In this document: piece by piece, positions 1 through 64,000 of the stretch | Numbering within the stretch: position 1 is the stretch's first letter | How the letters are laid out: each line of letters starts with the position of its first letter | NCBI GenBank assembly: GCA_019358935.1 | Contig: JAHHIK010000021.1 | Location: forward strand, 1-64,000 | Reading direction: 5' to 3' | Length of the DNA stretch: 64,000 nt | Source of the DNA: Tolypothrix carrinoi HA7290-LM1 | GTDB lineage: Bacteria > Cyanobacteriota > Cyanobacteriia > Cyanobacteriales > Nostocaceae | Program-made: the position numbers and the translations under genes | Notes under the pieces: generated by a model | Seen by the model: only the letters and a program-made list of their open reading frames with translations | Database searches by the model: none | Told to the model about the DNA's origin: nothing

Positions 1-113
1 TTGCCAGGATGCCTGCAACAACCACAGACTCACCTTCACTTTTTTATACCTGTACTCAACTTCGGCTTTTTAGTAGTTTTGAACTCTTAGAGGAGTGAGC
101 GCCGACTTTTAGT

Positions 114-218
114 CTAAACTCCAGTTAAGGATACTGTCGATGAAAATGCATCATCACGGGTTTGGGTATCAACAATGCGAACTTCCTCCGCTCCCAGTCG
201 CTCAAATACTTTAACAAT
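114..218 (-). pseudogene. cphB: Cyanophycinase internal fragment
   Basis: Minus strand reads IVKVFERLGAEEVRIVDTQTRDDAFSST, closely resembling a cyanobacterial CphB segment. It has no start codon and stops soon after. Confidence 0.65.
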
Positions 219-259
219 TGTTGAATGCGTAAATTTTGAATTGATAAACAAATGCAAAT

Positions 260-451
260 CTAAGCTATCGACCAATGATCCCATGCATGAATTGCATCTT
301 CTACCACAAGTACTTTATTTGCGGCAGGTTCAGCTACTAAAACCTTCAGCGTTACGGTATACACATTATTGATGATTTGGTGTCCGTAACCAATGACTTT
401 TCCTAGTTGTCCAGTTTTTTGATTTATCACAGGCTCATCAATAGTAAACAT
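260..451 (-). CDS. Small hypothetical protein (63 aa)
   Basis: ATG-started ORF with protein-like composition and AT-rich promoter region upstream. Confidence 0.6.
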   Translation of the reverse strand: MFTIDEPVINQKTGQLGKVIGYGHQIINNVYTVTLKVLVAEPAANKVLVVEDAIHAWDHWSIA

Positions 452-924
452 AACGGTAACTGTCTAAGTTTGACAGTTGATAAATGGTATTCCATATATT
501 ATCTATAGTCCCGAAAATTAAAACTTCATTCTTAAAGAATATTTGGAGTCAGACTTAAGTAATATGTTAGTTTCACTCTTGAGGATATAACTTATGTAGT
601 TATTATAAAGACGGAAAATTTTTCCAGCACTTCTTTGTAATTACCGTAGTAAAAAAGGCAATTACTGTAGTTTTGAGATAGCCTCTATTTGCAGATAATG
701 TAGTTTCAAAGAGTTTTTTGCAGAGCATTACACCAACGCTCTTCACAGCGCCGTTACCGATAACGAGCAAGTGTAGACTATCAAGTAAGATAAACTAACT
801 ATAGATTTTTTCACCTTTGTGTAGTTCTAACACTTGAAATAGCAAATGCATCGCAATGCACGCTCTTTTAAATAAAATTAAGATGCACACCTTTCTCAAG
901 CTTACATACACATACTTGCTTTGG

Positions 925-944
925 TCTGTCCGGTTTCAGACAGA
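925..944. promoter_or_regulatory. Inverted repeat TCTGTC-N8-GACAGA, possible Crp/Fnr-family binding site
   Basis: Dyad symmetry with TGT...ACA spacing, about 225 bp from the crp-like gene end. Confidence 0.35.
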
Positions 945-1169
945 GATCAAAAAGATTTATCTACGCTTATGAAGAAGCAAGTTGCCCAGTAATCGAGCAA
1001 ATTTGTCTTGTATGACCTGATAACACTTGCTGTTTTTGTTGCTAATAGTAATTCTGCCACGGAATAACAGCGAATGATTGCCGCTTAGTTTAGGATATTA
1101 GCAGCTACCAGGTTTAACGCACTCGGTTATAGCCAGAATACATACGTTAGTTAAAATGATATTACAGCT

Positions 1170-1680
1170 TCAGCCAAACAAGCGGTTATATTCTGCCTTG
1201 ACCATGCCGTAACATTCGCAGGCAGCTGTTTCCAAATTCTTCCTGTCAAGAATCTGGATGTGTCCGCGTCGATAACTGATCAAGCCCCTGCCTTGGAGTT
1301 TACTAGCAGTTTCACTGACTCCAGAACGCCTAACGCCGAGCATCGTGCCAAGAAATTCATGGGTGAGGTGAAGTTCCTCTGAACCCACACCGTCACTGCT
1401 CATCAGCAACCAACGACACAGCCTTGCTTCTATTTGATGAAGACGGTTGCAGGCAGCGCTTTGTGAACCGATAACAATGAGTGTATGTATGTAACGGTGG
1501 AGAAGCTTTTGCAATGCACTGCTTCTGTCGAACGCCTTTTTGATAATTTCTGCTTTGATACGCACGGCTTGACCGGGAATTTGTACCAGCGTCTGCATCG
1601 GTGTCGTGTTCGCATCCAAAAGAATTGGCACACCTGCCATCCCCTCACGCCCGATACAGCCAGATTCGACCTGCGATGCG
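1170..1680 (-). pseudogene. Crp/Fnr family transcriptional regulator, 5'-truncated
   Basis: IGREGM cNMP-domain segment, QSAACNRLH..EARLCRWLL, and HTH THEFLGTMLGVRRSGVSE. The N-terminus is replaced by unrelated sequence. Confidence 0.8.
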
Positions 1681-1769
1681 TATACGTGCATTGCAACTAC
1701 GAGCGTTCTTACTTGATAACAAACTACAAAACACGGGCAAAGAAATTTTCCCCAATTGGATTTTGACAA

Positions 1770-2141
1770 ACAGCCATGCGCTCAATATTAATGTGCCAAG
1801 TATGAGGAAACTGAAATAAAATAGGACCAAGCTTTTCTTCTAATCCAGATGCACGTTCGAGCAGACGAGATAGCGGTTCTATCGGGTCTTTTAACTTCTT
1901 CATGTGGGTGAGATAGCGGCTACCTTTGACGGCAAAAAGAAACTTAGATGGGGGAGCGCGATCACCAACTTTCAAACACGGATCGCTCTGGCAAACGATA
2001 AAAGGAAAAGTTAATTTCTACAGTGGAAAAGTGTTGGGCGTAAAATGATAGTTGCTGGTCGCTAGGCAAATGTGGTGGATAGAAAATGTCCATCCAATGC
2101 TTATAAACCCAACCACTAGTACCAATTTGCAGCTTACCCAT
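1770..2141 (-). pseudogene. DUF72 family protein, frameshifted and 3'-truncated
   Basis: MGKLQIGTSGWVYKHW...TVEINFSFYRLP, frameshift near 1965, then FLFAVKGSRYLTHMKKL...LGPILFQFP. Confidence 0.85.
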
Positions 2142-2157
2142 TTTGTCTTGTGTTACA

Positions 2158-2529
2158 CTATTTTTTTGTAAACCACCAAGCCCAAGCGACTAACAGAGTC
2201 TGAAAAGGCAGCCTCAACCAAATCAGGGGTGGATCGTGTGGTAATGCTACGACCTCGATGTTATTAACTGCCTGATAAAGATTAGCAGGAAAAACAGCAA
2301 TATAAAGTACAACGAGAAGCCATGCAGCATAACGAGTTACACCAGGAATTAATAATCCTACTCCACCCAAAACTTCCAAAAATCCGCTAGTGTAAACAAA
2401 TGTCAAATGGTCGGGAAGAAAGTCCGGCACAATCTTCTCAAATCCACCTGGGTGGGTAAAGTGCAAAGCACCAACGACTACCATCCCGATTGCAAGTATG
2501 ATTTGTCAGACTATTTTGTACCTTTTCAT
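2158..2529 (-). pseudogene. DoxX-like membrane protein with TGA at codon 8 (a shorter product from ATG 2484 is possible)
   Basis: MKRYKIV*QIILAIGMVVVGALHF...AVFPAN...WLRLPFQ. Confidence 0.7.
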
Positions 2530-2532
2530 GTT

Positions 2533-3144
2533 CTAAATCTTTACCTCAGCGCTACAGTTAGCTTGGCATTCAGCTAGATTTTTTAGTCTCAAAAACTGCT
2601 GGCACATCATCAATAAATCTCCCCACGGCAGAAAATAGCGAATCCATGACCAAAAGATATTTCTCGGATAGCGAATATGCCCCTTGAGAATCAGGCGACA
2701 AGTGTTTTCTGATATCGGGAAAATGACATAACTTGCTGCGATGTTACCAAACATTGTAATGGCTCGTTCGTCATCCATTACTATTGTTAAATGTCGATTT
2801 TTTTCAAACTCAACAAGTTTAAAAACACCCATAACTCTTTGACCGATCGCTAAATTTTCTATACCTGGAAGCAGTTGTTTTGGACTTGGAGGGTCTGATA
2901 TTGAATCTTGAACCGGAAAAAATATTCTTTCGAGACGGTCAATCCAGTCATAACTGTAAGATCCAACCTTCAGTTGGCATAGCCATCGAAATAAAATCTG
3001 AGTTGGTGCTTTTACATTTATGGCTCGGAAATACGCCTCGTCACTATTTTCTATGTAGCGATCGCATGGGAACGACATCAGCCTCTCTTCAAGCGTAGAC
3101 CCCCAAGTATATGCAATTCCTTGTTTTATATTGATATTTGCCAT
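2533..3144 (-). CDS. Hypothetical protein (SRPBCC-like)
   Basis: 203-aa ORF with RAINVKAP...FRWLCQL...YSYDWID. Confidence 0.7.
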   Translation of the reverse strand: MANINIKQGIAYTWGSTLEERLMSFPCDRYIENSDEAYFRAINVKAPTQILFRWLCQLKVGSYSYDWIDRLERIFFPVQDSISDPPSPKQLLPGIENLAIGQRVMGVFKLVEFEKNRHLTIVMDDERAITMFGNIAASYVIFPISENTCRLILKGHIRYPRNIFWSWIRYFLPWGDLLMMCQQFLRLKNLAECQANCSAEVKI

Positions 3145-3695
3145 TAGTTAGAATTGAGATATCCGTGACGTGCTTTAAGAATTAGCACGCAGCTTGGTGC
3201 ATGTGTGATAGTGTTATCCATCACCATTTGTACCGCTGCATCAAGGGTAACTTTAACTGCTTCTATTGTTTCCGTTCCTTCTGGATTTGCTTCTGTTTTT
3301 GTTAGCTGCTTTGCTAGAAACATCTGCACGGGACAATCAACAATCGACGTATCTAAATTAACCACACCTAAATCAATTAATTCCGATGCTTTGATGCCAA
3401 CTTCTTCTTCAATTTCACGTTTTGCTGCCTCAATGTTAGGTTCATCCTCCTCAACTGCACCGCATACTACTTCGATACTTTCTTTACCAAGAGCGTAGCG
3501 AAATTGCCGAACCAGATACACGTAACCATCGCTATCTATCGGCAAAATAGCAACGGCTGGTTTCATTTTCACAGTGGCATATTTACCAGGTTCACCGTTA
3601 GGTCGCAGAACTTCGTCTTCACGAACATTGATAAACGAATCGTGGAATTTCTGGTTTGTTTCTTGTATTGTCCAAGGACCATTTTTTTCTGCCAT
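3144..3695 (-). CDS. NUDIX hydrolase (ADP-ribose pyrophosphatase-like)
   Basis: Nudix box GAVEEDEPNIEAAKREIEEEVG; LVRQFRY. Confidence 0.92.
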   Translation of the reverse strand: MAEKNGPWTIQETNQKFHDSFINVREDEVLRPNGEPGKYATVKMKPAVAILPIDSDGYVYLVRQFRYALGKESIEVVCGAVEEDEPNIEAAKREIEEEVGIKASELIDLGVVNLDTSIVDCPVQMFLAKQLTKTEANPEGTETIEAVKVTLDAAVQMVMDNTITHAPSCVLILKARHGYLNSN

Positions 3696-3868
3696 GATGA
3701 TTTATCTCTTTATTAAATAACACACAAAAAGTAACTACCATTTCCTTAAAAAAAGGCGCAAGCCTAAGTCTTAACTTAAATATTTAGCCAAAAACGATTG
3801 CAGTCATGCCTGGGTTATTTCTGGGTAAAGAATAGAAAAGAGTGCAAAAGTATGTATTTATAAGTTAG

Positions 3869-3913
3869 AACCACAGATGCACACAGATGAATTATCTATG
3901 TTTATCTGTGGTT
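3869..3913. repeat. Imperfect palindrome AACCACAGAT...ATCTGTGGTT (dispersed repeat type)
   Basis: Terminal 10-bp inverted repeat with internal ACACAGAT duplication. Confidence 0.6.
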
Positions 3914-3994
3914 TGATTTTCATCTGTCTTGAATGAGTGCAAGCTTACTCCATGAACTTCGTTCACAACAAAGGATGAAAATAGACTTTTAAAA

Positions 3995-4228
3995 TCACTC
4001 CAAAGCCGGTTTACTGCGAGCGTAGGAGTTTAAAAACAGAACAAAGATAATTGCAAAGGTGAGGTCAATGACACCTGGAATTAAATAAAATGGGTGAAGC
4101 TTGTTTAGGAAGGTGTGATAAGCTAGCACAGCGAAAACCGAAGATTGCGCGATAATTCCAAGTTTTACGATGCCGTGATTGCGATCGATGTCCTGACCAA
4201 CCCACCAATAGCCAATCCCGATAACAAA
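3995..4228 (-). pseudogene. 3' half of a membrane protein gene, fused out of frame to the upstream gene
   Basis: Open frame FVIGIGYWWVGQDIDRNHGIVKLGII...GVIDLTFAIIFVLFL...PALE* with no start codon. Confidence 0.65.
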
Positions 4229-4512
4229 GTTAGCTCAGAATCTAACATTAGTTTCTGAACTTGCGAAATCATCTTTTGGGTTGTTTCTTTAGGCTCACCC
4301 TTAACACCGTATTGAACAATTACAGTATCGATAATGCCTAGATTTTTCCGATCCGAATCAAGCATATGCTGTAGGCGAGCGCAAATATCATTTTCTGTGC
4401 AATCTTGAAGAAATTGCTGCTCATTCTTAATCAGCAGATTTTGTAATTCTTTCATATCTGCTAATTTTGTGGCAATTAAAATCCGCTTGGTGTCATCAAG
4501 AGTTAATACCAT
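4223..4512 (-). pseudogene. Hemerythrin/HHE-domain ('DNA nickase'-type) protein, 3'-truncated
   Basis: MVLTLDDTKR...KLADMKELQ...DSDRKNLGIIDTVIVQYG is the N-terminus of this Nostocales family; similarity ends at SELTL. Confidence 0.7.
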
Positions 4513-4530
4513 TTTTTATTCTCCTACCTC

Positions 4531-4743
4531 TCATTTTGTGGCTAGTAGCTTCTTGCTGAATTCTTGGAGTTGAGATTGAATCCAATTACCACCCTTAGCT
4601 ATACATTGATGACAAATATCTCCATAGCCGTCACCTTGGTCATTACATACAACTAATCTGGCTTCATTAATTTGTAAATTTTGCTGACAAATTAAACATA
4701 CTTGTCTACTTTTTTTTGTGTTGCATTCTATTTGAAATTTCAT
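4531..4743 (-). CDS. Small hypothetical protein with two CxxC motifs
   Basis: CLIC...CHQC; RBS-like GGAG upstream. Confidence 0.7.
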   Translation of the reverse strand: MKFQIECNTKKSRQVCLICQQNLQINEARLVVCNDQGDGYGDICHQCIAKGGNWIQSQLQEFSKKLLATK

Positions 4744-4981
4744 ATTTTTTCTCCTTATTAAAGGTGTTTCAACGAATCACAAATTAACATACACCTTTAT
4801 AAATATATGATTTTTACAAAATCTACATCTATAAAATGAAGTGGATCTTGTTACATTTAAATGTAATCCTTGATACATTCAACTAGAGAAAATGCTAATA
4901 CATAATCTATCATTTGTTATCTCTAAATTAAAATAAACTTTGTGAATGTATAAAATTCCCGAAAAATCTCAAAGATAAAAC

Positions 4982-5948
4982 TTAATTATTCTCAACTAGC
5001 TTAACAGCTTTGCCAATGTAGCATACAGAAGTATCATCATTAATTTTGATTTCAAATAAACTACCTTTTTTACCTTTTTTTTGATTATTTAAATCCTTAA
5101 TTACAAGATTTATTAGCGTTTTCAAGTTAGTACCACCTGTCAAATCAAATCCTTTAATTAGATAATCTGCAAAGCCAGTCTTTTTCATGACATCAATCAT
5201 TTCCTGGGGTTTATTGAAGAAAGGCAGAGGGCAGGAGGCAGCTATGCTGAAGGAGCAATCGGATGGGGATTCAAACCCCAACCGATTGAATCCACCGTGT
5301 AGACGGTGGGGTTTTATACCCAGTTGGCTCCAGCCAGAAGGCTGAATCAAAGACATAATTTATACCTTCTGCCCTCTGCCCTCTGCCTTCTGCCTTCCGC
5401 CGAAGGCGGATAAACTTATTCCAATCGTGAAGCCCAGGCGGTATATACTTGAGGGTATCTTCTAAAAACCAAATGATTATAAATTTAGATTTCAAATTTA
5501 TATTAATTGTGTCAAACAAAAATAATCCATCTTTTTTTAAAACTCTATAAGCTTCATAAATAATTTTTTCCCAATCGTCAACATGCTCCAAAACGTCAAA
5601 ACATAAAACAATATCAAAACTGTTTTCTTTGTAAGGAAGATTTTCAGCTACTCCCCAACGATAATCAATTTTGAAATTACTTTTTTTAGCATGTTCTTGG
5701 GCGATATTAATTGAATTCAACGATAAATCTATCCCTGATACATAAGCGTTTAGCTTGGCTACGGATTCACAAGCCAATCCTCCTCCACAGCCAATATCTA
5801 AAACTTTAATTCCTTTCCAATCTGGCACAAAACTTGTAACAAACTCTCTTCTTGAGTTGTTAAGATGGTTAGACAGATATAAAGTTTCGTCTGACTTCCA
5901 CCATTTTTCTGCATTAAAATCGTAGTATTCTAAGTTATTTATTTTCAT
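4982..5948 (-). pseudogene. ubiG: UbiG-like SAM-dependent O-methyltransferase interrupted by a 196-bp element
   Basis: VLDIGCGGG and DVLEHV motifs. Removing 5214-5409 restores HDWNKFIKPQEM and a 256-aa frame. Confidence 0.88.
5214..5409 (-). mobile_element. 196-bp non-autonomous element (IS200/IS605-like ends), copy 1
   Basis: Reverse complement of 45968-46163. Follows TTTAT, ends TTCAA, no target duplication. Confidence 0.9.
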
Positions 5949-6068
5949 TTTAGTTCCGAAATTTCCTAATTTTATCGGACAAATTGATTACTTTATAACT
6001 TAGGTAAAGAAACCCATTTTCTAGAAGTAATCAAGCTTTCTAAGGTTAGATATCAACAGTCGTGCTGT

Positions 6069-7337
6069 TTAAGCGATCGCCTGCAATCCTTTATTTTGTA
6101 AGTTTTGCTCGATGTGCTGCATTTCCTCGATTGTCTGTCCAGTCACAATCCCGTAAATTTCGGTGTAGATTTTTCCGTACTTGACTTTCTCTAAAGCCGA
6201 TAAAATGATAAAGTCTTTGCGATCCAGTTGTGGTTTCAAAGTTACTAAAATCGAGTCCAACGTCCCATCCATGCGGTAATCACTGGAATATTTAGCCACC
6301 TCTTTTCCAAGGGACAGTAGGGTATGACGCTGCAAGCAGAGGGGAGTTGAACCATTGATTCGGAAATTGGCATCAATTACATAAAGCTGTTTGTCTTGGT
6401 CTTCCAACACATCGAAGCCAATAAAGCCGAAATAACCAAGCTTATGAGCATACTGACCAATAGCAGCAATCATCTCATAGAACTTGCTCATGTCAGTTTC
6501 GCGGTAGTGAATCAGTCCCCCTAAATAGTTGCCCTCTGGGGTGACGAGTTGACTCGTGGTGCCGATGAGTGTTATGTCTCCCGCTTTGTTGACATAGAAT
6601 TGCACGCAATAGTTCTGCACCTCGTTTTTGACGAACTCTGAGACAATAATGTTATCGAGCAACTTGATATCGAGATATTTCCTGATTTCTTCAAAGCAGT
6701 AGTTCAGATCGCTGGTGCTTTTGATAATATAAGTGCCTTCTCCTGAAAGCCCGTGGGACGTTTTGATTAAGTAAGGAAATTGTGGTAACTCAATATCTTC
6801 CAGACTCTGGGTGTGCAGATTGTAGCTTGAGTATTTCGGACATTGCACTCCTAACTCAGCTAGCGTTACTTTACTCAGCAAGCGGTAGTGGGTGTCTGGA
6901 TTAACGGCGTGTTTTTCTGGTTGCAGATTATCAAAGGGAAATAAAGTGATGAGTTTGTCAAAGTGGGAGTTCTGACTGAGGTCATCCAGATAAGTTGAGC
7001 AATCCATCATCTGCATATTGGAGTGGCTGAACCCAAAATGCTCCTGCCAGTAGTTAATCAGCAACTTTGGCGGTGAAATAATCACAATTCCTGGAAGCGT
7101 ATCGCCTAACACAGCCAGATTTTTCCAAGGTTCCTTCTGGCAAATTTTGTCAAACGAGGTTTTAGTCGCTTCACTACTACCGTCTTGAATAAAGTATTTT
7201 TTTCTATTGGGGTAAGCAGCCCAACTGCCAGTTGCAGGGTAATTTGGGATGAACGCATAACGTGCATCTGTAATGTCCTGAGCAAACAGATTAGATAAAT
7301 AACTGCCTTGAAAGTACTGAAAGTCGTATTTTGACAT
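6069..7337 (-). CDS. ATP-grasp domain protein
   Basis: YLIKTSHGLSGEG, IIVSEFV, GFIGFDVL, VIDANFRINGS. Confidence 0.85.
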   Translation of the reverse strand: MSKYDFQYFQGSYLSNLFAQDITDARYAFIPNYPATGSWAAYPNRKKYFIQDGSSEATKTSFDKICQKEPWKNLAVLGDTLPGIVIISPPKLLINYWQEHFGFSHSNMQMMDCSTYLDDLSQNSHFDKLITLFPFDNLQPEKHAVNPDTHYRLLSKVTLAELGVQCPKYSSYNLHTQSLEDIELPQFPYLIKTSHGLSGEGTYIIKSTSDLNYCFEEIRKYLDIKLLDNIIVSEFVKNEVQNYCVQFYVNKAGDITLIGTTSQLVTPEGNYLGGLIHYRETDMSKFYEMIAAIGQYAHKLGYFGFIGFDVLEDQDKQLYVIDANFRINGSTPLCLQRHTLLSLGKEVAKYSSDYRMDGTLDSILVTLKPQLDRKDFIILSALEKVKYGKIYTEIYGIVTGQTIEEMQHIEQNLQNKGLQAIA

Positions 7338-7453
7338 GTCTAGTTTGAGTTCAACTCTTTTTAAAACCCATCAGCGCATCCACCTGACAAATAAGGTATT
7401 AGTTGCCCAATTTTGATTCCTCTATCTGCAAGTAGAAACGATTGGTGACTTTA

Positions 7454-7486
7454 AGAATCCCGGTTTCTTAAAGAAACCGGGATTCT
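7454..7486. repeat. Perfect 16-bp-arm palindrome (REP-like/terminator)
   Basis: AGAATCCCGGTTTCTT-A-AAGAAACCGGGATTCT; relatives at 11290 and 30662. Confidence 0.8.
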
Positions 7487-7508
7487 GACTCATTGCGACA
7501 TGCCAAAA

Positions 7509-8407
7509 TTAATCACACAAAGCAGGAGCTTCTTTTTTGGTAAACACAGCCACCTCGGAGAGTGCCGTGGTCATGTAAGCACAAGCCATATGCGATGAGT
7601 TATACGCCCAACCTACTCGTCCCTGACTATCTAAGAGAATACACCCAGCCTCTCCTGTAACCTTAGATTTCAAAGTGTCGATCGCCTTCTGTGCTGCTTC
7701 GTCTGGGTGTCTATCTCCAGAAAGAAAATCAATCGCAGTTTTAGCCAAAACCACCGGGATAATCGACTCACCATCACCTGTGGTTGAGCAAGCGCCGAGT
7801 TTATTGTCAGCGTACAAGCCACAACCAACAACAGCACTGTCGCCGACGCGACCGGCTTGCTGATTCGTAGTGCCGCCAGTTGAGGTGCCAGCAGCTAAGA
7901 TACCGTTAGCATCCAAAGCCACACAACCAACAGTGTTGGGGCGCAAATCGAACTTCCTGCTCCTCCTTCCACTCTTGCCACTGCTCATCAGCAATCAAGT
8001 CTTCTTTTTTACACATTTCGGCTTTGTTGTCGGCGGCAAAGCGTTCTGCACCCCGCGCTACTAACAGCCTGGGTTTTTCATCCATAATTTTCCGTGCCAC
8101 CGAGATTGGATGACGCACGCCCTGAACTGCTGCGATCGCTCCCCAACCTAAAGAAGATCCATCCATGATTGCCGCGTCTAGCTCCACCTCTCCCTCGGTG
8201 TTGAGAGTCGCGCCCAGACTGGCGTTAAAGGTCTGGTCAGCTTCAAGAACACGGATGGCTGCCTCAACCGCTTCTGCGGCACAGCCTCCCCTAGTCAGCA
8301 CTGCCCAACCAGCCTCTACTGCTGCTTGACAGCCTGCATTATTAGCTGTAATCTTATCTTCGGAGATGCTTTTCGCTCCACCGTGAACAATAATTAGCTA
8401 GTGTCAT
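7509..8407 (-). pseudogene. iaaA: Isoaspartyl peptidase/L-asparaginase (Ntn hydrolase), two frameshifts
   Basis: IIVHGGA, VELDAAIMDG, NTVGCVALD, TSTGG, GRVGDS and TGDGE spread over different frames; shifts near 8395 and 7945. Confidence 0.9.
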
Positions 8408-8467
8408 AAATTTCCTTTTGTGATTATGAATTTTGTGTGACTGTAGATTATCAAGAGTGCATATTTA

Positions 8468-8493
8468 GGACGGGCAGGATGCCCATCCCACAA
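8468..8493. repeat. REP-like hairpin GGACGGGCAGGATGCCCATCC-CACAA
   Basis: Intergenic stem-loop. Confidence 0.5.
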
Positions 8494-8537
8494 AAGTTAT
8501 AATTTGGATATTGCGTTCTTAAATGCGCTACAGCTTA

Positions 8538-9341
8538 CTAGTAAGCGAACGACTGATAAACCTCAGTTCCGGTAAATTCGTCAAGTGATTCCACAATCGG
8601 ATTAAAGCGCAATAAGTGACGACCTCGTTCGGATAATGTGCTTATAGCAGCACGCGGTATCTGGATAGACACCTCCGGACGAAACAGCCAGCGACGGCTA
8701 TAGCCAATTACGACCATTGGACGCGGGGTATCTGTATAGTTAGGTGTACCACGGTGAAGACCGCGCACATCGCGAATCATTACGTCTCCCAGTTGCATAG
8801 TTACGGGTTCCAACTTAATTTCACCCGACTCTATACGGCGCAATCCTTCTTCTTTGGACATCATGTGCGTACCCCGCGCAATCTCCATCGGTCCGTTATC
8901 CAAAGTGACATCTACCAATGGGAAGTTGACTGCTAGCTGATATGGTGGGGTTTCCATACCAGTTTCCGGGAAGAGCGGCAAAGTATCCCGATGTACGTCT
9001 TGATACTCAGAATGCAGCAAAGGCGTATCTGTCGCCAACTGACACATGACGAAATCAGTTCCTACCAAGCGTTCCATAAGAGCCAGGATATCTTCCTCTT
9101 CATAGATACTGGTATCAGCAAATGGAGCGGCGAAAGGTAAAGTTACATAATAGCGTGCCGTACCTCGATTACGCAGGTGTCCTTCGCGGGCGATATGTTC
9201 AGTTAGCTTGGGGATAAAAGCAGAATGCCAAGCCTTGAGTGTTGCTTCGGAAAAGTGATTGGGCAACACGCAGAAGCCGTCGTTCAGTACCGATTGGGTG
9301 AACGATTCTATTTGTTGAGGGTTGTAGCGTCTTGTCATCAT
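8538..9341 (-). CDS. Phytanoyl-CoA dioxygenase family Fe(II)/2OG oxygenase
   Basis: QDVHRD, NGPMEIARGTH, LHRGTPN. Confidence 0.9.
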   Translation of the reverse strand: MMTRRYNPQQIESFTQSVLNDGFCVLPNHFSEATLKAWHSAFIPKLTEHIAREGHLRNRGTARYYVTLPFAAPFADTSIYEEEDILALMERLVGTDFVMCQLATDTPLLHSEYQDVHRDTLPLFPETGMETPPYQLAVNFPLVDVTLDNGPMEIARGTHMMSKEEGLRRIESGEIKLEPVTMQLGDVMIRDVRGLHRGTPNYTDTPRPMVVIGYSRRWLFRPEVSIQIPRAAISTLSERGRHLLRFNPIVESLDEFTGTEVYQSFAY

Positions 9342-9370
9342 ATCTTGATTTTAGACAGAATCCACAACTT

Positions 9371-11178
9371 TTAGCTTTGTGTAACTGCGTTCTGTAGTTG
9401 GGACGTGCCAACGGTTTCGTCAACTAGTTGCAGCGATGTTTGGCGACAAGCCGCTTCGCGTATACGCTCTTTTAAAGTCTCTAAACCCAAGCGCAAGCCA
9501 GCGGAAATAAACACCGATTCCGGATATTCTTGTTGCGCTTTCGCCAAAGTTTCGCTATCTACAGAATCAATTTTGTTAAAGACAATCAAACTTTTTTCCG
9601 GAATTGTAGGCATTTCTGCGAGTATTTCCTGTACACTTGCGATATGGCTTTCCCAAGCTGGATGGGACAAATCCACCAGATGAAGCAACACATTTGCCTC
9701 AACTACTTCCTCCAGGGTGGCGCGAAAAGCATCCATTAATGCTGGTGGAAGTTCGTGAATAAAGCCGACGGTATCTGTCAGCAGAATAGTTCTGCGTTCT
9801 TGAGTTTCGGGATTTGTAATTACCAGCTTGCGTGTTGTCGGGTCAAGGGTGGCAAATAGTTGGTCTGCTGTATAAACCTCCGCATTAGTTAAGACGTTCA
9901 GCAAAGTGGATTTACCAGCATTGGTGTAACCAACTAATGCGAGAACAGGAATTTCTTGCTTTTGTCGCTGTTGTCGAATGCGATCGCTCCGGAGCTTGTA
10001 GTTGGTTTACTTCTTGCTGTAACTGAGCAATTCGTCGTTGAATTAAGGAGTCTTTCTGTTTCTAACTTAGTTTCACCAGGTCCTCTGGTACCAATTCCCG
10101 CACCTAATCTGGACATTTCCCGACCTTGACCGCGCAACCGTGGCAGCATATATTCAAGTTGGGCTAACTCAACTTGTAATTTACCCGCTTGGGATTGAGC
10201 GCGTTGAGCGAAAATATCTAAGATTACCTCGGTTCTGTCTACAACTCTAATGCCAATCTCGTTTTCTAGGTTGCGAGCTTGGGATGCAGAAATATCTCGG
10301 TCAAAGACAATTAAATTAGCTCCCACCTTTTGAGCTTGAAAAGCGATTTCTTCAACTTTTCCCTTACCGACAACAGTTTGCGGATGGGGACGACTTCGCT
10401 TTTGTTCTACAGTGTCTACTACAATTCCCCCAGCAGTTTCCACCAAACGAACTAGTTCTTGGAGTCCATCTTCAAAGCGTTGTTGAGGAATATCATCTGT
10501 CTTCAATCCCACCAGCAGCACTTTATCAGTGTCGGATACAATGTCTTGAAATGGTGTGCGATCTGCGCTTCTCCCAAGGGGAGACGCCAAGGGCGAACGC
10601 AGCAGCGCTTCGCTATCGCCAGATTCAGAAATCTCCCTTTCCCATTCATCAACTAAGTCGTCAAAGTCTTGCTCAATTAAGTCATCTAAACTTAGGGGAG
10701 GAGAAATTTCCCAAGGCTTTTGGGCATTGGGGACAAGGTTAGCTAAGAAAGCTTCTTTAACATTGCCATTGGCTGCTTTTTTGTGTCTTCCACCTTCACC
10801 CCCTACCAAGATTAACACTACAAGAGCATCTAAGCGCTGACGTGCCATTGCAATTAATGCTGCTTCATCAGGTGGATCTGATTTAAATTGAGTCGCAACA
10901 CAATGAATTCCGCTCAAGCGATCTGCACTGTGTCGCGGTAATTCTTGAGGTGGAATTTGAGTTTGACTTGGGGTTCCTACAGCAATTCTGATAACTTGTC
11001 CGCGTCGATTAATATAACAACAAATCGGATGATGGATTTCTGTACTGATTTCACCTAAGGCTTGGGCAAATTCCTGCGTAATGAATCTATCTCCCGGTTG
11101 TCGTGACTCGTAAAGCCGCTGTAATAACTTGATTTGACTCGATTTTATCCCTTGAATATTTCCGTAAATATTTTGCAT
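9371..11178 (-). pseudogene. hflX: GTPase HflX, two frameshifts and two in-frame HIP1 insertions
   Basis: GTRGPGETKLE, LVGYTNAGKSTLLN, LFATLDPTTR, DTVGF, NKID; frame breaks at about 9980-10050. Confidence 0.92.
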
Positions 11179-11289
11179 AAAACTAACAATTCAAAAGGTT
11201 CTTTAACCTATTTATTTATAATTATCTGTTTTTCAATTTGCATTTAATCTCCCAAAGGAAATAAGTAGATTAATCTAACCAAACGGCTC

Positions 11290-11345
11290 AGAAGCCCGGT
11301 TTCTCTAAGAAACCGGGCTTCTCGGTGAGAAACCGGGCTTCTCGG
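11290..11345. repeat. REP-like palindrome with duplicated half-site
   Basis: AGAAGCCCGGTTTCT-CTA-AGAAACCGGGCTTCT followed by a second AGAAACCGGGCTTCT. Confidence 0.75.
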
Positions 11346-11356
11346 TTCATTCTTTT

Positions 11357-12403
<1,047 letters not shown>

Positions 12404-12443
12404 CTAACTACGCTCCTACTAACAAATAACAAACAACAAATAT

Positions 12444-14660
12444 CTAAAATCGTTGACACTCATCAAAATAGCGAGACATCGCACTGTCAAGAGATGACAT
12501 TAACTCACCTCTATTGCTACCAAGAACGCTGTAAATTGGACGTTTAGCGCTTAAACCAAGTTCTTGCGTTGGCAGGGCAATAATATTACTAGGATTAAAG
12601 CCTGCTTTTTTCGCTGCTAGTCGTGCCAAGTCAGCCCAAGTTATAGCGCTCTTATTTGCCAAATGCCATAAGCCGCACTCACCGTCAATCAATAAATCAA
12701 GGCTGGCATGGACAAGATCCGGCACATAGGTAGGGGAAACAATGGCATCTTCTGCGGCAACGAAGGTATTCCCAGCAGATAATTGTCGCAGGGCGATTGT
12801 TACGAAATTGTAATCATCCCAAGGTCCAAAAAAGGCACTGGTGCGAATTACTAGGGATGAGGGATTAACCTTCAATACCAGCTTTTCTGCCAAAGCTTTG
12901 CTACACCCATAGACATTCAAAGGAGCGACGGTATCACTTTCCATATAAGGGTTGGACACCGTACCATCAAATACTAAGTCTGATGAGAAAGTTAGCAGTG
13001 CCACGTTATGACGAGCGCAAGCAGTAGCTAAAGTTGCTGCTCCCTCAGCGTTTACCCTGATACAAATATCTGGTTCGCGTTCTGCATCGTCTACCCGCAC
13101 ATATCCCGCAGCGTTCACAACTGCCCACGGTTTCAACTCTGATAGCACCGCATCCACAGAGGCAGGATTGGCGATGTCCATTTCTCGGCGTGATAGCAAG
13201 TGATATGTAATACCTCGCAGTTCGCACAGCCGCGCAAAAGCCCTTCCCAGAGTTCCACTAGCACCCACGATGATAAGGGGTGAGGGAAGCGTGGTGTGGG
13301 GGAAGCGTGATGTAAGTGTCCACTTACTCTTGTTCTCCCCCTCAAGAGAGTGACAACTCACCGCAGGGTATAATAAGCGCTCTTGCCGATGCCACCATCC
13401 GGGTGTATCAAGTACTGGATGATTCGGTTTGCGCCCAGCGGATAGGTCGCGCGTCAATGATGCGATCGCTGTCGGTCTCGGACGTGGCGATCGCAAATCA
13501 AATACGCCTGACTCGTAGTAGCCGACAGAGCGAGTTACTAAGCTATTCCAATCGTAGCTGCCCAGCAACGCCCAAGCAGTGATAGCGCGGACATCTACAC
13601 CTTCATCTCGTAATGAAACGGCTGCATTCCAAACCTCGTACAGCCAACGCAACTGCTCTTCACGGGTACAGCTAACGTGAGCTTCTGTAACAGCAATCGG
13701 CAGTTTGTAACGTTCCCATGCTTCTAGTAGCAAGGTGCGCGGACCGCCCGCACCTTCAGCACAAACCCGTACTGCCTCTACATCTGCATACTCGTGTTGC
13801 CCATTGCTGCCATACGAAGAAGCCGGATAGCGTTCTCTGCGTTCATCCAGAAAGCGATCGCTTGTCAAGTAGTGGTTAATCCCCATGATGTCCGGTGGAC
13901 AGGGATTTTGCAAAAACCACTCAATTTCAGCTTCATTGATGCCGCAGTAGCGTAAATAACCCCACATTGGATGTGTAGAATTGACGCGACCGCACAATAA
14001 ATCAAAGGTCAACCAGCGGCGTTCATTCTCAAACTCTGCTTGATATGCCAACTTTGGCGTACTGTAAACCTTACCCAAATCGTCAGTTTGCACTAGTTGG
14101 GCATTTGGGTTGACTTCGCGAATTGCCTTCATTGAAAGAGCGATCGCACGACACTGACCCAACAAAGCACGAGCAAAAGTTAACTCATCCCGTCCGTGAG
14201 GATACCAATGTCCATACATCCCACTAAATCGCGCCGTTGTCAATGGTTCGTTTACAGGTGTGTAAAAGCTCACCCAAGGATAGCGTTCTGCTACAGCACG
14301 AGCGTACAAAGCTAGCTTTTCTGGAAATTCCGGATCTACCAAACTCGTGTGAACAGGACCACTACCATGATGCACCAATCCCACAATCGGATTGATACCC
14401 AGTTCCCGCAATCGTCCCAGTCGCTCATCCGCCCAAGACCAGTCAGCATTCTCCAACCCGTCAGGCGCCGTTCGTTCCCACAACACCGGGTAGCGGATCG
14501 CCTTTATCCCCAGTTCAGCGAATAAATCCAAGTCATCCAAACGCATTGCATGACCGTTGCGCTCCAACTGGTCGAAATACTCCTCACCTACACGATTAAC
14601 CGTACACTCCACACCTGCCCACACTTCTAAAGGAAGTTTTGAGTTCAAGACTACAGCCAT
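12444..14660 (-). CDS. Glycoside hydrolase family 1-like / RmlD (dTDP-4-dehydrorhamnose reductase)-like fusion
   Basis: TPVNEP and IAVTEA in the N-terminal domain; GASGTLG, FSSDLVFDG and YGCSK in the C-terminal domain. Confidence 0.88.
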   Translation of the reverse strand: MAVVLNSKLPLEVWAGVECTVNRVGEEYFDQLERNGHAMRLDDLDLFAELGIKAIRYPVLWERTAPDGLENADWSWADERLGRLRELGINPIVGLVHHGSGPVHTSLVDPEFPEKLALYARAVAERYPWVSFYTPVNEPLTTARFSGMYGHWYPHGRDELTFARALLGQCRAIALSMKAIREVNPNAQLVQTDDLGKVYSTPKLAYQAEFENERRWLTFDLLCGRVNSTHPMWGYLRYCGINEAEIEWFLQNPCPPDIMGINHYLTSDRFLDERRERYPASSYGSNGQHEYADVEAVRVCAEGAGGPRTLLLEAWERYKLPIAVTEAHVSCTREEQLRWLYEVWNAAVSLRDEGVDVRAITAWALLGSYDWNSLVTRSVGYYESGVFDLRSPRPRPTAIASLTRDLSAGRKPNHPVLDTPGWWHRQERLLYPAVSCHSLEGENKSKWTLTSRFPHTTLPSPLIIVGASGTLGRAFARLCELRGITYHLLSRREMDIANPASVDAVLSELKPWAVVNAAGYVRVDDAEREPDICIRVNAEGAATLATACARHNVALLTFSSDLVFDGTVSNPYMESDTVAPLNVYGCSKALAEKLVLKVNPSSLVIRTSAFFGPWDDYNFVTIALRQLSAGNTFVAAEDAIVSPTYVPDLVHASLDLLIDGECGLWHLANKSAITWADLARLAAKKAGFNPSNIIALPTQELGLSAKRPIYSVLGSNRGELMSSLDSAMSRYFDECQRF

Positions 14661-14755
14661 AACTGAAAACTCAAATTAATATTCTCTTTTTTCTTCTCTC
14701 TGCGTTCCCTGCGTTCTCTGCGGTTCGTATTAACCACAGAGAACACAAAATATTC

Positions 14756-17167
14756 TTAAGCCCTAACCGGGATTTGTTTGTAAACAGAAAGAGCCTGAGC
14801 AACACACTGATCCATGTTGTAATACTTATAAGTTGCCAAGCGTCCGACAAAATACACACCAGCAGTTTCATCAGCCAGTGCCTTGTATTGCTTGTAAACT
14901 TCCTGATTTTCAGGACGTGGCACAGGGTAATACGGATCTCCTTCAGCCTTGGGAAACTCGTAAACGATGCTAGTTTTAGAGTGTTCCTGTCCAGTCAAAT
15001 ACTTAAACTCTGTAACGCGAGTATACAGCTGTTCATTCGGGTAGTTGATGACTGGTGCTGACTGAAACACCTGTGTATTGTGCGTCTCGTGCTTAAAGTC
15101 AAGCGATCGATAAGGCAGCTTGCCAAAGCGATAATCAAAATACTCGTCAACAGGACCGCTGTAAACCATTTCCCGGCAAGGTATCGCTTTTTCGATTTCC
15201 TGGTAATCGGTATTCAGCATTACTTTAATGTTCGGGTGATTTAACATATTCTCGAACATCCGAGTAAAGCCGTGCAGCGGCATTGCTTGATAAGTATCAG
15301 TAAAATATCGGCTGTCGCGATTAGTACGGGTGGGAATCCGGGCGATTACTGACTTATCCAGTTCTGAAGGGTCGAGTCCCCATTGTTTGCGAGTGTAGCC
15401 CCGAAAGAACTTTTCATACAGTTCCTGACCAACTTTGCTCACTACCACATCTTCACTAGTGCGAATGTATTCTCTCGGTTCGGCAAGCGACTTGTAAAAA
15501 TCTTCTACCTGAAATGAATTCAGGTTCATTCCATAGAGTTTGTTGATGGTGTCGAGATTGATGGGGATGGGAAGAAGCTGTCCGTCTACGCTGGCAAGAA
15601 CGCGATGTTCGTAACTACGCCACTGTGTAAACTGAGAAAGGTATTCAAAGACTTCGCGGGAGTTGGTGTGAAAAATGTGGGGACCGTATCTGTGTACGAG
15701 GACACCATGATCGTCATAATGGTCGTAAGCGTTGCCGCCGATGTGGTTGCGCTTGTCTACAACTAGCACTTTTTTGCCAGACTGAGTTGCCAAGCGTTCG
15801 GCAATGACGCTTCCAGAAAAACCCGCACCGACAATTAAGTAATCAAATACGTAATCTCTGGTAATGATGCTTGGGGAAGGGGGAATATTTGTAACGCTAT
15901 CTTGACGGGCAGCGATCGCCGAATCAATAAGTTGCATCATCGATCCCCAAGTTCTATCCCAAGAAATCTGCTCTAAAAATGCATCTACCCGACTCAGCCA
16001 CCCTGATGCTGCGGTGTCCTCTTGCATAGCCTGTTCTGCTGCGGTGACAAACTCCTCAGCCGTGTCTGCAATTCGCACCAGCTTCAAGTCTGCGTAGGGA
16101 CGCACCACATCTCGAATCGAGGTAGACACTACAGGCTTACCTGCGGCAAGATACTCTGGGGTTTTAGTTGGACTAATAAAGCGCGTTGATTCATTTCGCG
16201 CAAACGTTAGCATCGCCAAATCCCACCCCGCCAAATAGGATGGTAGCTCTTTATAATCTTTACCGCCGAGATAATGGATATTCTCGCGTTGGGGCAGAAG
16301 TGCTGGGTCGATTTTCACAACTGGACCAATCATCACCAAATGCCAGTCAGGACGGGCATCGGCAATTCCTGCCAGCAGTTCAATATCCATCCGTTCGTCA
16401 ATCACCCCAAAGAACCCAAGACGCGGATGAGGAATATTTGCTTGATCTGCTGGTTCTTCTTCCACATTTCTCGCCTGAGCAAAATGTGGTACATCTACAC
16501 TGCTGGGAAATGCGTAGATGTTGGGGTGCTGGTTCACCTTACTTTCATAAAGGCTTTGTCCACCTGTAAACACCAAGTCTGCACGGCGGAAAAGTTCGGC
16601 TTCGTAGTTCTTTAAAGCGGGTGACGCACCTTTGAATGCAGATAACTCATCCATGCAATCGTAGACTACTGCTTCTGGCTCCAAGTGGCTTGTAAAAGCG
16701 ATCGCCATCGGCGTGTAGTACCAAAACATGTACTTGCGGATGTTATGAAGAGCAAACAAGCCATCAATCAACACTTTTAAATCCGCGTTGATACCGTCTT
16801 CACTCAAACCGGATGGTAGGTGTGGAACAACAACCACTACCCCATTCTTATCTTCACTGACTTCCAACCGTCCCAACGGTTCGGTGCAAAAAATCGGCTC
16901 TTCAATAAAGAAAACCCGCCGTCCTTGAGCGCAACGAACTAGAAGATGCTGCGGTCTTTGATAAACGAAATTCCAACGCAAATGAGACAAGCAAACTATA
17001 TCAGGCGTATCACAATTTGAAGCTTCTTTAAAGCTTTTGTTGGATAAAGATAACTTCTGCAATTTCGATGCACCTGATGATTGCGGTTCAGTTACTGGCG
17101 ATAGCTTGGTTCGCGACTTACCATTACTGATACCGTTATTTTTTACTTGAGTTTGTTCGCCCGACAT
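14756..17167 (-). CDS. glf: Glycosyltransferase / UDP-galactopyranose mutase fusion
   Basis: SHLRWNFVYQRPQH and SPTKTPEYLAAG (GT); IVGAGFSG, YGPHIFHT and GRLATYKYYNMDQ (Glf). Confidence 0.93.
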   Translation of the reverse strand: MSGEQTQVKNNGISNGKSRTKLSPVTEPQSSGASKLQKLSLSNKSFKEASNCDTPDIVCLSHLRWNFVYQRPQHLLVRCAQGRRVFFIEEPIFCTEPLGRLEVSEDKNGVVVVVPHLPSGLSEDGINADLKVLIDGLFALHNIRKYMFWYYTPMAIAFTSHLEPEAVVYDCMDELSAFKGASPALKNYEAELFRRADLVFTGGQSLYESKVNQHPNIYAFPSSVDVPHFAQARNVEEEPADQANIPHPRLGFFGVIDERMDIELLAGIADARPDWHLVMIGPVVKIDPALLPQRENIHYLGGKDYKELPSYLAGWDLAMLTFARNESTRFISPTKTPEYLAAGKPVVSTSIRDVVRPYADLKLVRIADTAEEFVTAAEQAMQEDTAASGWLSRVDAFLEQISWDRTWGSMMQLIDSAIAARQDSVTNIPPSPSIITRDYVFDYLIVGAGFSGSVIAERLATQSGKKVLVVDKRNHIGGNAYDHYDDHGVLVHRYGPHIFHTNSREVFEYLSQFTQWRSYEHRVLASVDGQLLPIPINLDTINKLYGMNLNSFQVEDFYKSLAEPREYIRTSEDVVVSKVGQELYEKFFRGYTRKQWGLDPSELDKSVIARIPTRTNRDSRYFTDTYQAMPLHGFTRMFENMLNHPNIKVMLNTDYQEIEKAIPCREMVYSGPVDEYFDYRFGKLPYRSLDFKHETHNTQVFQSAPVINYPNEQLYTRVTEFKYLTGQEHSKTSIVYEFPKAEGDPYYPVPRPENQEVYKQYKALADETAGVYFVGRLATYKYYNMDQCVAQALSVYKQIPVRA

Positions 17168-17964
17168 AGGTTATCTCAATTTGGTGTTTGTAAAAAATCG
17201 AATTGTCCACAAATGCTCTTTCATCAGATAATATAATTGCAAAAAATTATCTTTCAGCTTAATTTATTTCAAGCCAAAGGGCATTAATTATTATCTGAAA
17301 AACGAAGCTTTTGTTATTTTATTGCCTGCTTAGAAAGTAGTAAGGCTATTTACCTTAGGAACATTTACATCACTTATGTTTAAGAATATGGCTAATTTTT
17401 TATCTAATCTTCTATCAAGAGATATATTTGCCTACACTCAAGGAATATATTCAATATTAAGTTTGTTAGTATTCCTGAATACAAATTTATCTGAAAATAC
17501 TGAACTGCAATAAATAGACTAGGGCAAAATCAGTACTTATATGTTCCAAATTTAAGCATAGATTCAGCATTCAGCATGTTTGCTGCCATTCGTGTTTACC
17601 TATGTGAATCTTGCTAATTTACAAAACTTTATATAAAATCAGCTTTGAATTGCCTCACGCTAACTATCTTGCTACTTAAAAGTTACCTAATTGAAGTTTA
17701 TTTATCAGAGAATGAACTTTAAACTTAGCAAAATTTAATATTATCAATTGAAATTTCCAATTGGTTGTTTTCTGTTTCTCTAGCTATAATTAGTCTCCCG
17801 CATACAATTATAAAAGATAAATTGTACATAAAAAGTTTCTGGGTCAAGGAGTATTAGGAAAAACAAGCGCTGATAAATAAAAATAATGACTGATGATAAA
17901 TTATCAATTATCAAAGCCTTGCCATTTTGACGCAGCACCGTGTTGTTTTTCCTGTAAAAAAACA

Positions 17965-18102
17965 GCGGCATTTCCTTTCATATTGCAATATTTGGGGCTG
18001 GGTGCTGCCTACGGTCTGTATACAACTGCGGCGGCTATTTCGTTATTTTTCGTTTTCTTTTTCATTAAGGAAACCAAAGGAATTGAGTTAGAAGACATGT
18101 AA
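17965..18102 (+). pseudogene. glcP: C-terminal remnant of a sugar porter MFS permease (GlcP-like)
   Basis: FPFILQYLGLGAAYGLYTTAAAISLFFVFFFIKETKGIELEDM (PETKG-type motif). Confidence 0.8.
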
Positions 18103-18104
18103 TT

Positions 18105-18197
18105 AGGACTTACGCAGAATGATGAAAAAACGAACCGCTCCAGAACGCGGAGGACACAGAGTTTAGGAGAGTTTGGGAGAGTTTTTGCGTCAGTCCT
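18105..18197. mobile_element. MITE-like repeat with terminal IR AGGACTTACGCA/TGCGTCAGTCCT
   Basis: Terminal IR; body homologous (inverted) to 26294-26433. Confidence 0.65.
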
Positions 18198-18227
18198 GGT
18201 AATATTAAGTTCGGTTCAAAGTCTTAA

Positions 18228-19766
18228 TTAATGGAGAAAGTGACGCACACCTGTGAACACCATCACCAAACCGAGTTCGTTTGCAGCTAGGATTGAGTCA
18301 GCATCTCGCAAGCTTCCTCCGGGTTGAACGATCGCACTAATTCCGGCAGCAGCAGCTGTTCTTACGGAGTCATCAAAAGGGAAAAATCCATCGCTAGCTA
18401 AAATTGCACCTTTGGCTTTGTCTTGTGCTTGTTCTAAAGCAAGTTTAACTGAACCGACGCGGTTCATTTGACCGGCACCGACACCTAATGTAGTGCGATC
18501 GCTAGTGACTACAATCGCGTTAGACTTGACGTGTTTGCAAACTTTCCAAGCAAACAATAATTCTTCTAACTGTGTTTGCGTGGGTTGGCGATCGCTTACA
18601 AATTGCCATTGACTGGTATCAGCAATGATATCATCCGCAGCTTGCACGAGAAACCCGCCGGCGATCGCTTTAACTGTTTCAGTCGGTCCGTTACTCAAAT
18701 CAGGTAAAGTCAAAATTCGCAGATTAGATTTAGCCGCGAGAATACTTAACGCATCTTCATCACAATCTGGTGCAACTACACATTCTAAAAACGTCTTAGT
18801 TAACTCGCTAGCAGTCGCAGCATCAATCGTCCGGTTGAGTGCAACAATTCCCCCAAACGCCGAAACCGAGTCAGCATTAAAAGCTTTTTGATAAGCTTCG
18901 TTAAGATTGCTTCCCAAAGCCACACCACACGGATTAGTATGTTTAAGAATCGCCGCTGCGGGCGTGTCTGGAAATTCCGAAATTATCCGCCGTGCCGCTT
19001 CTAAATCAACTAAGTTGTTGTAACTAAGTTCTTTGCCTTGAAGTTTGGTAGCAGCTGCCCATCCGGTTGGAGTATTTCCCGTTTGATACCAGCCGGCGCT
19101 TTGATGAGGATTTTCGCCATAGCGCAAAGCTTGCAATTGTTTGCCAGAAAGCGTGAATTGTTCAGGTGTTGATTCGGTTTTCTGCTGGCTGAGGTAAGAA
19201 GCGATGCTGGCGTCATAACTCGAAGTATGCAAAAATCCTTTTAAAGCGCACTTAGTACGAAACTCTAAAGAAGCTTCACCTTGATTTTGACGCAATTGCT
19301 GCAAATAATCGTCATATTGAGTTGGATCGCACAAAACTGTGAGATGAGCAAAGTTTTTCGATGCCGCTCTCAACATTGCTGGACCGCCGATATCGATTTG
19401 TTCAACAGCTTCTGCTAAAGTTACATCAACAGAAGCGATCGTTTCCTCAAAAGGATAAAGGTTGACCACCACTAAATCAATCGGGCGAATTTGGTTATTT
19501 GCCAAATCACTCAAATCGTCAGGTACATCCCGCCGTGCTAAAATTCCTCCATGAATTCGGGGATGCAGCGTTTTCACTCGACCGCCTAAAATTTCTGGTG
19601 AGCCTGTGTAATCGGCAACTTTTGTAACTGGCAATCCTGCATCCTTGATAGCTTTGGCTGTTCCCCCACTGCTGATTAAATCAAAGTTAAATTCTTCTAT
19701 TAAGGTACGGGCAAGGTCAATTAAACCAGTTTTGTTAGATACACTCAGCAGTGCCAGACGCGCCAT
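18228..19766 (-). CDS. purH: Bifunctional AICAR transformylase/IMP cyclohydrolase
   Basis: GRVKTLHP, IDIGGP, LRYGENPHQ, SDGFFPF, RHFLH. Confidence 0.98.
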   Translation of the reverse strand: MARLALLSVSNKTGLIDLARTLIEEFNFDLISSGGTAKAIKDAGLPVTKVADYTGSPEILGGRVKTLHPRIHGGILARRDVPDDLSDLANNQIRPIDLVVVNLYPFEETIASVDVTLAEAVEQIDIGGPAMLRAASKNFAHLTVLCDPTQYDDYLQQLRQNQGEASLEFRTKCALKGFLHTSSYDASIASYLSQQKTESTPEQFTLSGKQLQALRYGENPHQSAGWYQTGNTPTGWAAATKLQGKELSYNNLVDLEAARRIISEFPDTPAAAILKHTNPCGVALGSNLNEAYQKAFNADSVSAFGGIVALNRTIDAATASELTKTFLECVVAPDCDEDALSILAAKSNLRILTLPDLSNGPTETVKAIAGGFLVQAADDIIADTSQWQFVSDRQPTQTQLEELLFAWKVCKHVKSNAIVVTSDRTTLGVGAGQMNRVGSVKLALEQAQDKAKGAILASDGFFPFDDSVRTAAAAGISAIVQPGGSLRDADSILAANELGLVMVFTGVRHFLH

Positions 19767-19822
19767 AATTCCCCAGTTTTCTTTGTAATTTGATGCACTT
19801 TATTTTACCGAAAAAAGGCATC

Positions 19823-20030
19823 GGGCATTGGGTATGGGGCATGGGGCATGGGGCATGGGGCATGGGGCATAGGGCATAGGGCATAGGGCATAGGGCATGG
19901 GGTATGGGGCATGGGGCATAGGGCATAGGGCATAGGGCATGGGGTATGGGAAAAAGATTTGACTTTATTCTCACGTTCCCATTGCCCATTGCCCATTGCC
20001 CATTGCCCATTGCCCATTGCCCATTGCCCA
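19823..20030. repeat. STRR heptamer cassette: GGGCATR array, spacer, inverted TTGCCCA array
   Basis: Tandem 7-mers in two opposed arms. Confidence 0.9.
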
Positions 20031-20084
20031 AAAGAAGTAATATCTATAAAGAGAGTTTAATCGCTGGAGAAAATATCTGAAGAA

Positions 20085-20693
20085 GTGGAATTTATCACCT
20101 TTCCGCCAAAAATGGGGCAAGTACCTAAAGGCTTAATTGTCACTTTGCACGGTTGGGGTGCAAATGCGGACGATCTAGCGTCTTTATCATCCTTTTTTAA
20201 TTTGCCTGATTATCAGTTCATTTTTCCGAATGCACCTTTTCCTTTTCCTAATTCCTCTTTTGGTAGAGCGTGGTACGACTTGAGAATGGAAAATATGTAT
20301 CAGGGTTTGGCAGAAAGTCGGCAAATGTTGATAGATTGGCTGGAATCTTTAGAATATAGTACTGGAGTACCATTATCGCGAACAATTTTGAGTGGATTTT
20401 CTCAAGGTGGTGCGATGACTTTGGATGTAGGATTAACTTTACCCCTTGCAGGTTTAATTTGTATGAGTGGATATTTGCATCCGGGTGCAGCAACATCGGT
20501 TCCAAGTAGTTTTCCGCCGGTTTTGATTACGCATGGCAAACAAGATACCGTCGTGCCATTGCAAGCTGCGATGAGGGCAAGGGAAACTTTAGAATCTCTA
20601 GGAGTTGCCGTAGAATATCATGAATTTGATATGGGGCATGAAATTCGTCCAGAAGTGTTAGAAATATTACGAAATTTCGTGGATAATCTGTAA
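20085..20693 (+). CDS. Phospholipase/carboxylesterase (alpha/beta hydrolase)
   Basis: LHGWG, GFSQGG, HGKQD, MGHEI. Confidence 0.92.
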   Translation: MEFITFPPKMGQVPKGLIVTLHGWGANADDLASLSSFFNLPDYQFIFPNAPFPFPNSSFGRAWYDLRMENMYQGLAESRQMLIDWLESLEYSTGVPLSRTILSGFSQGGAMTLDVGLTLPLAGLICMSGYLHPGAATSVPSSFPPVLITHGKQDTVVPLQAAMRARETLESLGVAVEYHEFDMGHEIRPEVLEILRNFVDNL

Positions 20694-20870
20694 AAGTCTT
20701 AGACATTATTTTGTCACAGTTGTCAACTTTTTACAAATTCAGCTAAAAATCCGGAAAAATTTCACGATCGGCGATGCCCCTAAGTGAGTAAGATATATTG
20801 GGTGGCTGCGTCAGCACGCAACTCAATTTCTGCGCTATGGCGAATGCTGCATAAGGGAGGGGCAAGCATA

Positions 20871-21083
20871 ATGAAAACTCTAAGCATTTCTAGAAAAGAC
20901 ATTGCTGTCATCACTGCACAAGAGGTGGAAGAGTTGGCAACACGTTTGGATCAAGATAATTACAGCAATGCTTTTGAGGGTTTGAATGATTGGCATCTGC
21001 TGCGTGCGATCGCATTTGCGCGTCCAGAGTTAGTTGAACCCTATATCCACCTTTTAGATTTAGAACCCTACGACGAAGCGTAA
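20871..21083 (+). CDS. Conserved cyanobacterial small protein (DUF2555-like)
   Basis: RLDQDNYSNAFEGLNDWHLLRAIAF; GGAGG RBS. Confidence 0.8.
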   Translation: MKTLSISRKDIAVITAQEVEELATRLDQDNYSNAFEGLNDWHLLRAIAFARPELVEPYIHLLDLEPYDEA

Positions 21084-21093
21084 GGATTTGAAA

Positions 21094-21250
21094 ATGGGTA
21101 ATGGGTAATGGGTAATGGGTAATAGGTAATAGGTAATTGTAATTTGGGAAATGGAGAGTGAGGAGTGGTGAAATTCCCTACTCTTTAATTTCTATTTTCC
21201 ATTACCGATTACCGATTACCGATTACCCATTACCAATTACCTATTACCTA
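21094..21250. repeat. STRR heptamer cassette (ATGGGTA... / ...ATTACCG) in inverted arms
   Basis: Tandem 7-mers. Confidence 0.88.
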
Positions 21251-21260
21251 CTTAGTACCA

Positions 21261-22463
21261 ATGCCAAATCCAAAATCGATGAAGCGGGTTTTAGTTGGTG
21301 TAGGTGGTGGTATCGCTGCCTATAAAGTTTGTGAACTTATTTCCACGCTGTTTAAAAGTGGGGTGGAAGTGCGAGTGATTCTCACATCAACAGCACAAGA
21401 ATTTATTACACCTTTAACTTTAGCTACTTTATCCCGCCATCAAGCATATACAGATGAGGATTTTTGGCAAGCTAAATACTCGCGTCCGTTACATATAGAG
21501 TTGGGTGAATGGGCAGATTTGTTTGTCATTGCCCCTTTAACAGCTAATACATTAGCAAAATTAGCTCACGGTATGGCTGATAATTTGCTCACCAACACCG
21601 TTTTAGCTTCTACTTGTCCGGTATTGCTCGCACCCGCAATGAATACCGAAATGTGGGAACAACTGACGGTGCAACGAAATTGGCGAGACTTATTGACAGA
21701 TAGCCGATATCATGGTATGAATACAGCATCGGGGTTATTAGCGTGCGATCGCGTGGGTGCCGGCAGAATGGCAGAACCCCCAGAAATTTTCGCATATGTG
21801 AAATCACTGTTACACACCGCAGGCAAGCGAGATTTAACGCTTAAGCGAGTCTTGATAAGTGCTGGAGGAACGCGAGAACATCTCGACCCAGTGCGATTTA
21901 TTGGCAATCCCTCCACAGGTAAAATGGGATTAGCTTTAGCGCAAGCAGCACTTCACCGAGGCGCAAATGTAACATTAGTACACGGGTTAGCTAGTTGGAA
22001 TGCACCCTTGGGAGTGCAAGCAATTCCCGTGATTAGCGCCAAAGAAATGCAGCACTTCATGCTCGAATATTTACCCAATGCTGATGTAATTATCATGTCG
22101 GCAGCGGTTGCAGATGTCAAGCCGCGAGATTATAGTTTAGAGAAATTGCCCAAGCGATCGCTTCCCCAAGACTTACCCTTAGAACCAGTACCCGATATAA
22201 TTGCTCAATTAGCACGCCAAAAACAACCACATCAAAAGATAATTGGATTCGCTGCACAAAATGGCGATATTGTCAAGCCTGCTTTAGAAAAATTGCAGAA
22301 AAAGAAATTAGATGCGATCGTTGCTAATCCGATAGATCAACCGGATAGTGGTTTTGGCAGTGATAATAATAAAGCGATATTTTTAGATAATCAAGGTCGA
22401 ATAATAACAATAGAACCTTGTTCTAAATTAGAAATGGCGCATCATTTATTTGATTTTATTTAG
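21261..22463 (+). CDS. coaBC: Phosphopantothenoylcysteine decarboxylase/ligase
   Basis: [37 protein letters not shown]. Confidence 0.97.
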
Positions 22464-22518
22464 AAGAAAAGCTCACGCCAAATGTAGATGTGTAGATTGC
22501 CGGATTATAATTTAAGAA

Positions 22519-25500
22519 TTATTTCCACTCGCCTTGAAGTGTAAATGCTGCCCAGTAATAAGGTGCGGCAAAGTTATTATTTTGTAACATTTCTATTTGT
22601 GCTTGCCTTAACGCTGCCGCAGGTTTTAATTTGTCTTGCAGCATCTTTTGATAAAATTTTGTCATCAATTCTGATGTGGCTTCGTCATCGACACTCCACA
22701 AACTGACGACGACTCGCGGGCTACCCGCATACATGAAGCCTCTTGTCAAGCCCACCAATCCTTCTCCTTTGACTTCTTTGCCCAAACCTGTTTCGCAAGC
22801 ACTGAGGACGATTAATTCTGCTGGCAAGTTGAGGTTAAAGATATCGTGAAGTCGTAAAAAACCGTTTTGCGGTACACCCTTATTGTCAAACAGCGACAGC
22901 ACTACCCCAGATAATTCGGGTTGCGTGCTATTAAGGATACCGTGTGTTGCAAAATGGACGATGCGATATTGACTTAGTTCGGGGCTGGTAGCGATCGCCC
23001 GACTTGCCGTAAAGTCAAATGCCTCTTTGCGTAAGGCATCGGGAACTAAAGCTAATATGCGTTCGGCTTCGGTGCGCGTAAAGGGCAAGCGACTAAAAGA
23101 TACATCAGCATCTCTGGCGGATCTTGCTAAGTCGAGGTTGTTGACATTGCTTTTGTCTACTGCCTGCTGTTTTTGCGGTAATTTCAAGCGCGGATCGTCG
23201 CTGCTAAAAACCGGATCGGCGATAATTGCGATCGCTTTCGGTGCGGGTTGACGGCTATTTACTTCTTTCCGCAAAAAGAATAAAGTAGATACTGAGGGTA
23301 AATTGACTATTTCGTGTTCAACCAATAAAGGCGTAAGTGACCTCTCCCCCAGCCCCTCCCCTGCAAGGGGAGGGGAGTTAGACTCCCCCTTCCCTTGCAG
23401 GGAAGGGGGTTGGGGGGTTAGGTCTTTCGGGTTCGGCAATGCACCAAACGGCAAATACTGCAACGCACCATCACTGACAATCAGCAAACGCTTATTTCCC
23501 AACTCTTTCGCGACGGGTTGCAAAAGCATCTGACTCAGTTTGGTTGCGACTTCTACATCTGTAGGTGAATTGGAATTAGATACTACCGACATTCTTCTCG
23601 GTTTCTTCAGCGACTGATAAAATTGCTTTGCGCTAGTTTCTATTTCTGCGCGTGGTGGTAGTTCATAACTCGTAATATTTGTTTTGCTGACTGCCCAAAG
23701 ATAGCTGCGTTCCTCGCCTAAAGAATATTCTAAAAGTAGGGTATCGTTATCAAGTAGCTGCTGCTGTTGTGCTAATGTAAGAGGCTGAGGCTGTGTAAGT
23801 GCAGCGTAACGCGGACTGGTGGCTCTAATTTGGGCTTTGACTTGTTGATATTGTTCTAAAAGAGTGGCAATTTCTTTTTGTAGCGTTTCTGTATTTTGTT
23901 TGCTGGATAATTCAATTTGGCGTTTTTCTGTAGCATCTAATTTTTGCTGCAAGTTGCGTTCAAGTTCTAGCAACTTCGGATCTACACCTTGACGAATATC
24001 AGCGTTAGCTTCATTTAACAATTCTACCAGACTGCGGGCGCGAGCGCGTTCGCTAACTTGCAATGCTAAAGCGTTGTATCCTTGAGATGGTTGCTGTTTG
24101 TGCAAGCGCATCAATAAGTCGATGTAAAACTGATAATATTTCTGTATCGAGGCAAAATATGAGCTTCGCAGTTCTTGGTTATTAACTTGAGTGCGGATAT
24201 CTTCAACGATCGCGATCGCCGATTCTATTTTAGTTCGCGCTGCCTGAAAGTTGTTGCGATCGCGTTCCGTCACGGCAATATAATATAGTGTATCCGCAAC
24301 ACCTGTGCGATCGCCTAATTTTTGCCGCAGCTTTAGTTCAGTATTGTAACTGTTGATTGCCTTGTCTGGCTGCTTTAATGAATTGTAAGCTTTGCCAATA
24401 TTGCCGAAAACGTTAGCTTCTGCTATCGGAATGCCAATTTTTGCAAATCTAGATGCTGCATCTTGTGAAACATCTATGGCTTTTTGATAATTCCCTGACG
24501 CTAGATACACCCTGCCAATAAAAGCATAAGCTGAAGCTTCACCAAAGCTGCTTTGTTGTTTTTGTGATAATAAAAGTCCCTGGTTGGCAGCTTCCAGCGC
24601 TTTCGGATAATCTTTTAAAGATTCATAAACTCTAATTACCCCGGTGAGTGTGGCAAATTCTTTAAATACATCTTTTTGTTCGCGCCACAACTTCAGTGCT
24701 TGATTGTAGTATTCTAGTGACTTGGGATAATCTTCAGCAATGCGGTAAACTGTACCAATATTATCAAGAATTTGCGCAACACTTGTGCGATCGCCTATTT
24801 TTCTAAATATCTCCAATGCTTGCGCGTAAGTATCAGTACTTAGTTGATAATCACCTAAATAACTATATACTTGAGCAATACTTTTCAAACTCTTTCCTTC
24901 TCCAGAACGATCTTGTACTTGACGCTGAAGAGTTAATGCTTGATTATATGTATCTAGCGCTTTTTGATAATCGCCGAATGATTGATAAATATCGCCGATA
25001 CTACCAAGGGTGAAAGCAACTCTAGCGCGATCTTGATTCGCACGTTGAAGTACCAAAGCTTGATTTAAAGATTCCAGAGCTTTTTGTTTATCACCCAATT
25101 CATCGTATAATAAACTAACTTGCGCGAAAACTTCCGCTTCCCCGTAACGATTTCCGGCTTTTTGTAAAAGCGATCGCGCACTATTAAAGTATGATATCGC
25201 TTTCGGATAATCGCCTAACGATCTGTAAGTAGCAGCAATACCGATGATAGTTTGCGCTTGCCCAGAAAGGTTAAAGACAAGCGCACTTCCAGAAAGATTT
25301 GCCTGCGCTTGTTGTTGCAGTTTCAAAGCTTGATTTAACGAGTTAAGCGCTTGCTGGTTTTCGCCTAAGGAAAGATAAACTAAACCAATTCTATTATAAA
25401 TCTCAGCTTGTTCGTTAATATCTTTTCTCGAACGTTGAATTGACAATGCTTGATTTAAGATTGGTAAAGCTTTTTGCGACTCACCTAAGGTAGTGTAAAC

Positions 25501-26175
25501 TAAAGCGATCGCATTCAGCGTACTAGCTTGAGCGGCAGTATCTTTTGTGGTACGCTGAATTTCTAAGGCTTGATTGTATGCTGAGAGTGCTTTTTGGGTT
25601 TCGCCCAAACTAAAGTAAACTCCACCAGTACCGATTAGGGCGATCGCTGCAAAGTCAAGTTTTTTCTCACCTTGAAATAATGACACCGCTTGCTTGTAAT
25701 ATTGTAATGCTTTTTGTTTCTCGCCCAGATTCGAGTAAGCACCAGCAAGAGAAGAAAGCATCACAGCTTCGCCAAAACGATCTTTAAGTTCGCGTCTGAT
25801 AACTAAAGCTTGATTGTAATATTCGAGCGCTTTTTGGTTTTGCGACAGCGTAAAGTAGATAGTGCCGATGCCTAAAAGTGTGGTAGCTTCAGAATTGCGA
25901 TCGCCTATTTTTCGCCAAATTAAAAGCGCTTGAGAGTAAAGTGCGATCGCTTGTAGTTTAGATTCACCCGTACCTTGCAGCAAAAGTTTCTGTGCTTCAT
26001 CCTGAAGTTGCTTTCCCTTAACGTATTCTGGGGAATTATTTGGTACTTGTTGAGCGATCGCACCTGCGATAGATGCAGTCACCACCACCGGATGCGACAA
26101 CATCAGAATGCCAACAATCGCCGCTAAAGAACGATGAATCAGCATTTTATCAGTTTTAATTTTCGGGTTTATCAC
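22519..26175 (-). CDS. TPR repeat + CHAT (caspase-like) domain protein
   Basis: About 40-aa TPR repeats, SERARARSL, HFATHG, LSACETG, PYYWAAF. Confidence 0.95.
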   Translation of the reverse strand: MINPKIKTDKMLIHRSLAAIVGILMLSHPVVVTASIAGAIAQQVPNNSPEYVKGKQLQDEAQKLLLQGTGESKLQAIALYSQALLIWRKIGDRNSEATTLLGIGTIYFTLSQNQKALEYYNQALVIRRELKDRFGEAVMLSSLAGAYSNLGEKQKALQYYKQAVSLFQGEKKLDFAAIALIGTGGVYFSLGETQKALSAYNQALEIQRTTKDTAAQASTLNAIALVYTTLGESQKALPILNQALSIQRSRKDINEQAEIYNRIGLVYLSLGENQQALNSLNQALKLQQQAQANLSGSALVFNLSGQAQTIIGIAATYRSLGDYPKAISYFNSARSLLQKAGNRYGEAEVFAQVSLLYDELGDKQKALESLNQALVLQRANQDRARVAFTLGSIGDIYQSFGDYQKALDTYNQALTLQRQVQDRSGEGKSLKSIAQVYSYLGDYQLSTDTYAQALEIFRKIGDRTSVAQILDNIGTVYRIAEDYPKSLEYYNQALKLWREQKDVFKEFATLTGVIRVYESLKDYPKALEAANQGLLLSQKQQSSFGEASAYAFIGRVYLASGNYQKAIDVSQDAASRFAKIGIPIAEANVFGNIGKAYNSLKQPDKAINSYNTELKLRQKLGDRTGVADTLYYIAVTERDRNNFQAARTKIESAIAIVEDIRTQVNNQELRSSYFASIQKYYQFYIDLLMRLHKQQPSQGYNALALQVSERARARSLVELLNEANADIRQGVDPKLLELERNLQQKLDATEKRQIELSSKQNTETLQKEIATLLEQYQQVKAQIRATSPRYAALTQPQPLTLAQQQQLLDNDTLLLEYSLGEERSYLWAVSKTNITSYELPPRAEIETSAKQFYQSLKKPRRMSVVSNSNSPTDVEVATKLSQMLLQPVAKELGNKRLLIVSDGALQYLPFGALPNPKDLTPQPPSLQGKGESNSPPLAGEGLGERSLTPLLVEHEIVNLPSVSTLFFLRKEVNSRQPAPKAIAIIADPVFSSDDPRLKLPQKQQAVDKSNVNNLDLARSARDADVSFSRLPFTRTEAERILALVPDALRKEAFDFTASRAIATSPELSQYRIVHFATHGILNSTQPELSGVVLSLFDNKGVPQNGFLRLHDIFNLNLPAELIVLSACETGLGKEVKGEGLVGLTRGFMYAGSPRVVVSLWSVDDEATSELMTKFYQKMLQDKLKPAAALRQAQIEMLQNNNFAAPYYWAAFTLQGEWK
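23339..23424. repeat. Double-hairpin dispersed repeat inserted in frame in the CHAT gene
   Basis: CCCCTCCCCTGCAAGGGGAGGGG and CCCCCTTCCCTTGCAGGGAAGGGGG; encodes DLTPQPPSLQGKGE...GEGLGERS. Confidence 0.8.
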
Positions 26176-26293
26176 CGTAATTTTACCTTATATAGATACT
26201 TTATCAGGTTATATAAGTAAAACTAGCACCTATGTAATCACTTTCTTGGCACTGTTACATTTTTGAGAACATTACAAGCGGGGTTATAGATTT

Positions 26294-26433
26294 AGGAATG
26301 AGCGCAAAAACTCTCTCAAACTCTTCTTCCTCTGTGTCCTCTCTCTTGAAAAGGTCTGATCGGAGGAAACCTCCGCTCAGACTTTTCGCTGCGTACTCTG
26401 CGGTTCGTTTTCCATTTATTTACGCTCATTCCT
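26294..26433. mobile_element. MITE-like repeat with terminal IR AGGAATGAGCG/CGCTCATTCCT and nested hairpin insert
   Basis: Terminal IR; body matches the 18105 element; extra GAAAAGGTCTGATCGGAGGAAACCTCCGCTCAGACTTTTC. Confidence 0.65.
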
Positions 26434-26493
26434 GGTAATGTCACAGAAAAACTGACCGTCGCCCGTGCGAAAATTAAAAAAAATAGATTAAAA

Positions 26494-27972
26494 ATGTTTA
26501 CTGCTTCAGAAACTCCTATTATTACGGCAATCGTGCTGGTTTTTTTCGGCATTTTGGCTTGGGGCTTTTATCGCGCCAGACCATTTGGTAAACTCGGCAT
26601 CTTAGCTTGGTTGCAGTCGGTGGTGTTGATGACTCCTTGGCTGTTGTTTTTTGGTTTGTTTGCTGCGGGGATTTACATCAATATAGTGGGTGTGCTATTT
26701 TTATTGGTGGGATCGACTGCCTTATACATCTTTCTGGGAAGAAAGTTGCGAGCAGCCGGACAAGATGCGATTCTCAAACAGCGTGCAACTGAAAGAATAG
26801 CCGCTACCCCAGCACCAGAAACTCAAACAAATGCAGTGAATGCGGAATTAAAGCTGGAAGATGCGCCAATTCCAGAAGAGGAATTGAACGCAATAAAAGG
26901 TATTTTCGGTTTAGATACATTTTTTGCCACAGAAGCGATCGCTTATCAACAAGGAGCGATTTTCAAAGGTAATCTACGCGGAGAACCAGAAGAAGTTCAC
27001 AATCGCCTTACCATCAGTTTACAGGAACGCTTGGGCGATAAATATCGCTTGTTCCTCGTCGAAAACCCAGATGACAAACCTGTAATTATCGTCTTACCCA
27101 GCAGCAATGACCCGCGTCCGTCAACATTATCGCAAAAAATCTTTGCTGGTATTATATTAATAGCAACGATCGCCACCTGTTTAGAAGCTGCCGGTTTGCT
27201 ATTAAGATTTGATTTCTTTGAGAATCCATCGCGCTTTGCGGAAGCTTTACCCATCGCTGCGGGTATTTTGACGATTTTGCTAATTCACGAACTTGGTCAT
27301 TGGTTACTCGCACGGCGTCACCAAATCCGTTTAAGTTTACCATTCTTTCTTCCCGCCGTGCAAATTGGCTCATTTGGGGCAATTACTCGCTTTGAATCTT
27401 TATTACCCAACCGCAAGGTATTATTCGATATTGCTATAGCAGGTCCAGCCGCAGGTGGAATTGCTTCTTTGGTAACATTGATAATTGGCTTGCTACTTTC
27501 TCATCAGGGTAGCTTGTTTCAACTACCAAACGAGTTTTTCCAAGGTTCGATTTTAGTAGGAAGCTTGGCGCGGATAATTCTCGGTTCCGCGTTACAATCA
27601 TCTGTGGTGGATATTCATCCTTTAGTGGTGATTGGTTGGTTAGGATTGGTCATCACCGCGATAAACTTAATGCCAGCGGGAGTATTAGATGGTGGACGCA
27701 TTGTCCAAGCGATTTACGGACGCAAAACCGCAGGAAGAGTCACAGTAGCAACTTTAATTGTTTTAGGAATAGCATCTTTAGCAAATCCGCTTGCAATGTA
27801 TTGGGCAATCGTGATTTTATTTTTACAGCGGGATTTAGAACGTCCCAGCTTAAACGAAATCAGCGAACCCGACGATGCACGCGCTGCTTTAGGTCTTTTA
27901 GCTTTATTCTTAATGATAGCTACCCTTTTACCTTTAACTCCCGCTTTAGCTGGACGTTTGGGAATTGGGTAA
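26494..27972 (+). CDS. Site-2 protease (M50 metalloprotease)
   Basis: HELGH and NLMPAGVLDGG motifs; multiple TM segments. Confidence 0.95.
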   Translation: MFTASETPIITAIVLVFFGILAWGFYRARPFGKLGILAWLQSVVLMTPWLLFFGLFAAGIYINIVGVLFLLVGSTALYIFLGRKLRAAGQDAILKQRATERIAATPAPETQTNAVNAELKLEDAPIPEEELNAIKGIFGLDTFFATEAIAYQQGAIFKGNLRGEPEEVHNRLTISLQERLGDKYRLFLVENPDDKPVIIVLPSSNDPRPSTLSQKIFAGIILIATIATCLEAAGLLLRFDFFENPSRFAEALPIAAGILTILLIHELGHWLLARRHQIRLSLPFFLPAVQIGSFGAITRFESLLPNRKVLFDIAIAGPAAGGIASLVTLIIGLLLSHQGSLFQLPNEFFQGSILVGSLARIILGSALQSSVVDIHPLVVIGWLGLVITAINLMPAGVLDGGRIVQAIYGRKTAGRVTVATLIVLGIASLANPLAMYWAIVILFLQRDLERPSLNEISEPDDARAALGLLALFLMIATLLPLTPALAGRLGIG

Positions 27973-28143
27973 TTGGTAATCGGTAATGGGTAATCGGTAA
28001 TGGGTAATGGGGAATGGGTAATTGGGAATGGGTAATAGGAAGAAAAAATGTCCCCCTTGTCCCCCTTGTCCCCCTTGTCCCCCTTGTCCCCCTTGTCTCC
28101 CTTGTCCCCTTGTCCCCCTTGTCCCCTTGTCCCCCTTGTCCCC
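27960..28143. repeat. STRR heptamers plus TCCCC(C)TTG 8/9-mer array
   Basis: Tandem repeats between convergent genes. Confidence 0.9.
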
Positions 28144-28149
28144 TCTTTC

Positions 28150-29355
28150 TCAACCTTTCCAACCTAAAAGCAAGTTCGGATACGCTTTGGGTGTGGGGAA
28201 AAGCTTCTGAAAGCTAGTTTGACGTTGTGGGGGTTTTTCGTTAGCGAGATTCCATAAAGTTTCGTAAAAGAAAAAGGATACACCAGCAAATTTTCTTGCG
28301 CGTACACTCTGCACTTGTGTTTCAATTTGTTGCATCGGCACAAATCGACCTTTCAAACCTGATAAAATGCCAATACTTACGGGAATATGGCTGCGTGCTG
28401 CTTTGACTTCCGGATATTCTAATTCGCTGTTAAAAACATTCAAGTCATTGCGATATATCTGCACAACTAATTCTTCAATTAATCCCATCCGTTCCCATTT
28501 CTGCCAATCTGCTAAAAAGAAGTCGTAGGAAAAGCGCTGCGGATTAGGTGCAATGGAAACTATGCAATTCTTTTTCGTTGCTTTGATGGCTGTAAATACC
28601 CGCTTCATATAGTTGGTGATTTTGTTTGCTCGCCAACTTACCCATTCTGGATTTTTAAAGTCTGTTGGGGGAGCTTTGCCATTATGCTCTTTTTTGTAGA
28701 GTGCAACGGTATAAGCATCATATCCCAATTCTGATGGTAAACCAAAATGGTCATCAAATTGAATGCCGTCGATGTTGTAATTTCTGACGATTTCGACGAT
28801 TAAGTTTTGGATAAATTGCTGTACTTCTGGGTGAAAGGGATTCAGCCAAACGCGATCGTGAGTACCTTCTTTGACAATTTGCGTACCGTTAACGCGATTT
28901 GTCAGCCATTGCGGATGACGTTTAGCTAGTTGCGAATCAGCCGGCGCCATAAAGCCAAATTCAAACCAGGGAATGACTGTTAAGCCTTTTTGATGTCCGA
29001 CATCGACAACTTCTTTGAGCATATCACGTCGTTGCAATCCCGGTGTCGGATCGAGCGATCGCCCAATTACACTTTGAGCTACTTTACTAGGATATAATGT
29101 CCAGCCCCAATTCCAAACAGTCGGATATACAGTATTAAAGTTTAACTCGTCTAAGCGTTGCAAAGCTTTATTCAGACGCGATCGCTCAAACAACACATCG
29201 CTATCAATATTAGTTAACCACACCCCCCGCAACTCCGCAGCTCCCACACGCGGATTTTGCGCGTTTAAAGGAAAAGACAACATCACCGACGCTATTATAC
29301 TTAAAGCTATTACCGCAGAAAAGAACGCCTTTTGTTTACTCACAACCCTCATCAT
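28150..29355 (-). CDS. Glycoside hydrolase-like GHL10 (DUF187) protein, signal peptide
   Basis: ELRGVWLT, WFEFG, WLNPFHPEV, DGIQFDD. Confidence 0.9.
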   Translation of the reverse strand: MMRVVSKQKAFFSAVIALSIIASVMLSFPLNAQNPRVGAAELRGVWLTNIDSDVLFERSRLNKALQRLDELNFNTVYPTVWNWGWTLYPSKVAQSVIGRSLDPTPGLQRRDMLKEVVDVGHQKGLTVIPWFEFGFMAPADSQLAKRHPQWLTNRVNGTQIVKEGTHDRVWLNPFHPEVQQFIQNLIVEIVRNYNIDGIQFDDHFGLPSELGYDAYTVALYKKEHNGKAPPTDFKNPEWVSWRANKITNYMKRVFTAIKATKKNCIVSIAPNPQRFSYDFFLADWQKWERMGLIEELVVQIYRNDLNVFNSELEYPEVKAARSHIPVSIGILSGLKGRFVPMQQIETQVQSVRARKFAGVSFFFYETLWNLANEKPPQRQTSFQKLFPTPKAYPNLLLGWKG

Positions 29356-29535
29356 CTACTTTCAGTAATATAATAAAAATTCGCGTCCCGTGAGCGGTAA
29401 ACCGCTCATCCCAAAACTTTCAAAAAGCCATAAATTAACAGTATAATTCACAACTTTATTTATTATAAAAAGCGGCTAAAATAGCCATAATTATACCGAA
29501 AATATTGTAAATCGGTATAAAAAGTCATTCTTATT

Positions 29536-30084
29536 TTAGTCAACCTTCCCCAAAAGTCGTGGAAGTTGCTCCAACACCCTTTCAAATAGTGCAGTATTAT
29601 CAAGTCCCCGTGTTAAAACTAGCGCACCTTGAATTTGCATCACCGCATCTTCTGCACGTTGACGTGCCGTCATTTCAGACAAACCCCCCTCTTCTAACAC
29701 TTTTGCCAAATTATCAATCCAAGCATTCAGTGCCTGACTTATCTGCTCGTGAAATAAATCATTCGGTTCCCCCAAGCTAAACAATGCCAATAAACACGCA
29801 TCTTGCCCGCAGTTGTAAAACTGTTTTAGGTTAGAACTCATAACTTGGATACGCTTTAGTGGTTCACCCGACTGACGCAGCGGTTCGAGAATTGTTGCCG
29901 CAAACCACTGGTTTACATATTCCAGCACTGCCTGTGCCATCTGTTGTTTTCCATCGGGAAAGTGATGGTAAAGACTTGCTCTGCCTAACCCCGTTGCCTT
30001 AGAAATGCGGGACAAAGTTGCCCCTTCGTAACCATACTGACGAAACACGTTAACTAACCGTTGAGAAGCTTCTATTTTATCCAT
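29536..30084 (-). CDS. TetR/AcrR family regulator
   Basis: GYEGATLSRISKATGLGRASLYHHF. Confidence 0.95.
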   Translation of the reverse strand: MDKIEASQRLVNVFRQYGYEGATLSRISKATGLGRASLYHHFPDGKQQMAQAVLEYVNQWFAATILEPLRQSGEPLKRIQVMSSNLKQFYNCGQDACLLALFSLGEPNDLFHEQISQALNAWIDNLAKVLEEGGLSEMTARQRAEDAVMQIQGALVLTRGLDNTALFERVLEQLPRLLGKVD

Positions 30085-30105
30085 GAATTTTTTTTGTTTA
30101 ACTTA

Positions 30106-30238
30106 TTGACATTATACCAAACGTTCGGTATAGTATTTTTGGAGCCGAACGTTCGGTCAAAAAATGGTTGAGAGATATTAAGCGATCGCGGATCATTTTT
30201 TGTCTATCGCGTGTCGCATTTATACCGAACGTTCGGTA
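30106..30238 (+). promoter_or_regulatory. Sigma70 promoter TTGACA-N17-TATAGT with three TACCGAACGTTCGGTA-type operators
   Basis: -35 at 30106, -10 at 30129; palindromes at 30113-30132, 30145-30156 and 30223-30238. Confidence 0.85.
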
Positions 30239-30260
30239 ATATAAAAAAGGAAAATTAATT

Positions 30261-30635
30261 ATGAAAGCTGCAATTGTGATTCTTTCCGACCCGAAAGCGA
30301 CAACAGAAGAAGCGTTGGGACGCTTATTTAACGCTCTAGCATCAGTTTATGACTTCAAACAAAACGGTGATGATGTTACCGTATTATTCCAAGGTGCGGG
30401 TACTCGTTGGATTGGAGAGTTAACCAAACCGGAACATCCAGCACATGATTTATTTGAGGCAATTAAAGACACCATTGCCGGCGTTTCATGCGGTTGTGCG
30501 GATGTATTCGGTGCTGCCGAAGATGCGGTAAAGTCGGGCTTTGACCTAATTAAAGATAACTCAGTACCGGGTACAACAGGCTTACCCAGTCTGCGTCAGC
30601 TGATAGCAGATGGCTATCACGTCTTAACATTTTAG
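30261..30635 (+). CDS. DsrE-like protein
   Basis: GRLFNAL, FQGAGTRW, SCGCADVFG. Confidence 0.75.
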   Translation: MKAAIVILSDPKATTEEALGRLFNALASVYDFKQNGDDVTVLFQGAGTRWIGELTKPEHPAHDLFEAIKDTIAGVSCGCADVFGAAEDAVKSGFDLIKDNSVPGTTGLPSLRQLIADGYHVLTF

Positions 30636-30715
30636 CTCAAAAGTCGAACTTGAAAAAAACAAGATACCCGACTTCTCCAAGAAGTCAGGTATCTGAATGT
30701 CAAAAGGTAATATTT

Positions 30716-31636
30716 ATGTCAATAGCTAATCCTTTCCATGATGGTGAACAACTGGTACAACAGCGCTTGGGTGAAGTGGAAATTGCTCAACGCAATGGGC
30801 GGATAATTGCTGACAAAATTATACCAGGTGCGCTGAAGTTTATCGAACAGCAGCCGATGGTAGTATTGGGTAGTGTGGGCATTAGCCAAAATGTTTGGGC
30901 TTCGGTTTTGTTTGGTTCTCCAGGATTCATGACCGCTGTAGACCAAAGCACTGTTGAATTTGACCTAAACCAAGCTGTTTGCAACAGTCTCGATCCTTTT
31001 TGGACAAACATTGAACATAATCCACAAATCGGAATGCTGGTAATAGAACTTGCTACCCGTCGTCGTCTTCGCATCAACGGTGAGGTAACTCGCTTGTCAG
31101 AAACACGTTTACGCTTAAACGTTTGGGAATCTTACCCAAACTGCCCGAAGTACATCCAGCGACGACACATCACTCGAAATCACAAAAGTACAAGTCCCCT
31201 AAAAGAAGCACGAACAGGACTTACGCTGTCAGCAGAACAAAGTGCGTTGATTGGGACAGCTGACACATTTTTTGTTGCCAGTGCCCATCCAATTCGTGGA
31301 GTTGATGCATCGCATCGGGGTGGAAATCCTGGTTTCGTTCGAGTTCTGGATGACCGCACCCTCCGCATTCCCGATTATGCAGGCAACAGTATGTTTAACA
31401 CGCTGGGCAACTTTGTGGAAAATCCTCACGCAGGTCTGATTTTTTTGGACTTTGAGCGATATGTGTCTCTACAACTAATTGGTCGTCCGGAAATTTTGTG
31501 GGAGTTAGACGATCCAACTAATGAAACGAATGGAACCCGACGCTATTGGACACTTTTCGTGGAACAATGGTTAGAAACAAGTCTTTCTCAGTCGTTTTGC
31601 TGGGAATTACTTGATTATTCACCCTACAATCCGTAG
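30716..31636 (+). CDS. Pyridoxamine 5'-phosphate oxidase family FMN-binding protein
   Basis: FHDGE, RRRLRING, NCPKYIQ, DASHRGG, PDYAGN. Confidence 0.9.
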   Translation: MSIANPFHDGEQLVQQRLGEVEIAQRNGRIIADKIIPGALKFIEQQPMVVLGSVGISQNVWASVLFGSPGFMTAVDQSTVEFDLNQAVCNSLDPFWTNIEHNPQIGMLVIELATRRRLRINGEVTRLSETRLRLNVWESYPNCPKYIQRRHITRNHKSTSPLKEARTGLTLSAEQSALIGTADTFFVASAHPIRGVDASHRGGNPGFVRVLDDRTLRIPDYAGNSMFNTLGNFVENPHAGLIFLDFERYVSLQLIGRPEILWELDDPTNETNGTRRYWTLFVEQWLETSLSQSFCWELLDYSPYNP

Positions 31637-32044
31637 ACGGATGGTTGCAGTAAGTTGATCAGCCTGGGCAAAATGCCGTTTAAGACCTTATTTAACGGTC
31701 AAAATGCCGCGTGGATCGAGCAAATAAACAAGTTAATAACTCCAACAAAGCGATCGCTTCCGATTATATATTACTTTTTACTAATTTTTCCGGACAATGA
31801 AATGATTCAACTTCAAGCACTTATTTAGCTATATCCTAATGCCCAAGCACGATTGATGGTCAAGAGATTTCCTAATTAGCCAATCGTTATTCAAAGAATG
31901 GGGGGTCTAACACCACACGCTCAATAACCACATCAGGAGTATATTTTGGTTATCAAAATTACCCAAGCTTGTCAGAATCGCATTTTCGGGGTAATTTTCT
32001 CAACTATAACAATTTAATTATTAAAACTTAATTTAGGATTCTCA

Positions 32045-32539
32045 ATGGTTAGCTTAATTAATTCCCCAGACAGCACGACAAACTACACAGCAGCTATTAA
32101 AAGGCTGGCACGGGCAATTATGATGGCTGATGGAGAGTTTTCACTACTGTTAGCGTCCTGCGATGTCAAAAGGCAACAGCAAATAGTCAGCCATTTAGAA
32201 GAATTTTCCTCAGCAGATATCCGAGAAGTCCTGATTCCACCTTGCGCTAAGACACTTTATACACCCTTAAGAGACGCGATCGGCACTACTTTTCCCGAAG
32301 CTTTGATAGTCAGAGGTTTAGAATCGGTGGTAGAAATTAATCAACTCATCATCTCTACCAATCTCATGCGAGATGAGTTTAGAAAACAGTTTCCCTTTCC
32401 AGTAGTGCTGTGGGTTAATGATGAAATTGTGCGAAAGCTAGTTTGGTTAGCGCCCGATCTCAAAGACTGGGCAGGTAGTACTATTAGATTTGATGCGCCA
32501 AATCATGAGTTTCTCGATCGTACAGCACGTTCTGCGTGA
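32045..32539 (+). CDS. Hypothetical protein, stand-alone N-terminal domain of cyanobacterial STAND/WD40 NTPases
   Basis: GEFSLLL...GLES...NLMRDEFRKQFPFPVVLW...APDLKDW. Confidence 0.7.
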   Translation: MVSLINSPDSTTNYTAAIKRLARAIMMADGEFSLLLASCDVKRQQQIVSHLEEFSSADIREVLIPPCAKTLYTPLRDAIGTTFPEALIVRGLESVVEINQLIISTNLMRDEFRKQFPFPVVLWVNDEIVRKLVWLAPDLKDWAGSTIRFDAPNHEFLDRTARSA

Positions 32540-32869
32540 TATCGTTAAAAAAGTCAATTTCCCGCTCGTTTGCAGCTTTAGTGGATTGTCGAAGCGCCAA
32601 AATCACCCTTCCGGGTAAGTCAATTGGGTGATGTGATTTGGCAAATATAAATCTAATGTAAAAGTTAGGAACTAATAGAACGTATAGCGGTGTCTATCTT
32701 CACATATACCACTGAAGAATGCCGTTAAGTTAATCCCAACTACTTATATTGTGGGATAATATACTTTTTTATCTTTATTCGCTAGCCTCGAAGTTTTTTA
32801 ACATTGAACTAGCGGTTAATGATTAATGGCTAATAAGTACTAATTAACCACTAAATTTTCACTCTAGCT

Positions 32870-34447
32870 ATGAAAACTATCCTTAAAGTTTATCTTACCA
32901 CAAATCAAGCACGAATTTTCACTGTTTTGATTTTGACTGGCTTTTTGTCGATTGGTAGCAATTTCACCCTCATGAAGAATGCTACCGCAACGCCTGCGAA
33001 CCTAATGGCAGAAAGCACAAATGAATTCATTAAAGAAAACCTGACAACAAACAACTTGCCGCGTCGAGTAGAAGCAGCGGTGCTGCGAGATGCATCAAAA
33101 AGATGGCAAATTTCCATCGAAGACCTGCAAATTGTTGAATCCACTCCCCGAACTTGGAATAATGGTTGCTTGGGAGTATCTCAACCAGGTGAAATCTGCA
33201 CCCAAGCGTTAGTTCCTGGTTGGAAGGTTGTGGTGTCTGACGGTAAACAAAAATGGGTTTATCACACCAATAGTAACGGACGTTTGTTACGGATAGCTTC
33301 TACCCATTCTCAGGGTAAGGAAGGAAAATTACCTTCTTCCGTGGAAAATGCTGTTTTCCAAGCTGCATCCCGACGTTTGAATCTGCCGATTTCTCAATTA
33401 ACTATCGTTCAGGCGAAACAGCGCACTTGGAATAATGGTTGTTTGAATCTAGCGCGTCCTGATGAGGGCTGTACGAGAGCGAGCGTCAACGGTTGGAAGG
33501 TTGTTGTAGGCGCAGTTGACCAAACTTTAGTTTATCATACCGATGCCTCTGGTTCTGTACTCAGGCTCAATGAAAAGAAGAGCGAAATCGCCGATAACGG
33601 AATTACACCTATAACGATTCCTAAAAGTGAGTTACCACCAGCTTTGAATAAGAATGTCATTTTTCGGCAAATCTCCAGTGGTGGTTTCTTTGCGAGAACC
33701 TACGAAACTGTATTGCTAAATGACGGACGCATCATCCGCTATGAAAAAGGTAAAGAAAACGATCTTGAACCTCAAGTTTGGCAGGTTTCTCCACAACAAT
33801 TGAAAGAATTTCAAAAATTGTTAGAAAAACAGAAATTAAGTGAGTTGCGAAATCTGAGTTACCCAGCAGCTCAAGGTTCTGCCGATTACATTACTTATAC
33901 AATCACTACCTCTGATGGTACGATTCAGTATAATGATGTCTCACGAAATAACTTACCCGAAAATTTGCAGACAGTCGTCAAAGCTTGGAATGATATTCGC
34001 AATATTGCGATCGCTAACCCAACTCCGGATGAAATTAAACCTTTACCTATTCCTGTAAGCGAGTTACCACCACAATTGGATCGCAATGTGGTTTTTCGAC
34101 AAATTTCTAGCGGTGGCTTTATCGGCAAAACCTACGAAACTATTTTACTTCGTGATGGGCGTTTGATGCAATACCGCATCGGTGATGCGAATGATTTCGA
34201 GCGTCGAGTTTGGCGGGTTTCTCAGCAAAAGGTGCGAGAGTTTCAACAAGTTCTCAAAGACCATAGATTCAATGAATTTGAGAATCTAAGTTACCCAGCC
34301 ACCAACGGTTCTGCTGATTATATCACATATACCGTCACCAGCGATGATACTACAGTTCGCTACAACGATATTTCTCAAAATAACCTACCCAAGAATTTAC
34401 AGGCAGTTGTCAAAGCTTGGAATCAAATTCGCAAAAGTTATCAGTAA
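32870..34447 (+). CDS. Exported hypothetical protein with 2+2 repeated domains
   Basis: Hydrophobic N-terminus; two WNNGCL..CT..GWKV repeats and two FRQISSGGF..SADYITYT repeats. Confidence 0.85.
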   Translation: MKTILKVYLTTNQARIFTVLILTGFLSIGSNFTLMKNATATPANLMAESTNEFIKENLTTNNLPRRVEAAVLRDASKRWQISIEDLQIVESTPRTWNNGCLGVSQPGEICTQALVPGWKVVVSDGKQKWVYHTNSNGRLLRIASTHSQGKEGKLPSSVENAVFQAASRRLNLPISQLTIVQAKQRTWNNGCLNLARPDEGCTRASVNGWKVVVGAVDQTLVYHTDASGSVLRLNEKKSEIADNGITPITIPKSELPPALNKNVIFRQISSGGFFARTYETVLLNDGRIIRYEKGKENDLEPQVWQVSPQQLKEFQKLLEKQKLSELRNLSYPAAQGSADYITYTITTSDGTIQYNDVSRNNLPENLQTVVKAWNDIRNIAIANPTPDEIKPLPIPVSELPPQLDRNVVFRQISSGGFIGKTYETILLRDGRLMQYRIGDANDFERRVWRVSQQKVREFQQVLKDHRFNEFENLSYPATNGSADYITYTVTSDDTTVRYNDISQNNLPKNLQAVVKAWNQIRKSYQ

Positions 34448-34602
34448 ATGGGAATTGGTAATTGCGAATTGGTAATTGGTAATTGGTCAAAGTAGGTCAT
34501 TGGGCATTGGGAATAAGAGATTCTTTCCATTACCTATTCCCCATTCCCCATTTTCTATTCCCCATTCCCCATTCCCCATTCCCCATTCCCCATTCCCCAT
34601 TC
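34447..34602. repeat. STRR heptamer cassette (AATTGGT / CCCCATT)
   Basis: Tandem 7-mers in opposed arms. Confidence 0.88.
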
Positions 34603-34749
34603 TCCGGTTTGTTTATCGACTTTTAGTAGTATTATATTTATATATTGTGATATAATATGCGGTGTAATTAATACCTCTAAGGATAGATGAGCGATCGCCG
34701 GGGAAATTCTCATCATATTTGGGTGCAAGTCGATCGTTCACCCCTGTCA

Positions 34750-36348
34750 TCACAGAAATCTGGAAATTCCTTCACTGCTCACTTGAAAGAAACTAATGAA
34801 ATCTTGACGGTCAGTGAGGCGAGGAAGTTTCATTTGACCTGGATTCCATTCACCCGCTTTAGTTTTTGTTACCATATATCGCTCAAACTCTCCTGCTGGT
34901 ACATTGATTACACGCAGAGGCTGAAGTACATTCGTTCTTCGTACTTCTTCATACAGGAAATTTGATTGGCATATAGATTGCTCTGTATCCGTTGCGAATT
35001 TCTCTAAATTATCTGGAAGAGTGGAAAAATCAACAGCAACAACGTAATGAGGAAATGGTTCAGTAATAGCCGCACATAAATACTCGCAATACACACAATC
35101 ATTCTTTTTTGCAGCTTCCTTCATAGCGACTGTTATGTGTTCTTCACTCATCTTTTCTGCTGATATATTTACTTCTTTACCCAGACGACGCGAGTAGACA
35201 AATAAAAATGGTTGAGTAGAAACTACTTTAATAATATCGCCGGGAATGTATGTGGTAAAACCTAGATAATTAGAGATGCAAAATACATACTCCTTGCCAG
35301 CTTTGACATCAGCTACTGTATATCTAGTTGGAGTATTTCTATTATGGAACTGCCAGTTGGTATACTCATCAATATCTAAAAATTCATAGAAAGCATTTTT
35401 AGGCAGCAGTACCATAGCTGGGTCGTGGATATCATACTGAAATCCATAGAAGCCTTCGGAACCGACATAAAACTGAAATATTATACTTTTTGGTAAATTT
35501 TTTTCTATCCAGTTTTGATATTGAAATGGGTTCACGCCTCCTAAGCTCAAGCATAATAAATTAGTCCAGATTTGAGAAATTTTCAGCTTGCCATCTTGAT
35601 AATAAAACTGTTCTAACTCCGCCGCACGTTTTGGATTTACCTCTGCCAAAGCGGGGAATAGTTTTCCATCAAAAGCATTTTCAAGCTGCTGGAGAAACAT
35701 TAATCCATAGGTGCTAACCCCACTCAAACGCGTGACATTTTTTTGTACATAATAAACCGCTATTTGGAGAATTCTCTCTTCCCAATCTGGAATCAGTTGA
35801 ATGTTGCGGGGAGGTGCAAACGGATTATCTGGAGGGCTGTTTTTTGCAAGCCAGCCGGTCATAAATCCTAGAGATTTTCTTGTGGCTCCAGTCCCTATCG
35901 TTCCACAATCACCGCTTGCATGTATGAAAAGACTTTCACCCTCTAATATTTTTAAAGCTTGAGAACCAACACGATAAATAAAACAATTTGTTGGTGCTGA
36001 ACTAGCAGCCCACAAATTATTTTCAAATTCTTGATTGTATGGAAATAGTTTAGGTGTTCCAGTTGTTCCTGAAGTTTGAATCCAGTGTGTCAGAGGGTCT
36101 GGAGAAAGTACATTGGTTTACCCTGCAATAATTCGCTCAACATACGGTTTTAAATCGCCGTAATGCTGAATAGGGGTTTGAGATTGAAAGTCTGCAATGC
36201 TTTGAATTGAGGCATAGCCCCTTTCTTCTCCAATCGCTGTATTTTTCAGTTTATTTAACATAGAAAGAAGGAAGCTTTCCTGCAACTCGAAAAGATTCTC
36301 ATATTCAGTAAGCCAAGCTTCCATTTCGGTTTTAATTTTTGAGTACAT
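34750..36348 (-). pseudogene. GH3-family acyl-acid amido synthetase with one premature stop
   Basis: WIQTSGTTGTPKLFP, YVGSEGFYG, FYEF, YIPGDII, GQMKLPRL. The two ORFs are in frame; TAA at 36118-36120. Confidence 0.85.
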
Positions 36349-36735
36349 AGTAAGTACCTATTTTGCGTTTTGTAGTAAGCGGACATAAAACAACGCGCTT
36401 ACTTCTATATGTAAAGTTTAGACTAGTCAGGAGTGCAAAACTCCAAATATTTACGGCGATTGATGTATATCAAATATAAGCGCACTCACCCAAAACTTGA
36501 GCAGGGAATTTATAGTATATTTGAACTAAAAATGTCACAAGGGCAATTCCCGGATGCGATCGCCTACGGTGGGCAGAACGCCTTGATGGAAACCCCTCGC
36601 GGTTGCCTTGCCTTGCAGTATCAGTAATTGGGTTTTAATTTCTAAAATAAAATTTTACTTGACAACTAGCTACGTCCTGCTCTCATCTGTAGTGCTAATA
36701 TACAACCAAAAGTTAGCACTTACTACATACTGCCA

Positions 36736-37230
36736 ATGTTTTATTATTTTGCGTATGGATCTTGTATGTGTCCGGTGGATTTGAAGCGATCGCTTGGTGA
36801 GAACACGCATCTTTATGTCGTCGGTGCGGCAACGCTAAAAAATTATAAACTGGGGTTTTATCGCTTTTCCCCGACGCGGAAATGTGGGGTTTTGGATGTG
36901 GTGAAAGATGCGAAAGCTAGCGTGACTGGTGTACTTTATCAGCTACCTTGGCGATTGAGCGATCGCCTCGATTTAAGAGAAGATGTACCTCATGGCGGTT
37001 ATCGGCAAGAATTGGTAGATATTCATTGCCAAAATCAAGTATACAAAGACGTTCGCACTTATGTAGTAGTTGAGAAGCTGACAGCGGAAGTTGCGCCTAA
37101 CGATTGGTATTTTAATATTGTTTTGCGGGGTGCTGTTACCTGCGGCTTACCAGAAGAATACTGCTGGAGTTTGTTTCATCATATGCACCAATTACAGCAA
37201 AGCAAGCGATCGGCTGATATTTGGGTGTGA
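36736..37230 (+). CDS. Gamma-glutamylcyclotransferase family protein
   Basis: YFAYGS, GVLY, LDLRE. Confidence 0.88.
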   Translation: MFYYFAYGSCMCPVDLKRSLGENTHLYVVGAATLKNYKLGFYRFSPTRKCGVLDVVKDAKASVTGVLYQLPWRLSDRLDLREDVPHGGYRQELVDIHCQNQVYKDVRTYVVVEKLTAEVAPNDWYFNIVLRGAVTCGLPEEYCWSLFHHMHQLQQSKRSADIWV

Positions 37231-37235
37231 CATTT

Positions 37236-37269
37236 GTAGTAAGCGCTGAAGCGCTTCAGCGCTTACTAC
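37236..37269. repeat. Perfect 34-bp palindrome (GTAG-type REP; possible bidirectional terminator)
   Basis: GTAGTAAGCGCTGAAGCGCTTCAGCGCTTACTAC between convergent genes. Confidence 0.8.
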
Positions 37270-37273
37270 GGGT

Positions 37274-37927
37274 TTACGACTTATGCGAGTGTGACTTTTC
37301 CGGCATGACAATATTATTAGAATTTGCCTTACCGTTTTTACCGTTGGTGTGTCCGTTATTATTGCGGGGATGGATTACACCATAGCCCCCGTGATTGCGT
37401 TCGTAAATGACATTAATTTCATCGGTTTCGCTATTGTGGAACATATAAAAGTCGTGTCCCACCAGTTGCAATTGTTCTAAAGCTTCGTCAACTGTCATTG
37501 GCGGCATGGAAAAATATTTAGTACGAACAACTTCTGAGGGTAATTCCGGAGTGCGATCGCCAATTAAATCTGTAACTACCTCTGGTTGCACTACTCCTTC
37601 TATCGTTACTTGAGCATTAGTTTTCTTATCTTGACGCCGTTCTTTGTATTTTCGCAGTTGACGGGCAATTTTATCGGCGACTAAATCAATACTGGCGTAC
37701 AAGTTCTCGCTGCTTTCCTCGGCACGGATGACGCTACCATTTGCATAAATAGTCACTTCAGCCGATTGTTTAGTATTATTTCGGGGATTGCGAGCAACAC
37801 TAAGGTGAACATCCACTTCGTTTGTTAAGTTTTGAAAATGACTTGCTGCCTTTTCAATTTTTTGATGCACATACTCCCGAATTCCATCGGTGATTTCGAT
37901 ATTTTTGCCGTGGATGACAAGCTTCAT
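37274..37927 (-). CDS. hpf: Ribosome hibernation factor (LrtA/long HPF)
   Basis: [32 protein letters not shown]. Confidence 0.96.
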
Positions 37928-38238
37928 CTTATATCTCCCGCTCAATGTTTGATGTGTATTTGGTTTGTTTGAAAGGAAATGACACTAAGGTTTATCACTA
38001 ACGCCAAAATAAATTGTGAACAGAATCGTACAAAGCGTTCTTTTTTTTCGTGGCGTGATGATTATTGCAGAGAATTCCTCCGAACACCATTGAGGTTATA
38101 TATTCAAGCTAGCACTTTGTATTTTCCAAAGTAGAAACCCTTGACTTTCCTTTAAAATCCTTTGCAAAGCTTGACAATTGTTGACTTTACATTGTGTATT
38201 TAAGCACTTTTTACTTCTTCTATCAGTTGATTTTTGGC

Positions 38239-38910
38239 ATGAACCGTAGTAATCCTCAGCCATATAACCGTTGTTTGGTATATAACCAAGCATTGATGGG
38301 ATACTCAGATGCTTTAGTGTGGCAGCGATCGCTTTTAAATGAACGCACATCAAACCCGAATCTCGATGACGTGTTAATATTGCTGGAGCATCCACCCGTC
38401 TACACTTTGGGACAGGGAGCCACAACAGAATTTCTCAAAGATATTGACAAAAGCACGCATGATGTGCATCGAGTCGAAAGAGGCGGCGAAGTTACTTACC
38501 ATTGTCCCGGTCAATTGGTAGGGTATCCAATTTTAAATCTGCAACGTTATTGCAAAGACTTGCACTGGTATTTGCGACAACTTGAATCCGTATTAATCCG
38601 CGTATTGGCAGTTTATGGATTGCAAGGCTCGCGCATTCCCGGTTTCACTGGTGTTTGGTTAGAAGGGCGTAAAGTAGCCGCCATTGGCATTAAAGTTAGC
38701 CGTTGGATTACTATGCACGGCTTTGCGTTAAACGTTTGTCCGGATCTGACAGGCTTTGAGCGGATTGTACCTTGCGGTATTGCTGATAAACCTGTAGGCA
38801 GTTTAGCTCAATTCATTCCTGGCATAACTTGTCAAGAAATACGCTCTTGTGTGGCAAAATCTTTTGCAGAAGTATTTAATGTGGAATTGATAGAAGCAGA
38901 GCATCCGTGA
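38239..38910 (+). CDS. lipB: Lipoyl(octanoyl) transferase
   Basis: [34 protein letters not shown]. Confidence 0.97.
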
Positions 38911-39004
38911 CAAGTTAAACTAGCGTACATAAAAGAGCGATCGCAACATCTCATTTTGTGCCAGGGTGCGAAAGTGTGGAACTCCGGCAGCTACTAAAAG
39001 CGGA

Positions 39005-39808
39005 TTACTTGTTGGCTGACCCAGGCTCACTGAGCTTGCGGTGCTGTTCGGCATTGACGGTATCAGGCAAGACCTTGCTTACCGCGCCCTGAAGCTTCGT
39101 TTTGAGCGAACCTGCGATAATATCGTCCTTACCTGCCATCAGTGCCTCAAAACCTTGCTTGGCAACTTCTGCTGGGTCATCCTTTTTGTCCGTGCCCACT
39201 TTGGTGTCGTCCATCCCCGCACGGTGGAAGAAGTTGGTTTCGGTGGGTCCTGGCATCAGCGCGGTGACGGTGACACCTGTGTCCTTCAATTCGCTGCGTA
39301 ATCCTTCTGAGAACGAGTGCAGAAACGCTTTGGATGCTGCGTAGACCGCCTCAAACGGTCCGGGCATCAGGGCAGCGATGGACGACGTGAACAAAATGCG
39401 ACCTTTGCCGCGCTCAACCATGTCCTTCACCACCCGTTTGGCGAGATGGACAGAGGACACGACGTTCAGGTTGATGAGATTGAGCTCGTCCTTGAGGTCA
39501 GTTTCGCGGGCGAAATCGCCGCCAACACCGACACCCGCGTTGATAGCGATCGCATCCACTGGTCGGTTAGTTGCCTTTATCTTGTTGTAGAGCGTTTCGA
39601 CACCATCATAGGTAGCAAGATCGGCTTGCACCGTCTCTACCTTGACACCGAGCTCAACAAAGGCTTGAGCTGCTTCGTTGATGCTGGGTCCTGTGGCTGT
39701 AACGAGGAGATCAAAGCCGTTTTGGGCAAACTGTTTGGCGAGTTCGTAGCCAATACCGTTAGATGCACCTGTCACGACAGCCAGGGGTCGGGCTAATGAA
39801 TTGTCCAT
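39005..39808 (-). CDS. Short-chain dehydrogenase/reductase
   Basis: TGASNGIG, NAG, YAASK. Confidence 0.93.
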   Translation of the reverse strand: MDNSLARPLAVVTGASNGIGYELAKQFAQNGFDLLVTATGPSINEAAQAFVELGVKVETVQADLATYDGVETLYNKIKATNRPVDAIAINAGVGVGGDFARETDLKDELNLINLNVVSSVHLAKRVVKDMVERGKGRILFTSSIAALMPGPFEAVYAASKAFLHSFSEGLRSELKDTGVTVTALMPGPTETNFFHRAGMDDTKVGTDKKDDPAEVAKQGFEALMAGKDDIIAGSLKTKLQGAVSKVLPDTVNAEQHRKLSEPGSANK

Positions 39809-39850
39809 AACTGTTAAAACGCTATATGTGAGTGTTCCACGCTTGGAAAG

Positions 39851-39967
39851 CACGCCAGTTGCACGCGGCTGTGCTACAACGGAGGGAACCTCCCAACGGG
39901 AGAGCCACTACGAATAGACCCTACAGGCAACCGCGCCCGTGGACTCACCGCAACGCACTGGCTCCTC
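39851..39967. repeat. Composite nested small dispersed repeat
   Basis: GCCAGTT...GGAGGGAACCTCC...GCAACGCACTGGC shell with inserted modules; shares modules with 40261-40468. Confidence 0.75.
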
Positions 39968-40260
39968 AACAGAACTTTACCTTCCGAAGAAACGATGCCT
40001 GCGAACAAAGAAAGCCTTTGAGTCGTGACTTCAAAGAAAGCACGGCACTGGCTCGATACTTCCAACCGTCACAATCGTAAGGAGTCAACAGTATGATTGC
40101 GTCTTTCTAAAGAAGTATCGTTACTCTCAATAAAAGATGTTGCGGAAACTGTACAACGATCGCGTTCCATAGTATTCTTGTACTATTGTTTATCTGGTTT
40201 ACATGCTCGTTTGCGATCGCTTGATCATGCACAGGCGATCGCTTTCATTCAATTGGGAAT

Positions 40261-40515
40261 GGTGAGTCCAGCGCCCCTTCGGGGTTCGCCAGTCGCTCAT
40301 GGGGGAGACCCCCAAGACCGCGCTGGCTCACCGTGCGCGGGTTAAGAGCGTTGAGGAGCCAGTGCGTTGCGGAGCCAGCGCTGTGCGGAGGTCACGAACG
40401 TTGAGGCGACTGGCGTGGGGTTCCCCCCGTTGTAGCACAGCCGCGTGCGACTGGCTCTCCCGTTGGGGGAATTGGGAATGGGGAATGGGGAATTGGGAAT
40501 GGGTAATGGGTAATT
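40261..40515. repeat. Composite nested small dispersed repeats embedded in an STRR array
   Basis: Several GC-rich hairpin modules followed by GGGAATG/GGGTAAT heptamers. Confidence 0.75.
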
Positions 40516-40707
40516 AAATATGGATTTTGGACTTGTTTTCGCAACGGATGTAAAGTTTTTCCGGTTGGAGTAGGTAAAGCTGGCAATTATGTGATAAGTA
40601 AGACCATCTCTGGTTTAGGATTAAGGCTGGGGTTGTAAAAGCTAGAATGTGTTATTTGTAAGCCGTGACAACTAATATGTAAGCACAACTCAACCAAAAG
40701 AACTTAT

Positions 40708-40908
40708 GTGAATTATTCAACGAATCCAGAGGTATATGCTTCACTGTTAATGGCTATGAAAGAACGTGACTGGAAAGCAATGGTAGAATTGTTTGACAGA
40801 GAAGACGGTGATGAAATTGAAGCTGATATTAATAGCAAATTGCGGACGGTAATACCCGAACCGTGTTGGGAAGATGACACCTTTGACTTTTTGCGGGAGT
40901 ATCTTTAA
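40708..40908 (+). CDS. Small acidic hypothetical protein
   Basis: 66-aa ORF ending PEPCWEDDTFDFLREYL; start uncertain. Confidence 0.65.
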   Translation: MNYSTNPEVYASLLMAMKERDWKAMVELFDREDGDEIEADINSKLRTVIPEPCWEDDTFDFLREYL

Positions 40909-40939
40909 AAAGTGTTAGTTGTTAGTGGATAGGTAATTT

Positions 40940-41695
40940 TTAAACGGCGTTGAGACGACTGAGGAAGGTACGCAGCCTCGTGCTTTGAGGATGTGAGATG
41001 ACCTGAAAAGCTGGTCCTTGTTCGGCGACAATACCTTGATCCATAAATATCACCCGATGCGCGGCTTCTCGCGCAAACTGCATTTCATGAGTGACAACTA
41101 CCATTGTCATTCCTTCGGCTGCTAGTTGCTGCATGACTTGCAATACTTCACCGACAAGTTCTGGATCTAAGGCGCTGGTGGGTTCATCAAATAGGATAAT
41201 CTGAGGATTCATGCACAAACTACGAGCGATCGCTACTCGTTGTTTTTGTCCACCGGAAAGTTGTTCGGGATATGCGGATGCTTTGTCAAAAAGTCCGACT
41301 TTTTCTAAATACAACCCCGCTAGTTGAGCGCTTTCTTTCGGTGTTTTCCCTAATACTTTGCGCGGAGCAAGTGTCAAATTTTCTAGCACTGACAGATGGG
41401 GAAATAAATTGAATTGCTGGAAAACCATGCCTACCTGCGTCCGCAGTTGTCGCAGTTGTCGATTACTGAAATTTTGACTGTGTAGGTCAATACCATTAAC
41501 TGTTAGATGTCCTGCGTTAATTGTTTCTAAACGATTGAAGCAGCGTAGTAGAGTACTTTTACCACAACCAGAGGAACCAATAATTGCTACAACTTCGCCT
41601 CGGTTGATTTCACCGCTGATTCCTTTGAGAACTTTGAGGGAACCAAAGTTTTTCTCAATGTTGTCAAAAGTGATGGCGGGGATGGAATTATTCAT
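40940..41695 (-). CDS. Polar amino acid ABC transporter ATPase (GlnQ/BgtA-like)
   Basis: [24 protein letters not shown]. Confidence 0.95.
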
Positions 41696-41816
41696 TTCCT
41701 TCGTTAACTACACTACAGGTAATCTGGTTTTAGTTTAGATGATTGTTGGTGAAAGTTAATTTTATTTAACGAACCGCAGAGAAGCAGAGGACGCAGAGGA
41801 AGAGAAGGGAGAGAAG

Positions 41817-43346
41817 ATGATGGTTTGTTGGAGGGTTGTTGTTTGGCTGCGGTTGAGTTTGGTTGTGAGTTTGAGCTGTTTGCTGTTGGTGCTTGGTGGT
41901 TGTAGTTTTAATAATGATGTTAGTGGTGGTCTTAAGACTTTAAGGGTGGCGAATGAACCGGCTTTTCCGCCTTTTGAGTTTAAGGGGGAGGGGGGTAAGT
42001 CGCAAGGTTTTTCGATTGATTTAATGAATGCGATCGCACAAGCGGCTAACTTTCAAGTTGAGTGGCAAAGTCTACCTTTTGATGGCATTATCCCGGCATT
42101 GCAAGCAAATACTGTTGATGCGGCGATTAGTTCTTTTACGATTACAGAGGAACGAGCGAAGACTGTTTCTTTTTCGCGTCCTTATTTTAAGGCGGGGTTA
42201 GCGATCGCTATCCGCGATAACAATAAAGATATTACTACTTTTGAGACTCTAAAAAATCAAAAAATTGCCGTACAAATTGGCACAACTGGCGGCAAAAAGG
42301 CTAAGGAAATTCCCGGAGCGCAAATTCGCAGCTTTGATTCTGCACCTTTAGCTTTGCAAGAATTAGTTAACGGTAATGTCGATGCTGTAATTAATGACGC
42401 TCCTGTTACTTTATACGCGATTAATACGGGCAATCTCAAGGGAATTAAAGTAGTTAGTCAATTACTGACAGAAGAATATTATGGCATTCCCACACCGAAA
42501 AACTCGCCCAATCTAAAACTAATAAACGATGGTTTAGATAGGGTGCTGCAAAATGGAACTTATTCCCAAATATACCAAAAATGGTTTAAAGTTGAACCGC
42601 CAGCGTTACCGTTGAAATTACCATTTCAAAATGAGACACGCGCTAGCGGTTCGGGAATATTGAGTTCAATTGGCGTAATTTTGCGGTATTTTCCCATTCT
42701 ATTACAGGGGGCACTAGTAACGCTGCAATTGACGATATTTTCTGTAGTGCTAGGTTTAATTGGCGGTTCTTTAATTGGAATTATCCGCCTTTCTCATATT
42801 ACACCAGTGCGTTGGCTAGCGAGGGCGTATGTAGATTTTTTCCGGGGAACTCCTTTGCTTGTACAAATTTTTATGATTTACTTTGGATTACCAGCGATCG
42901 CTCTTGAACTTGGTTTCCCTCTCAACTTTAATCGTCTTGCAGCAGCGATACTAGCATTAAGTTTAAATAGCGCTGCCTACATTGCGGAAATCGTCCGTGC
43001 TGGTATCCAATCAATTGAAGTTGGACAATCGGAAGCCGCACAATCACTAGGTTTGAGTTCAACAGAAACAATGCGCTATGTGATTTTTCCCCAAGCTTTG
43101 CGACGAATGTTACCACCTTTGGGCAATGAATTTATTAGTTTACTTAAAGATACTAGCTTAGTTGCTGTTATCGGCTTTGAAGAATTGTTCCGCCAAGGGC
43201 AATTAATTGTAGCAGAAAACTTTCGCCCCTTTGAAATTTATGCGTCTGTAGCGGTAGTTTACTTATGCTTGACACTGCTTTCTTCACAAGTGTTTAGTCG
43301 CTTAGAAACGTGGATGAATCCGGTTAAGCGATCGTCTAAATCTTGA
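41817..43346 (+). CDS. bgtB: Basic amino acid/glutamine ABC transporter, fused binding protein-permease
   Basis: PAFPPFE binding domain plus FRGTPLLVQ/EAA permease. Confidence 0.85.
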   Translation: MMVCWRVVVWLRLSLVVSLSCLLLVLGGCSFNNDVSGGLKTLRVANEPAFPPFEFKGEGGKSQGFSIDLMNAIAQAANFQVEWQSLPFDGIIPALQANTVDAAISSFTITEERAKTVSFSRPYFKAGLAIAIRDNNKDITTFETLKNQKIAVQIGTTGGKKAKEIPGAQIRSFDSAPLALQELVNGNVDAVINDAPVTLYAINTGNLKGIKVVSQLLTEEYYGIPTPKNSPNLKLINDGLDRVLQNGTYSQIYQKWFKVEPPALPLKLPFQNETRASGSGILSSIGVILRYFPILLQGALVTLQLTIFSVVLGLIGGSLIGIIRLSHITPVRWLARAYVDFFRGTPLLVQIFMIYFGLPAIALELGFPLNFNRLAAAILALSLNSAAYIAEIVRAGIQSIEVGQSEAAQSLGLSSTETMRYVIFPQALRRMLPPLGNEFISLLKDTSLVAVIGFEELFRQGQLIVAENFRPFEIYASVAVVYLCLTLLSSQVFSRLETWMNPVKRSSKS

Positions 43347-43347
43347 A

Positions 43348-43580
43348 GTTGATAGTTGATAGTTGATAGTTGATAGTTGATAGTTGATAGTTGATAGTGG
43401 AGAGTTGTTAGGTGATAGTTGATGGTGGAGAGTTGTTAGTTAATAGTTGATAGTTGTTAGGTGATAGTTGATGGTGGAGAGTTGATAGTTGAGTGTTCAA
43501 CTACCCACGCTCCCACGCTCCCACTATCCACTATCCACTATCCACTATCCACTATCCAATAACTACTAACAAATAACCAC
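43348..43580. repeat. Heptamer cassette (GTTGATA)n ... (CTATCCA)n
   Basis: Tandem 7-mers in opposed arms between convergent genes. Confidence 0.88.
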
Positions 43581-43584
43581 TTAC

Positions 43585-44145
43585 TCATTTATACAAACTC
43601 CGATATTCCCAAGGATTAATAAACTTAGCATCACTCCAAACGCCGCGTTTTTGTTGCTTCGCTTCGGCTTCAGCCTGTTCAACTAAATCTCTACTAGGAC
43701 ACTTATTTAAGTAAGGACGATACGCTTTTGCTAATCCTTCACGCAGCAATACTTGTTGAACTAAAGTGCCATTTTTTAAACGCACTTCGGCAACTTTTCG
43801 TCCGTAACGGTCGCTATCAGTAATATTTAAAGTGACGCGATCGCTACTTTGTTTGACTAGTTGCTGCACTCTTTCTTGCGCTTTCGCACCCCAATTAAAT
43901 TGATTGCGATCGCTTGCACGTTTACTTTCTCTTTCTTTTTTGGAATGCGGTACTTCTGGTGCATCCATACAAGCAAAGCGCACGGTGATATTGTTACCTT
44001 TGGCATCTTTGACTGTTAAAGTATCACCATCACTGATTCTTTCTACTACATTTCCAGAGGGTGGGAAGATGCGATCGCATCCCATCAAAGACAAAATCAG
44101 GATGGCTGCACAAAACCAAATTAGCGGCTTAATTAATTTCTCCAT
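43585..44145 (-). CDS. Thermonuclease (SNase) family lipoprotein
   Basis: DGDT, DAPE, DRYGR; lipobox LMGC. Confidence 0.93.
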   Translation of the reverse strand: MEKLIKPLIWFCAAILILSLMGCDRIFPPSGNVVERISDGDTLTVKDAKGNNITVRFACMDAPEVPHSKKERESKRASDRNQFNWGAKAQERVQQLVKQSSDRVTLNITDSDRYGRKVAEVRLKNGTLVQQVLLREGLAKAYRPYLNKCPSRDLVEQAEAEAKQQKRGVWSDAKFINPWEYRSLYK

Positions 44146-44333
44146 TTAAACTACCAAAATCTTCCTTTGGGATGATACTACTAAAATGGAAATTTACTAG
44201 TTTAACTTTTTTATTATGGTAGAGAATTTATAAATTGGCGCGTCACGATTTTATAACAAAGTAAAGTTATCATTCAAATTATCTTTGATTAGTATAGGTA
44301 ATGTAGACGACGCAAAATCAGCGGGAATCTTTG

Positions 44334-45080
44334 ATGAACTTATTTACGCATTTCATGCATTTGCTGGGTTCTGGTGTTGCGGCTTATTACTCTGCGAGTC
44401 AAATTCGCGATCGCAAAACGCGCCCCAACGTCCTGGCAGGATTCCAGCTAGCCGAATCTGGTTCAGTACCTTTTCTCGAAGCTTTAAGCCAACGTGCAGC
44501 GCAAGAAGGCGATACATGGCTGGCAGAGAAACTCGCAAAACACGCATCAGATGAAAATAGGCACGGTCAAATTTTTGCCCATGCCTTAAAACAGCTTGAT
44601 AAACAAGTGATTGATTTTAAGAGTTTGCCGAAGAAAACAGACGAAAAGAAATCACAACAAAATCGCAGTCCCTTTTTTGCTGCTTATTTTGAAGGTTATT
44701 CTCAAGAACAGCTAAAACCAGATGCCATTGACTGGAATGTATTTATGGCTAGCACCTACATTCTAGAATTGGATGCTAGCAAAGACTTTCGACGGATGGC
44801 GAACGTGTTACCTGATGATAACCCAAGCGATCGCAACCTCAAATTAGGAATGTTAAGCATTGCCACAGACGAAACCGGTCATGCTGCTTATCTTTACGAA
44901 GCAATGATGCGGCGGATGCCTGCTTTAGAAGTGCAGAAACTCACTACCGAGTGGCGCACCCGCAAAGTAAACGCCTTATTAGCAATGGTTGGCGGTATCC
45001 TCCAGCGCAACGGCAACACACCTTCCCTCGTACAAGATGCTGCACCAACAGAAAACGAGCCAGAATTGATTGTTGCTTAA
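44334..45080 (+). CDS. Ferritin-like domain protein
   Basis: DENRH and DETGH ExxH di-iron motifs. Confidence 0.85.
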   Translation: MNLFTHFMHLLGSGVAAYYSASQIRDRKTRPNVLAGFQLAESGSVPFLEALSQRAAQEGDTWLAEKLAKHASDENRHGQIFAHALKQLDKQVIDFKSLPKKTDEKKSQQNRSPFFAAYFEGYSQEQLKPDAIDWNVFMASTYILELDASKDFRRMANVLPDDNPSDRNLKLGMLSIATDETGHAAYLYEAMMRRMPALEVQKLTTEWRTRKVNALLAMVGGILQRNGNTPSLVQDAAPTENEPELIVA

Positions 45081-45107
45081 CACTTAAGCTAATAGGTAAA
45101 AATTAAG

Positions 45108-45195
45108 CCTTGGCGACTAGAAGTCGCACGCGGCTGTGCGCGTCTGCCGGGGAACCCGGACGCCGTGCATCTGGCGTGCGATTTTAATCGTCAGG
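45108..45195. repeat. Composite REP/SDR-like element
   Basis: CCTTGGCGACTAGAAGTCGC ... GCGATTTTAATCGTCAGG termini with nested hairpins. Confidence 0.6.
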
Positions 45196-45226
45196 TGCAT
45201 TCCGGTTACTTTTACCATTCCTGCTT

Positions 45227-45364
45227 TTAAGCGTTGGCAAACATCCCCAACATAGTTAACAATACAACTAATCCACACACCCAAAGTAGCAACGACCCCC
45301 AACTGACAGAATCTTGTTGTACTCTCTGCCACAAATTGGTAACTAAGTTATTACGAACAGCCAT
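45227..45364 (-). CDS. 45-aa small membrane protein (not in ORF track)
   Basis: MAVRNNLVTNLWQRVQQDSVSWGSLLLWVCGLVVLLTMLGMFANA; GGAGG RBS upstream. Confidence 0.65.
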   Translation of the reverse strand: MAVRNNLVTNLWQRVQQDSVSWGSLLLWVCGLVVLLTMLGMFANA

Positions 45365-45714
45365 TTTATCCCCTCCAAATTTTGCTAAACCTGTACTCAA
45401 CTCAAGTTAACTTCATCCTTGAAAGTAATAAGCTCAAAAATGCTTACTTCCAAAGACTAATTAACAGCGATTTAAATACATGGAAAAATGCAGCAGGGGC
45501 TAACGCGTTGCCTTGCCAAAACAAAAACTTACAAAAAGAAAATTTTTCTTTTTAACCTAATATTTATCTTCTCATAATTGAGCGTTTAAACTAGGAAAAT
45601 TTAAGAAACTTGAAAACATTCTTAACGCACTAAGATAACTCTTTAGTAGTCGGCGCTCTTGTTTGCTCTTCGCGCCGACACTTGTGGCAGTGCATAACTG
45701 AGGAATCACAACCA

Positions 45715-45822
45715 ATGGAAAAATTCAAGACTTTATTGCGGGTTCGGCACTACGAAATGGATGCTTTGGGACATATCAACAACGCCGTTTACCAAAACTA
45801 CTTAGAATCCCCACATGACTGA
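45715..45822 (+). pseudogene. Acyl-CoA thioesterase (4HBT/YbgC family) 5' fragment
   Basis: MEKFKTLLRVRHYEMDALGHINNAVYQNYLE then abrupt loss of similarity; GAGGA RBS. Confidence 0.85.
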
Positions 45823-45967
45823 TAAGGCGATCGCCTGTTCATCGGCTGCCCTAGGTATAATATTCGCTTATGAATCCCCACGTTTACCCGCCTCAGGAAG
45901 TAATTGACCCAAATATCCACCGACACCAACTTCGCGCCAAGTCTCCACTCGTTGGGGCGGAAGTTAT

Positions 45968-46163
45968 CCGCCTTCGGCGGAAGGCAGAAGGCAGAGGGCA
46001 GAGGGCAGAAGGTATAAATTATGTCTTTGATTCAGCCTTCTGGCTGGAGCCAACTGGGTATAAAACCCCACCGTCTACACGGTGGATTCAATCGGTTGGG
46101 GTTTGAATCCCCATCCGATTGCTCCTTCAGCATAGCTGCCTCCTGCCCTCTGCCTTTCTTCAA
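45968..46163 (+). mobile_element. 196-bp non-autonomous element, copy 2
   Basis: Same sequence as copy 1; follows GTTAT, ends TTCAA, no target duplication. Confidence 0.9.
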
Positions 46164-46244
46164 GATCTGCGATCGCCAACACATTCATCGCCAATTACCA
46201 AAATAATTACGATTACAGACCTAACAGTTAATCAGTACAGCATC

Positions 46245-46553
46245 CTAACTTTCATCCATTTTTTGCATGTGCTTTAGTTGCAGCTTGAGTTCTTTGATTT
46301 CATCAAAAAGCCGATTGGCTTTATGGTCGATTTTTTCCTCCAGTGCGTGCAATAGATAATCTACTCGCTCAAAACGTTCGGCATAAGTTTGAACATGCAC
46401 GCCAAAATTAAATTCGTTTTCAGCGATCCGCTTAATGAGTGATTTGTTTAACTCATCAATTGCATCATAAATCGCAGCCTCTACCTGAAATACTCGGTAA
46501 ACGACTGCAACCAGCGCCGCAAGTCCTAAAATAATGTCGAGATAATTTTTCAC
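46245..46553 (-). CDS. Hypothetical N-terminal TM + coiled-coil protein (phage/element-like)
   Basis: 102-aa ORF inside the decayed element. Confidence 0.6.
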   Translation of the reverse strand: MKNYLDIILGLAALVAVVYRVFQVEAAIYDAIDELNKSLIKRIAENEFNFGVHVQTYAERFERVDYLLHALEEKIDHKANRLFDEIKELKLQLKHMQKMDES

Positions 46554-46611
46554 TAATTCAGCGCAAGCAGAGTAGTGCGGCTCTTAAAAGAGCGATCGCT
46601 CCTCAAAAAAG

Positions 46612-46746
46612 CTTCAAGGCAAGGGCATTAGCTCTCACAGCACCAGGCGAACGTTTATTACAGAACTTCATAAAAGGGGATGCGATATCTACACGATCCA
46701 ACAAATTACCGGACACAAGGATTTAAATGAAAAAGCGATCATCTAA
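46612..46746 (+). pseudogene. Tyrosine recombinase/integrase C-terminal remnant
   Basis: GISSHSTRRTFITELHKRGCDIYTIQQITGHKDL (HxxR and GH box II); catalytic Tyr missing. Confidence 0.8.
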
Positions 46747-47626
46747 ATTCACCTTAGAGATCGCCTTTTTCAAGTGCAAATACAGAAACTCAGTAACCAT
46801 AATCGGAAGACTGGGTTTCTACCCCAAATAAAAATGAGGAGCAATCCAATAATGCCAGAAAAACCACGCTTCAAGCAAAGAGCAAAAAGTAATTGAAGTA
46901 TTTCGAGTACCAATATTACCAAGTTCAACCCCGACGGTAACGCCTCAACCGCCCAACCAGAGCGAATTACAGCCGATTGAAACCGAAAATAACCACCCCG
47001 AATTTGTCATTCTGGCTGTAAAAGCCTGCCTGGAAGCGGGTTTCAGCGATTCCAAAATAATAAAAGATATTTTGGATTATCGCGGTTCCTGCGGTTCCAG
47101 CGGGTAAAGAGTTGCTAGAACGAATTAAAGAGGAATTTTAATTTTTAAGCGATCGCGCTCTTGGTGTGTGCGATCGTGCGATCGCGCTCTCGACAATTCA
47201 AAAAGACGTAGCCCGTGCCGGGGTCTCAGTCAGGCTTGTAGGACACAAAGAACTTCGTAATTACCGCTCACTGGACTTAAGTTTACCGGATAAAACCGAC
47301 TCTAGAAGCAAGCGGCGATAAAAGTAAAATTAAGATTAAAAGTGGCTCTGACTTATGCCGTATCGCCTTCTAGCAGTGGGTTTTCACCCGCATTTTGTGT
47401 TAAGCGCTGCCGTCTTAATAATGAAATTGGTGCAATGCTGGGTACTCAGTTGGATGCCCAAAAAGCTGCGGGGCGCCCGGTTCGATTAGTGCGATCGCGC
47501 TGCAAAGTGCCAAAGCCGCAAAGTTACTATTTAAGGAATTAGTAAAGGTACTAGAGTGAAAATTTTGACCCCTATTTAGAGTTCGCTTTTTGATATAACG
47601 CTCAAAATTAAAATTAAAGTCCGAAT

Positions 47627-48334
47627 ATGAACCAAAGCAAGAATAATATAGATGTTCGCGCCATTTTTGACCGCATTGCGCCTGTTTACGATCAGTTAAA
47701 CGATTGGTTAAGTCTGGGACAACACCGCATCTGGAAGGAAATGGCAGTAAAATGGAGCGAAGCCAAACCTGGTGATACTTGCCTAGATTTATGTTGTGGA
47801 AGTGGTGATTTAGCTTTGCGTTTAGCGCGACGTGTGGGTGTCAAGGGAAGAGTTTACGGAGTGGACTTTTCCCCCAACCTGCTGTTAAGTGCCAGACAAC
47901 GCTCTAGAGCGCAATATCCCCAACCGCCTATCACCTGGGTAGAAGCAGACGTGCTAAATTTACCCTTTGAGGACAATTCTTTTGCCGCTGCGACAATGGG
48001 TTATGGTTTAAGAAATGTTACAGATATTCAACGCTGCCTGAAAGAATTACACCGCGTCTTGCAACCGAGCGCAAAAGCCGCAATTTTAGACTTTCATCGT
48101 CCAAGCAATTCGCAAATCCGCGCTTTTCAGCAGTTTTATTTAGATAATCTCGTTGTCCCGTTGGCAGACTATTTGGGTGTTAAGGAAGAATACGCTTACA
48201 TCAGTCCCAGCTTAGATCGTTTTCCCGTGGGCACAGAGCAAGTAGAGCTAGCTCGTCAAGTTGGTTATGCAACTGCCACACACTACCCCATCGCGAACGG
48301 TATGATGGGAATGCTGGTAGTCAGCAAAAATTAG
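47627..48334 (+). CDS. menG: Demethylmenaquinone/phylloquinone methyltransferase (UbiE/MenG)
   Basis: FDRIAPVYDQLNDWLSLG, LDLCCGSGD, YGLRNV. Confidence 0.93.
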   Translation: MNQSKNNIDVRAIFDRIAPVYDQLNDWLSLGQHRIWKEMAVKWSEAKPGDTCLDLCCGSGDLALRLARRVGVKGRVYGVDFSPNLLLSARQRSRAQYPQPPITWVEADVLNLPFEDNSFAAATMGYGLRNVTDIQRCLKELHRVLQPSAKAAILDFHRPSNSQIRAFQQFYLDNLVVPLADYLGVKEEYAYISPSLDRFPVGTEQVELARQVGYATATHYPIANGMMGMLVVSKN

Positions 48335-48441
48335 TGAAGAGTTAAGAGTCAGAAGTGATGAATTAACTCTTAACTCCTGTACAGACGTGACAGTGGAACG
48401 TCTCTACAACTGTGCTCCTCCTAACTCTTTTAATTCTTCCC

Positions 48442-49674
48442 TTGGATTGGTCTCATCTTTGGCTTTATGTGTCTCCCCCGGTAGTGGGTGGAATTATTGG
48501 CTATTTCACGAATGATATAGCCATCAAAATGTTATTTCGTCCCTACCGGGCACTTTACATTGGTACAAAAAGGGTTCCGTTCACCCCTGGATTAATTCCT
48601 CGCAATCAAGAACGCCTTGCGAAGAATATTTCTAATACAATTATGGGGTCGTTGCTGACACCCGAAGAATTGCAAAAGCTGGCACGGCGTCTGTTACAAA
48701 CAGAACGCGTGCAATCAGGGATTCTTTGGTTGTTGCAAATGGCGATCGAGCAAATTCAAGGCGATAAACAACATAAAAGTACGAAGATTGTCGCCGGAAT
48801 TTTGCGCGATTTGTTAGGAGAATCTTTGCCACGTCTGCTGAAGGTTTTGGCGCGACAAGAAGACTTTTTAGAAACGCAAATAAATCAAATTTTTGACCAA
48901 ATCTTACTGGAATTTCAACTGAGCGAAGAACAATCTACTCGGCTTGCGGATTGGTTATTACAAGTAGTTTTACCGCCAGATGCAATCCGCCAAATAATTA
49001 TTGATTTTTTGACCGATCGCACGATTCAAATTATTGATGAAAGCTTTCGCGAAAAAACCAGCGGTACTTATTGGGTAGTGGCGAATTTGTTTGGTTTACG
49101 CAATACTTTAACACGATTGCGGACATTTTGCTTAGATGAAAAAGAGGTGACAAATCAACGCATACAAGAATTAATTCAAGAATTGCAAATGCGCGATCGC
49201 CTCAGAAAAATCCTGCAAAATATATCTTTACAAAACTTGCCAATGGGGACGGTGCGCCAATTGCGAAAGACTACCCGCGAAAGTGTACGTCATTACTTGC
49301 AAAATAGCGGCAGTGATTTACTACAAGGATTAACTGATTCCGTTGACTGGGAAAATATTGCTTCATTATTGCTAAATCGTCTTAGTACTTCTCCGGTTGT
49401 TAGTTCTTCGTTGGATATGGTGAGTGAAGAACTAGCGCTAATTTTAGATAAGTATTTAGAAAAAGATTTAGAAAAGATTGTGGCTCAGACGATACCCATT
49501 TTGTCAATAGATCAAGTGATTGTCGATCGCGTCAAGTCAACATCACCCGCTGATTTAGAAGCAGCAATTGAGGGAATTGTCAAAAATGAATTGCAGGCGA
49601 TCGTTACTTTAGGCGGTGTTTTAGGTTTTATCGTCGGGTTATTTCAGATAGTGTTATTGGTATTTAGTCAATAG
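48442..49674 (+). CDS. DUF445 family membrane protein
   Basis: [28 protein letters not shown]. Confidence 0.9.
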
Positions 49675-49736
49675 AGATTTAAGAGAGCGATCGCACTTGA
49701 TTTAAAACTTGATGAAAAGAGCGATCGCTCTCGTTA

Positions 49737-50558
49737 TTATGCCTCACCTTCTCTAGAAAGCAATAACTCCACCTCTTGAAGTGATAAACCAGTCATTCTT
49801 ACCACTTCTTCCACAGCCATTCCGCTGTTGAGTAGATTTACTGCAACCAGCCGAACACCCTCTTGAACACCTTCGGCTTTACCTTTGGCTTCACCTTCGG
49901 CTTTACCTTTGGCTTCACCTTCGGCTACAGCCTCTTCCCAAATGTCTTGATAAATTACTGACTCTTTCATAATTTCACTCCGTAAGACTCTTTTAATCAG
50001 CTGTTTCTCTAATACTAAACCAGCTAAAATCGAAGTTGCAGCCGCGACATTACTTTGCAAGCGTTGGTTGGAAATTCCTTCTATTTCCTGTGCTACTTGC
50101 TGTAATGTGCTGTTTCTATCATTTGTTTCACCCAACACCGCAAACGGTAATAAACCTGGATAGCGCAAAAATACCTCCGCAGGTTGTTCCCACAGTCGAA
50201 TCACCTCAAACTCATGACGAGAACCAGGAATACTAAAGGTATTTTGCCGCACGAGTTCTGAACTTGTTTCTTTGAGGTAAATTACAACTTGACGCATCTG
50301 CTTTTGGGGAAAGCGACGATACACCCGCAACCGATAATCAATCATGCGAAAGGGAATATTTGCATCCGGTTGCGTTTGAAACTCCAAATGAAGCACGACC
50401 TCAGCCGATTCTAGTAAAATTAGTGCATCAGCTCTAATCGGTTCAAGTGAAAGTTCCGAAGGACTTAACTCTGTTAGAGAAATTGGTTCTCCTAACAGCC
50501 AAGTGGCAAAGTCGGTAGAGAAATTTTCGGCAAGAAATTTGCAAACATTATCGAACAT
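49737..50558 (-). CDS. Rpn family PD-(D/E)xK nuclease
   Basis: IRADALI, HLEFQT, FRMIDYRLR; C-terminal EGEAKGKA repeats. Confidence 0.88.
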   Translation of the reverse strand: MFDNVCKFLAENFSTDFATWLLGEPISLTELSPSELSLEPIRADALILLESAEVVLHLEFQTQPDANIPFRMIDYRLRVYRRFPQKQMRQVVIYLKETSSELVRQNTFSIPGSRHEFEVIRLWEQPAEVFLRYPGLLPFAVLGETNDRNSTLQQVAQEIEGISNQRLQSNVAAATSILAGLVLEKQLIKRVLRSEIMKESVIYQDIWEEAVAEGEAKGKAEGEAKGKAEGVQEGVRLVAVNLLNSGMAVEEVVRMTGLSLQEVELLLSREGEA

Positions 50559-50577
50559 TCCCAAATCCTACCATTAA

Positions 50578-51171
50578 CTAGCTGGCGAACTTCCTCTGCA
50601 TTCTCGGCGCAACTAGGCGAAGCATTATTGCTAAAACTAATAAGATAACTAAAGGTAAATAAATCAGCATTGACTGTTGAATTCTCAGGCTGAATTCCAA
50701 TGTAAAAGCTAACCATAAAAAGTGCATTCCTATAGTGTGCAAAATTTTCCAAGCACGTTGACCGATTAAAGCAGCCGGACGATTAAAGGATGTTATGGTC
50801 ATGGCAATAAGCAATAAATAACCGAAAGTGCCGCCAGGGTCAAATTTGGGAGTTAATCCAGAAGTGGCAAACCATAATCCGATCAGAGCGATCGCATGAT
50901 AAGTATGCGACACTGCCATTGATATCCCTAAATAACGGCGATTCTTTAAAAGCCATGCCGTGAAAGAATTTGACCAAATTCGCCGAAGTGCGGATGCGAC
51001 AAAAGCACCAAGAAATAGGATACACGAAGTACGAGCAGTAGCTCTGATTGCCATCCGCATTGCTTGCTCATCAATGCCATAAAATACCCAGATGACAGCA
51101 ACCATAGCACCAATCGCCAACGTTGAAAAACCAACGATATTCCAACCTTGAAAAGCGGTGGTATCTTTCAT
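50578..51171 (-). CDS. Ferric reductase-like transmembrane protein (MsrQ-like)
   Basis: NRRYLG, H..H, ITSF, WKILH. Confidence 0.75.
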   Translation of the reverse strand: MKDTTAFQGWNIVGFSTLAIGAMVAVIWVFYGIDEQAMRMAIRATARTSCILFLGAFVASALRRIWSNSFTAWLLKNRRYLGISMAVSHTYHAIALIGLWFATSGLTPKFDPGGTFGYLLLIAMTITSFNRPAALIGQRAWKILHTIGMHFLWLAFTLEFSLRIQQSMLIYLPLVILLVLAIMLRLVAPRMQRKFAS

Positions 51172-51362
51172 ACTTTCTTACTCCTGCTTTACTGCTGATT
51201 GGTATTCAATTTAGCGATCGCTTTGTGTCCCTGTCTTGCCTAATCTAACGAAAAATGTCTTAATCTTCACTTATATTGAAACTCCATCCCTTTATCGGTG
51301 AAGTTCTCCTGACTCGTACAGACGTTCCAATGGAACGTCTCTACCGCTTTTCCTGACTTCTT

Positions 51363-52217
51363 TTACAGCGCGTCTCGATATACCTTTGGTGTTGTTTTGG
51401 TATGTTCGCGAAACACTCTGGTAAAATGACTTTGACTTTGAAAGCCGACTTGGTGACAGATTTCTACAAGTGTCAATTCCCGTTTTAGCAATAATTGCTT
51501 TGCTTTATCTATTCGGCATTTCATCACATATTGATGCGGTGTCAAACCTGTTGATTGCTTGAATAAACTAGCAAAATAATGCGGACTCATCTGCACTGAA
51601 GCTGCAACTTCAGCTAAAGTTAAATTGTGGTCTAAATTTTCATTGATGTAATTTACAGCTTCCTTTAACCTATACTTGGGCAAACCACCTGTATAGTTTT
51701 TAATCTGCTGTTGACGTACAGAATATCTTCTCAGTAAATGCACTGAAAGCGCTGTTGCCATCGATTCTGCATAAAGCCGACTGTCAGCACCGGAGGCTTC
51801 TAACTCAGCTTTTAATGCCAACCCCATATGCTGAATTAAGGGGTCGCGTATGTGCCATTGCGGTACAATTTCGATATTATCTGCATCCACAGATTCACAA
51901 GCAACACGGTTAAAAATTGCAGGTTCAAGAAATAGTTCAACTAATGGAACTTCCCGATCAATCTGTGTCCTGGGGAAAGGTTGCGAAGCCGGGATAATGG
52001 CAATATCACCCTTGGCATAATCCACTTGCAGCCAACTTTCGTTTAACATATAGCTGGCACGAAAATTATCAAGAGCAATAACGATAAAGTGCCGACCCAT
52101 GTACATTTCCGGCGTTTCGTCGCATGGTTCTATTTCATATAGGAGGTTTAAGCCTTCCCATCCTGCCTCAAAGCTGGAGAGGAGATGTAAGTGTTCGGGA
52201 GGTTCATTATTAGACAC
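51363..52217 (-). CDS. AraC family transcriptional regulator
   Basis: FKQSTGLTPHQY, GFQSQSHFTRVF. Confidence 0.93.
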   Translation of the reverse strand: MSNNEPPEHLHLLSSFEAGWEGLNLLYEIEPCDETPEMYMGRHFIVIALDNFRASYMLNESWLQVDYAKGDIAIIPASQPFPRTQIDREVPLVELFLEPAIFNRVACESVDADNIEIVPQWHIRDPLIQHMGLALKAELEASGADSRLYAESMATALSVHLLRRYSVRQQQIKNYTGGLPKYRLKEAVNYINENLDHNLTLAEVAASVQMSPHYFASLFKQSTGLTPHQYVMKCRIDKAKQLLLKRELTLVEICHQVGFQSQSHFTRVFREHTKTTPKVYRDAL

Positions 52218-52347
52218 GGCTAAAGTCGGCTTTGATGATTTATATCGCGTGCTTGAGCGGCTTGTCGCTAGGATAATGCATATATAAGTCTAAAAATCAT
52301 CCACTATTTGAATATCTGTAAATAGATCGTTAAACAAAACCGATATT

Positions 52348-53742
52348 ATGCATTCCCAACTTACCGATGCCCAAAATTTGCTTTCTGACTTGATTGCCCG
52401 TTACTCATCTAGAGTAGATTATCTCATGATTCGCTTGGAAGAAGCAGAAGATACTGATATTTTGTTACGTGGTGACAAGATAGAAACTCTAAGCGAAGGT
52501 ATTTCAATAGGTGGACAAATTCGCGCTTGTTATAAAGGTGGCTGGGGTTTAAGTAGTTTTAACCAGTTAGCGACAATTAAAGACCGCATAGAAGAAGCGA
52601 TCGCCGCAGCGCGGATGGTTGGTGATGAAGAAACTATACTTGCCCCGATAGAAACAGTGCAAGCGATATGCACTTTACCGCTTACAGGTACTGACCCGCG
52701 AAAAATTTCTTTAGTGGAGAAAAAACAATTGTGCGATCACTACACCGATTTACTCAAAAGCGCTGACCATCGCATCACCACGACTTCAGTTAGCTATGGT
52801 GACAGTTCCCAAAGAATCATCCTTGCCACTTCCGAAGGCACTTTAATTGAGCAATCTTGGGTGGATATGGAAATGCGCTTTGCCGCTACCGCTAAAGACG
52901 GCGAAACTGTGCAAACTGGTAGGGAAACCACAGGCTCTCGTAAAGCTTATGAAGATTTAACACATTTGGATGAACAAGTCAAGAGTGCCGCTCAAAGGGC
53001 AGTAGCTGCTTTATCTCTGCCATCAGTCAAAGGTAATACTTACACTGTGGTGATTGATCCAATTCTCACCGGGTTGTTTGTCCACGAAGCCTTTGGACAT
53101 CTTTCTGAGGCAGATATGGCTTACGAAAATCCAGATTTGCTGGAAGTAATGACTATTGGTCGGCGGTTTGGTGCAAAAGAGTTGCAAATTTTTGATGGTG
53201 CTGCACCTCTGGGACATCGCGGTAGTTATTTTTACGATGACGAAGGCACACCTGCTACTACTACCCAACTGATTAAAGATGGCGTTTTGGTGGGACGTTT
53301 GCATTCTCGCGAAACCGCCGGCAAATTAGACGAAGCGCCTACAGGCAATGCACGTTGTCTCAATTATCACTATTCGCCAATAGTGCGGATGACGAATACC
53401 TGGATTGAAAGGGGTAAAACGCCAGTAAAAGATTTATTTACTGGTATCAAAGAGGGAGTGTACGCCCGTAATTGGCTGGGGGGAATGACAAACGGGGAAA
53501 TGTTCACCTTTAGCGCTGGGGAAGCGTGGATGATTAGAAATGGCAAAATTGCCGAACAGGTGCGGGATGTGACGCTTTCGGGTAACGTTTTTCAAACTTT
53601 AGCAGATATTGAAGCGATCGGTGATGATTTTTACTGGGATGAGTCTGGTGGTTGCGGTAAAGGCGGACAAGATGGTTTACCTGTCGGTTGTGGTGGACCG
53701 AGTTTAAGAATACGTGATGTGGTAGTTGGGGGGGAAGCTTGA
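52348..53742 (+). CDS. tldD: TldD/PmbA family metalloprotease
   Basis: HEAFGHLSEAD, DDEG, RMTNT, GCGK. Confidence 0.93.
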   Translation: MHSQLTDAQNLLSDLIARYSSRVDYLMIRLEEAEDTDILLRGDKIETLSEGISIGGQIRACYKGGWGLSSFNQLATIKDRIEEAIAAARMVGDEETILAPIETVQAICTLPLTGTDPRKISLVEKKQLCDHYTDLLKSADHRITTTSVSYGDSSQRIILATSEGTLIEQSWVDMEMRFAATAKDGETVQTGRETTGSRKAYEDLTHLDEQVKSAAQRAVAALSLPSVKGNTYTVVIDPILTGLFVHEAFGHLSEADMAYENPDLLEVMTIGRRFGAKELQIFDGAAPLGHRGSYFYDDEGTPATTTQLIKDGVLVGRLHSRETAGKLDEAPTGNARCLNYHYSPIVRMTNTWIERGKTPVKDLFTGIKEGVYARNWLGGMTNGEMFTFSAGEAWMIRNGKIAEQVRDVTLSGNVFQTLADIEAIGDDFYWDESGGCGKGGQDGLPVGCGGPSLRIRDVVVGGEA

Positions 53743-53908
53743 TTGAGTTAGGAGTTAGGAGTTAGGAGGCGCGGAGTTATGAGTTGTAATTGAATAATTT
53801 TGATTACAATAAAGCTAAATTAAGCAAGCTTGCACCATCAAAGAATTAGGCTAAAAATAGCTTTGATTATTTAGAAAAAGCATCGATTAACACGCAAGGA
53901 CTTCTTCA

Positions 53909-54601
53909 ATGACAGCTTCTATAGAACGTGGCTTAAACAAGATACCACCTTTAGAAAGTGGCGATAGACTCAGCCGCCACGAATTTGAGCGCCGCTATAC
54001 AGCAATGCCGCACCTCAAGAAAGCAGAATTAATTGAAGGAGTCGTCTACGTGTCATCGCCATTACGTTTTAAAAGTCATGGACAACCTCACGGTGATTTA
54101 ATTATTTGGTTAGGAACTTACAAAGTTTCCACCCCAGGAGTAGAGTTAGGTGATAATGCTACAGTTCGCCTAGATTTAGACAATGAACCACAGCCGGATG
54201 TTTTATTATTAATAGATGAAAGATTGGGCGGACAGGCAAAAATTAGTGAAGATGACTACATCGAAGGCGCACCAGAGTTAGTAGCAGAAGTTGCTGCTAG
54301 TAGTGCATCAAATGATTTATATGATAAGAAACGCGCATACCGTCGTAATGGCGTGCAAGAATATATTGTTTGGCAGATTTTGGAAAATAAAGTTGATTGG
54401 TTCAGCTTGCAAAATGACGAGTATGTAACATTAGAAGCTGATGCAAATGGTGTGATTAAAAGTCGGATATTTCCTGGTTTGTGGTTAGATATGACAGCGC
54501 TATTAACAGGAGAAATGACTAAAGTTTTAGCGGTGCTGCAAGCAGGTTTGAATTCAACAGAACATCAGGCTTTTGTTGAACGTTTGTCACGCCAATCTTA
54601 G
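53909..54601 (+). CDS. Uma2 family endonuclease
   Basis: AELIEG, EPQPD, PELVAEV, GVQEY. Confidence 0.92.
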   Translation: MTASIERGLNKIPPLESGDRLSRHEFERRYTAMPHLKKAELIEGVVYVSSPLRFKSHGQPHGDLIIWLGTYKVSTPGVELGDNATVRLDLDNEPQPDVLLLIDERLGGQAKISEDDYIEGAPELVAEVAASSASNDLYDKKRAYRRNGVQEYIVWQILENKVDWFSLQNDEYVTLEADANGVIKSRIFPGLWLDMTALLTGEMTKVLAVLQAGLNSTEHQAFVERLSRQS

Positions 54602-55068
54602 ATTATCTTCTCCATGAAGACGGTACAAAGGCTGTCATTGTAACGTTCAATTACATAAAAGCCGAGTTGCTTATAGAGTTTCACAGCTTGTGCTTGTTTT
54701 TGTTCATCTGCACAGTCAAGTCTGACTTTCTTGTAAGCTGCTTTCTTGGCAAAATCTAAAAGCATCTGTGCCATTTTTTTGCCAAATCCTTGTCCTCGGT
54801 AATCTTTGAGCAACCACATCCGCTTCAGTTCGCAGATGTCGTCATTCAAACGCCTAATTCCTCCGCTACCAACAACTTTATCATCATCGACAAGTACCAA
54901 GAATATACCTTTATTATCTAAATAGTGCGATCGCACGTCATCTATATCTGACATATCATAATTTCTAATTACTTCTTCAGGAACCTGAAATATTTCTGAG
55001 CATACTGCAAATATAATTCGTTTAACTTCTTCAATTTGGTGTAATTTTATCGTTTTGATTTCTATCAT
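54598..55068 (-). CDS. GNAT family N-acetyltransferase
   Basis: ELKRMW, YRGQGFG, AVKLYKQLGF. Confidence 0.92.
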   Translation of the reverse strand: MIEIKTIKLHQIEEVKRIIFAVCSEIFQVPEEVIRNYDMSDIDDVRSHYLDNKGIFLVLVDDDKVVGSGGIRRLNDDICELKRMWLLKDYRGQGFGKKMAQMLLDFAKKAAYKKVRLDCADEQKQAQAVKLYKQLGFYVIERYNDSLCTVFMEKII

Positions 55069-55657
55069 TTTCTTTATTATTAATAGGTAAAGCCAAGTCT
55101 ACTTGTTTTAACAACGCATCTTTAGTAGAGTTGTTATCTAACACAATATCAGCAAGCGCTGCTTTTTCGGTAATCGGCATTTGACTGTGAATCCTGGCTT
55201 GTGCTTGTTCTAAAGTTAAATTATTCCGCTGCATTAATCTTGCTAACTGTTGTTGTTCAGAACAACTTACTACCCAAATTTCTGTAACTAAATCTGTCAT
55301 TTCCGCTTCAAATAGTAAAGGCACAACAAACACCAGTAGAGACGCGACCGATCGCGTCTCTACAATAAGGCGATCGCGCACGTAAGGATGAATCAAATTC
55401 TCTACCCAACTGCGTTCTGCTTGATTGGTAAAGATAATTTCGCCTAGCTTTGTCCGGTTGAGGCTTTTATCTGCAAGTAACATTTCTTGTCCGTAACGGA
55501 GAGCGATCGCTTGAAGTATTGGCGAATTTATAGATACTGCGTCTCTAGCATATATATCTGCATCGAAAATCGGCAAACTATAAGCTGTAGCTAAATAATT
55601 TGCAACAGTACTTTTGCCTGTAGCGATACCTCCAGTTAAACCAATTATACGTTTCAT
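55031..55657 (-). CDS. coaE: Dephospho-CoA kinase
   Basis: IGLTGGIATGKST, DAD, IHP, PLLFE. Confidence 0.95.
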   Translation of the reverse strand: MKRIIGLTGGIATGKSTVANYLATAYSLPIFDADIYARDAVSINSPILQAIALRYGQEMLLADKSLNRTKLGEIIFTNQAERSWVENLIHPYVRDRLIVETRSVASLLVFVVPLLFEAEMTDLVTEIWVVSCSEQQQLARLMQRNNLTLEQAQARIHSQMPITEKAALADIVLDNNSTKDALLKQVDLALPINNKENDRNQNDKITPN

Positions 55658-55875
55658 TGGGGATTGGGTAATGGGTAATTGGTAATTGGTAATTGGGCAT
55701 TGGGCAATGGGGATTGGGCATTGGTAATTGGGCATTGGTAATTGGTAATTGGTAATTGGTAATTGGGCATTGGACAAATAACCACTAACCACTAACAACT
55801 ATCAACTATCAACTAACAACTAACCACTAACAACTAACAACTATCAACTATCAACTAACAACTAACTACTAACTA
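55658..55875. repeat. STRR heptamer arrays (TTGGTAA/TTGGGCA then AACTATC/AACTAAC)
   Basis: Tandem 7-mers. Confidence 0.88.
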
Positions 55876-56701
55876 CCCATTTTATCAAAGCTTGCGTTAA
55901 TCCTTCTAAAGTATGTTCTTCAGCTTCGACATCTATGCGTCCTAGTAAAGAACGACAATCTTTAGAGGTTTGAGGACCGATAGAAGCAATACAAATCCCT
56001 TCTAAAGAATTTGCCAGTGAGTTGACTGAAAATAGTTTTGTTGTCAGTTTATTGAAACATTGTACAGTTTTAGAACTAGCAAAAGTAATAATATCCACAC
56101 TTTTCTTTTGCAGCGCTAATTCTGCCGCTGGAGGGATGCTATTTGGACAGCAAGATTGATATGCAGCAACTTCTGTTACCTCTGCACCTTTAGCGGTGAA
56201 TTCTTTTACTAAAACTTCTCTTCCACCGCTTTCAACTCTGGGAAATAATATCTTTTTTCCTGTCAGTTCTTCGGGAAAGTTTGCTATTAACGAATCGGCG
56301 ATAAAATTGGGGGGAATAAAGTCTGGTTGCAAACTTCTTTGTTTAAGACTTTGAGCGGTTTTTTCACCGACAACGGCAATTTTGATATTAGCTAAAGCAC
56401 GGTTATCTATATTTTGTGTGTTCAGTCGTTCAAAAAAGTAGTCTATGGCATTAGTGGAAGTGAGAATTAACCAATGAAAATCGGATAAATGCGCGATCGC
56501 ATTATCTAAACCTGACCAACTCGAAGGGGAAACTATTTCTAATGTTGGCATTTCAATCACTGTAGCACCAACTTCGGTCAGGCGATCGCTAAATTGGCTG
56601 GATTGTCCAACTGAACGTGTAACTAAAACTGTTTTACCGACGAGGGGGAGGGAGGAGGGGGAGAGGGGGAGATGGGGGGAGGGGGGGAGGTTATTTGACA
56701 T
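55862..56701 (-). CDS. hemD: Uroporphyrinogen-III synthase
   Basis: VLVTR, LTSTNA, VGEKTA, FASSKTV, SIGPQTS. Confidence 0.92.
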   Translation of the reverse strand: MSNNLPPSPHLPLSPSSLPLVGKTVLVTRSVGQSSQFSDRLTEVGATVIEMPTLEIVSPSSWSGLDNAIAHLSDFHWLILTSTNAIDYFFERLNTQNIDNRALANIKIAVVGEKTAQSLKQRSLQPDFIPPNFIADSLIANFPEELTGKKILFPRVESGGREVLVKEFTAKGAEVTEVAAYQSCCPNSIPPAAELALQKKSVDIITFASSKTVQCFNKLTTKLFSVNSLANSLEGICIASIGPQTSKDCRSLLGRIDVEAEEHTLEGLTQALIKWVVSS

Positions 56702-56728
56702 AGCTGGGGGTGGCTAGTAAGAATTGTC

Positions 56729-57466
56729 TTAGTCTATATTCTCAGATTGCAGGTATCTGCGTAAGCCGACAACTTCACCAATGACTATTACCACTGGTGA
56801 TAAAGATTCTTGAGCGGTTTCTTGGAGAATATTGCCAAGTTGAGCGATGATAATTTTTTCTTGGGGAGTGCCTGCCCAACGGATAATGGCAATGGGTGTT
56901 AAACGCGATCGCCCGTACCGCAGCAATTGATGTACAATTTCAGGTAGATTTCGTCCTCCCATCAAAATTACTAGCGTTTCTAAACGTGATAGCGCTTCCC
57001 AATCTAAAGCTTCTGGTTCATGCGCTGTGAATACTGCAAAACATCGACTTAAAACTGGATCTGTCAGGGGAATTCCTGCAAGTAACGGTGCTGCTAAAGC
57101 TGAGGAAATTCCTGGTACTACTTCAAACTGACAACCTGCTTTTTTTAAAGCTTCAATTTCTGACGTACAGCGTCCAAAAATAAACGGATCGCCTGATTTT
57201 AAGCGTACAACTTGTTGATTTTGCTGGCAATGTTTGACGAGTAAGTTGTTAATTTCAACTTGCGGTGTACTTGGTTTCCCACCGCGTTTACCTACATCCA
57301 ATTTGAGACAATCAGATGGTACTAACTCTAATAATTGGGCATCTACTAAAGCGTCGTAAACTAAAACTTCTGCCTGAGCTAAGAGATGATAAGCTTTGAC
57401 GGTGAGGTATGCGACATCTCCTAATCCTGCACCTACGAGGTAGACTTTACCCTTTTGTTTAGTCAT
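56729..57466 (-). CDS. cobA: Uroporphyrinogen-III C-methyltransferase
   Basis: VYLVGAG, YDALV, RLKSGDPFIFGR, VPGISS. Confidence 0.93.
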   Translation of the reverse strand: MTKQKGKVYLVGAGLGDVAYLTVKAYHLLAQAEVLVYDALVDAQLLELVPSDCLKLDVGKRGGKPSTPQVEINNLLVKHCQQNQQVVRLKSGDPFIFGRCTSEIEALKKAGCQFEVVPGISSALAAPLLAGIPLTDPVLSRCFAVFTAHEPEALDWEALSRLETLVILMGGRNLPEIVHQLLRYGRSRLTPIAIIRWAGTPQEKIIIAQLGNILQETAQESLSPVVIVIGEVVGLRRYLQSENID

Positions 57467-57583
57467 GACTTCTGGAGGATTTTGAACCGCAAATAAACGC
57501 GCTTTAATGTAGTAAGCACGGAGAGTGCTTAAGATTGAATATTTGAGCATTCTCCGTGCTCACTACGAATTAAGATTAAAAGT

Positions 57584-58813
57584 TTAATTTATTTGTGTAG
57601 TGTTGATTTTTTGGAATAGCTGATCAACTCGTTCAAGCATCTTGGAGTTTCCTTGCGCTTGAAATAATTCTCTAGCTTTTTTCAAAGCAACGATCGCATC
57701 ATCTAGTTGTTGTTGCCTTCCTAAAGTTACTGCTAAATTATAATAGGCGTAGCCATTCTTTGGATCGAGGCTGATGGCTTTTTTGTATTGAGCGATCGCT
57801 TCAGTTGGTTTACCTTGATCGTCTAGCGCATTTCCTAAACCGTTGTAAGCTTGTACATACTTGGGATCGAGCCGAATTGTTTCTGTATATTCAGCGACTG
57901 CTTCTGTTAGCTTCTGTTGTTCGTACAATGCTGACGCTAAGTTGTAATGAGCCGATACATATTTGGGATTTCGGCTAATTGCTTTTCTATATTGAGCGAT
58001 CGCTTCTGAGATTTTGCCTTGAATTTCTAAAGCTTGTCCTAAACCGCTGTAACCTGCTGGATTTGTTGGTTCTAAACGAATGGCTTCTGTATATTCAGCG
58101 ATTGCTTCTGTTATTTTACCTTGTCCGTGGAATGCAGTTGCTAAATAATAATGAGCGGCTGCATATTTTGGTTCCAGACTAATTGCTTTTTGATATTGTG
58201 CGATCGCTTCAGAGATTTTGCCTTGATCGTACAAAGCATTTCCCAAATGTGCTAATGCTGGTGCATAATTGGGTTCTAGGCGAATCGTTTCTGTATATTG
58301 TGCGATCGCTTCTGTTATTTTACCTTGATTGTAGAGAGCATTGCCTAAGTTATAGCGAGCTCTTACATATTTTGGATCGAGGCTGATGGCTTTTTGATAT
58401 TGAGCGATCGCATCATCTAACTTATCCAGTCTTGCTAAAGTCAAACCTAAATTAAAGTATGCTCCAGATTCTTCTGGTTCTAGGCTAATCGCTTTTTTGT
58501 AACTAGCGATCGCTTCACTTGACTTACCTTGATCGTCAAGAGTATTTCCCAAACCAATATAAGCTTTAGCAAAGTTTGGTTGCAACTCGATTGCTTTCCT
58601 AAAAGCTGCTTCCGATCCTTTTAAATCTCCTTGTTCGTAAAGATTTAAACCTTCCTCAAAGCTAGCAACTGCGTTTTTGTTAAAAGGTGCTATCGTCTCT
58701 GAAGCGTCTGGTTTGTTTTGTTCACCTACGCTGACAATCACACCAAAAGCAGTATTAAGATTTGTCAAACATAAGCCGATAATAGTTGCAGTCAGCAAAT
58801 TTGTTTTCAGCAT
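57584..58813 (-). CDS. TPR repeat protein
   Basis: About ten 34-aa repeats. Confidence 0.93.
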   Translation of the reverse strand: MLKTNLLTATIIGLCLTNLNTAFGVIVSVGEQNKPDASETIAPFNKNAVASFEEGLNLYEQGDLKGSEAAFRKAIELQPNFAKAYIGLGNTLDDQGKSSEAIASYKKAISLEPEESGAYFNLGLTLARLDKLDDAIAQYQKAISLDPKYVRARYNLGNALYNQGKITEAIAQYTETIRLEPNYAPALAHLGNALYDQGKISEAIAQYQKAISLEPKYAAAHYYLATAFHGQGKITEAIAEYTEAIRLEPTNPAGYSGLGQALEIQGKISEAIAQYRKAISRNPKYVSAHYNLASALYEQQKLTEAVAEYTETIRLDPKYVQAYNGLGNALDDQGKPTEAIAQYKKAISLDPKNGYAYYNLAVTLGRQQQLDDAIVALKKARELFQAQGNSKMLERVDQLFQKINTTQIN

Positions 58814-58867
58814 TTTTACTAAAATATCTACATTTGGTTTAAATGCTTACTTTGTCTTTTACTACAT

Positions 58868-59341
58868 TTATGATAATTTACTTGATCTAGCTGTCATTTT
58901 ATCTAATAATTGAGTTATTTTCTCAACTTTTTCCGTTTGTCGTTGTTTTTGCAATAAATCTTTAGCTAATTGCAAGTTTTTTATCGCTTCTTCTCGCTTC
59001 TCTTGCTGCATGAGAACATTAGACAGACGCAAGTAAGCATCAGCATATTTGGGACTGCGATTAATCACTTCACTAAAGATTGCCGCTGCTGATTCTAAAT
59101 TACCTTGTTGTGTCAAGACATCTCCCAACAGCAAGCGAACCACATCATTAGTAGAGTTAATCGAAATCACTTTGCGAAAAATCGCTTCTGCACCTGGATA
59201 ATCTTCTTGTTGATAAAGAGTTACTCCTTGTTGAAACAAATTTGAAGTAATCAAAGTTTTCGCCGAAAAATACATCAAAATGGCGATAGCGAGGATGACT
59301 ACAGCAATAGCAAAAATTGAACTTGAGGGAATTTCTAACAT
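58868..59341 (-). CDS. TPR protein with N-terminal TM
   Basis: Three TPR-like repeats. Confidence 0.85.
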   Translation of the reverse strand: MLEIPSSSIFAIAVVILAIAILMYFSAKTLITSNLFQQGVTLYQQEDYPGAEAIFRKVISINSTNDVVRLLLGDVLTQQGNLESAAAIFSEVINRSPKYADAYLRLSNVLMQQEKREEAIKNLQLAKDLLQKQRQTEKVEKITQLLDKMTARSSKLS

Positions 59342-59345
59342 AATA

Positions 59346-60278
59346 TTAAGCCAAAAGACAAGCAATAGGGAAAATCAGATATTCGACGAAAAACAGCTTC
59401 CAGATGAATTGATAAAATTTAGCGATCGCGCTTTTATCTTGCAAATCAACCGACTTACTTTTAAACCACATTAAACCCAGCGTCACAAGATGAGTAATTA
59501 CCACGAAAACTGGATTAACTTCTGCAAGACGTAGTACACCCACTAAAATCATACCAACATAGCAAACAGTTAACACCCAAAGAGCCAGATTAAACACAGC
59601 TTTTTGACCGAGTTGCAGAGTGAAAGTACTGATATTGTAGAGGCGATCGCCTTCCATATCGGGGATATCTTTAAAGATAGCGATCGCAAAGCTAAACACC
59701 ACAATAAACACCGTCAAAACCCACACCGCAGACGGAATTCCTTTATTTGTTTGCAACAGCCAATTAAAGTGCAAAAACAGCCCCAAATTTACAATAGCCC
59801 CGCGCACACTAAAAATACACAAAGCCGCCCAAAAAGGAAACTGTTTTAAGCGAATTGGCGGTAAAGAATAAGCCGTCCCAATCGCCAAACTTATAGTTAC
59901 CAAACTCAATAAAAACGGTCCCCCCAGCCACGCTATAGCTAGTGCGAGAATACCAGCAATACCCACAATTAATTGTCCGGTGCGGCGCGAAAATTCTCCC
60001 GCTGCTATTGGCAAATGAGGCTTATTAATTTTGTCAATTTCCACATCTTCTAATTGATTCAACCCGACAATATAAACATTGCCACACAGACAAGCAATCC
60101 ATGCTGAAAAAAGTTGACCTAAACTAGGAAAAGAAGATGATGTAGCGCTAGCAATCAAATACAAACCCAACACACTCAAAGTAGTGCCAATAATGGTGTG
60201 TGGACGGGAAAACTTCCAAAAAGAATACAACCAACCACCCAGAACATTAAAAGACCCTTGTTTAGAAATCTGACGCAT
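59346..60278 (-). CDS. hpt: Homogentisate phytyltransferase
   Basis: FSRPHTIIGT, NQLEDVEIDKINKP, KDIPDMEGD. Confidence 0.95.
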   Translation of the reverse strand: MRQISKQGSFNVLGGWLYSFWKFSRPHTIIGTTLSVLGLYLIASATSSSFPSLGQLFSAWIACLCGNVYIVGLNQLEDVEIDKINKPHLPIAAGEFSRRTGQLIVGIAGILALAIAWLGGPFLLSLVTISLAIGTAYSLPPIRLKQFPFWAALCIFSVRGAIVNLGLFLHFNWLLQTNKGIPSAVWVLTVFIVVFSFAIAIFKDIPDMEGDRLYNISTFTLQLGQKAVFNLALWVLTVCYVGMILVGVLRLAEVNPVFVVITHLVTLGLMWFKSKSVDLQDKSAIAKFYQFIWKLFFVEYLIFPIACLLA

Positions 60279-60305
60279 AATAATTTGTGATTTTAAATTA
60301 AAAAG

Positions 60306-60368
60306 AATGGGTAATTGCTAATTGGTAATCGGTAATCGGTCATTGGTCATTCCCCATTCCCCATTCCC
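60306..60368. repeat. Short STRR heptamer cassette
   Basis: GGTAATC/GGTCATT then CCCCATT. Confidence 0.8.
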
Positions 60369-61211
60369 TCATTTATTTCCACATAACAACCCAAATCGAA
60401 TTAAACCACGTTCATAACCACGACGCATTAACCCCAGCGATAGCGCTCCAACAATAGTACTCCAACTTGATCGCAGTAATCCGAAAATTGCTTGGGGAGT
60501 GAACGCCGAATCAATTACTATATTCCAAAATGGGGCAACAGCAATAGACCAATCAGCAGTGCGGATATTTTGTAATGGAAGTTCTTTAGCGATCGCTTCA
60601 TACTCAGGCAAAGAAATCACATAAGGCAAACAATACACTCGGTAAATATCCTGCAAATGCTTTTGTTCATCTTGACTCAGCGGTGACTCATCAATCGGAC
60701 GATGACACCAAGTCACCATAATCAAAGTTCCACCCGGTTTTAGCACCCGATAACACTCTTGCATAAACTTGGCTTTATCCGGCATATGTTCGCCACTTTC
60801 CAGCGACCAAACCAAGTCAAAAGAATCGTCAGCAAAGGGCATTTCTTGAGCATTTGCCACCTGGAAATGACATCTAGACCCCAAACCAGCCTCTTGAGCG
60901 CGTTCGGTGGCTCTAGCGGCTTGCACGGGACTCAGAGTAATCCCTGTTGCAGAGGCATTAAACTTTTCGGCTAAGTATAAAGAACTACCACCAATTCCAC
61001 AACCCACATCGAGGATATTCTCTGCTTGCTGCACCCCCGACCACTTGAGTAATTCTTCGATTAAGTCTATTTGCGCTTGACGGCGGTCTTTTTTCAGCTT
61101 TCCATCTGCACCATAATAGCCGTGGTGCATATGTTCGCCCCAAATTTCTTCCCACAGACCGGAGGAAGCATCGTAAAACTGCTGAATTTGTTGGTAAAGT
61201 GTTGCACTCAT
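60369..61211 (-). CDS. Gamma-tocopherol methyltransferase (VTE4-like)
   Basis: WGEHMHHGYY, LDVGCGIGG, ESGEHMPDK; adjacent to hpt. Confidence 0.9.
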   Translation of the reverse strand: MSATLYQQIQQFYDASSGLWEEIWGEHMHHGYYGADGKLKKDRRQAQIDLIEELLKWSGVQQAENILDVGCGIGGSSLYLAEKFNASATGITLSPVQAARATERAQEAGLGSRCHFQVANAQEMPFADDSFDLVWSLESGEHMPDKAKFMQECYRVLKPGGTLIMVTWCHRPIDESPLSQDEQKHLQDIYRVYCLPYVISLPEYEAIAKELPLQNIRTADWSIAVAPFWNIVIDSAFTPQAIFGLLRSSWSTIVGALSLGLMRRGYERGLIRFGLLCGNK

Positions 61212-61220
61212 GAATTTATT

Positions 61221-61282
61221 GGGGAATGGGCATGGGGCATAGGGCATAGGGCATAGGGCATAGGGCATAGGGCATGGGGCAT
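61221..61282. repeat. STRR array (GGGCATA)n
   Basis: Tandem 7-mers. Confidence 0.85.
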
Positions 61283-61429
61283 GAAAAAATCTCCCATTGC
61301 CTCAATCAAACATATTGGTAGGCTACCATGTATGTTTTTAATTAAATAAGGGTATTTTTATTTCCAGGGAGGGTCAGCCCTACTTCAGGAGCGATCGTAA
61401 AAATTTAAATTTATAAATTTTACCTTGAT

Positions 61430-62764
61430 ATGACTGTTGCTCGCACAATTTGCTTGGGATTTCTGGCTGTGATTGCTGTGGGAACCATCTTACTGATGAT
61501 GCCTTTTTCTACCAGCAATGGTACGTGGAATGACTTAATTGTGGCATTATTTACTTCCACATCCGCAGTTTGCGTTACAGGTTTATCAGTAGTTGATCCT
61601 GGTACTTATTTTTCTTTTTGGGGACAGTTGTTTATTGCTTTACTAGCTCAAATTGGCGGGTTGGGCTACATGACAACCACAACTTTTCTGATTTTGCTAG
61701 TTGGGCGTAAGTTTGATTTGCGACATAAAATGGCGATTCAACAAGCTTTAGACCGACCGGGAATGAGTGGTAGTAGGCAAGTTATTCGCTCAATCATTGC
61801 GACAACTTTGATTTTTGAAATTACTGGGGCATTTTTACTTTTACCAGCTTTTGTTCCCAAATATGGATGGAGTCAAGGACTTTGGTTAGCTATTTTTCAT
61901 AGTGTGAATGCTTGGAATAATGCAGGTTTTAGTTTGTTTAAAGATAGCTTGATGGGATATCAATCATCTTTTTTAGTTGTTTTTACGATCACAGGCTTGA
62001 TTATTTTTGGCGGAATTGGTTATCAAGTTATTTTGGAAATGTACATTTGGTTACGCGATCGCCTAACAAAAAAAACACTCAATATAGTATTTTCTTTAGA
62101 TTTTAAAGTTGCTACAATCACCACAATCATACTTTTAATCTTAGGAACTATTGTATTTTTCGCTATAGAAATAAGAAACCCTCAAACCTTTGGTAATCTC
62201 AGTTTTCGTGAGCAATTATTAGTTGCTTGGTTTCAATCAGTGACTCCCAGAACTGCTGGCTTTAACACCATTGATATTGGCAAGATGACAAATGCTGGTT
62301 TGTTTATTACGATTGCACTGATGTTTATTGGTGCAAGTCCCGGTGGTACAGGAGGCGGTATTAAAACAACAACGTTGAGAGTTCTTACCAGTTGTACAAA
62401 AACCATTCTTCAAGGAAAAGAAGAAGTTTTATTATATGAACGCAAAATTGCAACATCTTTAATTTTGAAAGCTGTTGGTGTGTTAGTAGGTTCAATAACA
62501 ACCGTTATTATTTCAACAATTTTAATTAGTATCACCGATCCAGAATTGGATTTTCTTCAAATTCTGTTTGAAGTAGTTTCAGCCTTTGCTACAGTTGGTC
62601 TGTCTACAGGAATCACGGGAAATGTTTCTATAGCAGCGAAGCTGATCTTAATTGTCACAATGTATGTTGGACGAGTCGGCGTTTTACTACTGATGTCAGC
62701 TGTACTAGGAGACCCCCGTCCTAGCAGAATTCGCTATCCAGAAGAAAATTTACTCGTGGGCTAG
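61430..62764 (+). CDS. ktrB: Ktr/Trk potassium uptake membrane subunit
   Basis: SAVCVTGL, NNAGF, RTAGF, SAFATVGLS. Confidence 0.93.
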   Translation: MTVARTICLGFLAVIAVGTILLMMPFSTSNGTWNDLIVALFTSTSAVCVTGLSVVDPGTYFSFWGQLFIALLAQIGGLGYMTTTTFLILLVGRKFDLRHKMAIQQALDRPGMSGSRQVIRSIIATTLIFEITGAFLLLPAFVPKYGWSQGLWLAIFHSVNAWNNAGFSLFKDSLMGYQSSFLVVFTITGLIIFGGIGYQVILEMYIWLRDRLTKKTLNIVFSLDFKVATITTIILLILGTIVFFAIEIRNPQTFGNLSFREQLLVAWFQSVTPRTAGFNTIDIGKMTNAGLFITIALMFIGASPGGTGGGIKTTTLRVLTSCTKTILQGKEEVLLYERKIATSLILKAVGVLVGSITTVIISTILISITDPELDFLQILFEVVSAFATVGLSTGITGNVSIAAKLILIVTMYVGRVGVLLLMSAVLGDPRPSRIRYPEENLLVG

Positions 62765-62926
62765 TCAGAGAAACCAGGAGAATAAATAATAGCTAATGAC
62801 TAATTAAATATATGTAGACCAAACTGATAAAATGTAACTTATCAGGCAAAAAAGAAAATTTTTCAGGTTTTTAGGTCTAACTGTTTTTTGTCTTAGATAC
62901 AGACAAGGAAAATAAGGAAAACAACT

Positions 62927-63622
62927 GTGAATCTGTCATCGTTAGGTTTTTTTCGCAGTCTACGTCACGATAACCGCCAATTTGCCGTAATTGGCTTAGG
63001 TCGCTTTGGTCGTTCGGTATGTTCTACGCTACATAAACTAGGCTATCAAGTACTGGCAACAGATATTAATGAAAAGCGGGTATCCGACGCATTGACAGAG
63101 CAGCTAGTTGGTCATGCTTTGCAATTAGACTCAACAGAACCAGCAGCATTGAAAGAAGCTGGAGTTTTTGAATTTGATACAGTAATTGTGGCAATTGGAA
63201 ACTACATTCAAGAAAGTATTATCACCACGCTGAACGTCAAGGAGGGTGGTGTACCTCACGTAGTAGCCAAAGCCTCTAGTGAAGTTCACTGCAAGCTGTT
63301 GCGACGTGTGGGGGCAGATCACGTTGTATTTCCGGAGTTTGAGGCAGGTTCTGCGCTAGCGCGATCGCTCACCAAGCCCTCAATCCTAGATAGATTTGAC
63401 CTTGACCCAGATAACAGCATTGTCGAAATTATTGTACCTGATGAATTTCATGGTAAAACTATCGCCGAACTTCAACTTCGTAACCGCTATGGGTTGAATT
63501 TGCTGGCAATGAGTCACAATGGTAAATTTATCATTAATCCTGACTCAAGGAAGTATCTAGAGCGCGGTTCAGCAATAGTAGTTATTGGCTGCAACAAAGA
63601 TATTAATCGTTTGCCAATTTAA
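62927..63622 (+). CDS. ktrA: Ktr potassium uptake regulatory subunit
   Basis: GLGRFG Rossmann fold plus TrkA-C. Confidence 0.93.
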   Translation: MNLSSLGFFRSLRHDNRQFAVIGLGRFGRSVCSTLHKLGYQVLATDINEKRVSDALTEQLVGHALQLDSTEPAALKEAGVFEFDTVIVAIGNYIQESIITTLNVKEGGVPHVVAKASSEVHCKLLRRVGADHVVFPEFEAGSALARSLTKPSILDRFDLDPDNSIVEIIVPDEFHGKTIAELQLRNRYGLNLLAMSHNGKFIINPDSRKYLERGSAIVVIGCNKDINRLPI

Positions 63623-63626
63623 AAAA

Positions 63627-63743
63627 TGGGCAATGGGCAATGGGCAATGGGCATTGGGCATTGGGCTTCTCCCCTTTCCCCCTGTCTCCTTGTCCCCTTG
63701 TCTCCTTGTCTCCCCATTCCCCATTCCCCATTCCCCATTACCC
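63627..63743. repeat. STRR cassette (TGGGCAA / CCCCATT) with TCCCCTTG-type core
   Basis: Tandem repeats between convergent genes. Confidence 0.88.
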
Positions 63744-64000
63744 CTTCCCACCCAGGTTCGCTGGAGTTTCTAGAGGGGTTTGTGGTAGATTTGGCATTTC
63801 TGGTTGCAAGGTGGGCTGTTGTTCAACTGAAATTGGTACATCCCCAGGATTGCTTTGTGTTTCAGTTGCTCCCGTTTCGGGTTGATTTGATGTTTCTTGA
63901 TTGTTAATAGAAGTTGGTGTTTCCGAGGGAGTTGAGGTTTGAGTAACTTCAGGTTGGGTTTTCTTTTGGGCAATTTGCAGCATTAGTTGCTCAACTTTAT
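63738..64000 (-). CDS. 3' end of a gene running off the window (P/Q/T/E-rich tail)
   Basis: Frame is open to the window edge (KVEQLMLQIAQKK...). Confidence 0.6.
   Translation of the reverse strand, partial: KVEQLMLQIAQKKTQPEVTQTSTPSETPTSINNQETSNQPETGATETQSNPGDVPISVEQQPTLQPEMPNLPQTPLETPANLGGKG

Follow-up and report, generated by a model that had tools for sequence, protein, structure and literature searches.

How does a repeat of 196 nt, too small to encode a protein, spread through a genome, and what tells the enzyme that moves it where to cut? The question is raised by two copies of such a repeat in the window, the stretch of 64,000 nt analysed here (contig JAHHIK010000021.1, positions 1 to 64,000, forward strand) from the cyanobacterium Tolypothrix carrinoi HA7290-LM1. 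A sequence-only reading of this DNA had proposed that the repeat is a recently active, non-autonomous element that follows the insertion rules of IS200/IS605 transposons and is mobilised in trans by a Y1 (HUH) transposase. That proposal was followed up here through the genome-wide copies of the element, its anatomy, its relatives in other cyanobacteria and the transposases that might serve it.

Insertion sites and the interrupted gene

The assembly of the window genome (G000) comprises 7.96 Mb in 184 contigs of at least 10 kb. One window copy of the element (copy 1) lies at 5214-5409 on the minus strand, within a UbiG-like methyltransferase gene, and copy 2 lies at 45968-46163 on the plus strand, between genes. 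They are identical over 196 nt and have unrelated flanks. Throughout the genome 43 long matches were found, 37 of them full length and about 96-100% identical (96.4-100%), and 18 of these 37 are identical to the window copies. The tetramer TTAT, whose background frequency is 0.57% per position, stands directly 5' of all 37 full copies, and all 37 end in TTCAA. Position -5 is C in 0/37 (p 0.003 against background). No target duplication accompanies 35/37 copies; at the other two TTAT also stands directly 3', which could be read as a 4-bp duplication. The earlier description of two identical copies that follow TTAT, end in TTCAA and lack a duplication was therefore confirmed on 37 full copies, and the tabulation of flanks showed the left motif to be constant rather than variable. 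Because the 37 flanks differ, the duplicate copies are not an assembly artefact.

Precise insertion is also visible in the reading frames of the host. When the element was removed exactly, a frame of at least 150 codons was regained at 19/37 sites, and when the removal was shifted by 1, 2 or 4 nt this happened at only 0-4 of the 37. By this test the element interrupts a long open reading frame at 19/37 sites. The strand bias of genic insertions (17/22 in the sense orientation) did not exceed the TTAT background (p 0.27).

The clearest example is the UbiG-like SAM methyltransferase gene itself, read on the minus strand. Its 5' part occupies 5410-5948 and scores 152 bits on the TIGR01983 UbiG model (cut-off 103), with 89% identity to an intact ortholog in a related genome (G003). 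The target tetramer TTAT of copy 1 lies on the host side at 5410-5413 (minus). The 3' part occupies 4982-5213, continues the frame after exact removal and, by eye, matches the C-terminus of the same ortholog. The sequence-only reading had noted that exact removal of copy 1 restores this gene. Exact removal indeed yields an unbroken frame of 256 amino acids, with NKFIKPQE across the junction, and the ortholog carries the exact empty site with no bases gained or lost. An open-frame paralog, 53% identical to the interrupted gene, is present elsewhere in the genome (contig C3). Elsewhere in the window, at 7509-8301 (minus), two overlapping open reading frames look by eye like a single gene of the asparaginase type that a frameshift or short duplication has broken.

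The same 196-nt element was found at 9/22 metagenome loci, and all 8 with a visible left end lie 3' of TTAT; these loci may derive from the same organism and were not counted as independent. The element lacks terminal inverted repeats and target duplications and is too short to code, which are features by which PATEs are recognised (PMC3119063). It is a gene-less, non-autonomous, PATE-like element of the IS200/IS605 type that has recently spread in this genome. The expected insertion rules of that group, namely a fixed tetramer on the upstream side, an end in TCAA and an empty site that is exact, were thus borne out, as were recent activity and the absence of a gene inside the element.

Architecture of the element

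On the left the element begins with a small hairpin, which is optional. A first heptamer arm and an internal TTAT follow; next come the left and the right module, and a second heptamer arm, complementary to the first, leads to the terminal TCAA. In copy 2 (plus strand throughout) the left cleavage and target tetramer TTAT lies on the host side at 45964-45967. It is followed by the small terminal hairpin (45968-45980), which is absent or different in many sibling families, and by the left arm of GGCAGAR units (45981-46012), which pairs with the right arm. The internal TTAT (46019-46022; element positions 52-55) precedes the left module (46056-46085), in which a short GGG/CCC stem comes first and another hairpin, its loop reading CTAC, comes second. 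The loop of the first stem is 7 nt long and ends in the tetramer AAAA (46062-46065; element 95-98). The right module (46089-46121) is a hairpin of 13 bp in which pair 6 is a conserved mismatch; its 7-nt loop ends in the tetramer GAAT (46105-46108; element 138-141). The right arm of CTGCC-type units (46122-46158) then forms a spacer between GAAT and the right cleavage tetramer TCAA (46160-46163), the last bases of the element in 37/37 full copies. In copy 1 (minus strand) the left module occupies 5292-5321, with AAAA at 5315-5312, and the right module 5256-5288, with GAAT at 5272-5269. A pattern describing the two-hairpin core matched twice in the window and not once in 100 shuffles.

In canonical members of the IS200/IS605 group the guides stand 5' of the foot of subterminal hairpins, near the ends. 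Here the two candidate guides, AAAA and GAAT, are borne in the loops of central hairpins, 95 and 59 nt from the cuts (+95, -59). The element strand folds better than its shuffles (z -8.1 as DNA and -7.6 as RNA; 0/200 shuffles as good). For single-stranded DNA the predicted ensemble has the right foot paired at 0.98-1.0 and the left foot and stem only at 0.3-0.5, with both guide tetramers mostly unpaired. A canonical fold that would place the G run of the right module in the left hairpin was considered as well and set aside; it has probability 0.0 in the predicted ensemble. Both 7-nt loops (window 46056-46112) resemble the tRNA T-loop pattern, with T at position 1 and A at position 5. The guide reading accounts for these bases too, and no Rfam match was obtained.

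The sequence-only reading had described a terminal hairpin, pairing heptamer arms and internal hairpins. All of these are present, and only the role of the first had to be revised: because many siblings lack the terminal hairpin, it is not a conserved determinant of the end. The end determinants are, as judged from covariation, the two central hairpins, whose putative guides are of the IS608 type and vary together with the ends.

Unusual copies bear on where the left cut may fall. On contig C52 a tandem joins the right end to element position 56, the base after the internal TTAT, and a lone 141-nt copy comprising element positions 56-196 stands on contig C2. No clean empty site was found for the lone copy: related genomes have other DNA to the left of the shared right flank, with no TTAT there. 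On contig C42 the tandem copies join the right end directly to the left end. The tandem junctions fit circle junctions and an alternative left cut, and the internal TTAT is apparently a second usable left cut that would give rise to a 141-nt form.

Guide and end covariation

If the loop tetramers are guides, they should change together with the ends in related elements. In IS608, the guide GAAT serves TCAA and the guide AAAG serves TTAC; base 1 of the guide pairs with position -3 of the cleavage site, base 2 pairs with position -4, and two bases 3' of the foot form triplets (PMC5934647; PMC3201880). The IS608 rule predicts TTAT for AAAA and TCAA for GAAT. It was applied to 110 clusters, which comprise 269 cores and come mostly from the same family. 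A fixed-distance test covered the 64 clusters in which just one candidate tetramer stood 10-12 nt ahead of the core (46/110 had no scorable tetramer), and a family-level boundary test, with tolerance, used ends defined by where copies diverge.

In the fixed-distance test the guide of the cluster itself predicts the left tetramer in 45/64 clusters (shuffled guides 19.8 +/- 3.2, maximum 31 in 20,000). At six other distances the same test gave 2/18, 0/11, 5/14, 4/11, 1/17 and 1/20. With copy-defined boundaries the rule fits 18/24 families at the left end (shuffles 7.9, maximum 15) and 24/27 at the right end (shuffles 10.4, maximum 19). It is missed in 19/64 clusters at fixed distance, at 6/24 left ends and at 3/27 right ends, and since the clusters are related the shuffles overstate the significance of all these counts.

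The individual pairs cover several tetramers. On the left, AAAA, AAGA and AATA occur with TTAT; AAAT, AATT and AAGT with TTAA; AAAG with TTAC; CAAG with TGAC; and GAAG with TCAC. The last of these pairs was predicted before the flanks were viewed. On the right, GAAT occurs with TCAA, AAAT with TTAA, CAAT with TGAA, CAAG with TGAC and AAAA with TTAT. Two siblings (L013 and L016) share the inner hairpin of the window element, so that one hairpin is found with three different left guides, each accompanied by the matching target. Taken together, the loop tetramers are probably working DNA guides, a reading that we hold with good confidence.

Could the right loop be an exception? The right cut might instead be set by a different sequence, in trans or without much stringency, in which case the covariation of loop and end would reflect common descent or linear pairing of the two in an RNA or DNA pseudoknot. 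A dispersed and near-identical sibling of seven copies in the window genome (contigs C10, C13, C37, C67, C81, C112 and C124; for example C13:74670-74935) speaks for this alternative. It has the same TTAT and TTCAA ends, and a palindromic insert of about 50 nt replaces its right loop; no GAAT precedes the foot, and the sole GAAT lies in the left arm. That guide position is thus not strictly required. The right loop of the window element also holds a linear complement of the last five bases of the element, and He 2011 reports predictable retargeting from changes of GL, not GR (PMC3201880). Against this stand the 24/27 right-end families that fit the IS608 rule and the siblings with a canonical right hairpin, which keep the same rule. 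The behaviour of the fourth guide base also argues for a guide. Guide base 4 of an IS608-type pair is matched with position -1, and on the right side of these elements it tracks the last base of the end (CAAG/TGAC, GAAA/TCAT and AAAA/TTAT as opposed to GAAT/TCAA). This match is a cross pair, which linear pairing does not predict. A right loop without a guide function is accordingly rated as unlikely, and the guide reading is retained for both loops.

Related families and heptamer arrays

Other families in the window genome and its relatives combine the same two-module core with different arms. A tight core pattern was found in 14/37 genomes of the same family and in 1/263 others, with zero matches for the reversed control. 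A looser pattern was found in 79/150 same-family genomes, where the reversed control also matched in several genomes; because of this background the estimate of breadth rests on the tight pattern. A scan of the collection found the core in at least 118 stretches. Among the 80 matches listed, most are from Nostoc, Anabaena, Calothrix, Scytonema and Tolypothrix, with others from Okeania, Chamaesiphon and two non-cyanobacteria. A Brasilonema plasmid carries a close relative (95.7%). Three candidate core relatives (G022 C13, L030 and L031) were discarded because they are unrelated or match by chance.

Many siblings have a short left side, where the guide lies 16-18 nt from the cut like that of a canonical end, and a variable array of heptamers separates their right module from the right cut. 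Other siblings have a canonical right hairpin spaced by an arm about 35-45 nt from the cut and obey the same guide rule. For the analysis of arms 83 clusters were kept, after reverse readings and rare right guides had been dropped. A right-arm heptamer array is present in 65/83, with 22 heptamer types, and 40/83 have a right arm only. Both arms are present in 25 clusters, and they are complementary within one mismatch in 14/25 (shuffles 5.7 +/- 1.5).

Complementary arms are what would be expected if the repeat were a DDE-type MITE with the heptamer arms as its terminal inverted repeats; a repeat spread by gene conversion was weighed along with it. The TTAT found 3' of 2/37 copies could be counted on the same side, and Anabaena elements of similar size are catalogued as type II MITEs (PMC3542288). 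The arms stop short of the termini, however, 40/83 clusters have a right arm only, and 35/37 copies lack a duplication. The exact empty site and the strand-specific target, with its strict orientation of the element to TTAT, already largely refute a DDE element. We regard this explanation as extremely improbable and continue with an element of the IS200/IS605 type.

The heptamer arrays belong to the repeats known as STRRs, and the nested palindromes found in some siblings are presumably linked to the SDRs of Elhai; one of the catalogues of Anabaena and Nostoc MITEs is reportedly that of Elhai 2008. Arrays of the GGCAGAG type lie beside a module in 40/50 cases (background 0.9%), and two or three other classes do so in part. 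The idea that these elements are a general vehicle of STRR arrays was tried and rejected: the four commonest classes are near modules in only 0-3 of 133-192 cases.

Several variants were observed in passing. Nested palindromic inserts of 20-150 nt are frequent in heptamer arms and inner hairpins (L079, L080, L075 and L422), in elements whose ends are still kept. In L087, L088 and the copies on G000 contigs C112, C6 and C7, hairpin loops are inverted among otherwise identical copies. Five gene-less loci of about 250-500 nt (L386, L388, L391, L392 and L393) combine a loop-type left end with a canonical right end and are ordinary PATEs; a CRISPR-like array of repeats comes after L386.

Origin of the two modules

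Where do the two hairpins come from? Longer copies enclosing tnpA or tnpB had been proposed as a place to look, and the answer differs for the two modules. A tnpB element on contig C110 of the window genome shows the same left-end plan after TTAT and a canonical right end. Among 53 loci with a loop-type left end, our own queries found tnpB downstream at 27/53 and tnpA at 5/53. The tnpA genes of elements with a loop-type left end fall into one clade of seven rows (support 100/99), of which 5/7 show such an end, and the TnpA of this clade is related to that of IS608 (E 2.6e-21). Judged by its plan, the left module corresponds to the left end used by a cyanobacterial IS605/IS1341 family that codes for tnpA and/or tnpB. 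No coding element carrying the right module was found among the 218 loci and window-genome cores examined or at the 22 metagenome loci. What is shared with tnpA-coding elements, all of them in other genomes, is the plan of the left module. At G000:C148:1754-1782 (minus), a loop-type left end with the guide GAAA is found immediately beyond an IscB-domain gene, on the opposite strand.

The right module is conserved as a structure. Its stem covaries: the paired fractions sum to 6.84 over the 83 clusters, whereas shuffled partners reach 4.05 +/- 0.17 and slid partners 2.8-3.7. Watson-Crick pairing occurs at pair 6 in only 12%, and the base on its 3' side is T in at least 65/83 clusters; a pyrimidine occupies the equivalent position in 35/43 canonical right ends. 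We infer, with somewhat better than even confidence, that the right module is a circularly permuted right end. As the G strand and a 3-nt tail precede the right guide, the cut cannot adjoin the foot and would be reached through the arm. Flexible spacing from guide to cut has an experimental precedent in excision by GstTnpA (PMC10055086).

The sequence-only reading had also suggested that the right end could be an omegaRNA-like scaffold, with the flanking DNA as guide, and the element might then double as a guide-RNA cassette for TnpB or IscB acting in trans. The genome has 43 matches to TnpB domains and 7 to IscB domains, PATEs often encode omegaRNAs (PMC10055086), and the RNA of the element folds stably (z -7.6, as above). 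The comparisons of the right end itself went the other way: no Rfam match was found at E<=5, and a profile built from 43 canonical right ends of the IS605/TnpB type gave nothing beyond word matches of 10-18 nt, in searches that could miss distant scaffolds. The right end also lacks a terminal canonical hairpin, and its arm varies widely, as the 22 heptamer types among 65 clusters illustrate. A cassette function is considered very improbable, and the right module is treated further as a transposon end.

Candidate helper transposases

A gene-less element depends on a transposase from elsewhere. Seven Y1 genes were found in the window genome, five of the IS type and two with the motifs of TnpA-Y1 subclass 1.2. 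None of the seven belongs to the clade whose elements share the left end, in an assembly without contigs under 10 kb. A 14-member repeat cluster in this genome bears a TTAT-targeted canonical left end of contig-end length, and helper genes may therefore be missing from the assembly. No tnpA is linked to cores in the 218 loci and the window-genome cores, and none at the 22 metagenome loci. Cores and the candidate clade co-occur without a significant association (28/45 versus 51/105; Fisher p 0.15), and one genome assembled into five contigs (G153) has cores and no intact IS-type tnpA. An IS605 element on contig C133 of the window genome has an open tnpA and uses the same guide/cut pairs in canonical form. 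We tentatively propose the clade whose elements share the left end as the helper, at somewhat less than even confidence; that one of the other TnpAs in the genome cross-mobilises the element is about equally likely. In L226, the only close core/tnpA match, a sibling element is inserted into the tnpA of an IS605 element.

A helper of another kind would leave the class of mobility unchanged. A domesticated Y1 nuclease, either TnpA-Y1 subclass 1.2 or RAYT, could cut at distant sites as in REPINs, and TnpA-REP has been reported to cut at distant sites (PMC8266576). The two subclass 1.2-type genes of the window genome are flanked by palindromes with GAAT in the loop and then a second hairpin, and the genome without an intact IS-type tnpA (G153) has genes of this type in addition to cores. 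The details of the element favour an IS-type helper instead. Its left module matches the left ends of coding IS605 elements in plan and spacing, its cut sites are IS-type tetramers and not CT/CA, the units that flank the subclass 1.2 genes are inverted pairs of other sequence, and a core-rich genome (G083) has no Y1 match in the score range of that subclass. A domesticated helper thus seems quite unlikely next to a TnpA of the IS type.

The two subclass 1.2-type genes deserve mention in their own right. L006 (G000:C51:17950-18294) and L007 (G000:C46:32571-32882) have the motifs WQ and Y---Q--HH, and on their flanks stand inverted units of two hairpins that show GAAT in a loop. Units like these recur at scattered places in the genome, frequently arranged in inverted pairs. 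The part of the survey by Quentin 2018 covered here lists no REP for TnpA-Y1 subclass 1.2 (PMC6006769), so that these units may be unrecognised substrates.

Proposed mechanism

As a whole explanation, we consider it highly probable that the repeat is a non-autonomous, gene-less element of the IS200/IS605 type that moves in single-stranded form by means of a Y1/HUH TnpA supplied in trans. The transposase would bind the two central hairpins on the top strand; AAAA would pair with TTAT and GAAT with TCAA, and both sites would be cut. The element would then close into a circle and the donor would be resealed exactly, as the chemistry of IS608 suggests. The circle would insert 3' of another TTAT. 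The heptamer arm may act as a length-tolerant tether that returns the cut site to the right guide, and in the window copy the paired arms could bring the two cut sites together at the base of a single long stem. By analogy, precise excision would make the knock-out of genes such as the UbiG-like methyltransferase reversible.

A wider generalisation is, in our estimate, evenly balanced: that these elements form a large superfamily, hitherto unrecognised, of mini-transposons that move as single strands in heterocystous cyanobacteria. Its members would have a circularly permuted right end and a loop guide that reaches the cut tens to hundreds of bases away via a heptamer tether, would have acquired at least 5 left and at least 5 right tetramers by natural retargeting, and would have spread one subset of STRR arrays. 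If true, the ends of IS200/IS605 elements are more modular than the IS608 layout, admitting a loop guide, a permuted hairpin, a distant cut and a variable spacer, which bears on the engineering of TnpA-based scarless insertion. It would also give a mechanism to the widespread duplication-free, gene-interrupting repeats of these cyanobacteria and explain part, and only part, of their heptamer arrays.

Comparison with known systems

How does the element compare with mobile DNA already described? The REP/REPIN system and TnpA-Y1 subclass 1.2 share with it a mismatched hairpin and tetranucleotide guide, distant cuts and non-autonomy (PMC6006769; PMC8266576). The window element differs in having neither a GTAG guide nor CT/CA cuts and in inserting within genes, and its modules lie on one strand in direct order and are not inverted.

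The MITEs of Anabaena and Nostoc described by Wang 2012 resemble the element in size range and in disrupting genes, but they are classed by inverted repeats, and the part of that catalogue covered here gives no Y1 mechanism or guide rule (PMC3542288). Among the Group 1 MITEs of Anabaena sp. 90 are elements with lengths of 147 and 154, which differ by one heptamer (PMC3542288). Judged by these lengths, siblings of the element may already be catalogued as MITEs without a mechanism. Earlier cyanobacterial MITE catalogues are those of Wolk 2010 and Fewer 2011 (as cited in PMC3184786). In the literature searched, with ISfinder and the older MITE catalogues outside its scope, no description of loop-displayed or permuted IS200/IS605 guides was found.

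Cyanobacterial IS605/IS1341 elements with the guide in the loop of the left end (for example G000 C110, L317, L326 and L332) have the same left plan and the same guide/target pairs, and the short-left siblings share their guide spacing of about 16-18 nt. They differ in carrying tnpA and/or tnpB and, where it was seen, in a canonical right end next to the cut.

With IS608 of Helicobacter pylori, the right pair GAAT/TCAA is identical and the left pair is one base from AAAG/TTAC; the CCCC/GGGG foot, an unpaired stem base and T at the triplet-forming position are also shared (PMC5934647; PMC3201880). The guides of IS608, however, start at +16 and -35, on the 5' side of the hairpin foot; those of the window element stand in loops at +95 and -59. 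The G strand of the window element precedes the guide, and tnpA and tnpB are lacking.

PATEs resemble the element in their way of life: gene-less, without terminal inverted repeats or duplication, with a fixed terminal oligonucleotide, in homogeneous multi-copy families and presumed to depend on TnpA in trans. Their palindromes lie near the termini, within a terminal region of 20-50 bp (PMC3119063; PMC4810608), whereas the conserved palindromes of the window element are central, its terminal hairpin is optional and heptamer arrays separate its guides from its ends. The element works like a PATE or an IS608 mini-element but lacks subterminal hairpins with the guide 5' of the foot, and it is therefore set apart from the canonical members. 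To conclude, its class of mechanism is known, and the architecture of its ends is apparently undescribed.
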